From the NCBI GenBank assembly GCA_937892155.1, contig CALAUG010000060.1:3931-67930 (forward strand): DNA of 64,000 nucleotides, given 5' to 3'. The notes below the pieces were generated by a model that saw only the letters and a program-made list of their open reading frames with translations, was not told where the DNA came from and did no database searches. Below are positions 1 through 64,000 of the stretch, piece by piece. A program made the translations under genes and the position numbers. How positions within the stretch are numbered: the stretch's first letter is position 1; every line of letters starts with the position of its first letter. Source of the DNA: an uncultured Bacteroidales bacterium (GTDB lineage: Bacteria; Bacteroidota; Bacteroidia; Bacteroidales; UBA1715).

Positions 1-431
1 TTGAAACATTCGGCAAACGACCAAGGCTGAATGTTGTTTCTGCCAGTAGAGAGAGAACTCCAGTCGGTATAGCTTGGAGAGAAACGAAGTTCAATTTCTT
101 TTTTGAGCAGATTTAAAAATATTTCATCAGGAATGGTAGAATCCCCATAAAAGACATGACAGGTTAAATCGGATTCATGCCCAGTTCGAAGGTAATCAAT
201 ATAATCAAGAATAACGCCACGGACAGTGCCTTCGCTCATTTCTGGGTGATTGTCCTTCATATCGTTAATTAGGGGCATCAAATCAATGTCGGCATGAAAA
301 GCGACAGCCAGTTCAACAAGTTTTTGTTCAATTGAGAGCGATTCAGATTCGTAACCAAAGTTGTCAAAATACGTACGAATTGATTTGTGCAATTTTGGAT
401 TGCCATCACGGTAATAAGTAGTTGTTTCCAT
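1..431 (-). CDS. hypothetical protein, N-terminal part only (gene runs off the left edge)
   Basis: ATG at 431..429 on the minus strand with an open frame down to base 1 (METTTYYRDGNPKLHKSIRTYFDNFGYESE...). It is absent from the ORF track because there is no stop in the window. No family recognised. Confidence 0.5.
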   Translation of the reverse strand, partial: METTTYYRDGNPKLHKSIRTYFDNFGYESESLSIEQKLVELAVAFHADIDLMPLINDMKDNHPEMSEGTVRGVILDYIDYLRTGHESDLTCHVFYGDSTIPDEIFLNLLKKEIELRFSPSYTDWSSLSTGRNNIQPWSFAECF

Positions 432-518
432 ATCTGTTGTTTTTATTTACAGATACAAAACAAATGTGACACTGGGCAAAAAGTTGGGACAGTATATAAA
501 AACAAAGATTTTTTTTAT

Positions 519-1112
519 TTATATCTCAATTATTCTCGGTGAATATTTGACCTTATAATGATTGTCAACGATAGCACTATTGGAATAGATTGTTTTACCT
601 ATTGTTATCATTCCATATGAGTTGTGATCGTGTCCAAAAAGATGAAGTTTTGGTTTTATAACTTTCAGTCTATCTGACAATTCCGTACTACCGAAATGTA
701 CGCCACATGTACTATCCAAAATATCGTATGGCGGTTGATGAGTAATTAAAACGTCCACATCTTTTGGAATATTGGCAACAACTGCGGGATATTTATCGTA
801 CATAGCGTATTCCATAAACAATGGAACACCCCAGAATTTTATACCATCAATTACAATTCCCTCTTCTCGTAGATAATGAACATCGTCGGGCAGACCGTCT
901 ATGCCACCATCGTATAGGCACATATCGTGGTTTCCAGCAACGGCAATTTTGTGTTTGTATGGCAAATCGCAAAACCATTGAAAAAAATCAAGAACTTCGT
1001 CCTCGCTTCCGCCCATTGAAAAATCTCCCGAATGTACAATAACATCAGCTTCTGGCATATCAACCAATTGTTTGTGAAATCCGTGTGTGTCTGAAATGTG
1101 TAATATCTTCAT
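519..1112 (-). CDS. small calcineurin-like metallophosphoesterase
   Basis: 197 aa with the ordered metallophosphoesterase motifs ISDTHG (DxH), HSGDFS (GD), AGNHDM (GNHD) and FGHDHN (GHxH). Confidence 0.85.
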   Translation of the reverse strand: MKILHISDTHGFHKQLVDMPEADVIVHSGDFSMGGSEDEVLDFFQWFCDLPYKHKIAVAGNHDMCLYDGGIDGLPDDVHYLREEGIVIDGIKFWGVPLFMEYAMYDKYPAVVANIPKDVDVLITHQPPYDILDSTCGVHFGSTELSDRLKVIKPKLHLFGHDHNSYGMITIGKTIYSNSAIVDNHYKVKYSPRIIEI

Positions 1113-1121
1113 AATTAATAT

Positions 1122-1199
1122 CTACTTTATTCTATCTCCGCAAAATTCTTTTCTACCACAGTTTTTGCAATGTGATTGATATTCCCAATATATGTCTAA
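1122..1199 (-). pseudogene. 3-prime remnant of a second PLD/HKD-nuclease gene
   Basis: The minus strand reads ...YWEYQSHCKNCGRKEFCGDRIK-stop. The intact PLD-like gene ends ...LWMGSHCAKCGRKEFCGDRIK-stop. 25 nt are identical (1130-1154 = 2443-2467) with flanking similarity. The HKD-encoding part is missing. Confidence 0.6.
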
Positions 1200-1242
1200 C
1201 ATTCATATCACTTATCTTAGTTTGCTTCCATACTGAAGTTTG

Positions 1243-2283
1243 TTAGTCTGTTTTATACGTACCATTTTTCCCCTTTGCCAACATTTTCACGTTATTAATC
1301 TCTTTCACAAGTTGCTCCGTGGTTGGAAGATAAAGTTTATACTCGCTCGTAAGAATCGTTTGATTATTTTCGGGCAATGCCATTTTTACGACAGTATCGT
1401 TTTTGTCCGTACATAACAATATGCCTATTGAAGGATTTTCATCGGGTAATTTTTCAGTACGGTCGTAGTAGTTCACATACATTTGTAATTGACCTAAATC
1501 CTGATGAGTGAGTTTACCCGTCTTGAGTTCAACAATGACAAAGCATTTTAATAATCGATTATAAAAAACAAGGTCAACAAAGAATTCATCATCTTCCAAA
1601 AGAATGCGTTTTTGCCGTGCAACAAAAGTGAATCCATTGCCCATTTCCAAAAGGAAATCCGTAATATGTGTGATGATAGTACTTTCAAAGTCTTTTTCGT
1701 AATAGGATGGTTTACAATCCAAACCCAAGAATTCCAACACCATAGGGTCTTTTATAATTTCTTGTGGTGTTTCTGGAATCCTTTCCTTGCGTGCCACAGC
1801 AAGTACTGCTTCTTTGTCGTTACTTAACAAAAGCCGTTCATACAATTGGCTGTTGATCTGACGTTCCGTCTCTCGTGCCGTCCATGCATGATTCACCGAT
1901 TCCAACTCGTAATATTCCCGTTTGTCGGGATCATCAATGGAAATCAACAATTTATATTGACTCCAGTTTAATTGCGTCCGCACTGTGGACGCAATTGGGT
2001 AAATTCGATAAAATTGTCTTGCTCGTTCCAGTTGTCGCACGCCAAATCCGCTTCCATATTCGGCTTCCAAATTTTCGGCAAGAGTTCTGACAATATATGC
2101 ACCATAATCGGCTCTATCCTTCCCTTGTTGTTCTTCCTCAAATATCCTTCTGCCTAAGTTCCAATACATTTGTACACGGCAGAAATCAACACTTCGTACA
2201 GCGTTTGCTCGAGCATTTTCAATAATTGTTCGAGCGTCTTCAATCAATGCGTTTTGTGGCATTTTACCATGATTAGTTTTCAT
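1243..2283 (-). CDS. PDDEXK nuclease domain protein, YhcG/DUF1016 family
   Basis: 346 aa. The N-terminal signature (ARANAVRSVDFCRVQMYWNLGRRI...YGAYIVRTLAENLEAEYGSGFGVRQLERARQFYRIYP) and the C-terminal D...ELK nuclease core (FFVDLVFYNRLLKCFVIVELKTGK) are typical of the DUF1016 family. Confidence 0.85.
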   Translation of the reverse strand: MKTNHGKMPQNALIEDARTIIENARANAVRSVDFCRVQMYWNLGRRIFEEEQQGKDRADYGAYIVRTLAENLEAEYGSGFGVRQLERARQFYRIYPIASTVRTQLNWSQYKLLISIDDPDKREYYELESVNHAWTARETERQINSQLYERLLLSNDKEAVLAVARKERIPETPQEIIKDPMVLEFLGLDCKPSYYEKDFESTIITHITDFLLEMGNGFTFVARQKRILLEDDEFFVDLVFYNRLLKCFVIVELKTGKLTHQDLGQLQMYVNYYDRTEKLPDENPSIGILLCTDKNDTVVKMALPENNQTILTSEYKLYLPTTEQLVKEINNVKMLAKGKNGTYKTD

Positions 2284-2434
2284 TTTCTTCGTATTTTATT
2301 TCTCAAAAGTGTGCAATTTTTCGCCTCTTGTGGTCTGAAATGCGAAAAACTTTAAAGATATGCAACTGTATATCTTTTGTGTAAAAATAGGAAAAATCAC
2401 TGATATAGGGAAGAGTATATAGAAGATTATTAGT

Positions 2435-2950
2435 CTATTTAATTCTATCTCCGCAAAATTCTTTTCTTCCACATTTGGCGCAATGCGAGCCCATCCATAG
2501 TGTGTCGAATTGGTTGATAGCAGATTCCACTAATTGAGGATCGTTGGTAAGGATTCCTGCTTCGAAATTTCTTCGCAATGAACTTTTCATTCCGATTCCA
2601 GCTCCTGTAAGATTTGCCGAGCCAATGTATGCAGTTTCTAAATCAAAAATCATCAGTTTAAAATGCACGCGTGGGCAAAGCACTCGTTCCAACGCAGATG
2701 CAAGAATTGGGTATTTATCAAAATCCTCTCGAAAATTCGGTCCTGGTTCTTTTGCGTGAATCAACCGAACGCCAACGCCCCGTTTGAGCAAGCCTGCGAT
2801 TTGTCCCAACAAAGGAATTGTTTCGTTCCCCTGTTTCACATACAAATCTTTTATGTCGGCCGTACCAATCCACAATGTTTCGTGCACCGAAGCAATTCTG
2901 GAAATCACCTCGGTGTAGTGCTGTTCGTTGGAAATATATTGGGTGAACAT
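2435..2950 (-). CDS. phospholipase D-family protein with a single HKD motif (Nuc-like nuclease)
   Basis: 171 aa with HKD motif HFKLMIFDLETAYIGSANLTGAG and a Cys-rich tail CAKCGRKEFCGD. Its start lies 11 nt after the higA stop. Confidence 0.8.
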   Translation of the reverse strand: MFTQYISNEQHYTEVISRIASVHETLWIGTADIKDLYVKQGNETIPLLGQIAGLLKRGVGVRLIHAKEPGPNFREDFDKYPILASALERVLCPRVHFKLMIFDLETAYIGSANLTGAGIGMKSSLRRNFEAGILTNDPQLVESAINQFDTLWMGSHCAKCGRKEFCGDRIK

Positions 2951-2961
2951 TAGAATAAATC

Positions 2962-3327
2962 TTAAACTCCAAGAACAATATTTGCATCAATGTCCATTTC
3001 CTTACAAATTTTTCGTGCAACTTGCAAAGTCGGCTCGCAACGACCATTAAAAATATCACTAATGCGAGAAGTGCTAACGCCCAACAATTTAGCCAAACGC
3101 ACTTGATTAAGCCCCATTTCGTACATACGAAGTTTCATAACATCAACCAATTGCGGTGATTTAATCGGGAAATGTTCATCTTCGTATTCGGCAACCATTT
3201 CCGAAAGCAAATCCAATTCAACAGAATTCTTATCGGTAAGAGGGGTCTCGTCCGTCACCAATGGTAACAGTTCTTCAATACGTGCCATAGTTGCTTCGTA
3301 AGCCTCTTTTGTCTTAATTCTTGTCAT
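2962..3327 (-). CDS. higA: HigA-type antitoxin / XRE-family HTH regulator
   Basis: 121 aa. The C-terminal HTH (MGLNQVRLAKLLGVSTSRISDIFNGRCEPTLQVARKICKEM) sits directly downstream of a HigB-like toxin gene. Confidence 0.8.
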   Translation of the reverse strand: MTRIKTKEAYEATMARIEELLPLVTDETPLTDKNSVELDLLSEMVAEYEDEHFPIKSPQLVDVMKLRMYEMGLNQVRLAKLLGVSTSRISDIFNGRCEPTLQVARKICKEMDIDANIVLGV

Positions 3328-3335
3328 AACACCTC

Positions 3336-3629
3336 CTATATATTTTTTGCATCAATCGTATCGTATTCAGCATGTGTTCCTATAAAACGAATCAACACCA
3401 ATCCAATCGTGAATTTAATCACCACAATCAAACGATAGTTATTCCCTCTTATATTGAACACATAATGTTGATTACCAACGGCATCGACTGTCCGAAAAGT
3501 TTTCTTTATATCATCAAAGCAATACCATTCTGCGTTTGCCGTCTTTTTATACCAGTCTTCCAAAGCGGTTTCCGCATCGGGATGTTTGGTATAATACTCT
3601 ATTATTTTACTGCGTGCTATAATTCTCAT
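3336..3629 (-). CDS. higB: type II toxin-antitoxin system HigB-family toxin (RelE-like mRNA interferase)
   Basis: 97 aa. The sequence MRIIARSKIIEYYTKHPDAETALEDWYKKTANAEW...NNYRLIVVIKF...IRFIGTHAEYD fits the HigB toxin family pattern, and the toxin-first gene order is typical of higBA. Confidence 0.85.
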   Translation of the reverse strand: MRIIARSKIIEYYTKHPDAETALEDWYKKTANAEWYCFDDIKKTFRTVDAVGNQHYVFNIRGNNYRLIVVIKFTIGLVLIRFIGTHAEYDTIDAKNI

Positions 3630-3631
3630 TA

Positions 3632-3656
3632 TGTGTTATTTTGTAACACAAAACTA
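3632..3656 (-). promoter_or_regulatory. higBA promoter -7 box overlapping a palindromic putative HigA operator
   Basis: Perfect inverted repeat TGTGTTA-N5-TAACACA at 3632-3650, immediately upstream of the higB ATG (3629). The minus-strand TAGTTTTG box (3649-3656) matches the Bacteroides TAnnTTTG consensus. Confidence 0.5.
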
Positions 3657-3743
3657 CAAACAAATTTTAATTTTCAAAATTATTTTTTGAAAAACAAAAC
3701 CATATACTGCAATGAATATCAAAAAATGAAAAAAAGATTCATC

Positions 3744-4832
3744 TTAAATTTGATTTAATTTTTCTTTTATCTCTTTTAATTCCACGACAATACCATCCAC
3801 AACCTCACCATTGTATTCTTTGAAAGTTTTTGTTCCCAGCCACACGTCATTGTTCACAATATCATAGCCATACTGTTTTAATATGTTTCTAATTTCATCA
3901 GCATAAGAATAACTATTGGTGGAATATTTCCCCTTGTAATTTTTATGTCTGATGGCAACATAACCAGGTTTTGTGTGAGAAACTGTAAATTCAAGATCAT
4001 TTGTTAATTCATAATGTTCTGATTTATTATTATACATTTTAAAAACATTACGATTTTTAAATGTATCTGCGATTTCTTTATTATTTACAGACATTATTGA
4101 GGCTTTAGATTTTCGATTTTGAAATGCTTCTATATACATGCTTAAAGATCTAACAAAATCATCTTTTGACATTTTTGGGGTTTCCGTCAATAATTTTATA
4201 CCATGAGCTACTAAATCCATTTCTTCATGAGTATAAAGTTTACTAGTATGGGGAATTCCAATCAATAATGTATTATCAACCCATGATCTAAATATTTCAC
4301 CAGGAATCATGCATTCAATAGAGCATGCATAATTTTCACAAATTGTGTTTATAGAATCTTTACCTAAACAGAGCATAATCTTAGGAGACAACGCCCTTAT
4401 GAAGCCTTTAGTTACATTTGCACAATCATCAAAAGCCTTGCGAGGAAGATTTGATATTTTGGGAGTATCTAACCAAACAACATTGGACCACACATACCTT
4501 TTTTCATCATTTATTATGTCCCCCATTTGAACTCTAGAAAGAATAGAATTCAATAGTCTCCACATTCTCCATTTTCTATGGTCTGCATAATAAGGATTTC
4601 CTGAAAGAAAAGTCTCTATATCCACATGACCTTTGTATACTCCACCAGAACCTGGATTTAATCCCATCACCAACAACTCTGGTGTACTTGTAACATTTCG
4701 TAAATTTGATTGTGTATAAAAATTATTTTGATACTTATCCCCCAATTCATTATAGATTTCTAAGGCACCTTTATTTGATTGAGTTCCCAATGCCCACTCT
4801 CTTATTTTTTCCTGAATACTGTTTTCGTTCAT
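3744..4832 (-). CDS. uracil-DNA-glycosylase-fold protein (MUG/TDG-like GLNPG motif) with an extra C-terminal domain of unknown function
   Basis: 362 aa with the UDG-fold elements in order: LLVMGLNPGSGG (aa 53-64, motif A), VWSNVVW (aa 114-120), KIMLCLGKDS (aa 151-160) and LLIGIPHTSKLY (aa 189-200, motif-B-like His). About 130 aa of unassigned C-terminal sequence follow. The start is 5 nt after the upstream stop. Confidence 0.6.
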   Translation of the reverse strand: MNENSIQEKIREWALGTQSNKGALEIYNELGDKYQNNFYTQSNLRNVTSTPELLVMGLNPGSGGVYKGHVDIETFLSGNPYYADHRKWRMWRLLNSILSRVQMGDIINDEKRYVWSNVVWLDTPKISNLPRKAFDDCANVTKGFIRALSPKIMLCLGKDSINTICENYACSIECMIPGEIFRSWVDNTLLIGIPHTSKLYTHEEMDLVAHGIKLLTETPKMSKDDFVRSLSMYIEAFQNRKSKASIMSVNNKEIADTFKNRNVFKMYNNKSEHYELTNDLEFTVSHTKPGYVAIRHKNYKGKYSTNSYSYADEIRNILKQYGYDIVNNDVWLGTKTFKEYNGEVVDGIVVELKEIKEKLNQI

Positions 4833-4837
4833 ATCTT

Positions 4838-5395
4838 TTATTTATAATTTTCAAATATAAAATTATTCTTTATAACAACATAACTGATTCTCGTAGGGAT
4901 AGTTTCTCCATTAAAATAGTTAAAGTAGTTAAACAAAAAGTCCACACACTTTGGAAAACTTGCCCGTATCGTATCCATAATTTGTATTCCTTCTTCCCAA
5001 TCTCCTTGATCTTCAGAATTACGTATGACCACTATCATTCGACAATTTTCTTTCAATAAATTTTCAGGTATGGCATCAATAATGGTTTGTGCCACAGAAT
5101 TCCCTGTTGCGACACCTATAAAATCTGCTTTGTGACATACAGAAGAATCACCAAGAAGGAATCGTTTCACATCTAGATAATCCATATCCACAAGACCTAT
5201 TTTTGTCGCACAATACCATATATCATCTGCTATGATTTTTTTTATAGGATCAGAAATTGCCTCAAAATCATTTTCTCCTAATACGCAAGCAATCATTGGC
5301 TTTAAGGCATTTAAGACCTGATCTTCATTTTTATCTGTTTCACCTTCAATTAAATCCAACCGATTTTCGTGTTCTATTTTGTCCATGGTTTTCAA
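4838..5395 (-). CDS. FtsZ/tubulin C-terminal-domain-like protein lacking the GTP-binding domain
   Basis: 185 aa. GLVDMDYLDVKRFL resembles the FtsZ T7 loop/H8 segment GLMNVDFADVRTVM, GVATGNSVAQTIIDAI resembles GVASGEDRAEEAAEMAI, DTIRASF resembles NTIRAFA, and RISYVVI resembles RVTVVAT (E. coli FtsZ recalled from memory). There is no GGGTG(S/T)G signature. The start may be 5395, 5386 or 5296; the first two overlap the upstream AAA gene. Confidence 0.5.
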   Translation of the reverse strand: MKTMDKIEHENRLDLIEGETDKNEDQVLNALKPMIACVLGENDFEAISDPIKKIIADDIWYCATKIGLVDMDYLDVKRFLLGDSSVCHKADFIGVATGNSVAQTIIDAIPENLLKENCRMIVVIRNSEDQGDWEEGIQIMDTIRASFPKCVDFLFNYFNYFNGETIPTRISYVVIKNNFIFENYK

Positions 5396-6485
5396 TATTA
5401 TAGTTAAAAATTTCGGCTAAAGTCATAGGTTCAAAATCACCATCAACGTGATATTGTTTGTGCATCAACGCAGTTGTTTTTTCCTTGGTAAGTTTACCAA
5501 ATTCGTACTTATCTGTCAAGCGACCTTTACGAAGTAATGCTTTATCAATTCGTTGCACGTTGCTATTGAATGTACAGATGAATTTGAGGTTGAGACTGTC
5601 GCCCAACAAACCGTCTGCCATATTCAAAATATTTACCAAACCCGTATTTACGCAATTATACGAATCGCTGCGATCGACAAGCAACTGCTCGCAATCTTCA
5701 ATTACAACTACAGCATCTTTCAGTTCGTTGCAAATAAATGTTATCATTCGAGGATCGGACATACCCGACGCCATATCAAGAGGTAGATATACAAAATGTT
5801 TATTCGTAACAGAAATTAAGTGTCGGATATATGATGTTTTACCAGTGCCTTGTTCTCCGTGCAAAATCACCAAGCCGTTCTTGTCTGTTTCTAAAAATGA
5901 ACGAATATTCGCATCGACTGGTACAAAATCATCGTTATACAGCAAACTGATATCCATATCAGCGATAGGTTTTATCGCCATATCTTTTAGATAATATCGT
6001 CTATCATCAAAACCAATACATTCAATTTTTGATTTCTGAGTGTGAGACTTTTTACAAAAAATATGGAATGCATTGATGAACGATTCGCACCATTTCTTGC
6101 TTTTTGCATTTTGCAGTTCATACACACACATCACAGCATTGTATTCTAGAAAAACGAATATTTGTTTTTCTGTATTCTCAAAGAAATGATAGGTATTTCC
6201 ATATTGCCATAACTTGTTATTGGATAAAGAAATTTTTCCATCTCCTTCATTTGCATCAGATTCTTCTACCGAATTGATATGTTCGAACCCAGCTTTTTTT
6301 AGTGTATTAAACAGACAAGAAACATCTGCATTATCATCACCTTCAAATTCATAATTGTATTTAAAGCTCGAAGGGATTTTACCATATTGCAAAGCAAATA
6401 ACTTTTGGGCGAAACAATAACAATCTCCATATCTTTCAGATACAAATAGTCGTGTGCTGTTTTCTTTAATTATGTTTTCTTTCAT
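5346..6485 (-). CDS. classical-clade AAA+ ATPase (BCS1-like) with an unassigned ~200-aa N-terminal domain
   Basis: Walker A GEQGTGKTS, Walker B VVVIEDCE (ED as in BCS1), sensor-1 CTFNS, and Arg-finger region DKALLRKGRLTDKYEF. The start is placed at MKENIIKEN (6485); the track start 6533 adds 16 implausible residues. Confidence 0.85.
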   Translation of the reverse strand: MKENIIKENSTRLFVSERYGDCYCFAQKLFALQYGKIPSSFKYNYEFEGDDNADVSCLFNTLKKAGFEHINSVEESDANEGDGKISLSNNKLWQYGNTYHFFENTEKQIFVFLEYNAVMCVYELQNAKSKKWCESFINAFHIFCKKSHTQKSKIECIGFDDRRYYLKDMAIKPIADMDISLLYNDDFVPVDANIRSFLETDKNGLVILHGEQGTGKTSYIRHLISVTNKHFVYLPLDMASGMSDPRMITFICNELKDAVVVIEDCEQLLVDRSDSYNCVNTGLVNILNMADGLLGDSLNLKFICTFNSNVQRIDKALLRKGRLTDKYEFGKLTKEKTTALMHKQYHVDGDFEPMTLAEIFNYNIENHGQNRTRKSVGFN

Positions 6486-6559
6486 TGTATTTACATTTAG
6501 TATTTTCCACAAAAGAAAATATAGCTTAGGCAAAAAACTTGCACAGCAAAATGTTTTTC

Positions 6560-6596
6560 AAAAAAAATCCCCAACCTCGGGAGAGATTTGGGGGAA
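6560..6596 (-). terminator. putative rho-independent terminator after the 260-aa UDG-like gene
   Basis: The minus strand reads CCCCAAATCTC-TCCC-GAGGTTGGGG followed by ATTTTTTTTG, 24 nt downstream of the stop at 6621. Confidence 0.5.
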
Positions 6597-6620
6597 ATTC
6601 CTTTTATGCGAGAAAATCTA

Positions 6621-7403
6621 TCATACGTTAAAGGAGAGTCTTAACTGTTTTATTCGATCTATCAACGGGGAATAATAGCTCTTATCAAAGTTTTTTCTTA
6701 CTGCAGCAAAATGCCACATATCAAACAATGGTATTTCTTTATCATCTCCTACCTTTAAATTATAACTACTAACATCTTCTCCATATAAATAATCAGAATA
6801 CTCCCCTAACACTTCAATTTTTTCTGCGCCAAAGTTCATAGTAATGATTACATCTGGATCAAGCAACTCTATCTCTTTATTATAGAAATTGCATTTTTCA
6901 TTTTTTGATGCCAAAACAAAACGATTTATTAAGTTCCAATCGGACTTCCACCCCCCACTCTCATTACTGAATTTAGAGAGATTCATAAAGGCAAAACTAA
7001 CACCCTTGTTTGTAGCAAAATCATCTGCGATTTCTGATGCCCGCGGCATATCATGATAACATTTACACTCTGGTTGATGCAACAAACCATATGTTATATA
7101 GAACATTCTATTATGAGTGTTAGCTCTATTCAAAGGAATCTTACCAATTTGTTTATATTCCTTATAAGCAGGATACATTACATCTATAAAATTTTCACCA
7201 TTTAATCCCAAGCATTCCCTCCCGACAAACAGAATCTTTATTTTTTGGTTGGTATAATATGGATAAAAGCCATCCTCTACAAAGTATTTAACAGGTGCAG
7301 TATTATCATTAGAAACAATTGACGATTTCCATTCATCAAACAACATCTCTAACTTATGCTGTAAATCTTTTTCCGTTTGCAAGGTATATATATCTAATTC
7401 CAT
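6621..7403 (-). CDS. divergent uracil-DNA-glycosylase-fold-like protein
   Basis: 260 aa with the order and spacing of UDG-fold elements: KILFVGRECLG (aa 55-66), FAFMNLSKFSN (aa 137-147), DVIITMNFGAEK (aa 184-195) and LFDMWHFAAV (aa 226-235). The motifs are degenerate, so the assignment is tentative. Confidence 0.4.
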   Translation of the reverse strand: MELDIYTLQTEKDLQHKLEMLFDEWKSSIVSNDNTAPVKYFVEDGFYPYYTNQKIKILFVGRECLGLNGENFIDVMYPAYKEYKQIGKIPLNRANTHNRMFYITYGLLHQPECKCYHDMPRASEIADDFATNKGVSFAFMNLSKFSNESGGWKSDWNLINRFVLASKNEKCNFYNKEIELLDPDVIITMNFGAEKIEVLGEYSDYLYGEDVSSYNLKVGDDKEIPLFDMWHFAAVRKNFDKSYYSPLIDRIKQLRLSFNV

Positions 7404-7446
7404 AATAAAAACACTTTATCCGTGTCGTGCGCAACGTTGATTATTA

Positions 7447-8100
7447 TTAACAAATATTATATATACAATCAAATTCTTTACAAAACAGACTTGCTCCTCC
7501 ATGAGATGGATGACGAACATATCTAACATTAGGGAACAGAGGTTTTAACACTCGCTCTGCTGTTTTCCCTACAGCATATACTTCTTTTATGTTAAAATAT
7601 TCCAATAAATTCTGAAGAATTTTCAATCCATATTCACATTCTTTTTTTGAAGGTGTTCTATTAGGGCGTAACGACGAAATCACTACCGTAGAATCAACAG
7701 TACTTGGATGGAAAGGGAATATGTTCCACATTAATGGATATTCTTTTATTGGAATTTTATTTAAACATTTCCACACAACCTGAGCTGTTGATTCTTTTTC
7801 GGGAATAAAATCAGGAATATCACTCATACAATAATCCAATCCTTCAAAAAAATTATTTTTCATTATAGTATATTCATCCGTAAATGGAACGCCAGAAATA
7901 AAACACCCTTTATGTCCTGGAGCCTCTCCAACAAATAATTTAGTAGGATTTATCTCTTGCATTTTCCTCAAATATTTTCTTAAATCTCGTCTGCGTTGAA
8001 CAGCAGCCATAGAATCTCCCTTATAGATATTAAGACTATTCTGTGTCGGAGGGTTTAAATCCTTAATATCAAGTATAAATTTTTCAACTTTTTCTATCAT
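7447..8100 (-). CDS. uracil-DNA glycosylase family protein (family-4-like GEAPG / HPS motifs)
   Basis: 217 aa with LFVGEAPGHKGCFISGVPFT (motif A with family-4 spacing to GxPF), MWNIFPFHPS, VYAVGKTA and VRHPSHGG (motif B). Confidence 0.75.
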   Translation of the reverse strand: MIEKVEKFILDIKDLNPPTQNSLNIYKGDSMAAVQRRRDLRKYLRKMQEINPTKLFVGEAPGHKGCFISGVPFTDEYTIMKNNFFEGLDYCMSDIPDFIPEKESTAQVVWKCLNKIPIKEYPLMWNIFPFHPSTVDSTVVISSLRPNRTPSKKECEYGLKILQNLLEYFNIKEVYAVGKTAERVLKPLFPNVRYVRHPSHGGASLFCKEFDCIYNIC

Positions 8101-8269
8101 GATAAATTATAATTTTATTTGTCACTCAAAACCATAACTCCTGCAAAATCAGAGAACTTTTGCTTAGTTAATGATAAATCCACCAAGATTTCCCTTTGTT
8201 ATGCAATAGCTTTAAAAACATTTATCGGTCTTTGATACCGCAACGACCGATGTGGTCTTTTATTATTAT

Positions 8270-8899
8270 AAAAATAGATTTAGTCTGTGCACATTTTTTT
8301 TTATTTGACCACAAAGGTAATAGAAAATCCAATCCTTTACAATCCTTTCAAATATTCTTCCACTATTGGATAAATAGCAGTTTTTAAACAATTCTATATC
8401 AACATAATAATCAAAATCTTTATGTTTATCGATCCAATATCTATTATTGGTTTTTATTGCGTAAAATTCTTACATTGTTCGTGCAAAACATTCACATGTT
8501 CTGCCTCTATATCTCCTTCTATTTTCTGGGACAGGATTCATATTATTTCTAAACAATTCTGCCAAAACACGTTCCTTCGAACCAGGTATTGAAGATGCAT
8601 TTTTATAGCGTGATTCTTCTATTGTTCGAATTCAATCAAGGAAATGTGCCAATTCGTGAACAAATACACAATCTAATATTTCGTGTATATTTTTTCTTGT
8701 GTCATACAACGAAATGGAATTCGGAGAAAAATCACCAAGTTTCCTACGGTTTCATTTGTCATTCAAAAACAAATCTAATCATATTGTAGTATGGTATCTG
8801 TCATACATTTGCCATAGAACAAAATCGCTTTTGACAAGCATGCCTCAAATCTTCGTACTGCAAATTATTTTGCAACCATAGATCAATTTCTTTCATCAT
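8270..8899 (-). pseudogene. decayed HExxH zinc-metallopeptidase-like gene (SprT/ImmA/DUF45-like), multiple frame disruptions
   Basis: Minus-strand fragments lie in three frames: MMKEIDLWLQNNLQYEDLRHACQKRFCSMANV-stop, EILDCVFVHELAHFLD-stop (HExxH), IRTIEESRYKNASSIPGSKERVLAELFRNNMNPVPENRRRYRGRTCECFARTM-stop, and YWIDKHKDFDYYVDIELFKN.... No intact ORF of 60 aa or more is present on that strand. Confidence 0.4.
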
Positions 8900-8980
8900 C
8901 TGTAATTTTAAAAGTTCTTTTCGACAAAAGAAAAGCACTACTGTGCAAAAATTTGGTAGAGCCCCCAAAATAATTTGTGA

Positions 8981-9028
8981 TAAAAGAGTAAAAAAAAGAG
9001 TAACCTCTTTTTCTGAGATTACTCTTTT
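8981..9028 (-). terminator. putative rho-independent terminator downstream of the glutamine synthetase gene
   Basis: The minus strand reads AAAAGAGTAA-(15 nt loop)-TTACTCTTTT followed by TTTTACTCTTTTA, about 30 nt after the stop at 9059. Confidence 0.5.
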
Positions 9029-9058
9029 CAGTTATTAATTCGAATTTCTAATTAATCA

Positions 9059-10561
9059 CTATCCGTTGTTAATGCACTTCTCAACAAGTTCCATCAACGC
9101 TTTGTTGTCTAATGAAGCACGAAGTTTTTCGTCGTCGAAAGCCTTCAAGTAGCCAATCATAAAGTCAACTATATTGTCGGAGAAGACACCTTTTGAAGTG
9201 TAGATTTCACGATCCTTTTGAAGTTCTGCAGCAGCTTCTACGCAACAACCAGGAAGTTGTTCCAAAGCTTCTTGCACAGCTTTGTTCTTTTCGTCGTGGA
9301 TATTTACACCTAAACCAACGAATGTTTTTTCTGCAACTTCCAAACCATTAGGAATTTCAAATCCGTGACGTGCAGCGCAGCAAAGAGCAGCCATCAACAA
9401 ATACATATCGGCGAAAGCATCCGATGCTCTCCATTCAAATGTTTGTTTGTCGCTGAAATCTTTGTTTGAAGCTTTTTCGTTCGGATTTGTCGAAGCAGCC
9501 ATATCCATTTGTTTTAACCAGCCAAGTGGCACACGAACCAATGCACTTCTGTTCGAGAACGACCAGCACAATGATGTAGGTGCTTCTTGATGAGGAACAA
9601 GACGCATAAATGAAAGTGGATGTGGATTACCGAATGCAGGCAATGAAGTTCCTGCAACCATATATCCTGCGATTGCTTTCTTAGCTTCGTCTGTCAATTC
9701 ACCATTTTTAGTCATAACCGACTTGCCATCTTTTGTAAATTTACAGTGAACATGCATACCGCTTCCTGCTTTTCCTACAGTGATTTTTGGTGCAAATGTC
9801 AATGTTACGCCATAGTTGTAGGCAACCTGACGCATTACCCATTTTGCAACAACTAATTGGTCTGCTGCATCTTCGATATTTGTAGGCAAGAATTCTATTT
9901 CATTTTGTTCGTAGATTTTACCGTCTTGTGTAAAGTTACCAACTTCAGAGTGACCGTATTTAATCAAACCACCACATTGAGCAATCATTTCCATTGCTTC
10001 CATACGCAAATCCATGAATTTGTTGAATGGAGCGCTTTCGTGATAACCTTTTTGGTCTGGAGTTTCGTAAATACATTCATCCTCGGCAATCACATAATAC
10101 TCAAGTTCACCCATAGTTTCCATTTCAAGACCAGTAGTTGCCTTGAATTCTTTTGCAGCTTTATGCAAAATGTATTGTGGACTGCTTTCGAATGGTTCTC
10201 CATCGCGATTGAAGAACGAGCACAACAAATCAACTGTTGGCAATTCATTGAATGGATTCAAGAAAGCTGTTTTATAACGAGGAACAACATACAAGTCGCT
10301 CTTTCCTGCTTCAATAAAAGGGAAGAGACTAGAACCGTCAACACGTTCGCCAGCGGCCAAAATGTTTTCCAGATGTTCAACACTATGGATTACGAAATTC
10401 AACGTTTTTAACTTGCCGTCCCAACCACAATAGTGGAAATTGATGAAACGGATATCGTTTTCAGAACAGTATTTTACGATATCTGCTCTTGTAAATTCAC
10501 TTGCTGGTTTCTGTAAATACTGAACCAACTTGTTGGGATTCATTGCAATGGATTTGTCCAT
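9059..10561 (-). CDS. glnA: glutamine synthetase (500-aa GlnA-family enzyme)
   Basis: 500 aa with an N-terminal beta-grasp region and a catalytic-domain pattern (GSGMHVHCKF, NRSALVRVP-like segment) typical of glutamine synthetases. Confidence 0.85.
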   Translation of the reverse strand: MDKSIAMNPNKLVQYLQKPASEFTRADIVKYCSENDIRFINFHYCGWDGKLKTLNFVIHSVEHLENILAAGERVDGSSLFPFIEAGKSDLYVVPRYKTAFLNPFNELPTVDLLCSFFNRDGEPFESSPQYILHKAAKEFKATTGLEMETMGELEYYVIAEDECIYETPDQKGYHESAPFNKFMDLRMEAMEMIAQCGGLIKYGHSEVGNFTQDGKIYEQNEIEFLPTNIEDAADQLVVAKWVMRQVAYNYGVTLTFAPKITVGKAGSGMHVHCKFTKDGKSVMTKNGELTDEAKKAIAGYMVAGTSLPAFGNPHPLSFMRLVPHQEAPTSLCWSFSNRSALVRVPLGWLKQMDMAASTNPNEKASNKDFSDKQTFEWRASDAFADMYLLMAALCCAARHGFEIPNGLEVAEKTFVGLGVNIHDEKNKAVQEALEQLPGCCVEAAAELQKDREIYTSKGVFSDNIVDFMIGYLKAFDDEKLRASLDNKALMELVEKCINNG

Positions 10562-10591
10562 AAGATTTAATTTATAATTAATAATTCTAAT

Positions 10592-11707
10592 TTACTTTAT
10601 TTCTTCGTAGATGTCGTGATATTCCAAACCGAGTGAATTTGCAACATTTTGGTTCGTACATTTTCCACAATATACATTGACACCTTTTGCCAAACCTGCA
10701 TCTTTCTTAACTGCTCCTTCCAAACCTAAATCGGCCATCATCATACCGTAACGGAATGTTGCATTAGCAAGAGCAACCGTTGAAGTATAAGGAACAGCAC
10801 CTGGCATATTTCCTACGCAGTAGTGAACTACACCATCTTCGATAAATACAGGATCATCATGTGTTGTTACGTGTGAACTCTCACAGCATCCACCTTGATC
10901 AATTGCGATATCTACTATCACAGCACCTTTTTTCATTAATTTAAGATGTTCACGACGAACCAATTTTGGAGTTTTACCACCAGGTATCAATACCGAGCCA
11001 ATAACCAAGTCTGCTTCCTTCAAAGCCTTACGGATATTTGCTTCTGTACTATACAAGGTTGTTACTGATGCACCAAAAATATCTTCCAAATATGCAAGAC
11101 GATTGAGATTAATATCCAACAACGTTACTTCTGCATCAATACCAACAGCAGCTTTAGCAGCATAGGTTCCGGCAGTTCCACCACCAACAATAACGATTTT
11201 ACCACGTTCTACACCAGGTACACCACCAAGTAAGATTCCACGACCGCCGAAACTCTTTTCTATGTATTTTGCACCTTCCTGAATAGAAAGACGTCCTGCA
11301 ATCTGACTCATAGGACGCAAACAAGGTAAATTACCGACTGAATCCACAATTGTTTCAAATGCCACAGCCTTTACCTTCTTTTCCATCAATGCCTTTGCCA
11401 ATTTTGGATTTGGAGCAAGGTGAAGATAAGTAAACAATATCTGATTTTCGCGCAAAAACTTGTATTCGCATGGTTCTGGTTCTTTTACCTTCCAAATCAT
11501 TTCTGATTTTGCGAAAACCTCCGCGGGTGTATCCAACACTTTCGCACCAGCCTTTTTATAATCTTCATCACTGAAACCAGCACCTTCGCCAGCCTGAGTT
11601 TCTATATAAACCACATGCCCCTTTTCTACAAATGCAGCAACGTTGTCTGGAGTCATTCCGACACGATATTCGTGGTTCTTCAATTCTTTTGTAACACCAA
11701 TTTTCAT
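10592..11707 (-). CDS. ald: alanine dehydrogenase
   Basis: 371 aa. MKIGVTKELKNHEYRVGMTP start, Rossmann motif VVGGGTAGTYAAKAA, and overall length typical of Ald. Confidence 0.9.
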   Translation of the reverse strand: MKIGVTKELKNHEYRVGMTPDNVAAFVEKGHVVYIETQAGEGAGFSDEDYKKAGAKVLDTPAEVFAKSEMIWKVKEPEPCEYKFLRENQILFTYLHLAPNPKLAKALMEKKVKAVAFETIVDSVGNLPCLRPMSQIAGRLSIQEGAKYIEKSFGGRGILLGGVPGVERGKIVIVGGGTAGTYAAKAAVGIDAEVTLLDINLNRLAYLEDIFGASVTTLYSTEANIRKALKEADLVIGSVLIPGGKTPKLVRREHLKLMKKGAVIVDIAIDQGGCCESSHVTTHDDPVFIEDGVVHYCVGNMPGAVPYTSTVALANATFRYGMMMADLGLEGAVKKDAGLAKGVNVYCGKCTNQNVANSLGLEYHDIYEEIK

Positions 11708-11726
11708 ATACGTATTATTAGTGCTT

Positions 11727-11734
11727 CAAAATTA
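11727..11734 (-). promoter_or_regulatory. putative -7 promoter box for ald
   Basis: Minus-strand TAATTTTG (TAnnTTTG consensus), 20 nt upstream of the ald ATG. Confidence 0.4.
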
Positions 11735-11806
11735 ATAAATTTACTTTTTTTTGAAATCTGATTTATGCAAAATATATACAAGCAATTAAATATTTTTCAA
11801 AATTCG

Positions 11807-11814
11807 TATTTTTG
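11807..11814 (+). promoter_or_regulatory. putative -7 promoter box for the dsbD-like gene
   Basis: TATTTTTG, 17 nt upstream of the ATG at 11831. Confidence 0.4.
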
Positions 11815-11830
11815 TACAAATAGATGACGT

Positions 11831-13903
11831 ATGAAACGACTTTCATTTCTTGTTTTCTTTCTTATCACTACCCTCTTCTGCTTTGCACAAAACGCAGATT
11901 GGAGGATTTCGTATGCTGCAGGAAAGACAAACGGGAATAGTTTTTCTATAGTATTCAACATTATTATTCCGCAAGACTTCCACATGTACAGTTTCGACCA
12001 AGTTGCTGGTGGTCCAATTGCGGCAAAAATTGATTTTGTACTTCCTGACGGCGTCGAGAAAAAAGGCGGTCTTCACATTGATTCAAAACAACCAGAAGAA
12101 TTTTTTGACGATATTTTTGAAATCAACATCAGACAATTCTCCAATTCAACTCAATGGAGTCAAGAATTTGTCGTTACGAAAGATATTGAACCGTGTGAAA
12201 TCAAAGGTTCTTACAGTTATCAGCTTTGCAAGGATGATGGATATTGCCTTAACCCGTTTCCCGAAGAATTTTCCGTACAAATTCCCGCATATTCAGTAAG
12301 CCCCCAAATAACGGAACAACCTGAGCAAAGTGACAATCAACCTCAACAAATACCAATTGATACACAATCGGTTGACACAATAGCAGAAATCATAGAAGGA
12401 ATTATACAAGACAGCGTTATAACAAGTGTTATTCCTCAAGAAGAGATTTTCGATGAACAAACTCAAACAGAAAATCGTTCATTATGGTTCATTTTCTTTT
12501 TAGGATTCCTTGGCGGACTGCTTGCATTCCTTACTCCATGCGTATTCCCAATGGTTCCAATGACGGTGAGTATGTTCCTAAAACGTGACCAAAAACACGC
12601 CTTACGCGACATTTTCATCTATGGTCTTTCCATTGTCGTTATTTTCGTTGCATTGGGTTTGTGCATCACGTTACTGTTCGGTGTCGATGCGCTGAACAAA
12701 CTTTCTACCGAACCTGCATTTAACATGGTGTTCTTCTTCATTTTCGTGATTTTTGCAATCTCATTTTTCGGTGTGTTCGAACTAATGCTCCCAACAAGCT
12801 GGATAAACTATTTTGACCAAAAAGCAGACAACTCAAAAGGATTTCTCAGCATATTCTTTATGGCATTCACCTTGGTACTTGTATCATTTTCGTGCACCGC
12901 AATGATTATCGGCACCTTGCTGGTTGAATCAGTCGTTTCTGGTTCAATTACAGGACCATTAGTTGGAATGCTCGGTTTTGCCATTGCACTGGCATTGCCA
13001 TTCATAGTTTTTGCGGCAGTGCCGTCATTATTATCTTCGATGAAAAAGTCGGGCGACTGGATGAACGACGTAAAAATTTCATTGGGTTTTATAGAATTAG
13101 GTTTTGCGCTTAAGTTCATTTCAAAAGCAGACTTGGTTGCCGGTTGGGGAATTTTACCACGTGATTTATTTATCGCAATCTGGATTATTTTACTTATTCT
13201 GTGGGGATTATGTATGTTGCGCATCATACGAATTGGCGGTTGCGAAAGAAAAAAATTGTCGAAGACGAGAATCGGCATCTCCGTTATTATTTTCGCTTTT
13301 GCACTCTATCTTGTTCCTGGATTTTTGGGTAAACCAATAGATATTATCAGCGGTTGGCTGCCACCAATGAGCACACAAAAAATCCACGTGCTTTCCAACG
13401 AAAATCAATCTGAAATAACGCCAAACAAAAAATATGGCGACATTTTCCATTCGCCCTACGGTATCAACGGATTCTACGATTACGACGAAGGGTTGGCATT
13501 TGCAAAATCAGTTGACAAACCTGTTTTATTGGATTTTACAGGTCTTGGTTGCGAAAACTGTCGAAAAATCGAAATGAATGTTTGGGCAAAGCCAGAAATT
13601 CTGTCAATAATCAAAAACGACTACGTGCTTATTTCCCTCTATCTTGATTCACGCGAGCCATTGGACTCGACGCTTGTTAGGAACGAAGTTTACGGAGAAA
13701 AAACATATAAAATAAGAACCGTCGGCGAACATTGGAGTATGTTTATGATGAGAAATTACCACGGACTGATGCAACCATATTATGTATTGCTATCACCCGA
13801 AGGTGAAAGACTTTGTGAACCTGCGACATACGACGACGCAAAGGATGCAGAGACATATAAGAAGTTTCTGCTCACCGGCTTACAAATATTCCAAGACAAA
13901 TAA
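11831..13903 (+). CDS. dsbD: thiol:disulfide interchange protein DsbD family (cytochrome c biogenesis transmembrane core plus C-terminal thioredoxin-like domain)
   Basis: 690 aa with a signal peptide, a polytopic core containing the LTPCVFPMVP motif, and a C-terminal thioredoxin-fold segment with CENC. Confidence 0.8.
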   Translation: MKRLSFLVFFLITTLFCFAQNADWRISYAAGKTNGNSFSIVFNIIIPQDFHMYSFDQVAGGPIAAKIDFVLPDGVEKKGGLHIDSKQPEEFFDDIFEINIRQFSNSTQWSQEFVVTKDIEPCEIKGSYSYQLCKDDGYCLNPFPEEFSVQIPAYSVSPQITEQPEQSDNQPQQIPIDTQSVDTIAEIIEGIIQDSVITSVIPQEEIFDEQTQTENRSLWFIFFLGFLGGLLAFLTPCVFPMVPMTVSMFLKRDQKHALRDIFIYGLSIVVIFVALGLCITLLFGVDALNKLSTEPAFNMVFFFIFVIFAISFFGVFELMLPTSWINYFDQKADNSKGFLSIFFMAFTLVLVSFSCTAMIIGTLLVESVVSGSITGPLVGMLGFAIALALPFIVFAAVPSLLSSMKKSGDWMNDVKISLGFIELGFALKFISKADLVAGWGILPRDLFIAIWIILLILWGLCMLRIIRIGGCERKKLSKTRIGISVIIFAFALYLVPGFLGKPIDIISGWLPPMSTQKIHVLSNENQSEITPNKKYGDIFHSPYGINGFYDYDEGLAFAKSVDKPVLLDFTGLGCENCRKIEMNVWAKPEILSIIKNDYVLISLYLDSREPLDSTLVRNEVYGEKTYKIRTVGEHWSMFMMRNYHGLMQPYYVLLSPEGERLCEPATYDDAKDAETYKKFLLTGLQIFQDK

Positions 13904-13916
13904 CCATCTAACAAAT

Positions 13917-14945
13917 ATGAAAAAAGCTTTATTCATTGGTGGAACCGGCACAATCAGCACTGCCATCTCAAAATTAGTAGCCCAATCACCCGACTGGGAA
14001 TTATATGTAATTAACCGTGGCTCACGCAACAATGTACTGCCGAAAAATGTAAAAACAATTACAATAGCCGACATCAACAACGAAGACGAAGCGCGCGAAA
14101 AACTTGCGGAATACGAATTCGACTGCGTGTGCGATTTCATCTGTTTTGTTCCTGAACAAATCAAACGGGATTACCGTCTCTTCAAGGGTAAAACTAAGCA
14201 AATGATGTTTATCAGTTCTGCTTCAGCCTATCAAAAACCTGTTGGAAATTATCTTATAAATGAGGCAACTCCACTTGCAAATCCATATTGGGAATACTCG
14301 CGAAACAAAATTGCCTGCGAAGATTTTTTAATGGAAAAATACCGCAAAGAACAATTTCCAATCACGATAATTCGTCCCAGCCACACATACGACGAGCGTT
14401 CAATTCCTCTTGGAGTTCACGGCAAAAACGGCAGTTGGCAGGTCGTGAAACGTATGCTTGCAGGCAAACCCGTGATAGTACACGGAGATGGAACATCGCT
14501 CTGGACAATGACGCACAACAGCGATTTTGCAAAAGGATTTTTCGGTTTGATGGGAAATATTCACGCAATTGGCGAAGCGTTTCAAATCACATCGGACGAA
14601 ACAGTTACGTGGAACCAAGTATATCAAAGTATTGCAGACAGTTTAGGTGTAACTTACAAACCATATTACGTTGCCTCCGAATTTCTTGCAGCCGTCAGCG
14701 ATTACGATTTTACAGGCAGTTTAATTGGCGATAAAGCAAATTCTATCGTATTTGATAACACAAAACTCAAGAAGGCTATTCCCGATTTTAAAGCAACCGT
14801 TCGTTTTGACCAAGGAGTTCGCAAAACCATAGAATTTGTCCTCTCACATCCTGAATACCAAAAAGAAGACAAAGAGTTTGATGAATGGTGCGACAAAGTA
14901 ATTGACACATTGGAGAACGCCAAAAAGCAATTGACAAAGAACTAA
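13917..14945 (+). CDS. NAD-dependent epimerase/dehydratase (SDR) family protein
   Basis: Start placed at MKKALFIGGTGTIS (GxxGxxG Rossmann motif). The track ORF from 13782 overlaps the dsbD end and is rejected. Confidence 0.8.
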   Translation: MKKALFIGGTGTISTAISKLVAQSPDWELYVINRGSRNNVLPKNVKTITIADINNEDEAREKLAEYEFDCVCDFICFVPEQIKRDYRLFKGKTKQMMFISSASAYQKPVGNYLINEATPLANPYWEYSRNKIACEDFLMEKYRKEQFPITIIRPSHTYDERSIPLGVHGKNGSWQVVKRMLAGKPVIVHGDGTSLWTMTHNSDFAKGFFGLMGNIHAIGEAFQITSDETVTWNQVYQSIADSLGVTYKPYYVASEFLAAVSDYDFTGSLIGDKANSIVFDNTKLKKAIPDFKATVRFDQGVRKTIEFVLSHPEYQKEDKEFDEWCDKVIDTLENAKKQLTKN

Positions 14946-14949
14946 TAAC

Positions 14950-16482
14950 ATGAAACGAATCTTTCTTTTCCTTTTGTCACTTTGGCTATGCTTTATTGTG
15001 AATGCACAAGAAAATATACGTGCATATAAAAATCCCGTGATTCCCGGTATGGCACCAAATCCAAGCGTATGTCGAGTAAATGATGACTATTATTTGGTAA
15101 CGAGTTCGTTTAACCAAAATCCAGCTATTCCAATTTACCACAGTAAAGACCTAATAAACTGGGAATTAATAAATTATGCAGTAACCGATAAGAACGGACT
15201 TGATTTAAGCAAAGGCGAAGGTATATTTGCGCCTACTATCCGCTACAACGAATTTGATAGCACATTTTACATAGTCGCGACGAATAGAGGAAACGGAAAT
15301 AGTTTTATAGTTTACACCCAACACCCAGATTCAACATGGAGCGAGCCCGTTTTTTTCGCAAATCCACGTGTTGGACTGTATCCATCATTATTCTGGGACA
15401 CCGACGGTTCATGCTATCTGCAATGTGTTGACAAAAGCAGCATCATTCAAATAGTGATTGACCCCAAAACTGGCGAAGAACTCTCCTCGTTCCACTATTT
15501 AACCGACGGTATTTGTCCCGAAAATCCACACATGTACAAAATTGGGAAATACTATTATTTGATGAACACTGACGGTTGTCAAGAAATTGATTATCACGTA
15601 AATATTAGAATAAGCGACGATATATGGGGCCCTTTTATTCCCTGCCAGCACAATCCTATTTTGTCACACAACCCAGTTCTTTCAAACGACAAAGCCAAGC
15701 GAGACAATCCTATTCAATGTACAGGACATGCCGATATGATTCAAGCACACGACAGCACATGGTTGATGGTATTTTCCGCAACTCAACCATTTCAATTTAC
15801 AAATCAACCGCTTGGTCGGGAGACATTCCTCGTTCCGATCGAATGGAAAGATAAATGGCCAACTGTGAACGACAACGTAACAGTGCCCGAAGTTGTTTCT
15901 AACGAGGGCAACACTGCTCTAACAAGTAGGAAAGGTGTATGCGAATTATATACATTTACGCACATAGAGCCACTTTTGTTGGAATGGAATGCATACCGTA
16001 TTTCACCCGATTCGGTAGCAAAAATCACAGAAGACGGATTAGAAATTAAAGCAAGTTCGACATACGACGCCTTTGTTGGAATTCGTCAGCAAAGTTATAT
16101 TGAAGATCTTGAAACAAAAGTAGAAATTGCCAATTGGGAAGGCGATGCTGGTATTTGTGTTCACAATAATCACGATGGGCGATACAATCTTGCGTTAGTG
16201 CGCGAAAATGGCAAAGCATACGTAGAATTACACTATTTGTTTCACAGTATTAACCAGACTAAAAGAATCGAAATTGATTCAAAAACACATGAAATCCGTC
16301 TCAAAATATCTTCAAAAAATGATATATACGAATTCTATTATTCGCTAGATGGAAACAGTTGGAAATCGATTGGTTCAATTGAATCTTCCTTCCTTTTGGA
16401 ATCCAATTCCGGACTTTTGCTTGGTCCATACGTAGAAAAAGGTTCGGCAACGTTCAGCTACTGCTCGTTTACAACAAAATAA
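14950..16482 (+). CDS. glycoside hydrolase family 43-like protein (beta-xylosidase/arabinofuranosidase architecture) with atypical catalytic positions
   Basis: 510 aa with a signal peptide. NPVIPGMAPNPSVCRVNDDYYLVTSSF...IYHSKDLINW resembles the XynB-type GH43 N-terminus, ENPHMYK carries the acid Glu, and a C-terminal beta-sandwich region is present. See the finding on the Asp-to-Asn and Asp-to-Tyr changes. Confidence 0.75.
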   Translation: MKRIFLFLLSLWLCFIVNAQENIRAYKNPVIPGMAPNPSVCRVNDDYYLVTSSFNQNPAIPIYHSKDLINWELINYAVTDKNGLDLSKGEGIFAPTIRYNEFDSTFYIVATNRGNGNSFIVYTQHPDSTWSEPVFFANPRVGLYPSLFWDTDGSCYLQCVDKSSIIQIVIDPKTGEELSSFHYLTDGICPENPHMYKIGKYYYLMNTDGCQEIDYHVNIRISDDIWGPFIPCQHNPILSHNPVLSNDKAKRDNPIQCTGHADMIQAHDSTWLMVFSATQPFQFTNQPLGRETFLVPIEWKDKWPTVNDNVTVPEVVSNEGNTALTSRKGVCELYTFTHIEPLLLEWNAYRISPDSVAKITEDGLEIKASSTYDAFVGIRQQSYIEDLETKVEIANWEGDAGICVHNNHDGRYNLALVRENGKAYVELHYLFHSINQTKRIEIDSKTHEIRLKISSKNDIYEFYYSLDGNSWKSIGSIESSFLLESNSGLLLGPYVEKGSATFSYCSFTTK

Positions 16483-16485
16483 CAA

Positions 16486-17589
16486 TTATCGTAAACCAGA
16501 ATTCAAATACAATATTTCAGTATTGCCATTTTTGAATTTCACGATATTCAAACCTTTTTGAAGATTGGGAATTTCGCGTCCTTGTACATCATAAATTGAT
16601 TCTGGAGCATCATCTTGTGTAATATTTTCCACTGATAAAGGATCTTCGCACTCTATCATTGAGAAATTTGACCAAATCTCATTGGTTTCATACTCACTTT
16701 TGGACTGACAAGGCACATACAAAGTCGCATTATATGAGCTAAAAGGCTCATCCTTACCTACAGGCGGTTTAGTAGTCAAACAATGAAATTCCGATAAACT
16801 GTCACATTCCCCAAATGCTTCCTTGCCGATTTTTACTGTATATATATTCGGCTCGAGTACAACTTTTTTTAACGATGGGCACCCTTTAAATGCGTAATAT
16901 TCAATCTCACGAATAGACTTTGGAATTGATATGGAATCAAGACTCAAACAATCTCCGAAAGCATAATAACATATTTCACGTACATATTTCGGTAAAGTCA
17001 CATCATGTAAACTATCACATCCTGAAAACATACGATATTCAAGTACATGCAGATAATTTGGTAATTTAATTGTTTTTAAACTTTTACAATTGGAAAAAGC
17101 ATACCCACCAATTTCCTCCACACTGCTCGGCAAAAAAACTGATGATAAATTTTCGCAATTCAAAAAAGCTCCAAAACCAATTGTTTCAACCTTTTTCGGA
17201 ATTTTTATTGATGTAAGGCTGGTACATTCCATAAAAACACGCTCGCCAATAGAAACAAGCGAACTTGGCAATACTACATTGTACAGATTTGTACAACGTG
17301 AAAATGCATCATTACCAATAACTGTCACTTTTGAAGGCAATGTTATAGACTCTAAATTCTCACAATTGGCAAAAGCACGATTGGCAATACTTGTAACGTA
17401 ATATCTATAACCATCTATCACAAAATAAGCAGGGATTTCCAAGTCAACGTGTCGTTTTGACGAACCGTAAGAAACAACCTCCAACTCGTCATCAGATATA
17501 AATTCATATCGCACGCCATTGTCATATATTTGGGCAAAGATAGGCTGTGAAACAAACCACAACAACACAATAAAAAAAAATTTCTTCAT
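16486..17589 (-). CDS. BspA-type leucine-rich repeat surface protein with a probable T9SS C-terminal sorting domain
   Basis: 367 aa with a signal peptide, about 10 repeats of the type IGxxAFxxCxSLxSIxLPxSV, and a C-terminal ~70-aa beta-rich tail. Confidence 0.75.
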   Translation of the reverse strand: MKKFFFIVLLWFVSQPIFAQIYDNGVRYEFISDDELEVVSYGSSKRHVDLEIPAYFVIDGYRYYVTSIANRAFANCENLESITLPSKVTVIGNDAFSRCTNLYNVVLPSSLVSIGERVFMECTSLTSIKIPKKVETIGFGAFLNCENLSSVFLPSSVEEIGGYAFSNCKSLKTIKLPNYLHVLEYRMFSGCDSLHDVTLPKYVREICYYAFGDCLSLDSISIPKSIREIEYYAFKGCPSLKKVVLEPNIYTVKIGKEAFGECDSLSEFHCLTTKPPVGKDEPFSSYNATLYVPCQSKSEYETNEIWSNFSMIECEDPLSVENITQDDAPESIYDVQGREIPNLQKGLNIVKFKNGNTEILYLNSGLR

Positions 17590-17602
17590 TCCGATTTTTT
17601 TA

Positions 17603-17610
17603 CAAAAATA
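17603..17610 (-). promoter_or_regulatory. putative -7 promoter box for the LRR gene
   Basis: Minus-strand TATTTTTG, 14 nt upstream of the ATG at 17589. Confidence 0.35.
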
Positions 17611-17689
17611 AAAACAAATGACAAAAAAACTACTGATGATGAGTTTTTGGGTTTCAACTCTTTTCTCAAAATAAATTGGAAGAAAATTA

Positions 17690-17697
17690 TACCTTTG
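17690..17697 (+). promoter_or_regulatory. putative -7 promoter box for the 447-aa membrane protein gene
   Basis: TACCTTTG, 43 nt upstream of the ATG at 17740. Confidence 0.4.
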
Positions 17698-17739
17698 TCA
17701 CATTAAGTAATTTACTACAAGCAATGTAGTTTCATCAAG

Positions 17740-19083
17740 ATGCGTGATTTAGTTTCTGGGTACGACATAATAATAGTTGTGATACTTTTAGGTATTTTAT
17801 ACCTCATCGCACACAAAGTACAAGAAACCCACATCGACCGTTTTAATTATTATTCGCACTATACACGCGCACTATTCCTAAAAATCTTTGCAGGAATGAT
17901 TTTCTGCTGCGTCTATATTTTTTATTACAATGGTGGAGATACCCAGTATTACTTTACTGGTACACGCTGTATTGTAAAAATGGCTGGGAAAAATTTCGGT
18001 GCGTTTTTACAGTTGATGCTGGGAGAACGAACACCCGAACTGCGTTCACTCTTTGATTATTACACAGGTTGGCCTACATATTTTAAAGATGCCAATTCTT
18101 GGGCTGTTTGCCGTTTCTCTGTACCTTTCTATCTGCTTGGATGCGGCTCATATTTGGGAATGACCATGGTTATGAATTTCCTACTATTCATTCCAATGTG
18201 GAATTTTTACAAACTCTTCATTAAACTCTACCCCAAAATGTCAAAATTTGGTGCAATAGCATTATTCTACATTCCATCGGTGATATTTTGGGGATCGGGA
18301 TTATTGAAAGATGGATGGTGCCTTGCCGCTGTGCTTGCTATTTACACAGCCTGTCATAATATATTTGTAAGGAAACGCTCGATTTTGAAAAACATATTTA
18401 AATATTTATTCTGGTCGTACATACTAATATCCATTCGACCATACGCATTTTACACCGTATTGGGCACGAGTATGATTTGGATTGGAACTAATTTGTTAAA
18501 GACTATTGACAGCACATTTATTCGAGTAACATTTTTCCCTCTTGTCGCATCAGTTGTTGTAATAATTTTCGTTGTCTTTATGAAAAACTCTGGAAATATT
18601 GCAGAAGGACACTACGCAACAGTTGATGAAATGATGACTCACGCAGTTGTAATCCAAGATGATTTAAAACGTGACTATTATGGTGCTAATAGTTTTGATA
18701 TTGGTACTTTCGACGCTTCTATTTCCGGTATGTTGGCAAAATTGCCACAAGCAACAATTGCTGGAATGTTCCGTCCATTTATATGGGAAGCTCGAACGCC
18801 TTTTATGCTTATGGCCGGACTTGAGAATATTGTTTTACTGCTACTGTCCATCTGGGCATTGCTTGTTTTTCGACTCAAATTATTTTCATTTCTGTTTAAG
18901 GATGGTTTTCAATGCAGTTTAGCAATTTTTGTGATTGTATTCGCATTTTTCATCGGCTTGACAATTGCGAACTTTGGTGCCTTGGTACGATATAGAATCA
19001 TTTTACAACCATTTTTCTGTCTCATACTTGGACGACTATGGTTCTTACATCGGCAAGAAAAATTGGAATCATTAGAGGAATAA
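17740..19083 (+). CDS. polytopic integral membrane protein, function unknown
   Basis: 447 aa with at least 10 hydrophobic segments. No catalytic motif recognised. Confidence 0.6.
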   Translation: MRDLVSGYDIIIVVILLGILYLIAHKVQETHIDRFNYYSHYTRALFLKIFAGMIFCCVYIFYYNGGDTQYYFTGTRCIVKMAGKNFGAFLQLMLGERTPELRSLFDYYTGWPTYFKDANSWAVCRFSVPFYLLGCGSYLGMTMVMNFLLFIPMWNFYKLFIKLYPKMSKFGAIALFYIPSVIFWGSGLLKDGWCLAAVLAIYTACHNIFVRKRSILKNIFKYLFWSYILISIRPYAFYTVLGTSMIWIGTNLLKTIDSTFIRVTFFPLVASVVVIIFVVFMKNSGNIAEGHYATVDEMMTHAVVIQDDLKRDYYGANSFDIGTFDASISGMLAKLPQATIAGMFRPFIWEARTPFMLMAGLENIVLLLLSIWALLVFRLKLFSFLFKDGFQCSLAIFVIVFAFFIGLTIANFGALVRYRIILQPFFCLILGRLWFLHRQEKLESLEE

Positions 19084-19132
19084 TTGACAAAAATATTTCA
19101 GGGTTTTGCTATTTTTGGAAAAATAAGAACGT

Positions 19133-19840
19133 ATGGATTGTCAACAACAAATAGAATTCAGCAGAATTCGCACCACAAAGGAAATCTTTTCTGATTTTTT
19201 GTTTTTTCTCAAAACAGAATGGAAATCCTACGGAATAGCGTTATGTGTGACTGTCTTGCCATTTGCTTTGATAAGTGCCTATTTCGTTTCTACAGGAGAC
19301 ATTACTGATATTGAAGATAATTCATTATTCTATGCAATACTAATTTCGTTAATTGGTAAATTCTTTGGAACTTTTATTTCCTGCGCATACGTTGCTAACT
19401 ATATCAATGGAAATAAAAATGATTTTGATACAATAAAATCTTACGTCTTCAAATATTTCAACTTGGCATTTCTAACTGGCTCCTTAAGTCTTATAATTCT
19501 TATCCTTGGACTATTGCTTTACATTATTCCTGCCTTATTGGTGTTGCCACCATTATCGTTCATGCTGTACGACGCATTATTCGCACAGCAAAGACCAGTT
19601 TTTAGTTTTGTACGTTGCATTAAACTCTGTAAAACCAACTGGAAACAATGTTTTGCTGTTGTTTACCTTTGCTATGGATTTATTTTTTTTGCTTCACTTC
19701 TGTTGGGAACTATTATTCCAGAATCAAACAATTTCGCCACAATATTTTTCTCATCTATCTTGACTGTTGCAAGCGAAACCATAATGATTCCATTCATATT
19801 ACTATATTATAGTTTAGGAAATCAAAATATGCAGATATGA
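19133..19840 (+). CDS. integral membrane protein, function unknown
   Basis: 235 aa with several hydrophobic helices. Its stop overlaps the next start (ATGA). Confidence 0.55.
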   Translation: MDCQQQIEFSRIRTTKEIFSDFLFFLKTEWKSYGIALCVTVLPFALISAYFVSTGDITDIEDNSLFYAILISLIGKFFGTFISCAYVANYINGNKNDFDTIKSYVFKYFNLAFLTGSLSLIILILGLLLYIIPALLVLPPLSFMLYDALFAQQRPVFSFVRCIKLCKTNWKQCFAVVYLCYGFIFFASLLLGTIIPESNNFATIFFSSILTVASETIMIPFILLYYSLGNQNMQI

Positions 19841-20136
19841 TTATCATCAACACAACACTTTCGTTTGCCGACGAAATTCAATCCAACGCCATAGAATGGC
19901 TCAAAACCGACTATATGCCATTACTTAAAGCATGTCCTTTAGTAAACTCTGTGGATTTATTTTCCATTGAAGCACAACAAGGTGCAGATGATTGTTTTGC
20001 CTTACAGATTCGCTTTAATTCTACAGAAAATTTTTCGATGTATAAAGCAAAATTTCAGCAAGATTTTGAAGCGGCACTTTATGCAAAATTCACCAATCAA
20101 TTTGGTATGTTCAAAACTATACTTACCTCATTATGA
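19837..20136 (+). CDS. DUF4286-family protein
   Basis: 99 aa. The N-terminal pattern MIIINTTLSFADEIQSNAIEWLKTDYMPLL resembles the Bacteroidota DUF4286 family. It is start/stop-coupled to both neighbours. Confidence 0.6.
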   Translation: MIIINTTLSFADEIQSNAIEWLKTDYMPLLKACPLVNSVDLFSIEAQQGADDCFALQIRFNSTENFSMYKAKFQQDFEAALYAKFTNQFGMFKTILTSL

Positions 20137-20981
20137 TCCTTGTCGCCGACAGTGGTTCCACGAAAACAGAATGGTCCTGCATCGCAGAACAATCTACAAC
20201 TCGATTCAACACAATAGGTATGAATCCCTATTTTGTTACAGAAGAAATGATATGCAAGGAAATACGTAACAATTTTCCCACACAGTACCAAACAAACGAT
20301 ATTGACGCAATATATTTTTTCGGCTCAGGCTGTGGACGCGAAGAATCAAAAGCAATAGTACGAAATGCACTACAAGCAATTTTTGTCCACGCAAACATTA
20401 CCGTTGATTCCGATTTAGTTGGAGCGGCTATTGCCAATTACGGAAAAGAACAAGGCATTATTTCTATATTAGGAACTGGGATGAATATTGGTTACTGGGA
20501 TGGTCAATCCGTACATACACCCCTTCCCTCTCTGGGATTCATTTTAGGTGATGCTGGCAGCGGTTCTGCCCTCGGAAAAACGCTGATAAAGAATATTTTT
20601 GAAAGACAAATGACCAGTCAAACAACAGAAGCTTTTTTCAATCAGTATAAACTAACTGTTACCGAATTACTGGAAGCAGTATACAAACGCCCACGCCCCA
20701 ACGCATATCTGGCAAGTTTTGTACCTTTTATTGCAGAACATAAAGATTTGGAAGATATACAACTATTGATTCGCTCCGTATTTGCAAATTTTACAAATAT
20801 ATATGCAAAGCAAATTGCGGCAGATTTTCAATCGGATAAGATAGCATTTGTTGGCTCTATAGCAAAAATTTTCCAAAATGAACTTAGAGAATCATTACAA
20901 ACAGCAAATATTCAGCTCACAAAAATATCCAGTCATCCCATAGAAGGAATGGAAATATTTTTTAAAAATGATAGAATCTAA
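20133..20981 (+). CDS. BadF/BadG/BcrA/BcrD-type ATPase, N-acetylglucosamine-kinase-like
   Basis: 282 aa with ASKHA phosphate-1 motif LVADSGSTKTEW, plus GTGMN and GDAGSG motifs. Confidence 0.7.
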   Translation: MILVADSGSTKTEWSCIAEQSTTRFNTIGMNPYFVTEEMICKEIRNNFPTQYQTNDIDAIYFFGSGCGREESKAIVRNALQAIFVHANITVDSDLVGAAIANYGKEQGIISILGTGMNIGYWDGQSVHTPLPSLGFILGDAGSGSALGKTLIKNIFERQMTSQTTEAFFNQYKLTVTELLEAVYKRPRPNAYLASFVPFIAEHKDLEDIQLLIRSVFANFTNIYAKQIAADFQSDKIAFVGSIAKIFQNELRESLQTANIQLTKISSHPIEGMEIFFKNDRI

Positions 20982-20992
20982 ATAGTTCTTAA

Positions 20993-21553
20993 CTATTCGT
21001 ATTTTTCAAACATCATTTGAGAAGACAGAAGCTCCGCGATACGTTTGTCTTTCAACAATTCAACAATTTTAAAAGCAAAAAGTACTGCTGCCCCCGGACC
21101 ATTTGCTGTTATAATATTTTGCGAGACAACAACGGATTGCTTTAAACACGTCGAGCCTAATAATTTATCTTCATAACCAGGATAACAAGTAGCTTCTTTT
21201 CCGTTCAATATTCCCAATTCTCCCAATACGTAAGGAGCAGCGCATATCGCAGCAATCCACTTGCCTTTATTATTTTGTTCCATTAACATCTCTGCCAAAA
21301 GCTCACATGCCGCTAGGTTATCTGAGCCAGGCATGCCGCCAGGCAAAATAAGTAAATCGGCTATTTCCGGAGAAATCAAATTTATGGTTGTATCACATAA
21401 TACGTGCAAACCGTGTGAACCTATAACTTCTATTTCATTAGTAATAGAAACAGTCTCTATATCAAAACCCGCTCTACGCAATATATCAACAGGAGCTAAA
21501 GCTTCCAACTCTTCAAAACCATCTGCTAAAAAAATGTAAACTTTTGAATCCAT
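20993..21553 (-). CDS. DJ-1/PfpI (ThiJ/YajL) family protein
   Basis: 186 aa with nucleophile-elbow motif AAICAAP and LILPGG. Confidence 0.85.
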   Translation of the reverse strand: MDSKVYIFLADGFEELEALAPVDILRRAGFDIETVSITNEIEVIGSHGLHVLCDTTINLISPEIADLLILPGGMPGSDNLAACELLAEMLMEQNNKGKWIAAICAAPYVLGELGILNGKEATCYPGYEDKLLGSTCLKQSVVVSQNIITANGPGAAVLFAFKIVELLKDKRIAELLSSQMMFEKYE

Positions 21554-21587
21554 ATTTCAAATTGACATTTTTAAACTCTATCAAAAA

Positions 21588-23051
21588 TTACAAACTCCAT
21601 TCAAAACCATCCTTGGTATCTTTCACAGAAAAGCCAAGATTAGCTAATTCATCACGGATTTTATCGCTTGTAGCCCAATCTTTATTTGCTTTTGCTTGTT
21701 TTCTGATTTCCAAAAGTAAATCAATTGCTCCTTTGTAAGCTTTGTCTTGTTGATTATTGCTTTCTTCAACTCGAAGACCGAGAATGTCTTTCACAAATAC
21801 ATCAAATGTTTGTTTCAATTCATCTAAATCTTCTTTTGAAAGCGTTGCTTTTCCGTCTGTTACCAAATTGATAGCTTTGGTAGCGTCGAACAAATTCGAA
21901 ATCACAATCGGCGTATTCAAATCGTCGCACATTGCTTCTTCGCAACGTTGGGCAAGTCCTTTCACATCAACAGTTGACTGTGTGGCTGGAGTGATTTTTT
22001 GCAAACGGTTGTATGCATCGATTAAGCGGGCAAATCCTTTTTCTGCTGCTTGCAAAGCATCGTTGCTGAAATCAACAGTGCTGCGATAGTGAGCTTGCAA
22101 TATGAAGAAACGGATTGTCATTGCCGAATATGCACGCTCCAATTTTTCGTGCGTGCCAGTAAAAAATTGGTCCAGAGTAATGAAATTGTTATAACTCTTG
22201 CCCATTTTTTGTCCGTTGATGGTAATCATATTGTTGTGAATCCAATATTTTACCGATTCGTGTCCCAGGGCAGCTGTTGATTGTGCAATTTCGCATTCGT
22301 GGTGAGGGAAAATCAAATCCATACCGCCACCATGAATATCAAAAGTTTCTCCTAAATATTTGGTTCCCATTGCCGAACATTCCATGTGCCAACCAGGAAA
22401 ACCGTCGCTCCAAGGTGAAGGCCAACGCATAATATGTTCAGGTTGAGCTTTTTTCCAGAGAGCAAAATCAAGCGAACATTGTTTCTCGTCTTGGCCGTCA
22501 AGTTCGCGTGTTGTTTCCAACAATTCGTCGATGTTACGTCCAGAAAGTTTTCCATAATGGAAATCTTTGTTGTATTTACGAACATCAAAGTAGATAGAAC
22601 CTTGGCTTTCGTATGCGTAGCCAGCTTCCAAGATTTTCTTTACAAAATTGATTTGTTCGATAATGTGTCCCGAAGCTTGAGGTTCAATGCTTGGAGGAAG
22701 TACGTTGAGAGCCGCCATTGCATTACGGAAACGGTTCGTATAATATTGAGCCACTTCCATTGGTTCTTTTTGTTCGAGACGAGCTTTTTTTGCGATTTTG
22801 TCCTCGCCTTCGTCAGCATCGTGTTCCAAGTGTCCAACATCGGTAATGTTGCGCACGTAACGAACCTTGTAACCCAAATGGGTTAAATAACGATACAAAA
22901 CGTCGAATGTGATTGCAGGACGGGCGTGTCCCAAATGTGCGTCGCCATATACTGTAGGGCCGCATACATACATACCAACATGTGGAGCATGAAGCGGTTT
23001 AAATGACTCTTTTTGACGAGTTAAAGTATTGTATATAAATAAACTTTGCAT
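21588..23051 (-). CDS. cysS: cysteine--tRNA ligase
   Basis: 487 aa with HIGH-type HLGHAR, a KMSKS-type KMGKS, and zinc ligands in WHMECS. Confidence 0.92.
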
Positions 23052-23100
23052 AATCCTTGTTATCTACATATAGGAAAAGAATACATCCCCTATTTCAAGT

Positions 23101-23108
23101 TCAAAAGT
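23101..23108 (-). promoter_or_regulatory. putative -7 promoter box for cysS
   Basis: Minus-strand TACTTTTG, 50 nt upstream of the ATG at 23051. Confidence 0.4.
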
Positions 23109-23177
23109 ACACAAATTTGTTGAATTAAAAAACCTTCTAAATTTCTTCTATGCCAAGACAGCAACAAGTTTTATAAA

Positions 23178-24659
23178 TTATAACTCAGCATGCTTCTCCA
23201 TTCCCTCTACATAAATTGCAGCAAATGGTCGTGCAGGACAAAGGTTTTCGCATGCACCACAACCTATGCATCGCTCTGTATTTATGGCTGGTATTTTTAA
23301 AGATTCAGAATTAGCAGCATCCTTAGGAACCATAACAATTGCCCCAACAGGACAATGACGTTCGCATAAGCCACAAGAAACAGCATCGGTTTCAACAATA
23401 CAGTTTTTCTGTACAAATACGGCCGTCCCAATTTTTATAGAAGACTTTTCTGCTGTAGTTACAGGCTTAATTGCGCCAGCTGGACAAACTTCTGAACACT
23501 TTACACATTCCGGACGACAATACCCTTTTTCAAAAGACATTGTTGGTTTCAGCAAAGACTGAAGTTCCGTTGAAGGACGTAACACCTGATTAGGACAGGC
23601 AGAAATACACAATTGACATGCAGTGCAATGATCATTAAAATGACGAATACTTTGTGCGCCCGCAGGAACAGGGAATTTAGTTCTTTGCACAATCTCCTTA
23701 TCCTGAATTACAGCAAGGCCACCATCAACTTTCTTTTCTTGGGCCTGTACTGCCAATCCAGCCAATGTTAGTCCAGAAACCGCTATAAATTTTCTCCGAG
23801 AATCATCAACTGCACCTTCTTCGGTTACTTTAGAAGATTTTTTTCCAAAAGAATATTGAATTGCTTGTTTATTGCACGATTCCAGACAATCAAAACAAAC
23901 AACGCAACGTGAATAATCTACAGTTCTATCTTCAGAATTTATGCACGATGCCTTACATTTTTTTGCGCACAATCCACAATGTACACAAGCATCATCACTG
24001 ATTTTTATTTTAAAAAACGAATATCGTGAAAAGAAACCTAACAATGTCCCGACTGGACAAATCGTATTACACCACGTTCTGCCATTTTTCCACGAAAGGA
24101 ATCCAATTACAACAAACGTTACAATAGCTATAATCAACGATGAAATACTTTTTATCACCACATCAACATCGTAGAACACATAACTATCGAATCGTTCTGC
24201 AAAATAAGCTAGGCCATTATTTGCAAATTGATATATCGGAGCGAACACATTTGTTGCAATTCTACCATAGGCACTATATGGAGCTATCAAGGTCGCAATA
24301 ACGTTAAGACCCGGCACAAGCATCAATACAATAAAAACAACAAGCACGCATCTTCTCAACCATTTCTTTTCGGTTGAATACGAATAACGGTTCTTCCTCG
24401 CCTTTTTGCCAAACCAGGAGAATATATCCTGCATAATGCCAAGTGGACAAATTACCGAGCAATAGATTCGACCAAATACAATCGTAAGAATCAACAAGGC
24501 AGCTACAATTATAAAATTGAGTGATAAGATTGCAGGAAGCAATTGAATTTTTGCCATCCAACCGAAATATGAATGCAGAGACCCTGTAAAATCAAGGAAT
24601 AGCAATGTGATGGCCACCCAAAATATACAAGCAAGGATAATTCTAATTTTTCGTAACAT
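23178..24659 (-). CDS. membrane-anchored polyferredoxin (NapH/MauN-like N-terminal half fused to a multi-[4Fe-4S] C-terminal half)
   Basis: 493 aa with transmembrane helices carrying CxxCP motifs (CSVICPLG, CNTICPVG), several CxxCxxCxxxCP ferredoxin motifs, and an internal SRRKFI twin-arginine-like segment. Confidence 0.75.
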   Translation of the reverse strand: MLRKIRIILACIFWVAITLLFLDFTGSLHSYFGWMAKIQLLPAILSLNFIIVAALLILTIVFGRIYCSVICPLGIMQDIFSWFGKKARKNRYSYSTEKKWLRRCVLVVFIVLMLVPGLNVIATLIAPYSAYGRIATNVFAPIYQFANNGLAYFAERFDSYVFYDVDVVIKSISSLIIAIVTFVVIGFLSWKNGRTWCNTICPVGTLLGFFSRYSFFKIKISDDACVHCGLCAKKCKASCINSEDRTVDYSRCVVCFDCLESCNKQAIQYSFGKKSSKVTEEGAVDDSRRKFIAVSGLTLAGLAVQAQEKKVDGGLAVIQDKEIVQRTKFPVPAGAQSIRHFNDHCTACQLCISACPNQVLRPSTELQSLLKPTMSFEKGYCRPECVKCSEVCPAGAIKPVTTAEKSSIKIGTAVFVQKNCIVETDAVSCGLCERHCPVGAIVMVPKDAANSESLKIPAINTERCIGCGACENLCPARPFAAIYVEGMEKHAEL

Positions 24660-24714
24660 GAGAATACGTTCTTCACTACAATAATACGATTTTTATTTTA
24701 GTGAAAAAAGCGAC

Positions 24715-24722
24715 CAAATATA
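24715..24722 (-). promoter_or_regulatory. putative -7 promoter box for the polyferredoxin gene
   Basis: Minus-strand TATATTTG, 56 nt upstream of the ATG at 24659. Confidence 0.35.
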
Positions 24723-24845
24723 AGTTATAAACAATATATACCATTAATATAAAGTTCTGAAGACTCTACTATGATTTTGGCACGCAGTTTGCAAATAACT
24801 ATTTAAACAAAATATACAGAACTTAAAGTATAGGAGGACAAAGTC

Positions 24846-25484
24846 ATGAAACGTTTAATGGTAATTTTAGCAATTGTATGTAGCTCAGCTCATCTATTTG
24901 CATCAGAATTAGTTGTAAAAGGGAACATCGACGCACCTTTTTCAGTTTTCATCAATGGTGAAAAATATTATTCTTATAACAAAAAAGTAAATGTTGGTTA
25001 CTTGCCAAGCGGAAGATACGGTATGGAAATTTACACAGAAGGTAACGCTTACGAACTACTTTACGATTATACAATTGACATCCCTCGTAACACGACAGTT
25101 TACGCAACATTCACAAATGACAATAAGATGTATATTTCAACTGTAAAGGATGCTCCTGCTGTAGTAATAGATTTAACTCCATATCCAAGAAGAGTTGTCG
25201 TTCCTGCGCCAAGACCAGTTTATCACGCAGCGCCAAAACCTGCACCTCGCCATGTGGCACCTGCTCCTAGACCAGCTCCACATCACGTTGCACCGAAACC
25301 TGCTCCTCACAAAGCAGCTCCTGCACCAAAGCCTGCACCTCATCATGCAGCTCCAGCGCCGAAGCCAGCTCCAAAGGACAATCACAAGGCTGCTCCAGCA
25401 CCGAAACCTGCTCCAAAGAGCAATGCTGCAAGACCTGCACCGACTAAAAATACGGGCAGAAGCACGCCAGAAACAAGAAGATAA
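24846..25484 (+). CDS. secreted protein with a Pro/Ala/His/Lys-rich repetitive C-terminal half
   Basis: 212 aa with a signal peptide (MKRLMVILAIVCSSAHLFA), an ~85-aa beta-rich domain, then repeats of the type APAPKPAPHH(A/V)AP. Confidence 0.7.
   Translation: MKRLMVILAIVCSSAHLFASELVVKGNIDAPFSVFINGEKYYSYNKKVNVGYLPSGRYGMEIYTEGNAYELLYDYTIDIPRNTTVYATFTNDNKMYISTVKDAPAVVIDLTPYPRRVVVPAPRPVYHAAPKPAPRHVAPAPRPAPHHVAPKPAPHKAAPAPKPAPHHAAPAPKPAPKDNHKAAPAPKPAPKSNAARPAPTKNTGRSTPETRR
25182..25446 (+). repeat. degenerate in-frame tandem repeat encoding (A/V)P(A/K)P(K/R)PAPHH-type units
   Basis: Visible periodicity cctgcacc / aaacctgc / ccagctcc. It generates spurious long ORFs in other frames and on the opposite strand. 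Confidence 0.7.
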
Positions 25485-25510
25485 ACTCCGTTTTTATATA
25501 TTTGACTGGT

Positions 25511-25545
25511 CCCGGTAAGATGTAAATGCTTATCGGGATTTTTTA
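25511..25545. terminator. bidirectional rho-independent terminator between convergent genes
   Basis: CCCGGTAAG-(9 nt)-CTTATCGGG stem (one G-U pair) followed by ATTTTTTAT. It lies between the stop of the repeat protein gene and the xth stop. Confidence 0.6.
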
Positions 25546-26304
25546 TGCCAACTCAACTACTATAGGACAATGATCGGAACAATTCAATTCCGGAATAATG
25601 CGGGCATTTGTCATTTTTTTTGCCAAATCTGTGCTAACCATGTGATAGTCAATGCGCCAACCTAAATTCTTCGGCTTGCATCCACCACGATAGCTCCACC
25701 AGGAATATTGTTCTGGTTGAGTATTAAATTGACGGAAACTATCGACAAAACCACTTGCGACAAATCTGTCCATCCATTCACGTTCGTTCGGCAAAAAACC
25801 AGAAACATCTTCATGTTTTTCAGGATGATTGATGTCTATCGGTTTGTGACAAATATTGTAATCGCCCGAAATAATAATATTCGGATGTGTTTTGCGAAGC
25901 TCATTGGTATAATTCAAAACCAACTCCAAATATTCCTCTTTTTTCTCCTGACGAACATCGCCCGAAGTTCCCGAAGGGAAATACGAATTTATCAATGTGA
26001 AATCATCAAAATCTAAACGAAGAAAACGACCTTCGGCATCGAAAAATTCATTTCCTATTCCTTTTACGACTTGTTTCGGATGAATTTTCGTGAACGTTGC
26101 AACACCACTGTATCCTTTTTTCTCGGCTGCGAACCAATAAATTTCGTATCCAAACATACGCAGCATATCAACATCAACTTGTTCTTGCATTGCCTTTGTT
26201 TCTTGAATATGGATAACATCGGGCATTTCTGTTTCGAACCATTCCATAAACCCCTTCGTCATTGCCGCACGAATTCCGTTTACATTGTATGAAATAATCT
26301 TCAT
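25543..26304 (-). CDS. xth: exodeoxyribonuclease III
   Basis: MKIISYNVNGIRAA start, IQETK, and a C-terminal SDHCPIVVEL. The start is chosen at the fourth Met of the track ORF. Confidence 0.9.
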   Translation of the reverse strand: MKIISYNVNGIRAAMTKGFMEWFETEMPDVIHIQETKAMQEQVDVDMLRMFGYEIYWFAAEKKGYSGVATFTKIHPKQVVKGIGNEFFDAEGRFLRLDFDDFTLINSYFPSGTSGDVRQEKKEEYLELVLNYTNELRKTHPNIIISGDYNICHKPIDINHPEKHEDVSGFLPNEREWMDRFVASGFVDSFRQFNTQPEQYSWWSYRGGCKPKNLGWRIDYHMVSTDLAKKMTNARIIPELNCSDHCPIVVELA

Positions 26305-26319
26305 AGACATCATTTTTTA

Positions 26320-26327
26320 CAAAAATA
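26320..26327 (-). promoter_or_regulatory. putative -7 promoter box for xth
   Basis: Minus-strand TATTTTTG, 16 nt upstream of the ATG at 26304. Confidence 0.35.
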
Positions 26328-26484
26328 AATTAAATACAGATACCTCCTGCAAAAGATTGTAAATCTCTCTTGTAGAGAAAAACAGAATTTAGGAATGTAA
26401 ATCACAAGCTTTTTGTGTTTACATCTTTTGCATCTTGACTCTTATTTCTTGAATCTTTTCATTTTTTGTTCTTTGCTTTCTAAC

Positions 26485-26492
26485 TATATTTG
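26485..26492 (+). promoter_or_regulatory. putative -7 promoter box
   Basis: TATATTTG, 26 nt upstream of the ATG at 26518. Confidence 0.4.
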
Positions 26493-26517
26493 CATAGAAT
26501 CTATTGAAAATCAAACT

Positions 26518-26934
26518 ATGGCAAAAATCGAGCTAACCGACAAACAATTTCAGGATTTACTACAACTGGCATATATGGGAGAATGGGTTCTTCAAGCATA
26601 CGAACCTGCGCCAAATGCCGGCGACATTGATGCTTTGGAACAAAATCTTTACGAAAGTGCTTATCGTCAAGGCAACGACGACATTGAATTTGACAAAAAA
26701 TTGGGTGGCTATGTTCCTTGCCCGGAATTTGAGGAAGATTGCGACAAATTGATTGAGCAATACGACGAACATACTTTTTGGGAAGAATTGATTATCCGTA
26801 TGGCCAACCGCGATTTACAAAAAATGGGCGGTGATAAACTTTCTCCAAAAGATTTTGAGAAAAAGCAAAACGAACTCATTCAAAAATACGAGAAAGAATT
26901 CGCCCAAAACGGTCTCAATAATCTAAAAATCTAA
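26518..26934 (+). CDS. hypothetical acidic cytoplasmic protein
   Basis: 138 aa starting at MAKIELTDKQ. The track extension from 26413 covers the promoter region and is rejected. Confidence 0.55.
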   Translation: MAKIELTDKQFQDLLQLAYMGEWVLQAYEPAPNAGDIDALEQNLYESAYRQGNDDIEFDKKLGGYVPCPEFEEDCDKLIEQYDEHTFWEELIIRMANRDLQKMGGDKLSPKDFEKKQNELIQKYEKEFAQNGLNNLKI

Positions 26935-26963
26935 TAACAGACAACCGAAATCCGACAACTCTA

Positions 26964-27896
26964 ATGAAAGGCCTCGTACTCAAATCAACAGGAAACAATT
27001 ACAAAGTCAAAGACGAAAACGGGAACATTATAGACTGTCGTATTAAAGGGAAATTGCGGTTGAAAGGTGTTAGAAGCACCAATCCGATTGCCGTCGGCGA
27101 CAATGTGTTTTTTGATTTTGAAAACGAAACTTCAGGATTGATTACCGACATTGCCGACAGAAAAAACTACATAATACGTAAAGCGTCAAATCTTTCAAAG
27201 GAATCACAGATTATTGCCGCAAACGTCGATATGGCTTACATTGTAGTTACAATCCATTCACCACAAACATTGTTGCAATTCATTGATAGATTTTTAGTTA
27301 CGGCCGAAGCCTACGGAATTCCGTGTACAATTCTTATCAACAAATATGATTTGTTTCAATCTGCAGAAGATCAGCAAATTATAGCAGAATGGAAAGAGAT
27401 TTATCGTCTTGCTGGCTACGATATTCTTTGTATTTCCACGAAAACAGGAGAAAATATCGACGAATTAAAACATCGCCTTGCAGAAAAAATTTCGGTTTTG
27501 TCGGGAAATTCTGGAGTTGGGAAAACATCTATTATCCAAGCAGTTACAAATCAAACAGAGTTAAAAATTTCGGAAATTTCAAAATCCTTTCACAAAGGGC
27601 AACACACAACGACTTTTGCCGAAATGTACGAAACCGAAAACAATGGCGCAATAATCGATACTCCAGGCGTGAAAGCATTTGGTTTACTTGATATGAAAAG
27701 CGAAGAAATCAGCCAATATTTTCCAGAAATTTTCAAATATTCGTCCGATTGCCAATTCTACAACTGCACACACTCACATGAGCCAAAATGCAATGTGATT
27801 AAAGCCGTAGAAGAAGGGAAAATCGCAATCAGCCGTTACGAACATTACCTTACGTTTATGGACGACAAAAACGTAAAGCACAGAGAAGCGCAGTAA
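26964..27896 (+). CDS. rsgA: ribosome small-subunit-dependent GTPase A
   Basis: 310 aa with an OB-fold N-terminus, circularly permuted GTPase motifs (NKYD ... GNSGVGKTS), and a C-terminal zinc cluster CQFYNCTHSHEPKC. Confidence 0.9.
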   Translation: MKGLVLKSTGNNYKVKDENGNIIDCRIKGKLRLKGVRSTNPIAVGDNVFFDFENETSGLITDIADRKNYIIRKASNLSKESQIIAANVDMAYIVVTIHSPQTLLQFIDRFLVTAEAYGIPCTILINKYDLFQSAEDQQIIAEWKEIYRLAGYDILCISTKTGENIDELKHRLAEKISVLSGNSGVGKTSIIQAVTNQTELKISEISKSFHKGQHTTTFAEMYETENNGAIIDTPGVKAFGLLDMKSEEISQYFPEIFKYSSDCQFYNCTHSHEPKCNVIKAVEEGKIAISRYEHYLTFMDDKNVKHREAQ

Positions 27897-27992
27897 AAAG
27901 TTTTCAAATTCCAGAATTCAGGTATCAGAACGATGGACGATGCGTAACTAAACATTTTATAACGGCAGAACGCAAAATTTCCCATTTTTTTA

Positions 27993-28000
27993 TACATTTG
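27993..28000 (+). promoter_or_regulatory. putative -7 promoter box for efp
   Basis: TACATTTG, 36 nt upstream of the ATG at 28036. Confidence 0.4.
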
Positions 28001-28035
28001 CGTAAGTTTCAGTAATAGAATTTAAAAATTATAGT

Positions 28036-28599
28036 ATGATTAACTCTCAAGACATTAAGAAAGGTGTTGCTATCCGTATGGATGGTAAAATTTACGTATG
28101 TATAGATTTCTTACACGTAAAACCAGGTAAGGGGAACACCATTATGCGTACAACTTTGAAAGATGTGATAACAGGTCGTGTGTTGGAACGTCGCTTTAAT
28201 ATTGGTGAAAAATTGGAAGATGTTCGTGTTGAGCACCGTCCATATCAATATTTGTATCAAGAAGGAACTGATTATGTGTTCATGAACCAAGAAACATTTG
28301 AACAAATCAATGTAATGCACGATTTGATTACAGGTGTTGATTTTATGAAAGAAGGCGATATTGTTGATGCTGTTTTTGATGCATCTACAGAAACGTTGTT
28401 ATTCGCAGAAATGCCACAGATGGTAGTTCTTGAAGTTACCTACACAGAACCTGGTGTTAAAGGTGATACAGCAACTAACGCAATGAAACCTGCAACTGTT
28501 GAAACTGGTGCTGAAGTTCGCGTTCCTTTATTCATCAATGCTGGCGAAAAAATTAAAATTGATACAACTGACGGTTCATACAAAGAACGTGTAAAATAA
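28036..28599 (+). CDS. efp: elongation factor P
   Basis: 187 aa with the typical EF-P N-terminus (DIKKGVAIRMDGKIYVCIDFLHVKPGKGNTIMRTTLKDV). Confidence 0.92.
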   Translation: MINSQDIKKGVAIRMDGKIYVCIDFLHVKPGKGNTIMRTTLKDVITGRVLERRFNIGEKLEDVRVEHRPYQYLYQEGTDYVFMNQETFEQINVMHDLITGVDFMKEGDIVDAVFDASTETLLFAEMPQMVVLEVTYTEPGVKGDTATNAMKPATVETGAEVRVPLFINAGEKIKIDTTDGSYKERVK

Positions 28600-28611
28600 T
28601 CATGATTTGCC

Positions 28612-29847
28612 ATGTGTTTATACAACCGACAAAAATTGCAGCTGGCAGAGTTTAAGCTCAATTCTTTGTTGGAAATAACACAAGCAATCAACGCAAATCG
28701 TTCGGCCCACGACTTGTTGGAAAAGTATCGGGAAATTCTTTGTGACGGTTTGAATGTTGGAACATTAGTAGTATTTTCCGTTACTCAAGGATGGAAAAAA
28801 CTATTACAAGTTGGTCTTTCAGAAGATTATGGGAATGACGCTGATGAAATTTCATCAGCGTTATTATTTTATACGGAAATCACAAAGTTTCCGAAACACA
28901 AAGACAAACTTTTTGCGCATTTTGACGTCATTATTCCTGTTTATCACAAAAGAGAACCTCTGGCATACGTATTACTCGGTCAGATTGAAAGTAGCAACAT
29001 ATTCTTTAAAAAGAAATCCTTTGTCGAACATCTACGAGTCATTCAAATACTGACGAATATCGTAGTCGTTGCATTAGAGAATAAAAGATTGTACCGAAAA
29101 GCACTAGAACAGGAATCGTTAAAAAAAGAATTGGAAGTAGCATCAAATTTACAAGCAATGCTCATTCCGTCGGATGATTCTTTACCTCAAAACGACTATA
29201 TAAAAATTGCTTCATTTTACCAACCGCACTCAATGGTAGGTGGCGATTACTATGATTTTATGCAGTTAAACGAATCCGAATTTGGATTTTGTATTGCCGA
29301 TGTTTCAGGTAAAGGAATTTCTGCTGCAATTTTGATGTCGAATTTCCAAGCAAATCTTCGCATTTTATTCAAGAGAAATATACCACTTATCAACCTCGTC
29401 AAAGAACTGAATCAAAACGTTAATCAAAGTTCCAAAGGCGATAGATTTGTGACGTTTTTCATCGGCAAATATGATTGTAACAATCATACACTGCATTATA
29501 TCAACGCAGGACACAATCCTCCCCTGCTTTTGCATAGAAGCATATCAAAATTAAGCTATTTAACAGAAGGATGCGTTGGTTTAGGAATGTTAGAAGAAAT
29601 TCCAACCATCAGCGTTGGTTCAGTACACATTAATTCGGGAGATTCGCTTATTTGCTACACTGATGGACTTGTGGAAGCAGAAAACTGCAAAGGCGAACCA
29701 TTTGGGACCATCCCAATTGAAGGAGCCATGACAATTGATGGAAATGCGGACGACATTGTATTCACAATACGTAAGGAATTAGAAGAATTTCTTGGATTAG
29801 AATCAGTAACCGACGACGTGTCAATTATGGGCGTTGATTTCCTATAG
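28612..29847 (+). CDS. PP2C-family (SpoIIE/RsbU-like) serine phosphatase with an N-terminal GAF-like sensor region
   Basis: 411 aa with VGGDYYDF, CIADVSGKGISAA and TDGLVEA motifs in the C-terminal half. Confidence 0.8.
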   Translation: MCLYNRQKLQLAEFKLNSLLEITQAINANRSAHDLLEKYREILCDGLNVGTLVVFSVTQGWKKLLQVGLSEDYGNDADEISSALLFYTEITKFPKHKDKLFAHFDVIIPVYHKREPLAYVLLGQIESSNIFFKKKSFVEHLRVIQILTNIVVVALENKRLYRKALEQESLKKELEVASNLQAMLIPSDDSLPQNDYIKIASFYQPHSMVGGDYYDFMQLNESEFGFCIADVSGKGISAAILMSNFQANLRILFKRNIPLINLVKELNQNVNQSSKGDRFVTFFIGKYDCNNHTLHYINAGHNPPLLLHRSISKLSYLTEGCVGLGMLEEIPTISVGSVHINSGDSLICYTDGLVEAENCKGEPFGTIPIEGAMTIDGNADDIVFTIRKELEEFLGLESVTDDVSIMGVDFL

Positions 29848-29922
29848 ATAGTTACGAACAAAAAAACATCTATTAACTTTTAGTTCTTAGTCCTTAAATC
29901 TTAGTTATTTCATATAAATTTA

Positions 29923-29930
29923 TACATTTG
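29923..29930 (+). promoter_or_regulatory. putative -7 promoter box for the GT2 gene
   Basis: TACATTTG, 24 nt upstream of the ATG at 29954. Confidence 0.4.
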
Positions 29931-29953
29931 TATAGGAATAAAATTCTGCATTT

Positions 29954-30892
29954 ATGCAAATATCTATAGTTGTTTCACTTTTAAACGAAGAAGAGTCATT
30001 ACGGGAACTTATGGAATGGATTCATAAGGTGATGACGGAAAACAATTTTTCGTACGAAGTTATCTTTATTGATGACGGAAGTACAGACAATTCTTGGAAT
30101 GTAATTACTGAATTATCGCAGTCATACGAACAAATTAAAGCAATCAAATTCCGTAGAAATTATGGTAAATCTGCGGGGTTGTATAAAGGCTTTGAAAAAG
30201 CGGAAGGTGACGTAGTAATCACAATGGATGCAGATCTGCAAGATAGTCCTGACGAAATACCTGAATTATATAGAATGATTACTGAAGAAGGTTATGACCT
30301 TGTTTCAGGCTGGAAAAAGAAACGCTATGATCCGGTTCTAACCAAAAATCTTCCTAGCAAACTATACAATGCAACGGTTCGTTTAATGTCGGGTATAAAA
30401 CTTCATGATTTTAACTGTGGTTTAAAAGCATACAAGAAGAAAGTAGTTAAAAGTGTGGAAGTTTATGGTGAAATGCACCGTTACATTCCTGTACTTGCCA
30501 AATGGGCTGGATTTAAGAACATTGGGGAAAAAGTTGTACTCCACCAAGAGCGCAAATATGGTGTATCAAAATTTGGTATAGAACGTTTTATTCGTGGGCC
30601 ACTGGATTTAATGTCGGTAATGTTTATTTCTCGCTTTAGTAAACGTCCGATGCACTTTTTTGGCTCTATTGGATTAATAAATTTCATAGTTGGCTTTGTC
30701 ATACTCATATATTTGTCGTATATGAAATTTGTTCATTTACAATACAATATGACGCAAAGACCCTTGTTTTACCTTGGAATTGTTTGTCTCATTTTAGGGA
30801 CTCAGTTATTCCTTACTGGATTTTTAGCAGAATTAATTTCACGTTCTTCTTCAAATAGAAACGAATACCTTTGTGATGATTTTATAAATTAA
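29954..30892 (+). CDS. family 2 glycosyltransferase (polyprenol-phosphate glycosyltransferase type)
   Basis: 312 aa with ISIVVSLLNEEE, IFIDDGSTD and MDADLQD (DxD), plus two C-terminal transmembrane helices. Confidence 0.8.
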   Translation: MQISIVVSLLNEEESLRELMEWIHKVMTENNFSYEVIFIDDGSTDNSWNVITELSQSYEQIKAIKFRRNYGKSAGLYKGFEKAEGDVVITMDADLQDSPDEIPELYRMITEEGYDLVSGWKKKRYDPVLTKNLPSKLYNATVRLMSGIKLHDFNCGLKAYKKKVVKSVEVYGEMHRYIPVLAKWAGFKNIGEKVVLHQERKYGVSKFGIERFIRGPLDLMSVMFISRFSKRPMHFFGSIGLINFIVGFVILIYLSYMKFVHLQYNMTQRPLFYLGIVCLILGTQLFLTGFLAELISRSSSNRNEYLCDDFIN

Positions 30893-30897
30893 TTGCT

Positions 30898-32211
30898 ATG
30901 GACTTTACTATCAAGACATTAGGACCTTGCAAAATCAAATCGCCCTTACTACTTTCAAAAGAAAAAGATGACGGCATCTACAATTATGTTGAAGACGGTG
31001 CCAGAGTGCTATATTCATCTTCTGTCGAAGAAGTTGAACATTGTATAAAAAACAATCTTCCTTTGGATTCCTTTGAAAAACCAGGTCCGAAAGAGTTTAT
31101 TTATTTTGATCCATCAAAGGCAAAAGTTGCCATTATAACCTGTGGAGGACTCTGCCCTGGATTGAATAACGTTATTCGTGGATTAGTGACACATTTGTGG
31201 AATCGTTACGGGGTTACCAACATTGTTGGTATTCAGTATGGATATGCAGGGTTGAATCCTGACAGCAAAATTCCATTCGTTAAACTTGACCCTGACATTG
31301 TTGACGACATACACAAAGATGGCGGTTCAATGCTTGGTTCTTCACGTGGTGAACAAAACATAGAAACCGTTGTTGACACATTGGAGCGCAACAATATCAA
31401 TATTTTGTTCTGCGTCGGTGGTGACGGAACATTGCGTGGAGCGCACGCTATTTATAAAGAAATCACAAAACGAGGGCTAAAAATATCTGTTGCAGGCGTT
31501 CCTAAGACAATAGACAACGATATTAATTACATTGACAAATCCTTCGGATTCGAATCTGCATTTGCTGCAGCACAGTCAATTATTTTGAATGCGCACTATG
31601 AAGCTAAAGGCGCACAAAATGGTGTCGCATTGATAAAATTAATGGGACGTGATTCTGGATTTATCGCAGCAAGCACTGCTTTGGCCGTACCAGATGTAAA
31701 CTTCTGTTTAATTCCAGAGATGGAATTTTCTCTAGAAAATGACAAAGGAACCGGTTTCTTGAACGTTTTGGAAAAACGTCTTGAAAAGAAAAGCCACGCT
31801 GTTGTTGTCGTTGCTGAAGGTGCAGGACAAGAATTTTTTAAAGGAGAAAGAAAAAAAGATGCGTCAGGCAACATCCTTCACGAAGACATAGGTGTTTATT
31901 TGAAGAATCAAATAACCGATTACTTCAAAGGGAAAAACATCCCTATTTGTGTTAAGTATATTGATCCTAGCTACATTATTAGAAGTATACCAGCCAACGC
32001 AAACGATAGCAAATTCTGTGAACAATTGACACACTGTGCCGTCCACGCTGCAATGGCTGGGCGTACAGACTTCGTTGTTGGGAACTGGAATGGTTCATTC
32101 ACTTTGTTACCAATTGAAGCAGCAACAGCACAACGTAAAAAAGTAAATCTGGAAGGAGAATTCTGGTGGAGCGTTGTTGAAGCAACAGGTCAACCAATGA
32201 ATATGAAATAA
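30898..32211 (+). CDS. pfkA: 6-phosphofructokinase (long, ATP-dependent-like clade)
   Basis: 437 aa with CGGLCPGLNN, GGDGTLRGA, PKTIDNDI and MGRDSGF motifs. Confidence 0.85.
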   Translation: MDFTIKTLGPCKIKSPLLLSKEKDDGIYNYVEDGARVLYSSSVEEVEHCIKNNLPLDSFEKPGPKEFIYFDPSKAKVAIITCGGLCPGLNNVIRGLVTHLWNRYGVTNIVGIQYGYAGLNPDSKIPFVKLDPDIVDDIHKDGGSMLGSSRGEQNIETVVDTLERNNINILFCVGGDGTLRGAHAIYKEITKRGLKISVAGVPKTIDNDINYIDKSFGFESAFAAAQSIILNAHYEAKGAQNGVALIKLMGRDSGFIAASTALAVPDVNFCLIPEMEFSLENDKGTGFLNVLEKRLEKKSHAVVVVAEGAGQEFFKGERKKDASGNILHEDIGVYLKNQITDYFKGKNIPICVKYIDPSYIIRSIPANANDSKFCEQLTHCAVHAAMAGRTDFVVGNWNGSFTLLPIEAATAQRKKVNLEGEFWWSVVEATGQPMNMK

Positions 32212-33039
32212 ATGTCTGAACGTCACTACAATATTGGAATTTTTGATTCAGGATTCGGAGGATTATCAATATTAAAAGAAATTCGCAATATTCTTCCTGA
32301 ATATTCCTATATATATTTAGGTGACAATGCCCGTGCACCATACGGCACACGATCATTCGAAACAGTTTATCGCTATACATTACAAGCTGTAACGAAGTTG
32401 TTTGACATGGATTGTGGTCTTGTTATCATTGCCTGTAACACGGCTTCTGCAAAGGCATTAAGAAATATTCAACAACAAGATTTGCACAAATTTGGTACAG
32501 AAAAACGAGTCCTCGGAATTATCCGTCCTTGTACCGAAATAGCCAATACCTTCACCCAAAACAATAATTTGGGAATAGTTGCAACTAAAGGAACTGTTAC
32601 TTCCCAATCGTATGAGATAGAAATTAAAAAATTCTTTCCTGAGATTAAAATATCGTCACACGCCTGCCCTATGTGGGTTCCCATTGTAGAAAATGGAGAA
32701 TACGATTCCGATGGTGCTGATTTTTTTGTTCAGAAAGAAATAAATGCTTTGTTAAACGAAAATCCAGATATTGACGCACTATTGTTGGGGTGTACCCACT
32801 ACCCATTGTTGTTACCTAAAATTCGCAAATATTTACCTAAGCATATTGCAATTGTACAACAAGGAGAAATTGTAGCAAAAAGTCTTCAAACGTATTTGCA
32901 AAGACATTCAGACCTTGAATCACTGTTAAAGAAAGACGGTTCCATACAATTTTTCACGACCGATTCAAGTGATTCATTCAATGCCATTGGCAGCCATTTT
33001 CTAAACAAAGAAATTGAATCACAGCAAATTACACTCTAA
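32212..33039 (+). CDS. murI: glutamate racemase
   Basis: 275 aa with IFDSGFGGLS, ACNTAS and GCTHYP motifs. Confidence 0.92.
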   Translation: MSERHYNIGIFDSGFGGLSILKEIRNILPEYSYIYLGDNARAPYGTRSFETVYRYTLQAVTKLFDMDCGLVIIACNTASAKALRNIQQQDLHKFGTEKRVLGIIRPCTEIANTFTQNNNLGIVATKGTVTSQSYEIEIKKFFPEIKISSHACPMWVPIVENGEYDSDGADFFVQKEINALLNENPDIDALLLGCTHYPLLLPKIRKYLPKHIAIVQQGEIVAKSLQTYLQRHSDLESLLKKDGSIQFFTTDSSDSFNAIGSHFLNKEIESQQITL

Positions 33040-33833
33040 TGGAACAAGCACAAAAGAAAATATTTTTTGCGTCCGATTTCCATTTAGGATATCCTGATGA
33101 GCAACAATCGAAAGAAAGGGAGCAACTTATCCTTGCTTGGTTGGACGAAATCAGACCTGAATGCCAAGAATTATATTTGTTAGGAGACATCTTTGATTTT
33201 TGGTTTGAGTACAAATATGTTGCTCCCAAAGGATACATACGATTTCTGCACAAACTTATAGAATTTACAGAATCGGGAATTCCTGTCAACATTTTTAGAG
33301 GTAACCACGATATGTGGTACAAAGATTATCTAACCAAAGAAATTGGCGTTACCATTTATGATGAACCTCAGATACGAGAATATTTTGGTAAGAAACTCTA
33401 TATTCATCACGGCCATGCCTTAGGGAAATACGATTCCGGCATGAACTTCCTCAATGCAATATTCAGCAACAAGGTATTACAATTTCTATTTTCCTTTGTG
33501 CCTACAAACTGGGCTTACGGATTTGGATTTGCGTGGTCAAGACATAATAGAAAAAAACGTGCAGAACGGAGTCCTGAAAAACAATTGCCGCAATACTGCG
33601 GAGATGACAAAGAATATTTGGTTCTGTACGCCAAGGATGTATTAAAAAAAGAGTTTTACGACTATTTTATATTTGCACATCGTCACGTTGCGACAAATAG
33701 AGAAATTGCGCCAAACACCAGATATATTAACTTGGGCAACTGGATTTGGAATTCAACCTATGCAGTTTTATCGGAAGACGGTACATTGGAAGTACGCTCA
33801 TACAAAGGTAACGATCCCATCGTCGGAGATTAA
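33039..33833 (+). CDS. lpxH: UDP-2,3-diacylglucosamine diphosphatase
   Basis: 264 aa with SDFHLG, LGDIFDFWFEYK, GNHDMW and HGH motifs. Confidence 0.85.
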   Translation: MEQAQKKIFFASDFHLGYPDEQQSKEREQLILAWLDEIRPECQELYLLGDIFDFWFEYKYVAPKGYIRFLHKLIEFTESGIPVNIFRGNHDMWYKDYLTKEIGVTIYDEPQIREYFGKKLYIHHGHALGKYDSGMNFLNAIFSNKVLQFLFSFVPTNWAYGFGFAWSRHNRKKRAERSPEKQLPQYCGDDKEYLVLYAKDVLKKEFYDYFIFAHRHVATNREIAPNTRYINLGNWIWNSTYAVLSEDGTLEVRSYKGNDPIVGD

Positions 33834-34486
33834 AAATCCATAGTAAATTTTACTCCCGACGGCAATGGCGACGGAGCAGCACAACTTACAGGGGTATAAT
33901 AAAACGAAGGTTCCCAACGCAAAGACAAATCATCCGAAACATCAAATTCAAACAAATGTGCCTCCGTATATGCATCAAGAATATTGATTAAATACCATAC
34001 ACCCACGCCAATTATACACAAATCGCGATACTTTCTATAAAAGTCCCGACCCTGTTGAACATTCACAGGAGAATAATTTCCTTCACCACGAACAACGAGC
34101 ACCGTATCTGTTGGAGGAAGTAAACCTTGCTCCAAATATGGATTTCTATAGTTATCGTACGCAGTTTTAAACGATTTGTAATAATCCTGATAGAAATACA
34201 ATCCGTAACTTAAACCTGCAAAACCAGCATATACTATCGGCGTTTTCCACCACGAACCATTATAAATTTGACCAGCGCCAGGTATAAAAGTAGACAGCAA
34301 AGACGCCGTTTTAGGGGAATGTTTTTTTTCTACGGCAGATGAATCGGAAGACAGACTATCCAGACCTATAATTTCAGCATCCTGGACTACATTTTGAGGC
34401 ATTTCGTTGTTTTCCAAAGAATCCATTTGTGCTGACGAAACAACTGCCAACACGCAACAGACACACCAGAGAAACAATTTACGCAT
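33830..34486 (-). CDS. DUF5683-domain protein
   Basis: 218 aa with a signal peptide and the PGAGQIYNGSWWKTPIVYAGFAG motif. It sits downstream of parB, as is common in Bacteroidota. Confidence 0.7.
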   Translation of the reverse strand: MRKLFLWCVCCVLAVVSSAQMDSLENNEMPQNVVQDAEIIGLDSLSSDSSAVEKKHSPKTASLLSTFIPGAGQIYNGSWWKTPIVYAGFAGLSYGLYFYQDYYKSFKTAYDNYRNPYLEQGLLPPTDTVLVVRGEGNYSPVNVQQGRDFYRKYRDLCIIGVGVWYLINILDAYTEAHLFEFDVSDDLSLRWEPSFYYTPVSCAAPSPLPSGVKFTMDF

Positions 34487-34491
34487 TACAA

Positions 34492-35367
34492 CTATAATTT
34501 TTCAAGCAAAGAAACTATTGCATTCAATTCTTTAGAACTCTTGAAAGCAATGGAAATTTTACCCGAACCATTTTCTGTTACGTTTAATGAGACCTTTGCT
34601 TTGTTCAATTTCTCAGAAATTTTAGTTTGAATGATTTTTTGTTCTTCAGACTTTGATTTCTTTACTTTTTTATCCTTGTTTTCTTTTATACGTTTTACCA
34701 AATCCTCAGTAGCGCGTACAGAAAGGCTCTTGGCAATAATAGCGGTAAATACCTCTTTTTGCTTATTTTCGTCGTCCAGAGAAAGAATTGCCTTTGCGTG
34801 TCCCTCCGAAATATCGCCATTGATAAGACCTGTTTGTATTTCAGGAGGCAATTTCAACAAACGAAGCGAATTAGAAATGGTTGCGTGATTTTTTCCAACT
34901 TTTTTTCCTAGTTGTTCTTGAGTCAAACCACCTTCTTCCATAAGTCGTTGGTATGACTGTGCAATTTCCATGGGGTCCAAGTCTTCGCGTTGCAAATTTT
35001 CCACAAGCCCCAAAATCAATAACATTTGGTCGTCATCAACAGGACGAACATATACAGGTATTTTTTTCAAACCTGCCATTTGCGAAGCACGGAAACGACG
35101 TTCACCAGAAACAAGCTGATAGGAATCAACACCTTTTTTCATGACAGTGATTGGTTGTATTAATCCCAGTTGTTTTATAGAATCAGCCAAATCCTGAAGC
35201 TTTTCCTCATCAAATGTTTTACGTGGTTGGTCCGGATTGACAGTGATTTTAGCCATGTCAATTTCCGAAACACCTTCACGATTTGCTATAACCGTATTAA
35301 TAGGTGTTTTTGCTCCTCCTAGAAGAGCATCCAAACCTTTACCCAATCCTGATGGTTTTGCTGCCAT
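34492..35367 (-). CDS. parB: ParB/Spo0J chromosome partitioning protein
   Basis: 291 aa with the GERRFRAS arginine patch and an HTH segment. Confidence 0.9.
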   Translation of the reverse strand: MAAKPSGLGKGLDALLGGAKTPINTVIANREGVSEIDMAKITVNPDQPRKTFDEEKLQDLADSIKQLGLIQPITVMKKGVDSYQLVSGERRFRASQMAGLKKIPVYVRPVDDDQMLLILGLVENLQREDLDPMEIAQSYQRLMEEGGLTQEQLGKKVGKNHATISNSLRLLKLPPEIQTGLINGDISEGHAKAILSLDDENKQKEVFTAIIAKSLSVRATEDLVKRIKENKDKKVKKSKSEEQKIIQTKISEKLNKAKVSLNVTENGSGKISIAFKSSKELNAIVSLLEKL

Positions 35368-36155
35368 TATTGTTTTATTTCTGGTAAGTTATTTCTATGT
35401 AAAAGTTCCTGAGCCAAATTCAAGTAATTCTTTGCACCAACCGAACTTGCATCGTATGTGATAACTGGTTTCCCAAAACTTGGAGCTTCAGCCAATTTCA
35501 CATTTCTTTGAATGATTGTATCAAAAATCATGCTCTGGAAATGCTTGTGAACTTCCTCCACAACCTGATTTGAAAGTTTCAAACGAACATCATACATTGT
35601 AATCAAGAAACCCTCAATTGATAAAGACGGATTAAAATTAGCCTGTACAAGCCTGATAGTATTCAAAAGTTGTGATAATCCCTCCAAAGCAAAATATTCG
35701 CATTGTATGGCAAGAAGCACTGAATCGGCAGCAGCTAATGCATTCGAGGTCAATATTCCCAACGACGGTGTACAATCTATAATGATGAAATCATAATCGT
35801 TACGAACCTTGTCTATGACATTTTTCAAATACATATTACGATTTTCGTCGTTTGCCAATTCTAGTTCCAAACCAACCAAATCAATATTTGCAGGAAGAAT
35901 GTCTAATTTTTCAATTTCACCATAATGATGTATAGCTTCACGCGGTGTGCATTTCCCTGCAAGGGATTCGTACACGCCCAACATTTTTGAGTCTTTAATA
36001 TCGATGCCTAATCCTGTTGACGCATTTCCCTGCGGATCAAAATCAACAATTAAAACCGAATATTCGAGGACAGCCAAACTTGCTCCCAAGTTTATACTTG
36101 TTGTAGTTTTGCCTACACCACCCTTCTGATTTGCAACTGCAATTACTTTTCCCAT
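35367..36155 (-). CDS. parA: ParA/Soj partitioning ATPase
   Basis: 262 aa with the deviant Walker A motif NQKGGVGKTTT. Confidence 0.9.
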   Translation of the reverse strand: MGKVIAVANQKGGVGKTTTSINLGASLAVLEYSVLIVDFDPQGNASTGLGIDIKDSKMLGVYESLAGKCTPREAIHHYGEIEKLDILPANIDLVGLELELANDENRNMYLKNVIDKVRNDYDFIIIDCTPSLGILTSNALAAADSVLLAIQCEYFALEGLSQLLNTIRLVQANFNPSLSIEGFLITMYDVRLKLSNQVVEEVHKHFQSMIFDTIIQRNVKLAEAPSFGKPVITYDASSVGAKNYLNLAQELLHRNNLPEIKQ

Positions 36156-36182
36156 TTCTTATACTTTTTAGGCTTTGGACTT

Positions 36183-36190
36183 CAAAAATA
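36183..36190 (-). promoter_or_regulatory. putative -7 promoter box for parAB
   Basis: Minus-strand TATTTTTG, 28 nt upstream of the ATG at 36155. Confidence 0.4.
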
Positions 36191-36352
36191 CAAAAAACTT
36201 TCCGCACTTCTCTATTCGAGTTTCGTCACAACGAAAAAACGGCCCTAAACTACTGATTTATAACAGTTAAAAAGTTATTAACATTCTCATCTTTCATCTG
36301 TTATTTTTTTGTTAAAAACGTAAAAAACAGAACACGGGAAAGCGAAAACTAC

Positions 36353-36360
36353 TACCTTTG
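36353..36360 (+). promoter_or_regulatory. putative -7 promoter box very close to the start codon (possible leaderless mRNA)
   Basis: TACCTTTG ends 5 nt before the ATG at 36366. Confidence 0.35.
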
Positions 36361-36365
36361 CAAAT

Positions 36366-37535
36366 ATGAAACGATATGTCATTTTTTTGCTTTTAATTTT
36401 CATGGGATGTACTGCTTTTGCAGAAAGCAAACCATTTGAAAACGCAAAATTATCTGTTTTGGTTTGTTCCCCAGGAGAACCAATATATTCTCAATATGGG
36501 CACGCAGCAATACGATTATTGGACCACGAGCAAAATGTGGATGTTGTTTTTGATTACGGTGTATTCACATTCGATGATTTACCAAAATTCGTCTGGAATT
36601 TTCTTACTGGTAACATGTATTACTTATGTTGGACGCGTGCCATGGAACAAACGCTATGGGAGTATGAATATGAAGGGCGTGCCATTAACGAATTTCCTCT
36701 TGATTTAACCCCCGACGAGACACAACGTATATGTTCTTTCCTTTTATGGAATATCCGCCCCGAGAATCAGTCTTATCTTTATAATTTTTTTGAAGACAAC
36801 TGCGCCACGAGAATATGCACCCTATTGGAACGAGAATTCCCCACTATTAAATGGAATGAAAATTATCAGCCAACAACGTGGAGACAACTTATTTTTCAGT
36901 ATGCCGACGGCAATTCCTGGATAGGCTACGGCATTCATTTGGGACTCGGATTACCAGCCGACACAATAATGTCGACAAGACAAATGATGTTTGTGCCAGA
37001 CTATTTAGGCAAAGCGCTGGAAACAGCGACACACGACGGGAAGCAACTGTCTCCTCAAAACGAGCAAATACTACGAGCATCTCAAGTTTCTAAAACCGCT
37101 TGGTGGGACAATTCAGCACTGTTTCTTTGGATTCTTGCAGTTCTTTTTGCAGTACAAACTATTATTGAGCTAAAAAAGGACAAACGATGCATCTGGTGTG
37201 ATGTTGTGTTTTACACTGTCACAGGATTTGTTGGCTGCGTTATATGGTTCATCTCATTTGTAAGCATTCATTCACTTGTGTTTCCCAACTGTGACACAAT
37301 CTGGCTGACACCATTCCATTTCATTTTTGCAATCACATTGATGATTCCAGCACTACAGAACCGCACAAAATGGTATTATATTTTTGCTGCGGGTATGATA
37401 TTCGTATATCTCGCAGTTTCAGTAATTGTTGGTCAATACATAGCACCATCTTCTTGGCCGTTGATGCTCATTTTTATATCACGTTCAGTTTATCCAATAC
37501 TGGGGAAAAAACGTTCGAGAGCATCAATTTTATAA
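36366..37535 (+). CDS. DUF4105 (Lnb N-terminal periplasmic domain) membrane protein
   Basis: 389 aa with a signal peptide, the YGHAAIRL motif, and C-terminal transmembrane helices. Confidence 0.7.
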   Translation: MKRYVIFLLLIFMGCTAFAESKPFENAKLSVLVCSPGEPIYSQYGHAAIRLLDHEQNVDVVFDYGVFTFDDLPKFVWNFLTGNMYYLCWTRAMEQTLWEYEYEGRAINEFPLDLTPDETQRICSFLLWNIRPENQSYLYNFFEDNCATRICTLLEREFPTIKWNENYQPTTWRQLIFQYADGNSWIGYGIHLGLGLPADTIMSTRQMMFVPDYLGKALETATHDGKQLSPQNEQILRASQVSKTAWWDNSALFLWILAVLFAVQTIIELKKDKRCIWCDVVFYTVTGFVGCVIWFISFVSIHSLVFPNCDTIWLTPFHFIFAITLMIPALQNRTKWYYIFAAGMIFVYLAVSVIVGQYIAPSSWPLMLIFISRSVYPILGKKRSRASIL

Positions 37536-37590
37536 CACATTTTTTTTGAGAAAAAAATCCGACATCACTACGTATTTTACGTAAAATAGT

Positions 37591-37598
37591 TACTTTTG
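37591..37598 (+). promoter_or_regulatory. putative -7 promoter box for the NhaD-like gene
   Basis: TACTTTTG, 32 nt upstream of the ATG at 37630. Confidence 0.4.
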
Positions 37599-37629
37599 CA
37601 TATAATGTTAACCCTTAAATATAGTTAGT

Positions 37630-38946
37630 ATGTATTCAACAATTATGGTTGTAATTTTTGTTCTTGGCTATTTGTGTATAGCGTTAGAACATCCTTTGAA
37701 ATTAGACAAATCTGCTATTGCGCTGATTATCGGTGTCTTGACGTGGACAGTATTTATTACTTTGGGGAATGAAACTGGAATTGCTCCAGAGTTATTTAGG
37801 AGTGAGATATTAAGCGAGTTGAATGAAAACCTTGCAGAGACATCTCAAACATTGTTCTTCTTGTTTGCTGCAATGACAATCGTTGAAATCATTGACCGTC
37901 ATAATGGTTTCAAAGTTATCACAGACAAAATCAATGAGACGAACAAGGTAAAATTGATGTGGATTATCAGTCTTCTTACCTTCTTTATGTCTGCCGTACT
38001 TGATAACTTGACTACTACAATCGTAATTCTATCATTACTTCGTAAACTTATCGGTGACAAAGAGACACGTTGGACATTTGCAAGTATCGTTGTAATTGCT
38101 GCCAATGCAGGAGGTGCATGGTCTCCTATCGGTGACGTTACAACAATTATGTTGTGGATTGGCGGACAAATTACTGCATCTAAAATTATCACAGGTATTT
38201 TCATCCCAAGTTTAATTTCTATGGTTGTTCCTTTGATAATTCTTTCATTCACAATGAAAGGCACATTGGAACGTCCAAAAGGTGAAGCAGACGAAATATC
38301 AATTACAAGCCCGAGAGAACAACTTGGATTTTTGATTCTAGGTGTATCATTATTGTTATTTGTACCTGTCTTCAAAACACTCACACACTTACCTCCATTT
38401 ATGGGAATGTTGCTGAGTTTGGGTATTCTTTGGGGACTTGCACAATTCCAGACACTTATGTCACGTGCAAAAAGACGTAAATTGCTGAACGTAGGACAAT
38501 GTTTGAAACGCGTTGAAACATCTACAATATTCTTCTTCCTTGGTATTTTAACAGCTGTTGGTGCTCTTGGTGCAGCAGGTCAATTGGGGCTTTTGTCAGA
38601 ATGGTTACGTGATGTAACTGGAGGTAATGTATATATTATTGATAGTGTAATAGGTGTTCTTTCTTCAATTATTGATAATGTACCACTTGTTGCTGCATCA
38701 ATGGGTATGTATCCTATTGATCCATCGGTTGCAGAATTTGCTACTGACGGGACATTCTGGCAAATGCTTGCATACTGTGCAGGTACAGGAGGTTCTATTT
38801 TGATTATCGGTTCGGCTGCCGGTGTTGCCGCAATGGGATTGGAAAAAATTGATTTCATCTGGTATTTGAAAAAAATTAGCTGGTTGGCATTGGTTGGATA
38901 TTTTGCTGGTGTAGCTTGTATTTATTTAGAGTCTGTAATCTTCTAA
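37630..38946 (+). CDS. nhaD: NhaD/ArsB-superfamily sodium:proton antiporter
   Basis: 438 aa, polytopic, with family-typical segments (VLDNLTTTIV, ANAGGAWSPIGDVTT). Confidence 0.75.
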   Translation: MYSTIMVVIFVLGYLCIALEHPLKLDKSAIALIIGVLTWTVFITLGNETGIAPELFRSEILSELNENLAETSQTLFFLFAAMTIVEIIDRHNGFKVITDKINETNKVKLMWIISLLTFFMSAVLDNLTTTIVILSLLRKLIGDKETRWTFASIVVIAANAGGAWSPIGDVTTIMLWIGGQITASKIITGIFIPSLISMVVPLIILSFTMKGTLERPKGEADEISITSPREQLGFLILGVSLLLFVPVFKTLTHLPPFMGMLLSLGILWGLAQFQTLMSRAKRRKLLNVGQCLKRVETSTIFFFLGILTAVGALGAAGQLGLLSEWLRDVTGGNVYIIDSVIGVLSSIIDNVPLVAASMGMYPIDPSVAEFATDGTFWQMLAYCAGTGGSILIIGSAAGVAAMGLEKIDFIWYLKKISWLALVGYFAGVACIYLESVIF

Positions 38947-38950
38947 TATC

Positions 38951-39652
38951 ATGGTATTTTCATTATTGAACATATTGGCAGACGTGACGGTTGAGCAAGC
39001 TGCTCCAGCCGTTGCTGATGCTGTTGCTGAAGAGTTGACATTTTGGAATATGGCAGTGAAAGGAGGATGGATTATGATTTTCCTTGCTATATTTTCAATT
39101 GTTGCTGTATACATCATTGTTGAACGTGCAATGGCCATTTCCAAAGCGAGCAAAGAAGATGTAAACTTTATGAATGAAATAAAAAATTACGTTTCACAAG
39201 GTCAAATCAAGGAAGCTCGCATTCGTTGTCAAGGTGCAAATTCCCCTGTTTCGCACATGATAGACAAGGGTCTTTCGCGCTTGGGAAAATCTAATTCTGA
39301 CATACGTGAGGCAATTGAGAATGTCGGTAACCTAGAAGTTGCAAATTTGGAAAAAGGTTTGCCATTATTGGCAACGATTTCTAGTGTTGGTCCAATGATT
39401 GGTTTCCTTGGTACTGTACTCGGTATGATTACCGCATTTTATGACATGGCTAATGCTGGTGGAAATTTCAGTATTTCTATGTTATCCAATGGTATTTATA
39501 CAGCAATGGTTACAACAGTTGCTGGTCTTATTGTTGGAGTGGTTGCCATGTTGGGTTACAACATTTTATCTGCGCAAATTGGAAAAATTGTTAATACACT
39601 TCAACTACGTACAACAGAATTTATGGATTTGCTTAACGAACCAGTTGAATAA
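38951..39652 (+). CDS. exbB: MotA/TolQ/ExbB proton-channel protein
   Basis: 233 aa with KGGWIMIFLAIFSIVAVYIIVER and a C-terminal GLLGTVLGM-type motif (GFLGTVLGMI). Confidence 0.85.
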   Translation: MVFSLLNILADVTVEQAAPAVADAVAEELTFWNMAVKGGWIMIFLAIFSIVAVYIIVERAMAISKASKEDVNFMNEIKNYVSQGQIKEARIRCQGANSPVSHMIDKGLSRLGKSNSDIREAIENVGNLEVANLEKGLPLLATISSVGPMIGFLGTVLGMITAFYDMANAGGNFSISMLSNGIYTAMVTTVAGLIVGVVAMLGYNILSAQIGKIVNTLQLRTTEFMDLLNEPVE

Positions 39653-40041
39653 TGGCAATACAAGCACGAAATAAGATAAGCACAAGTTTCAATATGTCGT
39701 CAATGACGGATATTGTCTTTTTGTTGCTTATATTTTTTATGGTTACCTCGACGCAAATTGCACCAAACGGCTTGCAAGTTTCGCTACCTCAAAGCACATC
39801 TCAAGTAAAATTAATACCGCATGTATCTGTTTCTATTGATGCTGACGGGCGATATGCTGTGAACAAAGAAATAATGTCGTTTGAACTTTTGGAACCACGG
39901 TTAAAACAAGAATTGGCAGGTCAAGATGAGCCTGCAATTGTTTTACGAGTTGACAAAACAGTTCCAACAGGAGAAACCGTAAGAATAATGGAAATTGCCA
40001 ATAGAAATCATTGGAAATTCACGTTGGCAACACAGCCATAA
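39652..40041 (+). CDS. exbD: ExbD/TolR biopolymer transport protein
   Basis: 129 aa with an N-terminal transmembrane segment (MTDIVFLLLIFFMV). Its start is coupled to the exbB stop. Confidence 0.85.
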   Translation: MAIQARNKISTSFNMSSMTDIVFLLLIFFMVTSTQIAPNGLQVSLPQSTSQVKLIPHVSVSIDADGRYAVNKEIMSFELLEPRLKQELAGQDEPAIVLRVDKTVPTGETVRIMEIANRNHWKFTLATQP

Positions 40042-40045
40042 ACTT

Positions 40046-40813
40046 ATGATACAATTAGACCGAAACAAACAATATGGTATTATTGGAACTCTTGTAATTC
40101 ACGGAGTTGCATTGCTCGTGTTGTTGCTATTCGGTTTCGCTCCACCAAAAGTTGAATACCCCGAACCTGATGGTATTGTTGTGGATTTTGGTGAATTAGT
40201 GATTGGTGACAGTGAGGGAGCAGATGTTCCGACGGTTGCAGAACCAACAACGACAAGTTCTCCAGAAGTAAACGAAGCACCCGTAATAACACAAACTGAA
40301 GTACCTTCAGTTTCTATAAAAGAGAATAAGAAAAAGGTTACTGAAACAAAAGACCCAGAGTTAAGTCCCGAAGAACAGGAACGCCTTCGTCAAGAGAAAG
40401 AATTTAAGGACAGAATGGATGCTTTGGCAGGTAAAATGAATCAAAGCGGAGGAAATGGAACTGGTACAGGAGGAAATTCAGAAACAGGTGCAGAAAGTGG
40501 TAAAGCAGGAAATCCGAACGGAACTGGAAACTCAGGCAACACGAAAGGTAATCCAGGAAATCCACTGGGTAATGGGGATGCGTCGCATCTAGTAAAACCA
40601 AGCAACACAACAAACTGCAACAATCCTATCGTTCTAACTGTAAAAGTTGACGCAAGCGGTAAGGTAATAGCAATTCAGAAAGTTGAAACAGCACTTTCAG
40701 AACAAGCTTGTATTGAAGCAGCCAAAGAAGCTGCACGCAAAACAACGTTCCCCGCCGATAACAAAGACGTTAGGTATGCAAAAATCACATACGAATACAC
40801 AATGTCAAAATAA
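40046..40813 (+). CDS. tonB: TonB-family energy transducer
   Basis: Start placed at MIQLDRNKQYG. It has one N-terminal transmembrane helix, a low-complexity linker and a C-terminal TonB-like domain, and follows exbBD. Confidence 0.7.
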   Translation: MIQLDRNKQYGIIGTLVIHGVALLVLLLFGFAPPKVEYPEPDGIVVDFGELVIGDSEGADVPTVAEPTTTSSPEVNEAPVITQTEVPSVSIKENKKKVTETKDPELSPEEQERLRQEKEFKDRMDALAGKMNQSGGNGTGTGGNSETGAESGKAGNPNGTGNSGNTKGNPGNPLGNGDASHLVKPSNTTNCNNPIVLTVKVDASGKVIAIQKVETALSEQACIEAAKEAARKTTFPADNKDVRYAKITYEYTMSK

Positions 40814-40817
40814 ATAA

Positions 40818-40825
40818 TATATTTG
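40818..40825 (+). promoter_or_regulatory. putative -7 promoter box
   Basis: TATATTTG, 20 nt upstream of the ATG at 40845. Confidence 0.35.
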
Positions 40826-40844
40826 TCCACATAAAATTGCAATT

Positions 40845-41246
40845 ATGAAAAGATTTATATTCATCATATTATCGCTTACTCTTCTATTAGGAATGGGTAC
40901 GGGATGTGCAAAAAAAACTGAATCACAAATAATTGGCACGTGGCACTTAGTAGAAACGAATCCCCATTGGGCCGATGATGTTACGTGGACATTTTATTCT
41001 GGTGGCAAATTTGAGGTGTATTCAGATGTAATAGTCGGAGAAGGGAATGCGCAGTCTGGAGAATACTCAATATTTACCCGTTCGTTAGTTACTCCATATT
41101 TAAAAATTAAAGGTATGGGCGACAAATCACTCAACGGCATTTGGCGAGTTGAAAAATGCAACAGCAAAAAGCTAGTTATTAACCGTGTTGAGTGGTTAAA
41201 TGGAGAAACAGCTGGCGCATTTTTACGCAGAGAATTTACAAAATAA
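40845..41246 (+). CDS. small lipoprotein (lipocalin-like), function unknown
   Basis: 133 aa with a lipobox (LLGMGTGC). Confidence 0.6.
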   Translation: MKRFIFIILSLTLLLGMGTGCAKKTESQIIGTWHLVETNPHWADDVTWTFYSGGKFEVYSDVIVGEGNAQSGEYSIFTRSLVTPYLKIKGMGDKSLNGIWRVEKCNSKKLVINRVEWLNGETAGAFLRREFTK

Positions 41247-41252
41247 CAAACC

Positions 41253-42605
41253 GTGGCTAAAGCAAAAACAGTTTTTGTCTGTCAGAGCTGCGGTGCACAA
41301 TCACCGAAGTGGATGGGCAAATGTGTTTCTTGCGGCGCCTGGAATTCCTTACAAGAAGAAGTTATAGAATCATCTGTTGGAAAGACATCTTCCCTGCACG
41401 TTGTATCTTCGTCAAAACCGACAATCCTAGCAAATATTCAATCAGAAAAGTTAGAAAGGATTTTAACCGGAATACACGAATTGGACCAAGTAGTTGGCGG
41501 AGGAATTGTTCCTGGTTCGGTAATTTTATTAGGAGGAGAGCCAGGGATTGGTAAATCGACCCTACTCCTACAAGTTGCCGTAAACCTTAAACAAAAAGTG
41601 TTATATGTTTCTGGCGAGGAAAGTCCACAACAAATTTATTTACGTGCGCAACGACTCAACGTACCTCAAAATAACTGCTACATTTACAGTGAAACAAACG
41701 TTGCCGCAATCATACAGGAAATCAAAGAATCACAACCAGAATTAGTCATAATTGATTCGGTACAAACCCTAAAACATCCCGATATAGATGCATCGCCAGG
41801 AAGCGTATCGCAAATCCGCGAAACATCGAACTTATTGATAGAATTGGCAAAACAAACCCACACGCCAATGATATTAATTGGACATATAAACAAAGAAGGA
41901 AGCATTGCCGGACCGAAAATATTGGAACACATGGTTGATGTTGTGCTGCAGTTTGAAGGTGATATGCAAAATGTATATCGTATTTTACGCAGCAATAAAA
42001 ACCGTTTTGGCTCAACGGCAGAAATCGGCATATTCGAAATGGTTCAAAACGGATTACGCGAGGTAACAAATCCATCAGAAATTATGCTGAGTGGGAATCC
42101 AGAAAAATTAAGCGGCGTTGCTATCGCATCGGTTATGGAAGGCATACGGCCACTTATGATTGAAGTGCAAGCATTGGTGAGCACAGCAGCCTACGGAACA
42201 CCACAACGAACTGCAAATGGGTTCGACAGCAAGCGCCTGAATATGTTACTAGCCGTGATAGAGAAACGTTTAGGCGTGAAAATATACACCAAGGATGTAT
42301 TTATTAACATTGCTGGAGGTATTCGTGTTCAAGATCCAGCAATTGATTTTGCCGTTGTAGCAGCAATACTATCATCACTATTCGATATGTATATACCAAG
42401 TACATACTGCTTTGCTGGGGAAATTGGATTAACAGGCGAAATCAGGAATGTTTCGCAAATAGAAAAACGCATAAAAGAATCCACCAAACTAGGTATTCAA
42501 AAAATGTTTGTGCCACCTTGTGAAATAGCAAGCAAACAACAATGCGCTACTGTCCCTTGCTCGCGAATAGACAAGACATTCCGAGAGATTTTCAAGAACG
42601 ATTAA
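41253..42605 (+). CDS. radA: DNA repair protein RadA/Sms
   Basis: 450 aa with a GTG start, zinc finger CQSCGAQSPKWMGKCVSCGAW, Walker A GGEPGIGKST, and a C-terminal Lon-like domain. Confidence 0.92.
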   Translation: MAKAKTVFVCQSCGAQSPKWMGKCVSCGAWNSLQEEVIESSVGKTSSLHVVSSSKPTILANIQSEKLERILTGIHELDQVVGGGIVPGSVILLGGEPGIGKSTLLLQVAVNLKQKVLYVSGEESPQQIYLRAQRLNVPQNNCYIYSETNVAAIIQEIKESQPELVIIDSVQTLKHPDIDASPGSVSQIRETSNLLIELAKQTHTPMILIGHINKEGSIAGPKILEHMVDVVLQFEGDMQNVYRILRSNKNRFGSTAEIGIFEMVQNGLREVTNPSEIMLSGNPEKLSGVAIASVMEGIRPLMIEVQALVSTAAYGTPQRTANGFDSKRLNMLLAVIEKRLGVKIYTKDVFINIAGGIRVQDPAIDFAVVAAILSSLFDMYIPSTYCFAGEIGLTGEIRNVSQIEKRIKESTKLGIQKMFVPPCEIASKQQCATVPCSRIDKTFREIFKND

Positions 42606-42723
42606 GAATTTGCCAGTAATCAGATTTCAGTTTTCTGGTCTTGGTTCCTGACTTATTATAGATTTTTCTTATTTCATAATTTTTTGTTTTTCCTTCTAAA
42701 TAAACTCCAACCACTTTTATTGC

Positions 42724-42731
42724 TATATTTG
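42724..42731 (+). promoter_or_regulatory. putative -7 promoter box for the PPIase gene array
   Basis: TATATTTG, 16 nt upstream of the ATG at 42747. Confidence 0.4.
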
Positions 42732-42746
42732 TACGTTAAAAATGAA

Positions 42747-44855
42747 ATGCAGATGCTCTTTCCAAACAAAAAACACGTAGTATTTTTCATTACCATGCTG
42801 TTGTCGCTATCTGCATCGGCACAGACTATCCAACAAATTTTTTCGGACAATTCCGAAGCGAACAAAGCTTTTATGCAATCCACCATCGTTACGGTTGACA
42901 CAACGGATTTTTCTGTTGCCGATTTTCTGTGGTTTTATGGAAAATATGCTTCGTATGACGAAAACGCACAATCTGTTGAATCTTATTTAGATAAATTCGT
43001 TGAATACAAAATAAAAGTTGCCGAAGCAGAAAATCTTCAGCTTGACAGCACCCAAGCCTTTAAAGATGAATTTTTCAAATACTTAAAAATGACAGCCCAC
43101 GACAGAATGTACGACGGGGCAGAAAAAATGCGCGATGACTACGTAAAACTTGAATACGACCGTCTGCACTGGGATTACGAAGTTGCTCACATTTTCATAA
43201 AATCAAATCGGTACGATGCGCCCAAAGACACACTGGCTGCATACCAGAAAATGCTGAATATTCAAAAAGAATTGAATGCTGGTAAACCTTTTGAAGTTTG
43301 TGTTCAAGAATATTCCGACGACAATTTAAGCAAGCAATACAATGGGAATGTTGGCTACGTAACCGCTATGGTTTCTCCATACGAATATGAAGAAACATTG
43401 TATCGCATGGAAGTCGGTCAAGTTGCGACAACACGAACGTTGGAAGGTTGGTATTTCATTAAAGTGCTGAACAAACGTGAAACAAAAGGCGCTGTTGACG
43501 CGGCAATTATTATGATATATCCACAGGCAGAAGATTCTGTTGGGTGGAACAACGCAAAACTCACAATAGACTCTGTTTACGAGCAACTGCAAAACGGCGT
43601 TTCGTTTGAAACATTAAGCACGCAATATAACACCAACGAACGACTGGTAGAGAACAACGGATTGATTGGGCTGATAGACAACGGCATGCCTTACAGCAAA
43701 GAAATCAAGGAGACTTTATTTAATCTTGAGCACGATGGAGATTACTCTAAACCAATACAACTTCCGTATGGTTATGCAATTGTAAAACGCCGTTGGCAAC
43801 TTCCATTACCAGGTTTTGAAGCATACAAAACTGGTTACGAGAAACGTATTGCCGCAGATAAAAGCCGCTGCAGATGGGTTGACGACGTTTACGTTGAAAA
43901 AATGAAAAAAGACCTCAACTTTACAGTTTGGAACGACGCATTGGAAAATCATTGTCTTCCTTTAGTTGATGCGTCAATTCTATTAGGCAAATGGGCAATA
44001 CCAACATATCCTAAAACTGATGTTGTGTTGTTTGATATTGCAGGCGAACATTACGGTCGTCAAGATTTTTTTGAGTATTTACAAGCAATACAGAAAAATC
44101 GTCTGCCGGAAGTGCACGACAAAGATATGTTGGTAAGACTGCGTTTTGAAGATTATATTACCCGTCGTTTGGAATTTGCCACACTGAAAAAAATGCAAAA
44201 CTGCGACAAAGAATTTCAATACACTATGCAAGAATATCACGATGGAATGATTGTATATGATTTGGTTAATCAGGAAATTATACAAGAAGCAGAACGCGAT
44301 TCAGTTGGAATGAAATTCTATTTTAACCAACATCGTGAAAACTATATGACAGCAAATCGGACAGTGAGCGCTTGGATTTACATAAAAAATTCCAAATTGC
44401 ACGATAAAGTTCTAGAGATGCTCTACGAACAACAAGATTGGTATTACTGGCATGATAACAAAACTAAATATGCCGAAAAAATGGAACACTATAAAAATAT
44501 TGGTTCGCCGCAGTTATATATTTTGGACGTAATAAATTCTAAAAAAGCAAAATCAATTGATGTTGATACGAAAGAGCCGTTGATTTCGCCTAACGATGTC
44601 ATTCTCAAGAAGTGCGGCCCTGAAGATGCGCCAAGGGAATGTATCATGCCTAATAAGATTGCTGATTTTGTTGATTCGCTTCATGTGGCGTATTACGATT
44701 TAGCAAGTCGCCAACAAACGTACGAAGAAGCCAAAGGACAATTGACGCTTGACTATCAAAAAGAACTGGAAAAACTATGGCTACAAGCACTAAAAAAACG
44801 TCATACATTTGAACTACATCAGGAAGTTGCAGAAAAAGTAAAACAGATTTTATGA
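42747..44855 (+). CDS. large periplasmic peptidylprolyl isomerase/chaperone (PpiC/parvulin-type domains)
   Basis: Start placed at MQMLFPNKKHVVFFITMLLSLSASAQ (signal peptide). Parvulin-like segments are present (GWYFIKV, YGYAIVK). Confidence 0.7.
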   Translation: MQMLFPNKKHVVFFITMLLSLSASAQTIQQIFSDNSEANKAFMQSTIVTVDTTDFSVADFLWFYGKYASYDENAQSVESYLDKFVEYKIKVAEAENLQLDSTQAFKDEFFKYLKMTAHDRMYDGAEKMRDDYVKLEYDRLHWDYEVAHIFIKSNRYDAPKDTLAAYQKMLNIQKELNAGKPFEVCVQEYSDDNLSKQYNGNVGYVTAMVSPYEYEETLYRMEVGQVATTRTLEGWYFIKVLNKRETKGAVDAAIIMIYPQAEDSVGWNNAKLTIDSVYEQLQNGVSFETLSTQYNTNERLVENNGLIGLIDNGMPYSKEIKETLFNLEHDGDYSKPIQLPYGYAIVKRRWQLPLPGFEAYKTGYEKRIAADKSRCRWVDDVYVEKMKKDLNFTVWNDALENHCLPLVDASILLGKWAIPTYPKTDVVLFDIAGEHYGRQDFFEYLQAIQKNRLPEVHDKDMLVRLRFEDYITRRLEFATLKKMQNCDKEFQYTMQEYHDGMIVYDLVNQEIIQEAERDSVGMKFYFNQHRENYMTANRTVSAWIYIKNSKLHDKVLEMLYEQQDWYYWHDNKTKYAEKMEHYKNIGSPQLYILDVINSKKAKSIDVDTKEPLISPNDVILKKCGPEDAPRECIMPNKIADFVDSLHVAYYDLASRQQTYEEAKGQLTLDYQKELEKLWLQALKKRHTFELHQEVAEKVKQIL

Positions 44856-45703
44856 AACAATACATTTTACATATAGGCTTTATTATGACCCTCCTATTCT
44901 TAGGCGTTTCGTGCAATAGAGACTCACAGGAACAGAAAAAAATCATAGCAAAAACCGACACACAGGTATTATTACAGGACGAAATCATCGCAGCAATGCC
45001 TCTGTCACTTTCGGCAGAAGATAGTGTTGCCTTTGTTAAAAGTTACGTGGAAAATTGGCTACATTTCGCACTGCTATACGAAAAAGCATGTGACAACATT
45101 TCCGACAACGACAGCTCATTATCGCAACGAGTTGACCGGTTTAAAAAGGAATTATACATCAATCAATACGAACAATTGTTTCTTCAACAAAAATTGGACA
45201 CATTGATTCCACAAACAGCAATAGATGAATATTATAAAAAACACAAAGACGAATATGTTTTGGAACGTCCTGTTGTAAAGCCAATCTTGATAGTTTTTCC
45301 TCAACAACAAAGCAACGATATTGAAATTGTGGACAAACTGTTTTTCTCAAAAAAAGAAACCGACTTTGATGAATTAAAGGACTATTGTTTTAAACGCTGT
45401 CAAAAGTTCTATTTTTCCGACGAATGGGTAGAACTAGAAGCCGTGAAAGCAGAACTACCGTTTGATGTGCGAAACGAAAATCTTACAATAGGAAAATCAT
45501 TTAAATTCACAGATTCGCTCAATGTCTATTTTGTAAAAATAAACGAACAACTTGGCACAGGGAATCGGATGCCACTGGAGTTGGCACACGACAAAATAGC
45601 TAAAATAATTCTTCAAACACGAAAAATTGAATTGCTTAAAACTATGAGAAACAAAGTATACCAAGATGCAGAACATAGAAAGCAATTTGAGGTATTTTAT
45701 TAA
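44852..45703 (+). CDS. lipoprotein, SurA-N/PpiD-like chaperone domain (tentative)
   Basis: 283 aa with a lipobox (LFLGVSC), sandwiched between two PPIase genes. Confidence 0.5.
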   Translation: MKQYILHIGFIMTLLFLGVSCNRDSQEQKKIIAKTDTQVLLQDEIIAAMPLSLSAEDSVAFVKSYVENWLHFALLYEKACDNISDNDSSLSQRVDRFKKELYINQYEQLFLQQKLDTLIPQTAIDEYYKKHKDEYVLERPVVKPILIVFPQQQSNDIEIVDKLFFSKKETDFDELKDYCFKRCQKFYFSDEWVELEAVKAELPFDVRNENLTIGKSFKFTDSLNVYFVKINEQLGTGNRMPLELAHDKIAKIILQTRKIELLKTMRNKVYQDAEHRKQFEVFY

Positions 45704-45707
45704 AAAC

Positions 45708-47036
45708 ATGAAAATGAGCATAAAAAAATTATTTGCAATAGTTTTTGCAACAATAGGATTCAGTATTCAAGCAAACTCGCAAGTTTTGGATCAAATTATT
45801 GTCGTTGTTGGCGACGATATGATAAAGCTTTCAGACATTGAAAATCAGCAGATGCTATTGGAACAGCAAGGCGAGAAATCGGATAAATGCAGCATTTTCA
45901 AAGAAATGATAATGCAAAAACTGCTCGTTGACCAAGCAAAAATCGATAGTGTTGAAGTATCTGATGCCGAGACAAATGCAGAAATTGACAGAAGAATTAA
46001 AATCATTTCCGGACAAAAAGGTGGACTAGAACAACTGGAATCATTTTACGAAAAAACAGAAATGGAAATCCGCAACGATTGGAAACCAGTTATTAAAGAT
46101 CAGCTATTGGCGCAAAAAGTTCAGAATACTATTATTGGCGAAGTTGAAGTTTCGCCAAACGATGTTCGCACATTCTTCAACAAAAATCAGGGTACAATGC
46201 CATTGATTCCGACACGCTATGAATATGCTCAAATCGTTATCAAACCAACAACATCGGCAGAAGCCGACAAGGCACTCCGTCAAAAAATGGAAGAAATTAG
46301 AGAACGTGCCGTCAACGGCGAAAACTTTTCAAAACTTGCAATTCTCTATAGCGACGACACTGAATCGGCAAAAATGGGTGGACTATTAGGAGATTATCTT
46401 TCACGCGGCGAACTTGTTCCTGAATTTGCTGCAGCGGCTTTTCGACTAAAAGAAGGAGAAATTTCACGAGTAGTTAAAACCGATTTCGGATACCACATCA
46501 TACAAATGGTAGAATTAAAAGGAGAAAAAGCAAAATTAAAACACATTTTGCTTAAACCACAAGTTAGCGTCGGCGAGATGCAGAAGGCATTCGCAAAAGC
46601 CGACAGCGTACGTAAAGCAATAGGTGATTCACTTTCGTTTGAACAGGCTGCAATAAAATTTTCATCAGACGACAAGACAAAACACAACGGAGGTTTATGT
46701 ATGAATCCCTATACTGGGACACCCAAATTTGAGGAAGAAATGATAGAACCAACAACTTGGTACACATTGAAATCCATGAAAGAAGGCGAAATTTCCGAGC
46801 CTATTCTCACATACGACGACAAAGGAACGCAAGTATATAAAATACTCAAACTTGTATCTGCTTCTAAAGAACACCAGGCAACTCTATTAGACGATTACTC
46901 CGATGTAAAAGAAATGGCATTGGAAGCAAAGAAAGAATCGACACTGAACAAATGGATGAACACGAAACTGAAACAAATTTTTGTGTCCATAAAAAGTGAA
47001 GATTTCAACAATTGCGACCTGCAATTTGAAGAATAA
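45708..47036 (+). CDS. surA: SurA-like periplasmic peptidylprolyl isomerase
   Basis: Start placed at MKMSIKKLFAIVFA (signal peptide), with a parvulin motif (FGYHIIQMVE). Confidence 0.75.
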   Translation: MKMSIKKLFAIVFATIGFSIQANSQVLDQIIVVVGDDMIKLSDIENQQMLLEQQGEKSDKCSIFKEMIMQKLLVDQAKIDSVEVSDAETNAEIDRRIKIISGQKGGLEQLESFYEKTEMEIRNDWKPVIKDQLLAQKVQNTIIGEVEVSPNDVRTFFNKNQGTMPLIPTRYEYAQIVIKPTTSAEADKALRQKMEEIRERAVNGENFSKLAILYSDDTESAKMGGLLGDYLSRGELVPEFAAAAFRLKEGEISRVVKTDFGYHIIQMVELKGEKAKLKHILLKPQVSVGEMQKAFAKADSVRKAIGDSLSFEQAAIKFSSDDKTKHNGGLCMNPYTGTPKFEEEMIEPTTWYTLKSMKEGEISEPILTYDDKGTQVYKILKLVSASKEHQATLLDDYSDVKEMALEAKKESTLNKWMNTKLKQIFVSIKSEDFNNCDLQFEE

Positions 47037-47039
47037 CGA

Positions 47040-47756
47040 ATGTCAGATATTTTTCATAGAACGGAATTAATGTTGGGAAAGGAGGCTGTTGCCAAATTTT
47101 CTAACTTAAAAGTCATTATTTTCGGACTCGGCGGTGTTGGAAGTTGGTGTATTGAATGTCTTGTCAGGACTGGCTTTACGAACATCACTTTGGTTGACTA
47201 TGATACAATCTCTGTTACCAACATAAATCGTCAACTTCCAGCAACAACCAAAACGGTTGGACAATTGAAAACCGATGTTTTAAAAGAACGTTTTTTAGAA
47301 ATAAATCCAGAGGCACAGATTTTCATTCGTTCAGAAGCGTATTCCCCAGATAACTGCGAATCGTTTCATTTGGACGAATTTGATGTCATTATTGATTGTA
47401 TTGATAGTATGAATTGTAAAATGCATTTGATTCGTGAAGCAACGAAAACCGATGCGTTTTTCATTTCATCGATGGGAGCTGCATTAAAAATTGATCCACT
47501 GCAAATCCGCGTTGATGAATTTTGGGACGTCCACTACGATTTATTTGCACGAAGACTACGGAAAAACATACGTAAAGGGGAACTACCGCACAAGCCATTC
47601 CCTTGCGTATATAGTTTGGAACAGACAATGGAAGGTTCCGAAGTACAGGAAGTCAACGGAGAAAAGAAACGAATAAACGGCTCTACCGCACACGTTACCG
47701 CAATGTTTGGAATTACCATTGCGGGAGAAATTGTAAAACATTTTTTACAAATATGA
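47040..47756 (+). CDS. tcdA: tRNA threonylcarbamoyladenosine dehydratase (ThiF/E1-like)
   Basis: 238 aa with GLGGVGSW Rossmann motif and LVDYD. Confidence 0.8.
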   Translation: MSDIFHRTELMLGKEAVAKFSNLKVIIFGLGGVGSWCIECLVRTGFTNITLVDYDTISVTNINRQLPATTKTVGQLKTDVLKERFLEINPEAQIFIRSEAYSPDNCESFHLDEFDVIIDCIDSMNCKMHLIREATKTDAFFISSMGAALKIDPLQIRVDEFWDVHYDLFARRLRKNIRKGELPHKPFPCVYSLEQTMEGSEVQEVNGEKKRINGSTAHVTAMFGITIAGEIVKHFLQI

Positions 47757-47757
47757 T

Positions 47758-48903
47758 ATGGCTTTGATTATTGTTATTTTGGTATTCTTTGCTTTACTGC
47801 TTGCTCCTGACATATATATCTTTGGGTTATTATTCCCCAATACCGATTTCAAAATTCAACACGTATTGTATTTCGCTCCACAACTAATAATTGTCGGACT
47901 TACAATTATTTTCCTATTAGAAACAAATCAAACAATAAAATTCCGTCACGTAGGATATTCTATGTTCGCATTATTATGCCTGCAATTACCCAAATTGATT
48001 TTTACAATCTGCTCGCTTATTGGGAAACTGGGAACGTTGATACACATACCTATTCTACCATTTAACGTCATAGGTATTGTGTTAGGTCTCACAATCTTAG
48101 TCGCGCTGATTTGGGGTTGGCATGATTTATATCGTTTTGAAGTCAAACAGGTTGAATTTAAATCAAAAGATATTCCTCAAGCATTTGACGGATACACCAT
48201 TGTACATCTTTCGGATATGCATATAGGTTCGTGGAATCGGAATGGTACACAATTGTCAAAAGCTATAGAATTGATAAACAACCAGCATCCTGATGCGATA
48301 TTGTTTACTGGAGATTTAGTAAATAATCTACCCAGCGAATTAGATACAGTTTACTCAATATTGAGAAAATTACAGACAAAAGACGGTATATATTCAGTGC
48401 TTGGGAACCACGATTACGCATGCTACGTTGCCTGCGACAGAAAAGCAGAATTGGCAAAACTGATAGAAAAAGAGAAAAATTTAGGATGGAATTTACTTAT
48501 GAACGAGCACGCAATCATACAAAAAGGTAATGACAGCATTGCAATTCTCGGCGTTGAAAATCAAGGGAAACCACCATTCCCGCATCTTGGAAATTTACCC
48601 AAAGCTCTGGCAGGAACCGAAGGTATGTTCCGTATTTTATTAAGCCACGATCCAACACATTGGCGCGAAGAAGTCGTGCCGCAAACCGACATTCAACTCA
48701 CACTTTCTGGGCACACACACGCATCGCAGGTTGATTTTCCTTTTTGGTCTCCGTCAAAAGGTATTTATCCAGAATTTCGAGGATTATATACCGAAGGAAA
48801 TCAATCTCTATACGTGAATATTGGTTTAGGATTTACGTTCTTCCCTATAAGAATTGGAACACGACCAGAAATAACGGTAATTAAATTAGGAATTATGAAT
48901 TAG
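47758..48903 (+). CDS. membrane-anchored metallophosphoesterase
   Basis: 381 aa with N-terminal transmembrane helices, then LSDMHIG, TGDLVN, GNHD and GHTH motifs. Confidence 0.8.
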   Translation: MALIIVILVFFALLLAPDIYIFGLLFPNTDFKIQHVLYFAPQLIIVGLTIIFLLETNQTIKFRHVGYSMFALLCLQLPKLIFTICSLIGKLGTLIHIPILPFNVIGIVLGLTILVALIWGWHDLYRFEVKQVEFKSKDIPQAFDGYTIVHLSDMHIGSWNRNGTQLSKAIELINNQHPDAILFTGDLVNNLPSELDTVYSILRKLQTKDGIYSVLGNHDYACYVACDRKAELAKLIEKEKNLGWNLLMNEHAIIQKGNDSIAILGVENQGKPPFPHLGNLPKALAGTEGMFRILLSHDPTHWREEVVPQTDIQLTLSGHTHASQVDFPFWSPSKGIYPEFRGLYTEGNQSLYVNIGLGFTFFPIRIGTRPEITVIKLGIMN

Positions 48904-48905
48904 TT

Positions 48906-49805
48906 ATGTGGATTCCGTTAGTCATTTGTTCAGCAATTTTCCTTGGCGTTTACGACATTTTCAAAAAAATGTCGGTAAAAGAAAATGTCGTTGTTTTAGT
49001 ATTGCTCATATCATCTGCAACATCGCTATTAATTTTTCTACCGCTTATTGGTATTTCACTATTCTCGCCTGAGACATTGCAGAATTCAATGTTTTTCGTT
49101 CCATTTACGAATTGGCATAATCAATTTTTAATTTTTATAAAGAGCATCATTGTGCTGTCGTCGTGGATTTTTTCTTTTTATGCGATGAAACATTTGCCGA
49201 TTTCCATTGTTGGTCCGATTCGCTCGTCAGCACCAATGTGGACACTAATTGGTGCCGTTTTGATACTCCACGAAACACTGAATGTTTATCAATGGACAGG
49301 AATACTGCTCATCATTATAAGTTTGTTCCTCTATTCTATTTTGGGTAAGAAAGAAGGTATACATTTCACGCACAACATCTGGATTCTGTTCATCTTTTTA
49401 GGAACAATTATAGGTTCAATCAGTGCATTATTTGACAAATATTTGATAGCACAATGTGGTATCCCAAAAATGGAAGTTCAAGCCTATTTTTCTGTCTATC
49501 AATTCCTTCTAATGATTCCCATAGTGATGATTTTGTGGTATCCAAAACGAAAAGAAAAGATTTTTGTATGGAGGTGGACAATACCACTTATTGGTATTTT
49601 TTTAGTAATCGCAGACTTCTTCTATTATTATGCAATCAGCATTCCTGGAGCACTGATAGCAGTTATTTCGGCAATACGACGAAGTAATGTGCTTATTTCA
49701 TTTCTTGCTGGAGCTTATATTTTTAAAGAAAAAAACATTCTCAAAAAAGGTCTGGTATTAATTGGTGTGTTGATGGGTATTTATATTCTATATGTTGGAA
49801 AATAA
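48906..49805 (+). CDS. EamA/DMT-family transporter
   Basis: 299 aa with 10 predicted transmembrane segments in two repeated halves. Confidence 0.7.
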   Translation: MWIPLVICSAIFLGVYDIFKKMSVKENVVVLVLLISSATSLLIFLPLIGISLFSPETLQNSMFFVPFTNWHNQFLIFIKSIIVLSSWIFSFYAMKHLPISIVGPIRSSAPMWTLIGAVLILHETLNVYQWTGILLIIISLFLYSILGKKEGIHFTHNIWILFIFLGTIIGSISALFDKYLIAQCGIPKMEVQAYFSVYQFLLMIPIVMILWYPKRKEKIFVWRWTIPLIGIFLVIADFFYYYAISIPGALIAVISAIRRSNVLISFLAGAYIFKEKNILKKGLVLIGVLMGIYILYVGK

Positions 49806-49849
49806 ATTTGAGTGAATTGCTCAAAATTTCAGAATTTAGTTATTCCCTA

Positions 49850-51763
49850 TCACTTTTTTGACTTCCAAATAAGACTTGAGCCGTTTACATACTCTATCTT
49901 GCCTTTGTCCAACAAATATTTGATGACATTTGTCAATTGTTTTTCATCGCGAATTGATGAATTTCTTATAATATCGGTAAGTGTAGCAGGTTGAGAACCA
50001 ATTTGTTTCTTGAGGTCCTCAACAACATAATCGAACTGCAAGGAACTAAGATCAACCTCATTACGAGTTTGGCACACATCGCATTTTCCGCAACGCATCT
50101 TGGCATTTTCACCAAAATACTCCAACAATTGAATACTACGACATTTATTGTCGCTCGTTACATAATGAATAATTGCCTGTAAACGTTTACGTTGCCGCTC
50201 CTGTCTTTCGCGCAGTCGTTTTTCATCAAACTGAATATAACGCGATTCAAAACGATCTTCATTAAACACAACTATTGGATTTTGTTTTGCAAGAACGTAC
50301 GAGACAATATTTATTTTAGCCAAGTAACTCAAATAATGCTTAATTTCATCAACTGTCAAACCCGATTTACGAGCAAGTTCGGCTTCGTATATATTTGTCG
50401 GTTCCGTTAACAAACCGGAATAATTTCGAAGCAACAATTGTATAAACGGATCTATGTCGGCGTGTTCTACCTGGAAACGATAAAGTTCGTTCCGATTTAG
50501 TAAAATCTGAAGTTTTGATGTAGCTTCCTCAATTTCTGTTGATACAAGCAGACCTTCCTCCTCTAATATTTTTAAACTATTTGCCGTTTCCACAAAAGGC
50601 AACTGAAATTTTCGGCAAAATTCTATCAAATCAAAATCATAGGCCTGACCAGTTCCTTCGCCCATAGCAATGCCACAATAATTTCCAAGTGCATCGTATA
50701 CAGAACGGACAAAATCAAGCGAAGGATATTTTTTTTCAAAATTATCTTGAAGTTTTTGAATATCAGACTGATTGTACAATAATACCGCAAATGAATCCTT
50801 CTCGTCACGGCCAGCACGACCAGCTTCCTGAAAATATGCCTCCAACGATTCCGGAATATTAAGATGAACGACAAAACGAACATCGGGTTTGTCAATTCCC
50901 ATACCAAAAGCATTGGTAGAAACCATTATTTCATTTGGCGTTTTCATCCAAATTTCCTGTTTTTTTGTTCGCGTTGCACCGTCCAAACCACCGTGATAAA
51001 AATCGGCAACGAAGCCATTCTGCTGCAAAACGTATGCAATTTCTTTTGTTTCCTTTCGAGTAGCAACATATACGATTCCTGTTCCTTTGGTTTGCGTGCA
51101 TATTTTCAGCAATTCGCCTATTTTATCATTTTTTTCCTTTACGAGATACGTCAAGTTCCTTCTCTCGAAGCTCTTTGACAAAGAATGTAATTCCTTAAAA
51201 TGTAATTTCTCCTGAATATCGACTACAACATCAGGAGTCGCTGTTGCAGTAAGTGCAAGTATAGGAACCTTAGGAATAAATTCGCGTATATTGGCAATTT
51301 CCAAATACGATGGACGGAAATCGTATCCCCATTGCGAAATACAATGTGATTCGTCTATTGCAAGCAAATTTACATTCAGCTGTGATAATACATTTAAAAA
51401 TTGCTTGGTTTTCAGTCGTTCTGGAGAAATATACAAGAATTTATAATCGCCTAAAATACAATTAGTAAATGCCTGTTCTATTGCTTTTCTCGACATTCCC
51501 GAATAAATCGCCACAGCTTTAATATTACGACGTTTTAGGTTGTCAACCTGATCCTTCATCAGTGCAATCAATGGAGTGACCACGATACAAATTCCAGGTT
51601 TAGATAATGCGGCAACTTGAAACGTAATAGATTTACCGCCGCCTGTAGGCATCAGTCCCAACGTATCAGTTCCTTTGCAGACACTTTCTATAATTTCCTG
51701 CTGCAAAGGGCGGAATTTTGCATAGCCCCAATATTGTTGTAATATTTTTTCGTATTCGGTCAT
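49850..51763 (-). CDS. recQ: ATP-dependent DNA helicase RecQ
   Basis: 637 aa with FRPLQQEII, MPTGGGKS and DESHCISQWGYDFRPSY motifs, a zinc-binding Cys cluster, and a C-terminal HRDC-like region. Confidence 0.92.
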   Translation of the reverse strand: MTEYEKILQQYWGYAKFRPLQQEIIESVCKGTDTLGLMPTGGGKSITFQVAALSKPGICIVVTPLIALMKDQVDNLKRRNIKAVAIYSGMSRKAIEQAFTNCILGDYKFLYISPERLKTKQFLNVLSQLNVNLLAIDESHCISQWGYDFRPSYLEIANIREFIPKVPILALTATATPDVVVDIQEKLHFKELHSLSKSFERRNLTYLVKEKNDKIGELLKICTQTKGTGIVYVATRKETKEIAYVLQQNGFVADFYHGGLDGATRTKKQEIWMKTPNEIMVSTNAFGMGIDKPDVRFVVHLNIPESLEAYFQEAGRAGRDEKDSFAVLLYNQSDIQKLQDNFEKKYPSLDFVRSVYDALGNYCGIAMGEGTGQAYDFDLIEFCRKFQLPFVETANSLKILEEEGLLVSTEIEEATSKLQILLNRNELYRFQVEHADIDPFIQLLLRNYSGLLTEPTNIYEAELARKSGLTVDEIKHYLSYLAKINIVSYVLAKQNPIVVFNEDRFESRYIQFDEKRLRERQERQRKRLQAIIHYVTSDNKCRSIQLLEYFGENAKMRCGKCDVCQTRNEVDLSSLQFDYVVEDLKKQIGSQPATLTDIIRNSSIRDEKQLTNVIKYLLDKGKIEYVNGSSLIWKSKK

Positions 51764-51851
51764 ACGGTTGTTTTAAACCTTTGGCAAGATAAGAAAAACA
51801 TCAAATAGAAATATTTGTATTCAACAAAAAAAGAATTTAGACTAAAAAATG

Positions 51852-51859
51852 TAGTTTTG
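51852..51859 (+). promoter_or_regulatory. putative -7 promoter box
   Basis: TAGTTTTG, 17 nt upstream of the ATG at 51876. Confidence 0.4.
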
Positions 51860-51875
51860 CGTTACTGTTAGCATA

Positions 51876-53042
51876 ATGAGAAAATGGTTACTCCATATTT
51901 TATCGCTTCTACCCGCAACTATTGCATTTGCGGGTAATGGAGACATTGCGTTTCCCATTACAAACAACCCGCTTCCGCACGATACTTTACGTATTTTGAT
52001 GATTGGCAATAGTTTTACCGATGATGCCGCGCAGTACATTGGAGACATTGTAAAAAATTCAGGTATTGATGAAAAAACTTGTTGCTTATATACAATTACG
52101 CAAGGTGGAGCGCAATTACAAACATGGGACAACAACTATAAAAGCCAAACAACTGTCACAATGTACAGAAGAGCTGGGAAATATGCCATGCAATACACAC
52201 GAGGAACGTTAGAGGAATTATTGCATCAAAATTGGGACGTTGTTTCATTGCAACAAGTCTCAAATCATTCCAACGATTTGAGTACATTCTCTCCTTATTT
52301 AGAGGAACTTGTTTCGTACATTAAAAGAGATTGCACCAACGAACATGTAGCATTTTGTTGGCACATGGCGTGGTCGTATTGGTCTGGACATAAAGGAAAC
52401 GTGCCAAAAGAAGAAAGTGGTTGGAAAAGTATCGTATCTACGGTTGACAAAATGACCAACAAATATGGCATTGACATCATTATACCATCGGGAACTGCAA
52501 TTCAAAACGCAAGAAATACAAATTTAAAAACAGATAAATCTCTTACCCGCGACGGTTACCACATAGACTATGGTATTGGCAGATATATCGTCGCTTGCAC
52601 TCTGTTTGAAAGTTTATTTGAACCTGTCTATGGGATATCGATTTTGGGAAACAATTCCAAGCCGAACATTCCCGATTACGACAAAGAAAAGTATGCTAAT
52701 GTAATTGAACTAACAGAAGAAAACACCAATATGGCACAAATTTGTGCATACGAAGCTGTACAAAACTGGCGAGAGTTGTTTTATAAAAAAAAAACAGCAC
52801 AAGAAGTGGTAATATTTCCAAATCCAACAAAAGGAGACATTCTCGTTTATAATAACGATTCGGAAGAATCCGACCACACTCAGTTTATGGTTACCGATAT
52901 GTTGGGAAACATCGTTTTTAATGAGATTCGACCAAATGAAAACACAATATATCTCAATATTTCCACCCTTCCTAAGGGTTTATATCTGCTGTCTGTTATT
53001 AGAAACAAGAAAAGGGAAAATATACGTTTTGAAAAAATCTAA
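51876..53042 (+). CDS. DUF4886/SGNH-hydrolase-like secreted protein with a T9SS C-terminal sorting domain
   Basis: 388 aa with a signal peptide, ILMIGNSFTDDA (SGNH block I-like), and a C-terminal VVIFPNPTKGDILVY...LSVIRN sorting-domain pattern. Confidence 0.65.
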   Translation: MRKWLLHILSLLPATIAFAGNGDIAFPITNNPLPHDTLRILMIGNSFTDDAAQYIGDIVKNSGIDEKTCCLYTITQGGAQLQTWDNNYKSQTTVTMYRRAGKYAMQYTRGTLEELLHQNWDVVSLQQVSNHSNDLSTFSPYLEELVSYIKRDCTNEHVAFCWHMAWSYWSGHKGNVPKEESGWKSIVSTVDKMTNKYGIDIIIPSGTAIQNARNTNLKTDKSLTRDGYHIDYGIGRYIVACTLFESLFEPVYGISILGNNSKPNIPDYDKEKYANVIELTEENTNMAQICAYEAVQNWRELFYKKKTAQEVVIFPNPTKGDILVYNNDSEESDHTQFMVTDMLGNIVFNEIRPNENTIYLNISTLPKGLYLLSVIRNKKRENIRFEKI

Positions 53043-53459
53043 TTAGTTTTTACCCTTAAAGACAAAACGTACCATTAGGAAATTAATCGGGACAACAATA
53101 ATATACACAAACAGTGGTGCAATTGTTGACGACAGACCAAGCCACAAAAATAAATTCAAAAACAAAATATGCAAGCCGTAATTCACGGCGTGAGCTATGC
53201 CAAATCCAAACCCTTTTTTTAACGAAGGCTTCTCGTGAAATGTAAAATATGCCGAAAGGAAAAAATTTCCGAAGAAACTAACAACATAACCAATCGTATA
53301 ATCAATATTCAGCCATAACTCAGTTTGCGGAGAAACAAATTCTTTTAAAACATAATAAATTCCGTAATGAATAAGGGTGGCAACAAAGCCAACACAAGCC
53401 CAACGGAAAAACTCCATAAGCTTTTGATTTGAAAGTATTTTTGTAATGAACTGCTGCAT
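53043..53459 (-). CDS. GtrA-family membrane protein
   Basis: Start placed at MQQFITKIL, overlapping the upstream stop as TAATG. It has four transmembrane helices and the FFRWACVGFVATLIHYGIYY motif. Confidence 0.75.
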   Translation of the reverse strand: MQQFITKILSNQKLMEFFRWACVGFVATLIHYGIYYVLKEFVSPQTELWLNIDYTIGYVVSFFGNFFLSAYFTFHEKPSLKKGFGFGIAHAVNYGLHILFLNLFLWLGLSSTIAPLFVYIIVVPINFLMVRFVFKGKN

Positions 53460-54508
53460 TATTTTTTTATTTCTCTTTTTGGTCCAAAACACAATTCAGA
53501 AACAATAGGAAACGCGGAAATGATTTTCTTTATTCCAATACAAACAAAGCAAAGGAAAATTGCAAGTGCGCCTACTATTACAATTTCCAAAAGCCATTCA
53601 GCAGTAGCACCTTTAAAACAATCATTTGCCAATATTGTGTTCAATAATGCCGAAACATGTGGCAATTTGAACAATAAGAAGTAATGTAGAAAATATATTT
53701 CCAATGTATGCGTACCGATTAATGATAATCCCTTAGAAACAATATTACCATTTTCCAAGAAGTTTCGTCCGAAATAAAACAATGTGTATATGCACCACAG
53801 ACGAGCCAAAATAATGATTATCATGTTGTAGTTTGGAAAAATCACAGGTAAAACAAACGCAAGAACAAAAACGGCAAAATTCAACCATTTGTTTTCTAGC
53901 AGAGTATGAAATGTCTCCATTTTACTTTTGACAAAAATTCCTGCAATAAAATAAAGGAAGTAACGAGAATAGTACGCCAGAGAGAAAAATTCAAACCATT
54001 TTCCTTTGTAATTCGTTTCGTAGTCGCCAATAGTATACCAAACACAGGTAATTCCAATGGCCATGACAGTCAAGATGAGCAATACGATATTTTTATTTTT
54101 TACTTTATGTAACAAAAGGTTTACGATACTATAAGTCAAGTATATTTCAAAAGATACAAGAGTAAACCAATATCCAGTTTTTTCGCGTCCGAATGCTCCT
54201 TCAGTATAATGTCCACCATGTAAAGAGCAGAAAATGAAAAACATTACAATGGTCGGGAACAATTGCCCACGCAATTTCTTTAACTGTATTTTACCAAAGT
54301 TTTGCAGATTCCAGTCGAATAGCGCCTTGTACGAAACAAAACCACTGATGAAGAAAAACAATGGCATTCTAAAAGAACGTACAATGTCAGCAAACCACGA
54401 AGGAGGTACATCTAAAGAAAATGTAAGCAAATGCTGATATAATACGAATATCATTGAAAAGCCACGAAGGCAGTCAATGTACACTAATCGTTTTTTTTGC
54501 TGTTCCAT
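53459..54508 (-). CDS. acyltransferase family 3 (AT3) membrane O-acyltransferase
   Basis: 349 aa with the N-terminal YIDCLRGFSMIFVLYQH motif; polytopic. Confidence 0.8.
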   Translation of the reverse strand: MEQQKKRLVYIDCLRGFSMIFVLYQHLLTFSLDVPPSWFADIVRSFRMPLFFFISGFVSYKALFDWNLQNFGKIQLKKLRGQLFPTIVMFFIFCSLHGGHYTEGAFGREKTGYWFTLVSFEIYLTYSIVNLLLHKVKNKNIVLLILTVMAIGITCVWYTIGDYETNYKGKWFEFFSLAYYSRYFLYFIAGIFVKSKMETFHTLLENKWLNFAVFVLAFVLPVIFPNYNMIIIILARLWCIYTLFYFGRNFLENGNIVSKGLSLIGTHTLEIYFLHYFLLFKLPHVSALLNTILANDCFKGATAEWLLEIVIVGALAIFLCFVCIGIKKIISAFPIVSELCFGPKREIKK

Positions 54509-54514
54509 ACCTAT

Positions 54515-55660
54515 TTATTTTTTTTCGTTTATAACTAAATTATTTATGTGAGGTTCGTACATCTCCAAAACAACCACATCAGGTTGTTCCTTATTTATTA
54601 AATTAAAATTGTCACCATAATACCAATTGTCCCATATCGCAATAGATTCACTAAAATAAGGAATCATAAAGCTTTCAAGAATGCTCCAATAAGAATCTCT
54701 AATAACAAACGCCTTAGGGTAGTTGCTTTGATTTGTTTTGTAAACACTTTCGTAACGATTTGGATACGAAAATCCGGCAGGAGCCGCATATCCGCGTTTT
54801 TCTCCCTCGTTAATTTCACAAACCGAACGTTTGCAATGAACATCGTAAATGGTGTCAAGGGCAAATTTATCTTTATTTGTTTCTGTCAACATTGGTCCTA
54901 CCAAATTACCTCGTACCAGTAAATCATAGTTAAAATTAAAATCTTCTTTTTGCAGAAGTGCTATTTGAGGGAAATCTTTTTGCATCAGTTTCATAATTTC
55001 AAGAGAGCTATAAAAAGCAGCCAAAGAATTCCAATGATTGTCGTGCTTCCTGTATAATTGCCCCTTGTCTTTTTTTGATAAAATACATTCTTTCAAATAG
55101 ATAAAATTCACTTCGGCTGCACTATCCTGCATCATTCTGCAAATTTTATCGGTTTGCGTTTCCTTTGCCCGGCAAATGTATGGAGGAAGATATTCTGGAT
55201 AAATTTCCAAACTTGAAGGAACAACAACAACGTAGAATGTAATATTTTTTTCCCGCAAGATTCTATTACGTTTCTTCAAAATGTCAACAAAATCGCTGAT
55301 ATCATCGTCTGTCATCATTAGTTGACCAGTATAAACCTTTGTTTCTTTGGAAGCAAACATAAATCCATTTTTACCAATCACGGTTCCCTTTATAGGTGAT
55401 TTCCCCTGAGAAATTTTTATATCAAATGTAGAAGCAATATATACCGCTCTTAACGGGAAATGGTCATTGTAAAAAGATTCAAATTTTGGAGGGAATTTAT
55501 CAATTTCGCTTAATGACAGTTGCGGAAACTTTGCAAGCGCACGATTCTCGTTACCGATTTTAGGATTTGGAATAATAGGAACAATGGCCTGTATTGTGGG
55601 AAGAAGTAGCAGCAACACAAACAAACAAATTGTTATTATTTGATAAACTTTTTTATTCAT
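54515..55660 (-). CDS. AlgJ/AlgX-like (DHHW-type) periplasmic O-acetylation protein
   Basis: 381 aa with an N-terminal anchor and a KHDNHWN motif (family signature D-x-HW). It lies directly downstream of an MBOAT gene. Confidence 0.65.
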   Translation of the reverse strand: MNKKVYQIITICLFVLLLLLPTIQAIVPIIPNPKIGNENRALAKFPQLSLSEIDKFPPKFESFYNDHFPLRAVYIASTFDIKISQGKSPIKGTVIGKNGFMFASKETKVYTGQLMMTDDDISDFVDILKKRNRILREKNITFYVVVVPSSLEIYPEYLPPYICRAKETQTDKICRMMQDSAAEVNFIYLKECILSKKDKGQLYRKHDNHWNSLAAFYSSLEIMKLMQKDFPQIALLQKEDFNFNYDLLVRGNLVGPMLTETNKDKFALDTIYDVHCKRSVCEINEGEKRGYAAPAGFSYPNRYESVYKTNQSNYPKAFVIRDSYWSILESFMIPYFSESIAIWDNWYYGDNFNLINKEQPDVVVLEMYEPHINNLVINEKK

Positions 55661-55664
55661 ATTT

Positions 55665-57098
55665 TTAGAACCTAAAATAAATGAATGGATTATAACCTCC
55701 GTTAACCAAATAATTTGTTGTCAATATCATTACAATCAATACGAAAAATAGTATTGCAAGGTATCGAATATTTCCAAGCGATTTACTTATTGCTGCTTTG
55801 TCCTTGAACATATCGTTTAGCCTACTAATGACAGGACAGGCGCTTATAATTGCTATTGCCCCAATAGCGTAGTTATACATTGTTGCATATTCTAATAAGA
55901 ATTGGTTTGGAGTTATCTCTTGACGAATCCAAAACATACTTTTTAAATATTCCAATGCAAGAGTGAGATTTCCAGCTCTAAAAAATACCCAACCTATCAT
56001 TACAACCAGTAGCGAATATATGTGTTGTAGTATTGGATTCTTCTTTTCTAACCAATTTCCAAATCCAAATCTTTCAATGACTAAAAAAGTGCCATGCCAC
56101 AATCCCCAAACGATGAAATTCCAACTTGCGCCATGCCAAAAACCTGTACAAAAAAACACTACATACAAATTGAAATACAAACGACGTTTACTGCAACGAT
56201 TTCCACCCAGTGGAATATATAAATAATCTTTGAACCAAGCAGATAAGGTCATGTGCCATCGTCTCCAAAATTCTTTTATTGATTTTGAAATATATGGGAA
56301 ATTGAAATTTTCAGGAAAAGTAAAGCCAAACATACGTCCTAAGCCAATTGCCATGTCGGAATACCCAGCAAAGTCGTAATATATTTGCAATGTGTAACAG
56401 ATAATTCCTATCCATGCCGGCAACATACCAAGTGTTTCCGGATTACGTGAAAATATGGCATCGGCAACTATTGCCATTTGATTTGCGATTAATACTTTTC
56501 GCGCCAAGCCGAGTATAAATCGCTTTAATCCTTCATAAAAATTATCTAATGAAAATGTTCTTTCGGTGAGTTGAGTTTCCAATTCTTTATATCGCACTAT
56601 AGGCCCTGCAATTAGTTGTGGGAACAAGGAAATGTACGTTCCTAATTTCAGGAAATTCCTTTGTGCTGAAACTGTTTCTCTGTACACATCAATTATATAC
56701 GAAATTCCTTGAAACGTGTAAAAGGAAATACCAATTGGCAACACTATTTTCTCAATCGTTATTGGATTTATGTGAAAACAAACCGCAAGAATATTTATAT
56801 TATCGACAAAGAAATTTGTGTATTTGTAAAAAAATAATATTGATAAATTTACAAGAACGCCAGCCACCAAAAATGACTTCTTGCAATTTTTATATTTTGT
56901 TATTCCTAATCCAAATAACCAATTTAATACAATTGAAATCAACAAGATAATTGTATAACGGACTCCGCCCCAAGAATAAAACAATAAACTCGCAATGAAT
57001 AAAAAGGTATTTTGATATGGTATTTTTTTACATACTGATAAGCCTAACAAAACAAAAGGCAAAAAGATATATAAAAACACTAATGAACTAAATACCAT
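55665..57098 (-). CDS. MBOAT-family membrane O-acyltransferase (AlgI/DltB/PatA-like)
   Basis: 477 aa with an MVFSSLVFLYIFLP start and the invariant-His region FWRRWHMTLSAWFKDYLYIPLGGN. Confidence 0.88.
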   Translation of the reverse strand: MVFSSLVFLYIFLPFVLLGLSVCKKIPYQNTFLFIASLLFYSWGGVRYTIILLISIVLNWLFGLGITKYKNCKKSFLVAGVLVNLSILFFYKYTNFFVDNINILAVCFHINPITIEKIVLPIGISFYTFQGISYIIDVYRETVSAQRNFLKLGTYISLFPQLIAGPIVRYKELETQLTERTFSLDNFYEGLKRFILGLARKVLIANQMAIVADAIFSRNPETLGMLPAWIGIICYTLQIYYDFAGYSDMAIGLGRMFGFTFPENFNFPYISKSIKEFWRRWHMTLSAWFKDYLYIPLGGNRCSKRRLYFNLYVVFFCTGFWHGASWNFIVWGLWHGTFLVIERFGFGNWLEKKNPILQHIYSLLVVMIGWVFFRAGNLTLALEYLKSMFWIRQEITPNQFLLEYATMYNYAIGAIAIISACPVISRLNDMFKDKAAISKSLGNIRYLAILFFVLIVMILTTNYLVNGGYNPFIYFRF

Positions 57099-57140
57099 GT
57101 AATTTGTTTAGCAACAAACATTTACTCCATTTTTCGCGTG

Positions 57141-57148
57141 CAAATATA
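57141..57148 (-). promoter_or_regulatory. putative -7 promoter box for the MBOAT operon
   Basis: Minus-strand TATATTTG, 43 nt upstream of the ATG at 57098. Confidence 0.4.
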
Positions 57149-57210
57149 ATGCTTTTTTTAGTTTACAGGACATAGAGTTTTAATACATCCCATTTATGTG
57201 TAATAATTGT

Positions 57211-57218
57211 TATTTTTG
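57211..57218 (+). promoter_or_regulatory. putative -7 promoter box for the LtaS-like operon
   Basis: TATTTTTG, 21 nt upstream of the ATG at 57239. Confidence 0.4.
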
Positions 57219-57238
57219 CCCATACGAATGATGTTTTT

Positions 57239-59167
57239 ATGCAAAACAACTTGAAAGAATCTATTCTATCGTTTTTTAGAATTGTCTTTAATGTGACAGT
57301 TTGCTTTGCAATATTTAGAATCGTTCAGATATTTTTATTAGTCAGTCATTTACCATCATTTGTATTAGTATGTAAATCTGCAACTATAGGATTGTTCAAC
57401 GATTTCCTTTTAGTTTGTACATCTCTCATTATCACATTTCCGCTCCACATACTTTTCAGCAAAATATCTGTAAAAGTTGCCGAAAAAATAACACTGGTCG
57501 TGTATGCGTTACTATTAGTTATTGAAATATTACTCACATATTTCTACAATGAAGCAACTGTTCCACTTGGAGCAACGGTATTTTATTATTCCTTGCAAGA
57601 GATAATAGAAATTATAAAAACATCTAATCACACACCGTGGTTTCATTATCTTATTGCCGCGATAGTTGTTGGAATATTTTTCGTTCTCAAAAAAATCAAT
57701 TCCAGCAAAAATGTCAGGCGATGTACGTATTGTCTTATAGGACTGATTGGGATTTCAGCAATAGTGAAGTTCTCTTCATCAAGAGCAAACATGTTTAATG
57801 CAGAAATATATTTCTCTGCTAATAAGACAAGTTTCTTTATTAAAGATTGTTGCATAGAAATGTACTATTTACATCAAAGTACACACAACATAGATGTAAA
57901 AACCGAATCATTTCAATCGTATTTCCCCGATCATGTTTTTGTAGATAAAGCATATCCTTTCGAATATAAAAATGATTCTAAAGATGTTTTGTCTAGTTTT
58001 TTTAGGAAAACAGATTCTCAGCCGAATATTGTTATCATCATTGTTGAAGGTCTCGCACGGGAAAATTCTGGTCCTAATAGTCGTTACGCGTCAGTTACGC
58101 CATTTTTAGATTCTTTAGGACGTAATGGATTGTATTGGGGAAACTGTTTTTCAACTGCGACACGTACCATGACAGTACTTCCAAGTATTTTGGGTTCGCT
58201 TCCATTTGGGAATGGCGGTTTCCTTGCCACCAAAGACACAATTTTTTACAATAGCCTTCCTAAAATTTTAAGACAGAACTACTATGCGTTTAACTTTTTT
58301 TATGGCGGTTGGTTAGGTTTTGACAATATGAAACGATTCCTGATGGATAATTCTGTACAAGCCTATATTCCACAAGAGATAATTGATAATTCCAATGAAA
58401 AAAATCAATGGGGACTGTATGATTCTGTGACATTTTCGGAAGCGATTAAACGTATTAATTTTAAAGAAAAACATTTAGATGTATTTCTCACCCTAACTTC
58501 TCATGAACCTATTTCCTATCCCAATCAAAAATATTACGAAAACGAGTACGAAAAAATGGATAATACCAATCCTAAAAAAGAGAATATTGCCGTTTACCAG
58601 TATGTCGACAAATCAATAAAAGATTTGATAGACGAGTACAAAAAGCACGAAAATTTTGAAAATACAATTTTCATAATCACAGGCGATCATAACTGTCTTT
58701 CGGTGAGCATAAATACAGAGAATATTACTAATGAGGAAGCAATTCTGTATCGCTACCATGTTCCATTGATTATATGGTCGCCATTACTAACACAATCTCG
58801 AGCATTTTCAACTATTGTTTCACATAGAGACATCACGCCATCAATTCTTTCGTTTTTCAAAAATAACTATGAGACAAAAGTACCTACAACTGTTAGTTGG
58901 ATAAATTATGGATTAGATACTGTTGACATCGCACAATCAAGTTCATTCAATCCACAAATAGATGCAACATCAAGAAGAGTGAGCAACCTCATTTATAAGA
59001 ATTATTTTCTGTATGATGGGAAAAATTACGAGATTTACACTGAAAATAAATTGCTTCATTTACGTAAGAGCGATGAAAAACTTGACTCTATAAAAGATTT
59101 GTATAATTGCTATAAATCACTTGATTATTTCGTGATGAAGAACAATAAATTGAATAAACATGAATAA
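57239..59167 (+). CDS. LTA-synthase-family / sulfatase-fold phosphotransferase (membrane-anchored alkaline phosphatase superfamily)
   Basis: 642 aa with 5 N-terminal transmembrane helices followed by an extracytoplasmic sulfatase-like domain (IVIIIVEGLARENSG, TGDHN). Confidence 0.7.
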   Translation: MQNNLKESILSFFRIVFNVTVCFAIFRIVQIFLLVSHLPSFVLVCKSATIGLFNDFLLVCTSLIITFPLHILFSKISVKVAEKITLVVYALLLVIEILLTYFYNEATVPLGATVFYYSLQEIIEIIKTSNHTPWFHYLIAAIVVGIFFVLKKINSSKNVRRCTYCLIGLIGISAIVKFSSSRANMFNAEIYFSANKTSFFIKDCCIEMYYLHQSTHNIDVKTESFQSYFPDHVFVDKAYPFEYKNDSKDVLSSFFRKTDSQPNIVIIIVEGLARENSGPNSRYASVTPFLDSLGRNGLYWGNCFSTATRTMTVLPSILGSLPFGNGGFLATKDTIFYNSLPKILRQNYYAFNFFYGGWLGFDNMKRFLMDNSVQAYIPQEIIDNSNEKNQWGLYDSVTFSEAIKRINFKEKHLDVFLTLTSHEPISYPNQKYYENEYEKMDNTNPKKENIAVYQYVDKSIKDLIDEYKKHENFENTIFIITGDHNCLSVSINTENITNEEAILYRYHVPLIIWSPLLTQSRAFSTIVSHRDITPSILSFFKNNYETKVPTTVSWINYGLDTVDIAQSSSFNPQIDATSRRVSNLIYKNYFLYDGKNYEIYTENKLLHLRKSDEKLDSIKDLYNCYKSLDYFVMKNNKLNKHE

Positions 59168-60785
59168 ACTTACACTGACCGACAGGATATTATATCTACT
59201 AACATTCATCATTGGATTTATTGTTTTTGTATGCATTTACGGTTTTGAGATTTTAAATCCCTGTAACGTTGACTGGCTTATTGGGGGAGACTTGGAACAG
59301 CATAGTATTGGTTGGCAGGCATTTCGCCGCGACCCATGGTTCCTTCCAATTGGAATGTTCAATTCTCTTACATTTCCTAATCCTGTTTCCATAATTTATA
59401 CTGATTCCATTCCATTAATTGCCGTTATTTGTAAGTTGTTCTCACCTATTTTACCAGAACATTTTCAATATTTCGGTCTTTGGGGACTGACGTGTTTAAT
59501 GTTACAAGGTTTTTTCGGAGCGAAAATTTTAAAACGGTTTTGCGACAATAATCTAATAGTACTGGTTGGAAGCATTTTCTTCACCCTGTCACCTGTATTA
59601 TTTTTTCGTCTATTCGGGCACGAAGCCTTAGCTGGACAATGGCTGATTTTATGGGCAATTTCCGAATTTGTATGGAGGAGCAAAAAAACACGAAGTTTCA
59701 AAAATAACTGCATACTATGGAGCATACTTGGATTTCTTGTAATTGGCATCCATTTGTACTTCCTTCCTATGGTTGCACTGTTCTTGTGTGGATGTGTCGC
59801 ATGGGATATTTTGCACGATAAGCAATATAAATCGTTATGGTACATTCCAATCTATTGTTTTTCTGCAATTGTTATGATTCTCCTTATGGGAGGATTTTCG
59901 CACTTCGGAGCCAATTACGATGACGACGGGCTGACTATTTTTAGTTTCAACCTCAATGGATTTATAAATCCGTATGATACCTCACGTTTTTTGCCAAATT
60001 TACCACACGGAGAGTGGCAATACGAAGGCTTTGGTTATTTGGGATTAGGAATGATTATATTCACCCTGATTTCTCTTGGTACCATAGTATATAAAAGCCT
60101 CAAAAAAGAAATTCATCCATTTACATCACAAAATAAGTGGTACAACGTGTTATTTGCCTGTATTGCTTTCATTTTCTTTTTGTTAGCCTGTTCTCCAAGA
60201 ATTATGCTTGGGAAAGGCACCATAGTGAATTACATACACATTCTTCCTCAATCAGTCATTGATTTTTGGGGAATTTTCAGATCAACGGGACGGTTTATCT
60301 GGGGTATGGTATATATTATTTTTATTGCAAACATCTACTGCGTTTGTAAATATTTCAAACCAATATGGGCGTTTGCCATCATTGTCGTTTGTCTAAGTAT
60401 ACAAATTGCCGATTTAGGAAATTATTTACAAAAACGTGTTTCTACCACTGTCACAACTAAAAACGAATATGTTCAATTTAACGATGGCATTCTCGATAAA
60501 ATTGGAGAAGACAAACAGTTTAAACACCTCGTATTTGATTCCAGCACACACTTTACCAGCAAAGAATTTTATTCTTTCGCTGAATATGCGTTACGTAATG
60601 ACCTTACTATGAATTATTTCTGGCTCGTCCATAACACGGGAGAAATAGAACCATTTTCAGAAATTGATGACGAATCCATATATATTTTTGATGGTCGTGA
60701 CTCTCTTCGACCAACAAATAATCAATTACACTATTACAAAGAAGGAGACTATATTATAGGTACTCAAAAAGAAATTGCATTTTAA
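59160..60785 (+). CDS. large polytopic membrane protein (resembles the DUF6311 family; glycosyltransferase-C-like topology)
   Basis: 541 aa with an N-terminal DWLIGGDLEQHSIGWQAFRRDPWFLPIG segment and about 11 transmembrane helices. It overlaps the upstream gene by 8 nt. Confidence 0.5.
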   Translation: MNKLTLTDRILYLLTFIIGFIVFVCIYGFEILNPCNVDWLIGGDLEQHSIGWQAFRRDPWFLPIGMFNSLTFPNPVSIIYTDSIPLIAVICKLFSPILPEHFQYFGLWGLTCLMLQGFFGAKILKRFCDNNLIVLVGSIFFTLSPVLFFRLFGHEALAGQWLILWAISEFVWRSKKTRSFKNNCILWSILGFLVIGIHLYFLPMVALFLCGCVAWDILHDKQYKSLWYIPIYCFSAIVMILLMGGFSHFGANYDDDGLTIFSFNLNGFINPYDTSRFLPNLPHGEWQYEGFGYLGLGMIIFTLISLGTIVYKSLKKEIHPFTSQNKWYNVLFACIAFIFFLLACSPRIMLGKGTIVNYIHILPQSVIDFWGIFRSTGRFIWGMVYIIFIANIYCVCKYFKPIWAFAIIVVCLSIQIADLGNYLQKRVSTTVTTKNEYVQFNDGILDKIGEDKQFKHLVFDSSTHFTSKEFYSFAEYALRNDLTMNYFWLVHNTGEIEPFSEIDDESIYIFDGRDSLRPTNNQLHYYKEGDYIIGTQKEIAF

Positions 60786-60786
60786 T

Positions 60787-61500
60787 ATGAGAATGAAAAC
60801 TATCATTGTTCTATTTTGTTGCATGGGATTTATAGCGTGCAATCACTCATTTACATACCCAGAATCAAAAGTATGGGCACACGAAATTGATGACACAAAT
60901 GCACTTAAAATCAAACAAGATTTATTCGATGGTGTAGAGTGTAATTTGAACTATTCCGAATATCAAAATCAGATTTTTATCGGTCACGAACTTTATGACA
61001 CTGCGAAAAACGTGACCCTTGACCATTGGTTTTCAATCATACAAAATCCCCAAAAACTGCATTACTGGTTGGATGCAAAGAACTTAAATGAGAATAATGC
61101 AGAAGCGTTTTTAAAAATCGTAAAAGACGTGGCAAAGAAATACCACGTAACCAACAATATCTTAGTTGAAAGTAGAAATCCAAACGTCATACGTAAGGTA
61201 AAATCGGAGGGAATCAAAACTATCCTTTGGGTTGAAAATTTTCACTATTGGAAAACATACGATACACTCTCATGGTATAATGGGGTAAAAAAAGACATTC
61301 AGACGACGGAGCCCTTTGCAATCAGTTGCGAATACACTATGTTTCCAGTTCTCTCCGATTCGTTTCCAAACTGCAACGTACATTTTTGGAATACACCAGC
61401 AGAGAAAAATCCGGAAAGTGTAAAAAGAACTATAGATATGTGCAAAGCACCTAATGTGAAAATTGTATTAGTTGACTTTGACGAGCCAATAGAATATTAA
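60787..61500 (+). CDS. lipoprotein, possible PLC-like/GDPD-superfamily phosphodiesterase
   Basis: Start placed at MRMKTIIVLFCCMGFIAC (lipobox). VWAHEIDD...GVECNLNY...IFIGHE...WLDAKN...ILVESRN loosely follows the GDPD/PI-PLC TIM-barrel pattern. Confidence 0.35.
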   Translation: MRMKTIIVLFCCMGFIACNHSFTYPESKVWAHEIDDTNALKIKQDLFDGVECNLNYSEYQNQIFIGHELYDTAKNVTLDHWFSIIQNPQKLHYWLDAKNLNENNAEAFLKIVKDVAKKYHVTNNILVESRNPNVIRKVKSEGIKTILWVENFHYWKTYDTLSWYNGVKKDIQTTEPFAISCEYTMFPVLSDSFPNCNVHFWNTPAEKNPESVKRTIDMCKAPNVKIVLVDFDEPIEY

Positions 61501-63474
61501 TTACTCTACTACAATTTCGTACACTCTACCTTCTATATCGGTTTTGTTATATGGTATAAGTCCCTGTTCGAAGACAATTGGAGGCCAAAATTCCGAATAG
61601 TGATATTCTTGTGTAACAACGCACAACATTTGATTATTCGGTATTGAAGTACTTTCCTCATTCATATAGCCAACCACTTTCATTGTTTCTGGAGTTTTTC
61701 CTATTCTCCATATTATTTCCCGAGGTCTCCATTCTATTTCGTAATAATAATATTCTTCTTTAAACACATCATTTTTTATAGGAGTACGTATGGTAAGTGC
61801 TTTATAGATTTTGCTCCAACGCAACATATCATATTTTTCTCCATCGTATTTGATTGATGACAACCCAGAACGGAATTTAGGTGGCTGCGGACAAGCCAAA
61901 TCCCAGTTCGTACAACAATACATAACTTCGTCGGTTTGAGTCGCATCTTCTTCGTGGTTCCCAAATTTACCGTAATATGGTTTTGGCCAATATTTTGAAG
62001 CCTTTACTATTTCTATGTCGATTTCGGAATAATTTGTTTCTTTAACTCTCTTGGGGTCCTTACTACCATCGCCTTTCTCAATGTAACCAGCTTCCGAAGG
62101 TCTTCTTTTGTTCCAGCCATAATTGTCCTGATATATAAGCCAAAATGCGTATGTTAGACCATTCCAAATATTTTCCTGATTCAACATAACTGGAAATTTT
62201 ATTTTTCCACGGAACTTCCCGTATGTAAATCCAACTCGCGTCTTCACTCCCGTTGATTCTTTCTTCAAATGTTGCTCATCTTCGCTATGTGGATTAATTA
62301 ACGAAATATATTCCCCGTTATTCTTTACTTTCACTGTTGCACAAGGACATTCCGACGACTGTGGATAACCATGAATCAATTGCGATGAATCATATTTTGT
62401 TTTGTTTGCTTCATATTCTGCTCGAGTATATGGATCTTCTTCGGAAACAACATCTTTAATTAATGGAATATTTCGCAGATCGTACATGTGACTTACAACC
62501 GAATAATGTTGCTGATAAAGAGCATGTTTATATAAATAATCATTCGTTCCACAACTTGAATCGGTATATGTCAAGTTATAATTTGGATTTCGCATGGCTG
62601 TTTCATCAGTAAAAACTCCAGTTTTCGGAGTAATTACCGCACGGGTCTTTAACACTTTCGAACCTCCAATAATTTGTACTCCTTCTATTGGATTTTTCTT
62701 GAACCAATATATTGGATTAACGAAAAGACCTTGTTCATTCATTTCGCCAATATTTTGAATATTCCGAGGTATACTTTGCAATGCTTTTTCTGTAACGATG
62801 ACTAAATAAAATGAATATACACCGACACGAGGATTACGTTTCCAACGATGATTTTGCGGACCAGGTCCCTGACGTTCGTTGGTAATAAGATAACGTGCAT
62901 CCAAAAATAACTGCTGGTCAACTGAGAAATTATTTTTTTTGGCTTTTTCCACTATTTGGGCGTAATGTTTTTTATTGCTCCGAATTTTTTCCATGCACTG
63001 TGAAATAGCCTCACGGCTCACATCATATTCTGACAAATCTTTCCCATAATACAATTGTTCGTCACGTGGATTACCAACTATACGAAAAGAATCACAAATG
63101 CTACCAGAATTGTCAACTGGTTTAAATCCAATAGAAACATCTTCCCAACTACCATAAAAATTTTCATAATTCAACGAATCTTCTTCATCAAATTTGTACG
63201 TCTCATTTTGATAGAATATTTTGTAAAACAAAGGTTCCTTTGTGTTTTTTAACTGATAAGTAAATACAAACATTCCTCCAGCAACCTGACGTTCCGATGG
63301 AACTACAATTCCATCTATAACAGCATTGTTCAAATCAAAATCCAAGCGGACTGTATCCGCCGCATCAAAATTTGACATTGGATTAAACGTTTTTACCGTT
63401 TGTGATTTATTGCAAGAGATAAAAAACAATATCCCTATGAACAAAAAAAGTTTTTTTACCATGTTACTGCTCAT
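61501..63474 (-). CDS. lipoprotein with a C-terminal GH16-like (ExDxE) glycoside hydrolase domain
   Basis: 657 aa with a lipobox (FFISCN) and YSEIDIEIV, which matches the GH16 E-x-D-x-E catalytic motif. The ~400-aa N-terminal region is unassigned. Confidence 0.5.
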   Translation of the reverse strand: MSSNMVKKLFLFIGILFFISCNKSQTVKTFNPMSNFDAADTVRLDFDLNNAVIDGIVVPSERQVAGGMFVFTYQLKNTKEPLFYKIFYQNETYKFDEEDSLNYENFYGSWEDVSIGFKPVDNSGSICDSFRIVGNPRDEQLYYGKDLSEYDVSREAISQCMEKIRSNKKHYAQIVEKAKKNNFSVDQQLFLDARYLITNERQGPGPQNHRWKRNPRVGVYSFYLVIVTEKALQSIPRNIQNIGEMNEQGLFVNPIYWFKKNPIEGVQIIGGSKVLKTRAVITPKTGVFTDETAMRNPNYNLTYTDSSCGTNDYLYKHALYQQHYSVVSHMYDLRNIPLIKDVVSEEDPYTRAEYEANKTKYDSSQLIHGYPQSSECPCATVKVKNNGEYISLINPHSEDEQHLKKESTGVKTRVGFTYGKFRGKIKFPVMLNQENIWNGLTYAFWLIYQDNYGWNKRRPSEAGYIEKGDGSKDPKRVKETNYSEIDIEIVKASKYWPKPYYGKFGNHEEDATQTDEVMYCCTNWDLACPQPPKFRSGLSSIKYDGEKYDMLRWSKIYKALTIRTPIKNDVFKEEYYYYEIEWRPREIIWRIGKTPETMKVVGYMNEESTSIPNNQMLCVVTQEYHYSEFWPPIVFEQGLIPYNKTDIEGRVYEIVVE

Positions 63475-64000
63475 CTATATAAATTTCAATATTTTTTAAT
63501 TTCATATGATTGTCTGCAAGCCAATATTGACCATCATTGGAGCGGACAAACAAATCCAACCGAGGTTCATACGCATCTTCCACATTGAATTTTCGCGAAA
63601 TGTTCAATGTATACCATTCCCCCGCAACCATTTTTTCTTCCGCAACAAAATTCGAAATATTATCGGTGAAAGTTTGTTTCGATTTCCCATTTGTACTGCA
63701 AGCGAAACACAACGACATCTGGTGACCTTGCCAAGTATTGCCGGTAATACACATATCCGCACGAATAGCAACTTTTAGAATTTTACTATCAGCCTTCTTT
63801 TTTACCAACTGATCTTTTAATAAATAATATACATTCGGCTTCTGTTCCTTGGGACTCTTTTCCGTTGAATGACATTCAATTTCATCAATATGGAATTGAC
63901 AAACATTTGAGTAAACAGACGCTGTGTGTTTCTTCAACTTATTATTGAGATACACATAATTATTGACATACTTGAAAACATTGAGAATTTGTTCCAAACT
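63464..64000 (-). CDS. hypothetical protein, C-terminal part only (gene runs off the right edge)
   Basis: Open frame to the window end. The track start at 63997 is a TTG artefact of the window edge. It overlaps the downstream GH16-like gene by 11 nt. Confidence 0.45.
   Translation of the reverse strand, partial: SLEQILNVFKYVNNYVYLNNKLKKHTASVYSNVCQFHIDEIECHSTEKSPKEQKPNVYYLLKDQLVKKKADSKILKVAIRADMCITGNTWQGHQMSLCFACSTNGKSKQTFTDNISNFVAEEKMVAGEWYTLNISRKFNVEDAYEPRLDLFVRSNDGQYWLADNHMKLKNIEIYIDEQ

Follow-up and report, generated by a model that had tools for sequence, protein, structure and literature searches.

In this study, we report that positions 3744-8100 of a 64,000-nucleotide stretch of DNA (the window) lie within the variable region of a low-GC defence island of a gut Bacteroidales bacterium. 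The segment is best read, with a probability of roughly 0.55, as a stack of Brig-like defences directed at phage DNA with modified bases together with a new operon encoding an AAA+ ATPase, an FtsZ half and a glycosylase, at least three separate units in all. The variable region of the island would be specialised against phages with modified DNA.

Five open reading frames, here named A to E, were found on the minus strand of this segment with tight spacing. A (7447-8100, 217 aa) and B (6621-7403, 260 aa) are followed by a terminator-like element, a GC hairpin and T8 at 6568-6584 of the minus strand, which was detected between B and C by a terminator scan. C (5346-6485) has 379 aa from its ATG, although a TTG at 6533 could lengthen the ORF; D (4838-5386) has 182 aa from its ATG, or 185 aa if a TTG at 5395 is used; and E (3744-4832) has 362 aa. 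The stop codon of C overlaps the start of D by 41 nt, and 5 nt separate the stop of D from the ATG of E. Genes, motifs, hairpin and junctions were as described in a first-pass annotation of this DNA. The GC content of the block was 32.5%, compared with 39% in the adjoining housekeeping genes, and the block is surrounded by HigB/HigA, a PLD-family nuclease, a YhcG PDDEXK nuclease (PADLOC PDC-S02) and a metallophosphoesterase (PDC-S10), which bears out the placement in a defence or accessory island made in that annotation. Comparison with the PADLOC-DB v2 models gave no match for A, B, D or E and only weak matches for C, all within the P-loop region (residues 165-246), the best with E 1.9e-5 across 38 residues, so that the cluster corresponded to no PADLOC system, in line with what had been proposed. 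In a literature search, no defence was found in which UDG-fold proteins are joined by an AAA+ ATPase or by a protein like FtsZ, in agreement with the earlier view that a combination of glycosylase, AAA+ ATPase and tubulin-superfamily fragment is undescribed.

Comparison with related contigs revealed that C-D-E is a three-gene operon that is mobile as a cassette. In contig L001, C-D-E comes after McrB/McrC and is 98.5% identical in nucleotides, with homology limited to window positions 6571-3884. In L084, two GmrSD genes and a gene for a 255-aa B-like protein precede C-D-E-HigBA-PLD-MPE, with homology from window position 6602, and in L003 two GmrSD genes lie directly upstream of C. Homology to three related contigs ended at the terminator between B and C (at 6571 in L001 and 6602 in L084), which therefore marks where the A-B stretch gives way to the C-D-E cassette. 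In place of A and B, the slot preceding C holds McrBC, two GmrSD genes or a different UDG-fold gene elsewhere. E was 99.7-100% identical in L084 and L001. Stacking of UDG-fold paralogs, put forward earlier as a trait of the island, was repeated in L084, which carries 250-aa and 255-aa B-like proteins in addition to E.

The cassette is not always intact. An A8 homopolymer within D (5236-5243, minus strand) was one base shorter in L002 and L003, as seen in the alignment with these contigs and in split tblastn matches, and D was consequently frameshifted; E was absent from L003 and replaced by another gene in L002. The cassette can thus decay, or C can stand alone. The synteny of AAA+, FtsZ-C and UDG-fold genes raised in the first-pass annotation held for C-D-E in L001 and L084 but not in the L070/L066 lineage, where D-like and E-like genes are kept without an AAA+ ATPase; the ATPase is therefore no constant partner of D and E. 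McrBC, GmrSD and UDG-fold genes all act on modified DNA. The type IV systems GmrSD and McrBC, which take this position immediately upstream of C in the sister contigs, are unrelated proteins that cut the backbone and do not excise a base; we infer that they and the glycosylases of the window share one class of modified phage DNA as their target.

As judged from its sequence, C is a classical AAA+ ATPase (Pfam AAA, PF00004; E 1e-9, 39.3 bits against a GA of 21.2). It has a Walker A motif GEQGTGKT, a BCS1-type Walker B motif VVIEDCE and an arginine finger RKGR. As in BCS1, AFG2 and the proteasomal Rpt proteins, there is one AAA module, in which sensor 1 accompanies Walker A and the arginine finger. 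Its earlier description as BCS1-like was upheld for the AAA+ module with the ED-type Walker B that BCS1 and C have in common, but not further: a Pfam search extended to E 1 found no BCS1_N domain, C has no membrane anchor, and AFG2 and Rpt3 outranked BCS1 in the best PDB sequence matches (E 2e-7 to 1e-5). The PADLOC models of IetA and other defence ATPases were likewise unmatched by C. The N-terminal part of about 200 residues is family-specific and highly variable. Two alleles of C with near-identical flanks are about 70% identical in DNA; their amino-acid identity is 50% at residues 1-100 and 91% in the ATPase part (dN/dS about 0.1). This variable domain probably sets specificity or regulation. 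C has 1281 homologues, and relatives pair elsewhere with other effector-type enzymes: a caspase-like protease (L080), PLD (L074) and PIF1 helicase (L077) are partners of the family, which in Verrucomicrobia is accompanied by a 330-aa protein and an RNase T-type exonuclease.

D appears to correspond to helix H7, the T7 loop and the C-terminal domain of FtsZ, an assignment supported by sequence statistics and not confirmed by structure search. A hhalign comparison of a four-sequence alignment of D with a seven-sequence FtsZ alignment gave a probability of 74% and an E-value of 2.9e-5; its 119 colinear columns pair D residues 48-171 with E. coli FtsZ 180-312. One unrelated control comparison still reached E 0.002. 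The Smith-Waterman score of D against E. coli FtsZ was 57, equalled by 2 of 2000 shuffles (p ~0.001), while 23 control proteins gave z of at most 1.9. The predicted secondary-structure order fits H7/H8-S7-H9-S8-H10-S9-S10, which we take to be the FtsZ topology. In the T7 loop, GLVDMDYLDV of D is aligned with GLMNVDFADV of FtsZ, and D69, Y70 and D72 are invariant in the family, the invariant residues including those aligned with FtsZ D209 and D212. On the other side, Pfam gave no FtsZ_C or Tubulin match for D, a sequence-profile search of the PDB did not find FtsZ, and Foldseek with a poor AlphaFold2 model (pLDDT 53) did not retrieve FtsZ and gave weak matches to Alba/IF3-C (E 0.04-0.2). The earlier call of an FtsZ C-domain-only protein was thus sustained by the profile and pairwise statistics and left without confirmation by the fold search. 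Unlike FtsZ and tubulin, D lacks the whole GTP-binding domain with its G-box GGGTG(T/S)G, its alignment beginning at FtsZ residue 180, as well as a C-terminal linker or tail.

D is a near-orphan: about 15 billion proteins contained three lineages of it, and in these it recurs with UDG-fold genes, which were found within about 3.5-3.7 kb in each. E starts 5 nt 3' of D in the window lineage; in L070/L066 an E-like gene (36% identity, E 1e-71) lies 2-3.7 kb downstream of the D-like gene; and in L068 a distant B relative (hhalign 68%, E 5e-5) is located 2.3 kb downstream. In L070, a separate 188-aa protein resembling the FtsZ N-domain (hhalign 84%, E 7.9e-6) is encoded two genes past the E-like gene. 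All five of its PDB sequence matches were FtsZ, and its G-box is degenerate (LGGDDDL). A literature search found no split or half FtsZ in any defence locus. The association of D with UDG-fold genes is weakened by its restriction to these three lineages, all of which sit in islands rich in UDG-fold genes.

These features allow for an alternative to which we assign a small probability, namely that C-D-E acts by abortive infection: D, freed or activated by the AAA+ ATPase C, would poison filaments by capping host FtsZ or a phage or plasmid tubulin (PhuZ/TubZ), and E would sense modified DNA. FtsZ variants that have lost one of the polymerisation faces cap filaments, and D would be an FtsZ half with the T7-loop face and without the nucleotide-binding face, as is suggested by its alignment with FtsZ 180-312, by the invariance of the D209- and D212-aligned residues and by the presence in the sister lineage of a second protein that resembles the N-domain half and has a degenerate G-box. 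However, the capping role is one that we infer from an FtsZ homology that is just moderately supported, no N-domain partner was found when the window was searched by tblastn with the L070 protein, and a regulatory role of D towards E or C would be just as plausible.

In the preferred reading of stacked defences, C-D-E is a translationally coupled operon moving as a cassette, in which D would be a truncated FtsZ-like protein that retains the acidic residues of the T7 loop, and E the likely DNA-attacking glycosylase.

E is a probable member of the UDG superfamily, although it scored 22.9 bits against the Pfam UDG profile, slightly under the GA of 24.3; its L066 relative (36-40% identical) scored 28.1 bits, over GA, in the same region. 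The putative UDG-fold domain is N-terminal (about residues 45-210) and has the motifs GLNPGSGG and GIPHTSK, both kept in L066. We read these as SMUG/MUG-type, GLNPG being presumably the Asn-type motif A and HTS the His-type motif B, as in SMUG1; SMUG1, MUG and TDG make up families 2-3 of the repair UDGs. The UDG-fold domain precedes a C-terminal one (about 120 aa) to which no fold is assigned, and both domains are conserved in the alignment with relatives.

A gave a Pfam UDG match above the cut-off (PF03167; E 8.7e-9, 36 bits against a GA of 24.3) and contains the motifs GEAPG and HPSHGG, of which we take GEAPG and HPS to be those of families 4 and 5; A is a UDG-superfamily protein that resembles families 4 and 5, and genes of its type are common on plasmids. 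It is alone in its cluster at 90% identity. A-like genes, 27-35% identical and named uracil-DNA glycosylase by PGAP, were present in 45 plasmid records in mixed contexts. A is probably an independent unit. As its homologue in Bacteroides finegoldii has housekeeping-like surroundings, A may be a plain repair enzyme.

Repair could in principle account for the whole segment, as a function of uracil or mismatch removal in mobile-element DNA repair or maintenance and not immunity, with D as a small, unrelated nucleic-acid-binding protein of Alba/IF3-C type. We consider this slightly less probable even than filament capping. The PGAP name of the A relatives, one of which adjoins leuS and a fragment of a G/U mismatch glycosylase, and the Foldseek matches of D are consistent with it. 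Repair UDGs, however, have a core-genome setting, whereas A, B and E lie in a low-GC island full of HigBA, PLD, PDC-S02 and PDC-S10 genes, and its sister contigs carry GmrSD or McrBC; no score of A, B or E reached the cut-off of an NCBIfam repair-family model, so that B and E match no curated family of this kind; and the quality of the D model is too low for it to be relied on, and its Foldseek E-values are not significant.

B gave no Pfam domain match. Its AlphaFold2 model was confident (pLDDT 93, pTM 0.92), and the top 32 Foldseek matches in the PDB were all UDG-superfamily structures (probability 0.6-1.0), among them UdgX, TDG, T. maritima UDG and SMUG1, which are the closest to the model although TM scores were just 0.33-0.50. 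In a search of viral structures (BFVD), UDGs or UDG-like domains, including phage ones, ranked best. The model thus predicts a UDG-superfamily fold, with low TM scores. B contains the motifs DGFYPYY, ILFvGRE, SFAFMNLSKFSNES, PDxIITMN and WHFSA; ILFVGRE and WHF(S/A)A, which we take to be UDG motifs A and B, are kept across 43 aligned sequences. The occurrence of three mutually dissimilar UDG-fold proteins, as first described, was corroborated for A by Pfam, for B by the model and for E through its L066 relative, while hhalign did not detect any of the three with another.

The B family is a widespread, unannotated family of stand-alone UDG-fold genes. It comprises 163 homologous clusters (0 of 163 with a Pfam domain), and its relatives were located at 59 genomic loci in many phyla, in heterogeneous neighbourhoods rich in defence genes, including GmrSD, McrBC, SIR2, Fic, WYL, DEDDh and integrases. 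No constant partner gene was found across the 59 loci; the sole recurrent neighbours were a Verrucomicrobia-specific module (about 8-10 loci) and WYL-domain regulators (about 7 loci). The first-pass annotation had treated the five genes as one system, in which the glycosylase-fold proteins detect or remove phage bases and share the AAA+/FtsZ-C pair as effector or regulator; although the genes are closely spaced on one strand, C-like AAA ATPases adjoin B relatives in about 8 Verrucomicrobia loci and L084 also has a UDG-fold gene directly upstream of C, this is the least probable reading and the claim is not supported, since the terminator and homology breakpoints separate B from C, McrBC or GmrSD can fill the slot upstream of C, an A-like gene adjoined B relatives in none of the 59 loci and AAA was missing from most, and in Verrucomicrobia the AAA module and the B relative are separated by further genes such as GmrSD.

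The stacked-defence reading is drawn from comparison with Brig1, Brig2 and Brig3-BapA, antiphage DNA glycosylases that are stand-alone or two-gene systems (PMC11078745; bioRxiv 10.1101/2025.10.29.685425; bioRxiv 10.64898/2026.02.25.707755). These are likened to the present genes by description, as highly divergent UDG-superfamily proteins in defence islands or AT-rich mobile regions; there was no Brig entry among the PDB fold matches of the B model. Brig systems often consist of one gene, sometimes with an accessory gene (BapA), and B stands alone in its 59 loci. By analogy, B would excise a non-canonical base from incoming phage DNA, as Brig1, Brig2 and Brig3 do, and would leave abasic sites that block replication. 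C-D-E, set beside Brig by the published descriptions, looks like an undescribed relative of these defences. It differs in that E has its extra C-terminal domain and is coupled to both an AAA+ ATPase and an FtsZ-like protein, partners not reported for Brig systems. Brig1, its N. zhouii homologue and Brig3 have been reported beside an ADP-ribosylglycohydrolase (PMC11078745; bioRxiv 10.1101/2025.10.29.685425; bioRxiv 10.64898/2026.02.25.707755), and such a gene (Pfam E 3e-70) was also located directly upstream of the E-like gene in L070.

Five minus-strand genes of the window, designated A to E, had been called in the first-pass annotation as three UDG-fold proteins (A, B and E), a BCS1-like AAA+ ATPase (C) and an FtsZ-C-like protein (D), and re-reading of the open reading frames, junctions and hairpin confirmed the layout it gave at 3744-8100. 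These are A (7447-8100, 217 aa), B (6621-7403, 260 aa), C (5346-6485, 379 aa counted from the ATG), D (4838-5386, 182 aa) and E (3744-4832, 362 aa). A GC hairpin followed by T8 was located between B and C by terminator scan (6584-6568, minus strand), the ATG of D lies 41 nt inside C, and that of E is found 5 nt past the D stop. The GC content of the block is 32.5%, compared with 39% in the adjacent glutamine-synthetase/alanine-dehydrogenase region, and downstream of it are HigB/HigA, a small PLD nuclease, a YhcG PDDEXK nuclease (PADLOC PDC-S02) and a metallophosphoesterase (PDC-S10); the surroundings of A-E are a defence island. Scans of all five proteins against Pfam, NCBIfam, PHROGs and PADLOC identified no known system among them, and none of A, B, D and E is represented by a PADLOC model.

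It had also been proposed that the five genes form one undescribed defence system, with the glycosylases sensing or excising and the AAA+/FtsZ-C pair acting as effector or regulator. This interpretation was upheld in part, but comparison with related contigs did not support the grouping of all five genes. In contig L001, McrB-McrC is followed by C-D-E at 98.5% nucleotide identity, with homology confined to window 6571-3884. In L084, homology to the window begins at 6602, and the gene order is a 250-aa B-like gene, two GmrSD genes, a 255-aa B-like gene, C, D and E, followed by HigB, HigA, PLD, MPE, a 183-aa gene, WYL and RNase T; in L003, two GmrSD genes lie directly upstream of C. Since homology stops at these positions and the upstream genes are swapped, the boundary of the unit is placed at the B/C terminator. 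C-D-E is a translationally coupled cassette of 2.7 kb that moves intact, and the slot upstream of C is alternately occupied by A+B, McrBC, GmrSD or other UDG-fold genes, all of them kinds of gene that act on modified DNA. The exchange of glycosylases with type IV restriction enzymes in this slot supports both as alternative answers to modified phage DNA. The stacking of glycosylase-fold genes, earlier read as a sign of immunity, still points that way, but as separate units in an exchangeable slot and not as a five-gene machine.

The three UDG-fold calls held good. A matched Pfam UDG in the profile scan (E 8.7e-9); an exact-sequence look-up found A in no other contig, and its relatives occur on 45 plasmid records under the annotation uracil-DNA glycosylase; their contexts are mixed, one adjoining an integrase, one overlapping a MazG-like gene and one lying in a housekeeping-like Bacteroides region. 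For E the Pfam UDG score was 22.9 bits, below the 24.3 cut-off, and a relative in L066 (36-40% identical) scored 28.1 bits over the same region; GLNPGSGG, GIPHTSK and a conserved C-terminal domain of ~120 aa are common to both. B had no match in Pfam, NCBIfam, PHROGs or PADLOC, and its AlphaFold2 model from a 43-sequence alignment reached pLDDT 93 and pTM 0.92. B is predicted to be a very divergent UDG-fold protein, since the best 32 Foldseek matches of this model in the PDB all belonged to the UDG superfamily (UdgX, human TDG, T. maritima UDG, SMUG1; probability 0.6-1.0, yet TM just 0.33-0.50) and since 7 of the best 50 matches in a viral library had probability >=0.9, two of these being annotated as UDGs, two being phage DNA polymerases that carry UDG-like domains and three being unnamed. 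Profile-profile comparison with hhalign found no similarity among the A, B and E families beyond motif A. PDB sequence searches with A and E, and likewise with B, D and E profiles, yielded nothing informative other than a weak UDG match for B; viral-contig scans gave no matches for A or C and two loci for B, and tblastn against plasmids and phages gave none for B, E or D. Relatives of E in the metagenome scan were found only in the L070/L069 lineage.

The distribution of B also argues against a five-gene system, as no A-like neighbour or generally conserved partner of its relatives was found across 59 species genomes, which belong to Spirochaetota, Verrucomicrobiota, Bacteroidota, Planctomycetota, Pseudomonadota and other phyla. 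Their immediate neighbours are mixed, with GmrSD, McrBC, SIR2, Fic, WYL, DEDDh and integrases among them. The family comprises at least 163 clusters of proteins of ~250 aa; this large unannotated UDG-fold family is an obvious candidate source of new single-gene defences and of enzymes recognising new modified bases. At about eight Verrucomicrobia loci (L020, L025, L030, L036, L040, L053, L060 and L062), B is found close to a module that codes for an unknown protein of ~330 aa, a C-like AAA protein and an RNase T-type exonuclease, in some loci with intervening genes, and a B-family gene and a WYL regulator often adjoin; the module seems to be one more uncharacterised defence unit that uses the AAA family of C.

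C is a classical AAA+ ATPase (Pfam AAA, E 1e-9; best PDB sequence matches AFG2, Rpt3 and BCS1). Its earlier description as BCS1-like was right for the Walker B, which in translation is of the BCS1-like ED type, but the BCS1 N-domain is absent. The gene occurs as two alleles of ~70% DNA identity (64-80% at window 5420-6470 against L084, L003 and L002), whose proteins are 50% identical over residues 1-100 and 91% in the ATPase part. In L084, C has undergone a whole-gene allele swap between conserved flanks: around the divergent allele, identity is 99-100% for the D and E genes and ~93% for the 5' leader. Diversifying or recent positive selection on C was ruled out by a dN/dS of ~0.1 and saturated dS, which indicate instead old alleles exchanged by recombination. 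Because distant C homologues (1281 matches) form tight same-strand pairs with other effector-type genes, namely a caspase-like protease, PLD, PIF1 helicase, or a second AAA with an HU-domain protein, the family is suggested to be an NTPase that can pair with different effectors.

D was the least certain of the fold calls, and is probably the C-terminal half of FtsZ. It had no match to Pfam FtsZ_C, and FtsZ was not found in a profile search of PDB sequences with D. The model built from four sequences was poor (pLDDT 53), and its weak Foldseek matches, to Alba/IF3-C-type beta-alpha-beta-alpha-beta-beta domains, were non-significant (E >=0.04) and did not include FtsZ. The FtsZ-C call is nevertheless favoured by direct alignment. 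Smith-Waterman comparison with E. coli FtsZ gave a score of 57, pairing D 18-116 with FtsZ 151-251, including GLVDMDYLDVKRFL against GLMNVDFADVRTVM; the score was reached by only 2 of 2000 shuffles, 23 control proteins gave z <=1.9 and reversed FtsZ z = -0.4. Against a 7-sequence FtsZ alignment, hhalign gave a probability of 74% (E 2.9e-5, 119 colinear columns), pairing D 48-171 with FtsZ 180-312, that is H7, T7 and S7-S10, and two unrelated controls gave 12% (E 0.002, 45 columns) and 0.1%. The predicted helix/strand order of D agrees with FtsZ, and across the D family the aspartates aligned with FtsZ D209 and D212 never vary. Instead of a T7 loop, D could carry a mimic of the FtsZ tail, as residues 69-78 (DYLDVKRFLL, window ~5153-5182) resemble DYLDIPAFLR, the C-terminal FtsZ peptide to which FtsA and ZipA dock; in hhalign against the single E. 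coli FtsZ sequence this was the sole pairing chosen, at a probability of 3.7%, and it was taken as a probable chance motif match.

D, read as a putative FtsZ half, is a near-orphan. A word-indexed homology search recovered near-identical copies only, and two real relatives, P0243 and P0244, were gained when 1.8 billion cluster representatives were searched exhaustively; two further matches were repeat proteins and were discounted. In L002 and L003, D retains ~97-100% DNA identity except for a 1-nt deletion, and E is missing or replaced. The deletion shortens an A8 tract (window 5236-5243, minus strand) and splits D into pieces of 51 aa and ~110 aa, the remaining D being 94-97% identical in protein; this could be phase variation, gene decay or assembly error.

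In the P0243 lineage (L066, L070), an E-like gene that is 36% identical over residues 6-352 (E 1e-71) lies 2-3.7 kb downstream of the D-like gene. In the P0244 lineage (L068), an AAA_14/DUF4143 ATPase precedes the D-like gene and an RNase T-type exonuclease follows it, and 2.3 kb downstream is a 260-aa distant B relative (hhalign 68%, E 5e-5), 28% identical to the 250-aa protein of L084. With these two cases, all three D lineages have a UDG-fold gene within ~3.5 kb of D, and in all three a P-loop NTPase is next to D; such an association of D with UDG-fold genes, in three lineages, is suggestive. The L070 locus (4411-9147 of a 105-kb JGI metagenome contig) encodes, in order, the D-like protein, a 70-aa gene, an ADP-ribosylglycohydrolase (E 3e-70), a 103-aa gene, the E-like UDG, a 97-aa gene and, last, a 188-aa protein similar to the N-terminal domain of FtsZ whose G-box is degenerate (Pfam Tubulin E 0.037; 5 of 5 PDB matches FtsZ; Smith-Waterman z 7.6; hhalign 84%, E 7.9e-6). 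The arrangement resembles an FtsZ split in two on either side of a Brig-like glycosylase. L066 carries a 546-aa unknown protein in place of the ADP-ribosylglycohydrolase and an inserted 243-aa ABC-type ATPase. Another FtsZ-like gene in a mobile/defence-like context was seen on a 680-kb replicon, the Pseudoalteromonas sp. HL-AS2 plasmid (L091, 572837-573931), where a divergent FtsZ, 34% identical to that of E. coli, has a WYL-domain protein on one side and a tyrosine recombinase on the other.

Glycosylase immunity (Brig1-3, Dag glycosylases) was first described in 2024-2026, the examples to date being single genes and one operon of two genes. Among these UDG-superfamily defence proteins, Brig1 excises alpha-glucosyl-hmC, Brig2, with homologues in Bacteroidota, targets thymidine hypermodifications, and Brig3 targets 5hmC with an accessory glucosyl hydrolase, BapA; Brig1, its N. 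zhouii homologue and Brig3 are each reported to adjoin an ADP-ribosyl glycohydrolase (PMC11078745; bioRxiv 10.1101/2025.10.29.685425; bioRxiv 10.64898/2026.02.25.707755). The same neighbour lies beside the E-like gene of L070, which is likened to Brig on this description. No published link was found in defence between a glycosylase and an AAA+ ATPase or FtsZ-like protein. What is really new here is the C-D-E cassette and, in a wider sense, the repeated occurrence of UDG-fold genes together with an FtsZ-like protein that is truncated or split. A tentative reading, to which we give a probability of about 0.3, is that C-D-E and the D/UDG-fold pairs of the other two lineages, one with a separate FtsZ N-domain protein and ADP-ribosylglycohydrolase, are an undescribed multi-gene immune module that couples the function of a Brig-like glycosylase to that of an FtsZ-like protein, truncated or split. 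For D and C we infer a mechanism in which the FtsZ-like protein, keeping the T7-loop catalytic acidic residues, might serve as a poison of filaments formed by host FtsZ or by phage tubulin, or alternatively might act in trans on a partner NTPase; the AAA+ ATPase would be exchangeable, as the subunit that sets specificity or exerts regulation. A mobile operon here ties a glycosylase to an AAA+ ATPase and an apparent FtsZ half, and a cytoskeletal-protein fragment in an immune operon, if true, would be unexpected.

Further features of the island were recorded. HigB and HigA (window 2962-3629) match components A and B of PADLOC PD-Lambda-2; the HigA-like protein is only 121 aa against the 402-position B profile, no third component was seen, and the two are probably a plain HigBA pair. 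The island's PLD protein at 2435-2950 has ~170 aa; in L074, a PLD protein of similar size (4370-4882) immediately precedes a C-like AAA that shares 44% identity with C. The YhcG/PDDEXK gene (1243-2283) is missing from the otherwise colinear L084, as an indel between the PLD and metallophosphoesterase genes. The ~950 nt upstream of A (8101-9058) are without a convincing open reading frame, and a 42-nt segment therein (8920-8961) is 95% identical to sequence just outside the first island gene of L084, where the flanking housekeeping genes differ; it may be an island end or a recombination site.

Follow-up and report, generated by a model that had tools for sequence, protein, structure and literature searches.

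What is an open reading frame that resembles only the second half of FtsZ doing among defence genes, and is it a gene in its own right? The question arises from a 64-kb stretch of DNA, referred to here as the window, in which a minus-strand open reading frame at 4838..5395 had been described in a sequence-only reading as a stand-alone FtsZ C-terminal (T7-loop) domain. This reading frame, which we call the C-half, encodes 185 aa if read from the TTG at 5395 and 182 aa if read from the ATG at 5386 (MDKIE...). The ATG is the likelier start, and the gene call of a 99%-identical copy in another locus (L001) begins at MDKIE.

Homology of the C-half to the FtsZ C-terminal domain

In hhalign, the profile of the 31-member C-half family aligned colinearly to an FtsZ alignment, from query positions 57-182 to FtsZ 200-318 (P = 6e-4), and BLASTP of the C-half against E. 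coli FtsZ paired q44-116 with 182-251 (E = 0.003). When the family profile was searched with hmmsearch against the 177,635 sequences of the PDB, the only matches were to the FtsZ of M. jannaschii (E = 0.48), residues 225-337 of which aligned to profile positions 49-168. Identity between the C-half and FtsZ is 13-22%. Each of these sequence statistics is weak when taken singly; what carries the case for homology is that they agree with the outcome of the structure search. The AlphaFold2 model of the C-half (pLDDT 73, with values above 70 in only one of the five models; pTM 0.72) runs through two helices, a loop, H8 and the succession S7-H9-S8-H10-S9-S10, and the best 50 Foldseek matches to it in the PDB were all FtsZ (E 1.4e-5 to 5e-4, probability 1.00). 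The best viral structural match was weak (E 3e-3), the phage tubulins being poorer than FtsZ.

The Pfam models FtsZ_C (PF12327), Tubulin and Tubulin_C matched none of the 31 members even at E <= 10, and scans of the C-half and its 31 relatives against Pfam, NCBIfam, PHROG and PADLOC gave no FtsZ_C or Tubulin match. Matches of the C-half or its relatives to Imm31, SSXT and DUF7750 fell short of the threshold and were set aside as noise, and those of the C-half to Mob1 in a phmmer search of the PDB (E >= 0.16) were weak and were dismissed as chance. Thus, of the two comparisons by which the sequence-only reading had proposed that its claim be checked, the profile comparison failed to return a Pfam FtsZ_C match, while the structural comparison gave a strong match, exclusive to FtsZ among the best 50 from Foldseek. 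The claim itself is borne out by the AlphaFold2 model with Foldseek, by hhalign, by hmmsearch and by BLASTP: the C-half is a homologue of the C-terminal, T7-loop domain of FtsZ that has no GTP-binding domain, and we regard this homology as secure.

The correspondence can be followed along the protein. Residues 21-64 (5204..5335, minus strand) form two helices equivalent to H6 and the core helix H7 of FtsZ, and this segment is the best conserved in the family and the most confidently modelled, with pLDDT 92-94 for the helices at 21-38 and 50-64. BLASTP pairs q44-64 with FtsZ 182-202, and I35, A36, L39, E41, E45, A56 and W60 are invariant in the 31-sequence alignment. The translation and the hhalign register then place the T7 loop and the start of H8 at 5168..5203 on the minus strand, where KIGLVDMDYLDV is the counterpart of RPGLMNVDFADV in E. 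coli FtsZ. D72, D75, V76, F79 and L80 are invariant among the 31 sequences. All five blocks that had been aligned to FtsZ by eye were recovered colinearly by hhalign, and the register upholds the earlier equation of D72 and D75 with D209 and D212 of E. coli FtsZ and of N207 with an Asp (D70), with G67-L68 falling on G204-L205. The N207 equivalent is variable in the relatives, so that two of the three T7 catalytic positions are retained. Residues 92-176 (4868..5122, minus strand) supply the sheet and helices of the C-terminal domain, S7-H9-S8-H10-S9-S10, and the protein ends 9 residues past S10.

Cell-division FtsZ continues from this point into a disordered linker and a conserved C-terminal peptide that binds FtsA and ZipA. 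The C-half shares with the GTPase-activating C-terminal domain of FtsZ (PF12327) the fold, the colinear order from H7 to S10 and the Asp pair, and differs from FtsZ in lacking the N-terminal GTP-binding domain as well as linker and tail peptide. The sequence-only reading had also noted that neither the reading frame nor its flanks contain GGGTG(S/T)G; this holds more widely, for neither the pattern GG[GA]TG[STA]G nor an N-domain-like reading frame was found across the 64 kb.

The C-half family and its place in defence islands

We aligned 31 full-length relatives of the C-half, all of them stand-alone, 158-208 aa long and each with its own start. In most unsaturated pairs dN/dS is 0.16-0.34. 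Subfamilies share 26-50% identity, and the C-half of the window is the most divergent member, with 26-33% identity to the others. The homologues are thus intact, stand-alone genes under purifying selection and not, as the earlier reading had allowed, 3' fragments of broken ftsZ-like genes; the C-half is a functional gene and not a fragment. The family is very small and was found only in ruminant-gut (rumen) Bacteroidales metagenomes. A word-indexed search with the C-half returned near-identical copies only, an exhaustive search of 1.84 billion representatives returned two true relatives, and two further matches of the latter (P0005 and P0006) proved to be spurious repeat proteins. A fused, full-length form was absent from 5.8 billion clusters. 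The only names that the sources give to family members are "hypothetical protein", and no family model matched them in the databases searched.

The conflict-system setting that had been claimed for the gene is confirmed by its location in a defence island, which spans 1..8968 on the minus strand and runs off the start of the window. Within the island the C-half stands between two genes of the same strand. Upstream, a classical-clade AAA+ ATPase (5346..6485, 379 aa from its ATG; Pfam AAA 1.1e-9) overlaps the start of the C-half with its 3' end by 41 nt, and downstream a UDG-superfamily (DNA-glycosylase-like) protein of 362 aa with an extra C-terminal domain (3744..4832; Pfam UDG E 9.5e-5, below the gathering score) begins 5 nt past the C-half stop. 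The N-terminal ~200 aa of the ATPase form a fold of unknown type; its PDB matches are Afg2, Rpt3 and Bcs1 (E 2e-7 to 7e-6), and it shares 33% identity with an AAA+/BCS1-like ATPase of PA5oct-like jumbo phages. The genes around that jumbo-phage homologue are all hypothetical.

By blastn, the minus-strand block at 3884..6571 is shared with contig L001 at 98.4% nucleotide identity, and in L001 it adjoins McrBC. To judge from this arrangement, the AAA+, C-half and UDG-like genes travel together as one three-gene cassette, in which the C-half is probably translationally coupled to the ATPase. The cassette is bounded upstream by a terminator-like hairpin with a T-run (6568..6584, minus strand), which falls where the block shared with L001 ends and divides the cassette from a gene for a 260-aa unknown protein (6621-7403). 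The rest of the island, all on the minus strand, comprises a metallophosphoesterase (519-1112), DUF1016/YhcG, i.e. PDC-S02 (1243-2283), a PLD nuclease (2435-2950), HigB/HigA (2962-3629), a UDG family-4-like gene (7447-8100) and the remnant of a 192-aa gene (8380-8896). The 260-aa gene was considered as a relative of a 270-aa gene that recurs in the islands, and the match was unconvincing (E 0.015). No direct repeats flanking the cassette were found in a search for island att sites; the sole direct-repeat find was a 55-nt duplication around the DUF1016 gene. A sigma-70 promoter scan gave fewer sites than shuffled sequence, the sigma-70 model not being applicable to Bacteroidetes.

Around the relatives of the C-half, in more than 10 loci, the neighbours include McrBC, GmrSD, PLD/DrmC-like proteins, PDDEXK_4, PDC-S01, PDC-S02, HigBA, WYL and UDG-like genes. 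UDG-like homologues are present in L001, L007, L009 and L012, and L004 has a fragment of one. AAA+ homologues recur in the islands L004 and L016, most family members being without such a neighbour. In L007 and L009 an ADP-ribosylglycohydrolase gene comes after the C-half. The C-half is thus a recurring component of variable anti-phage defence islands. Unlike cell-division FtsZ, it is encoded outside the division (dcw) cluster; in the window it is surrounded by genes for an AAA+ ATPase, UDG-like proteins, HigBA and a PLD nuclease. Neither the C-half nor the gene family described next has relatives in the IMG/VR viral contigs, the INPHARED phages or the PLSDB plasmids.

A separate N-terminal half and its linkage to the C-half

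A second stand-alone family, which we call the N-half, corresponds to the N-terminal domain of FtsZ with degenerate GTP loops: GDGA replaces GGGGG, GGDDD replaces GGGTGTG, and the T3 loop is missing. Its AlphaFold2 model has a pLDDT of 82, its best 50 Foldseek matches were all FtsZ (TMq 0.6-0.68), and hhalign aligned it to FtsZ 98-197 (P = 2.9e-4). The 56 clusters of this family are nearly all 175-193 aa long, and none is an N-C fusion. A second N-like paralogue matched Pfam Tubulin with E 1.1e-7 and 32.7 bits, just below the 33-bit cutoff. Neither half was matched by PADLOC v2.

Of 16 informative loci, 13 (nine of twelve distinct C-seeded loci and all four N-seeded loci) have an N-half and a C-half gene on one strand at a distance of 0.2-9.3 kb, and this linkage was seen in at least five different chromosomal contexts. 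The two genes form the two ends of a variable block of defence genes, with kilobases of other genes between them; a compact arrangement, N-113aa-C-N, occurs in L016 and L017, in which the 113-aa protein is highly conserved and carries three repeats. The co-occurrence could in part reflect the shared ancestry of related islands. A mirror-tree comparison of N and C identities gave r = 0.60 over 9 pairs, a value too confounded by shared ancestry to indicate interaction. We found no description in the literature of a stand-alone C-half that is usually paired with a separate, degenerate N-half gene.

Both gene orders are present, C...N as well as N...C, and H6-H7-like helices are found in both halves, which argues that the two families are not the product of a simple split of one gene. 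The splitting of a single ftsZ-like gene by insertion of an island was accordingly rejected, given also the purifying selection in both halves. The linkage is not universal. The 64-kb window was searched with the family HMM without filtering, with an HMM of FtsZ, and by jackhmmer and phmmer with the second N-like paralogue, and no N-half came to light; in L004 and L018 there was none within 8-10 kb of the C-half, so a C-half can exist without a nearby partner. Looking for an N-half past the start of the window, we found no record for the window's metallophosphoesterase and DUF1016 proteins.

Possible modes of action

In FtsZ filaments, the GTPase site of each subunit is completed by the T7 loop of its neighbour. 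By analogy, we tentatively propose, as the likeliest reading, that the C-half may dock through its T7 face to an N-terminal domain of the FtsZ type, on the side that bears the nucleotide pocket, the retained face with its invariant Asp pair making the contact that it would make between the subunits of a filament. In the majority of genomes this domain would probably be the co-encoded N-half with its degenerate GTP loops: the N-half gene accompanies the C-half almost always, and for that reason the T7 face is no less likely to target a dedicated partner than host FtsZ. Since each half has one longitudinal face only, the pair could be a closed heterodimer instead of a polymer, and would then act as a non-filamentous switch or adaptor tied to the neighbouring defence genes and not as a cytoskeletal element. 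It speaks against such a role that McrBC and GmrSD, which are among the genes separating the two halves, are autonomous and need no extra parts. The pocket of the N-half (GGDDD) and the T7 loop are both acidic, and docking would therefore need a bridging cation or a ligand. In the window, the partner of the C-half may be the AAA+ ATPase, an N-half beyond the window edge or host FtsZ.

An extended form of this proposal, which we think somewhat unlikely, is that the two half-FtsZ genes are a previously unrecognised module, in which the halves, together with the 113-aa protein, form a closed, non-polymerising interface dimer whose genes mark the ends of a hot-swappable defence slot. The acidic GGDDD loop of the N-half, as a pseudo-GTPase domain, may here mimic a bound nucleotide. 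The half-FtsZ pair might then work as a sensor or switch for the defence genes that it encloses, or it might act as a toxin/antitoxin-like lock in which each half blocks the other's capping of host FtsZ, so that the island would be stabilised.

Known systems offer partial parallels. Oliva, Cordell and Lowe reportedly found in 2004 that the isolated N and C domains of FtsZ fold independently and that the activating T7 loop comes from the C-terminal one, which would be a biochemical precedent for an N-half/C-half dimer. Those separately expressed domains were laboratory constructs of one gene, whereas the natural halves are separately evolving genes, both of which keep H6-H7 and of which the N-half has lost its GTP loops. 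The closest analogue for how a half-FtsZ might work is ARC3, an inhibitor of plant chloroplast division with an FtsZ-like domain that is not a GTPase. ARC3 is eukaryotic, a member of the Min system, and its N-terminal-like part is fused to other domains, whereas the C-half stands alone and in a defence context. TubZ and PhuZ resemble the C-half in being tubulin/FtsZ-superfamily proteins outside the division machinery, and are full-length polymerising GTPases. SulA, MciZ and MipZ (for MipZ as an inhibitor of FtsZ filaments, see PMC9897490) cap FtsZ filaments, and the outcome, one blocked longitudinal interface, would be the same for the C-half if a capping model is right; unlike the C-half, they are not FtsZ homologues. 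Natural shortened copies of FtsZ are represented by FtsZ1 and FtsZ3 of Agrobacterium (Hyphomicrobiales), which are likened to the C-half in this respect, and overexpression of FtsZ1 inhibits division (bioRxiv 10.1101/2025.09.29.679267). There the two are called "FtsZ GTPase" duplications, which implies that the GTPase domain is kept and that neither consists of the C-domain only.

The mechanism put forward in the sequence-only reading was a direct action on host FtsZ or on phage or plasmid tubulins (PhuZ/TubZ), as a filament cap or a GTPase-activating decoy. On this model the C-half would cap the nucleotide-exposing end of a filament or form dead-end, GTP-hydrolysing heterodimers with monomers, with division arrest or a disrupted phage cytoskeleton as the outcome. 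The kept and invariant catalytic Asp pair, the unusually FtsZ-like T7 segment in the window (KIGLVDMDYLDV against RPGLMNVDFADV) and the lack of a cognate N-half there would all agree with it, as would the finding that fragments of FtsZ interfaces are dominant inhibitors of division in vivo, the inhibitory fragments in that study being artificial 30-mers (10.1101/2023.12.19.572389). We nevertheless consider it unlikely, as the other family members come with a dedicated partner candidate, the N-half, the N207 equivalent is not conserved, the phage tubulins fit the structure worse than FtsZ does (best viral E 3e-3), and the genes appear to be constitutive and chromosomal, so that an unregulated, free capper of FtsZ would be toxic. 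It is likewise improbable, in our estimate, that the fold has simply been re-used, the C-half serving either the AAA+ ATPase or the UDG-like protein as adaptor, regulator or substrate, with the FtsZ C-domain as a scaffold and a new role for the conserved acidic loop. Classical-clade AAA+ enzymes commonly use small adaptors. Moreover, the 41-nt overlap and the 5-nt gap suggest coupling, the three genes move as a block, AAA+ homologues are also present in L004 and L016, and the window has no N-half. Re-use of this kind offers no ready reason for the invariance of precisely the two catalytic Asp residues of the T7 loop; it would also leave the linkage to the N-half unexplained, and the AAA+ neighbour is absent from most family members.

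A decoy or guard function appears decidedly improbable. The half-domains would in that case mimic those surfaces of host FtsZ that are hit by phage division inhibitors or by FtsZ-modifying interbacterial toxins, and an attacker bound to the decoy would be neutralised or would trigger the adjacent effectors (AAA+, nucleases, glycosylases). The location in defence islands, the existence of both FtsZ faces as separate, non-enzymatic-looking copies and the rapid divergence between subfamilies (26-50% identity) are in keeping with this, and the ADP-ribosylglycohydrolase of L007 and L009 recalls Tri1, an ARH-type immunity protein against the FtsZ-ADP-ribosylating toxin Tre1. The idea is, however, entirely inferential; the equivalent of R174, the target of Tre1, is Glu in the C-half family in an alignment made by eye, and dN/dS gives no overall sign of positive selection. 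Finally, the separate N-half-like gene in related islands gives the superficial look of an interrupted gene, as though the C-half were a non-functional relic, the leftover 3' piece of a disrupted ftsZ-like gene. That can hardly be the case, with intact reading frames and own starts in all full-length relatives, dN/dS of about 0.2-0.3, both gene orders, H6-H7 in both halves and no fused form in 5.8 billion clusters.

What would the proposed docking of the C-half onto an N-domain mean? FtsZ and tubulin are defined by head-to-tail polymerisation. A natural, T7-only half under selection, usually accompanied by a separate gene for a degenerate half that bears only the pocket, would show that evolution has dismantled the filament interface and put it to new use as a module of two proteins. 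If the dimer is closed, it would represent the FtsZ longitudinal interface in a minimal natural form, in which GTPase activation could be studied without polymerisation. Naming the family would let ~90 protein clusters, counting both halves, be annotated. If the extended proposal is true, the module would be the first case in which the longitudinal interface of tubulin/FtsZ serves outside a filament, and also the first immune component derived from FtsZ. The genes occur exclusively in defence islands, on either side of restriction and glycosylase genes that can be swapped, and this location points to one of three things: a regulatory or sensing principle that is new to anti-phage immunity, a connection of immunity with the division machinery, or a new way in which such islands are maintained.

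A stand-alone C-terminal FtsZ domain

The gene at 4838-5395 (-) is an intact open reading frame that encodes 185 aa from a TTG at 5395; an alternative ATG start at 5386, the one chosen for the 99%-identical copy on the related contig L001, would give 182 aa. Residue numbers here follow the 185-aa version. Aligned with six FtsZ sequences (their Methanocaldococcus jannaschii stretch matches the PDB alignment), the family profile of this protein, hereafter the C-half, gave an hhalign P of 6e-4, with columns 57-182 on FtsZ 200-318. All five blocks that the sequence-only reading had matched to FtsZ by eye were recovered, colinear and in the same register. In E. coli FtsZ numbering, G67-L68 correspond to G204-L205, D70 to N207, and D72 and D75 to D209 and D212, as had been proposed for the acidic pair and for Asp at the N207 position; the translation of 5168-5203 (-) is KIGLVDMDYLDV, the E. 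coli counterpart being RPGLMNVDFADV. BLASTP of residues 44-116 against E. coli FtsZ 182-251 gave E = 0.003, and the profile of the 31 relatives, searched against 177,635 distinct PDB sequences, had M. jannaschii FtsZ as its sole match (E = 0.48, from the T7 loop to S10). An FtsZ HMM run on six-frame translations of the window and 18 loci matched almost only members of the C-half family and of a second family, the N-half, each on its right half of FtsZ.

None of these statistics is strong singly, and it was the search with a predicted structure that settled the question. As modelled by AlphaFold2 from the alignment of 31 sequences (pLDDT 73, pTM 0.72), the protein has two helices, a loop, H8 and then beta-alpha-beta-alpha-beta-beta, exactly the H6/H7-T7-H8-S7-H9-S8-H10-S9-S10 order of FtsZ. 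When this model was compared by Foldseek with 350,542 PDB chains, the top 50 were all FtsZ (E 1.4e-5 to 5e-4, probability 1.00, 130-170 aligned columns). Among viral predicted structures the best match, a phage tubulin, reached just E = 3e-3, followed by generic RusA-like alpha/beta proteins, so the C-half is nearest to FtsZ proper. The expected match to FtsZ came from structure comparison, whereas curated Pfam gave nothing; NCBIfam, PHROGs and PADLOC likewise had no match for the window protein or any of its 31 relatives. We consider homology to the FtsZ C-terminal domain secure, with little room for doubt. The sequence-only reading was also right that a GTP-binding domain is absent nearby: neither a tubulin signature nor an N-domain-like ORF is present in the whole 64-kb window.

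An exhaustive HMMER search over 1.84 billion representative proteins returned two true distant relatives, and a profile search extended the family to 36 clusters, all stand-alone and without informative annotation. Full-length clusters are 158-208 aa, and five shorter entries (95-130 aa) appear partial. The N-terminal helical segment is strongly conserved among members, and I35, A36, L39, E41, E45, A56, W60, K65, D72, D75, V76, F79, L80, K89, E135 and L154 are invariant. Where dS is not saturated, most pairwise dN/dS values fall at 0.16-0.34, which indicates purifying selection and argues against the earlier caution that the relatives might be mere 3' fragments. The gene was found in 4 of 185,579 species-representative genomes, all of them Bacteroidales MAGs from the guts of buffalo, yak and sheep, and in five further metagenomic loci; searches of viral contigs, phage genomes and plasmids turned up no copy. 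At 26-33% identity to the other members, the window protein diverges most within the family, and its close relatives are only the L001 copy and one fragment.

Two variants deserve mention. A divergent paralogue of 156-157 aa (E about 1e-11 to 1e-14 against the family profile) stands first in some islands (L004:3255-3725 (+), L014:204-677 (+)), followed in both by a 192-aa gene and then a PLD nuclease. P0034 (185 aa, from a 660-nt contig) is a C-half with its last ~30 residues swapped for a Bcs1-like AAA+ C-terminal tail (MFEPMTLAEIFN...), apparently through an in-frame deletion fusing the C-half and AAA+ genes.

The window island and its cassette

The C-half gene lies in a defence island on the minus strand, at about 1 to 8968. 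Upstream of where it starts lie a glutamine synthetase gene and its terminator; a strong terminator-like hairpin after that gene (8993-9029 (-), 15-bp stem and T-run) forms the upstream island boundary. Then come, all on the minus strand, the decayed, frameshifted remains of a 192-aa island gene (8380-8896; three pieces at 52-67% aa identity), a UDG family-4-like gene (7447-8100; Pfam UDG 8.7e-9), an unknown 260-aa protein between the two UDG-superfamily genes (6621-7403), an AAA+ ATPase (5346-6485), the C-half, a 362-aa UDG-like protein with an extra C-terminal domain of unknown fold (3744-4832; Pfam UDG 9.5e-5), and a HigB toxin with its HTH antitoxin HigA (2962-3629; Pfam 9e-32 and 3e-11). 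The island also holds a PLD nuclease matching the PADLOC DrmC models, a DUF1016/YhcG gene (PADLOC PDC-S02, 6e-140) and a metallophosphoesterase, likewise on the minus strand. In L004 and L014 the 192-aa gene comes before the PLD nuclease, and in the window its remains are now separated from the PLD gene by ~5.4 kb of other genes, the cassette described below among them. A 55-nt direct repeat (1121-1175 and 2434-2488, 85% identity), which places a second copy of the 3' PLD gene end beyond the DUF1016/YhcG gene, looks like the insertion footprint of the latter.

The AAA+ stop and the C-half start overlap by 41 nt, and the C-half stop is 5 nt from the UDG-like start. Given this tight spacing, the 98.4% DNA identity of the block 3884-6571 to L001, where it adjoins McrBC instead, and the terminator-like hairpin (6568-6584) at the upstream edge of the shared block, the AAA+, C-half and 362-aa UDG-like genes make up a discrete cassette of three genes that has been mobile between islands. 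The ATPase belongs to the classical clade (Afg2, Rpt3, Bcs1; E 2e-7 to 7e-6), matches phrog_14322 and has homologues in PA5oct-like jumbo Pseudomonas phages (33% identity over 82% of its length); in phage MIJ3 the neighbours of the homologue are all hypothetical. UDG-superfamily glycosylases are an established anti-phage enzyme class (Brig1, PMC11078745; bioRxiv 10.1101/2025.10.29.685425), and the island's two UDG-superfamily genes are possibly Brig-like anti-phage glycosylases.

The N-half family and its linkage to the C-half

Clustering the neighbours of C-half members in 12 related loci yielded the N-half, a second recurring small protein of ~188 aa that resembles a worn FtsZ N-terminal domain. 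It has LLLAVGDGAINIV where FtsZ has IKVIGVGGGGGNAV, NCLGGDDDLT for AGMGGGTGTG, FPFSFEGNSR for KPFNFEGKKR and FFNDD for IPND, with an H7-like helix after, and its GTP loops are degenerate (GDGA, GGDDD). It aligns to FtsZ 98-197 (hhalign P = 2.9e-4), and for its AlphaFold model (pLDDT 82, pTM 0.80) the top 50 PDB matches are all FtsZ, at TM 0.6-0.68 over about 200 columns; the order of secondary structure suggests that the H2-S3-T3 unit is missing. The family, which is unannotated, comprises 56 clusters. Nearly all measure 175-193 aa, the exceptions being some shorter, partial entries and a weak match of 224 aa; dN/dS is 0.10-0.40, and no cluster is fused to the C-half. An example is L009:14156-14722 (+), with others in L002, L005, L007, L008, L011-L014, L016 and L020-L025.

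The two halves are strongly linked: a same-strand N-half occurs within 0.2-9.3 kb of the C-half in nine of the 12 distinct loci with enough flank, and all four distinct loci seeded with the N-half contain a C-half. The chromosomal settings differ (RuvX/SOD, OTCase-CPBP/GcpE, gyrB or dCMP deaminase/aspS, RelA, others), and two layouts recur, C-[small gene]-[PDDEXK_4, ABC ATPase, ARH, UDG-like ...]-N and N-113aa-[McrBC or GmrSD]-AAA_14/DUF4143 (PADLOC PDC-S01)-C. In both, the half-FtsZ genes are the two ends of a variable defence block, adjoining housekeeping genes; a compact N'-113aa-C-N form is found in L016/L017. The 113-aa protein, with three Asp-box/BNR-like repeats, is 91-98% identical across loci, conserved far beyond its neighbours, and in one island type its gene (L012:5144-5485 (+), equivalents in L004, L008, L014, L017 and L020-L023) comes after the N-half in every case. 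We rejected a single gene broken by insertion, since both halves have H6-H7-like helices, both orders occur and there is no fused form.

The 64-kb window contains no N-half, 113-aa gene or AAA_14 gene. The island leaves it only 4.8 kb downstream of the C-half gene, less than N and C are usually apart, so a partner may lie beyond the edge. In L004 and L018 there is no N-half within 8-10 kb, and three of the four Bcs1-like AAA+ islands (window, L001, L004) have no detectable N-half, L016 having both.

Other neighbours were seen in particular loci. In L007 and L009 the C-half is closely followed by an ADP-ribosylglycohydrolase (L007:11953-12981 (+), L009:11097-12125 (+); Pfam 3e-70), which recalls the ARH-type immunity proteins that counter FtsZ-ADP-ribosylating toxins. 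L005:13089-13709 (+) encodes a second stand-alone N-domain paralogue, 206 aa and more FtsZ-like, with GLEGKTGAM for GGGTGTG (Pfam Tubulin E = 1.1e-7, 32.7 bits, cutoff 33), with an MreB-like gene and then the N-half gene immediately downstream. This divergent actin homologue (L005:13717-14748 (+), L011:15331-16356 (+); Pfam MreB_Mbl 3e-68) ends 5 nt before the N-half, so that these islands hold derivatives of both bacterial cytoskeletal families.

Possible roles of the half-FtsZ proteins

Within an FtsZ filament, each subunit's T7 loop enters the nucleotide pocket of the next, where its Asp residues activate hydrolysis. Since the T7 loop of the C-half is invariant and nothing else of FtsZ is kept, the most economical reading is that it would still dock onto an FtsZ-type pocket face, the candidate partner from within the family being the N-half. 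Each half has one longitudinal face only, so the pair would be a closed dimer rather than a polymer, and GTP hydrolysis by it is unlikely because the N-half, with GGDDD, has lost the glycine-rich phosphate loops; speculatively, this acidic loop might serve in cation binding or phosphate mimicry. We favour a regulatory or adaptor role for such a dimer in the island. In the window cassette, the gene overlap makes a physical link between the C-half and the AAA+ ATPase plausible.

The sequence-only reading, in which the C-half directly caps or GTPase-activates host FtsZ or a phage tubulin, draws support from inhibitory FtsZ fragments and from ARC3, and is plausible, but now competes with the N-half as a dedicated partner, and we give it a fairly low probability. 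Pure fold re-use, with the C-half as an AAA+ adaptor, we rate about the same. That the half-FtsZ proteins are decoys for FtsZ-targeting phage or toxin proteins seems less probable still, and a relic is disfavoured. Our preferred reading, held at less than even odds, remains docking of the C-half on an FtsZ-type N-domain, in most genomes probably the N-half.

The C-half protein is a new form inside a known superfamily. Among the closest natural cases, the truncated FtsZ paralogues of Hyphomicrobiales keep the GTPase-like half, which the C-half does not; ARC3 keeps that half as well. Full-text literature searches turned up neither a C-domain-only FtsZ homologue nor separately encoded FtsZ halves, and nothing on FtsZ-derived proteins in defence islands, in agreement with the earlier impression that a truncated FtsZ homologue in a conflict context was undescribed, and the words 'truncated', 'partial', 'lack' and 'C-terminal domain' are all absent from a 2023 survey of the FtsZ/tubulin family (PMC9871819). 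For the two-gene, island-bracketing arrangement we found no counterpart. The family is rare and confined to uncultured rumen bacteria, which limits the weight of the finding, but half-FtsZ proteins of this kind are surprising to both the cytoskeleton and the immunity fields.
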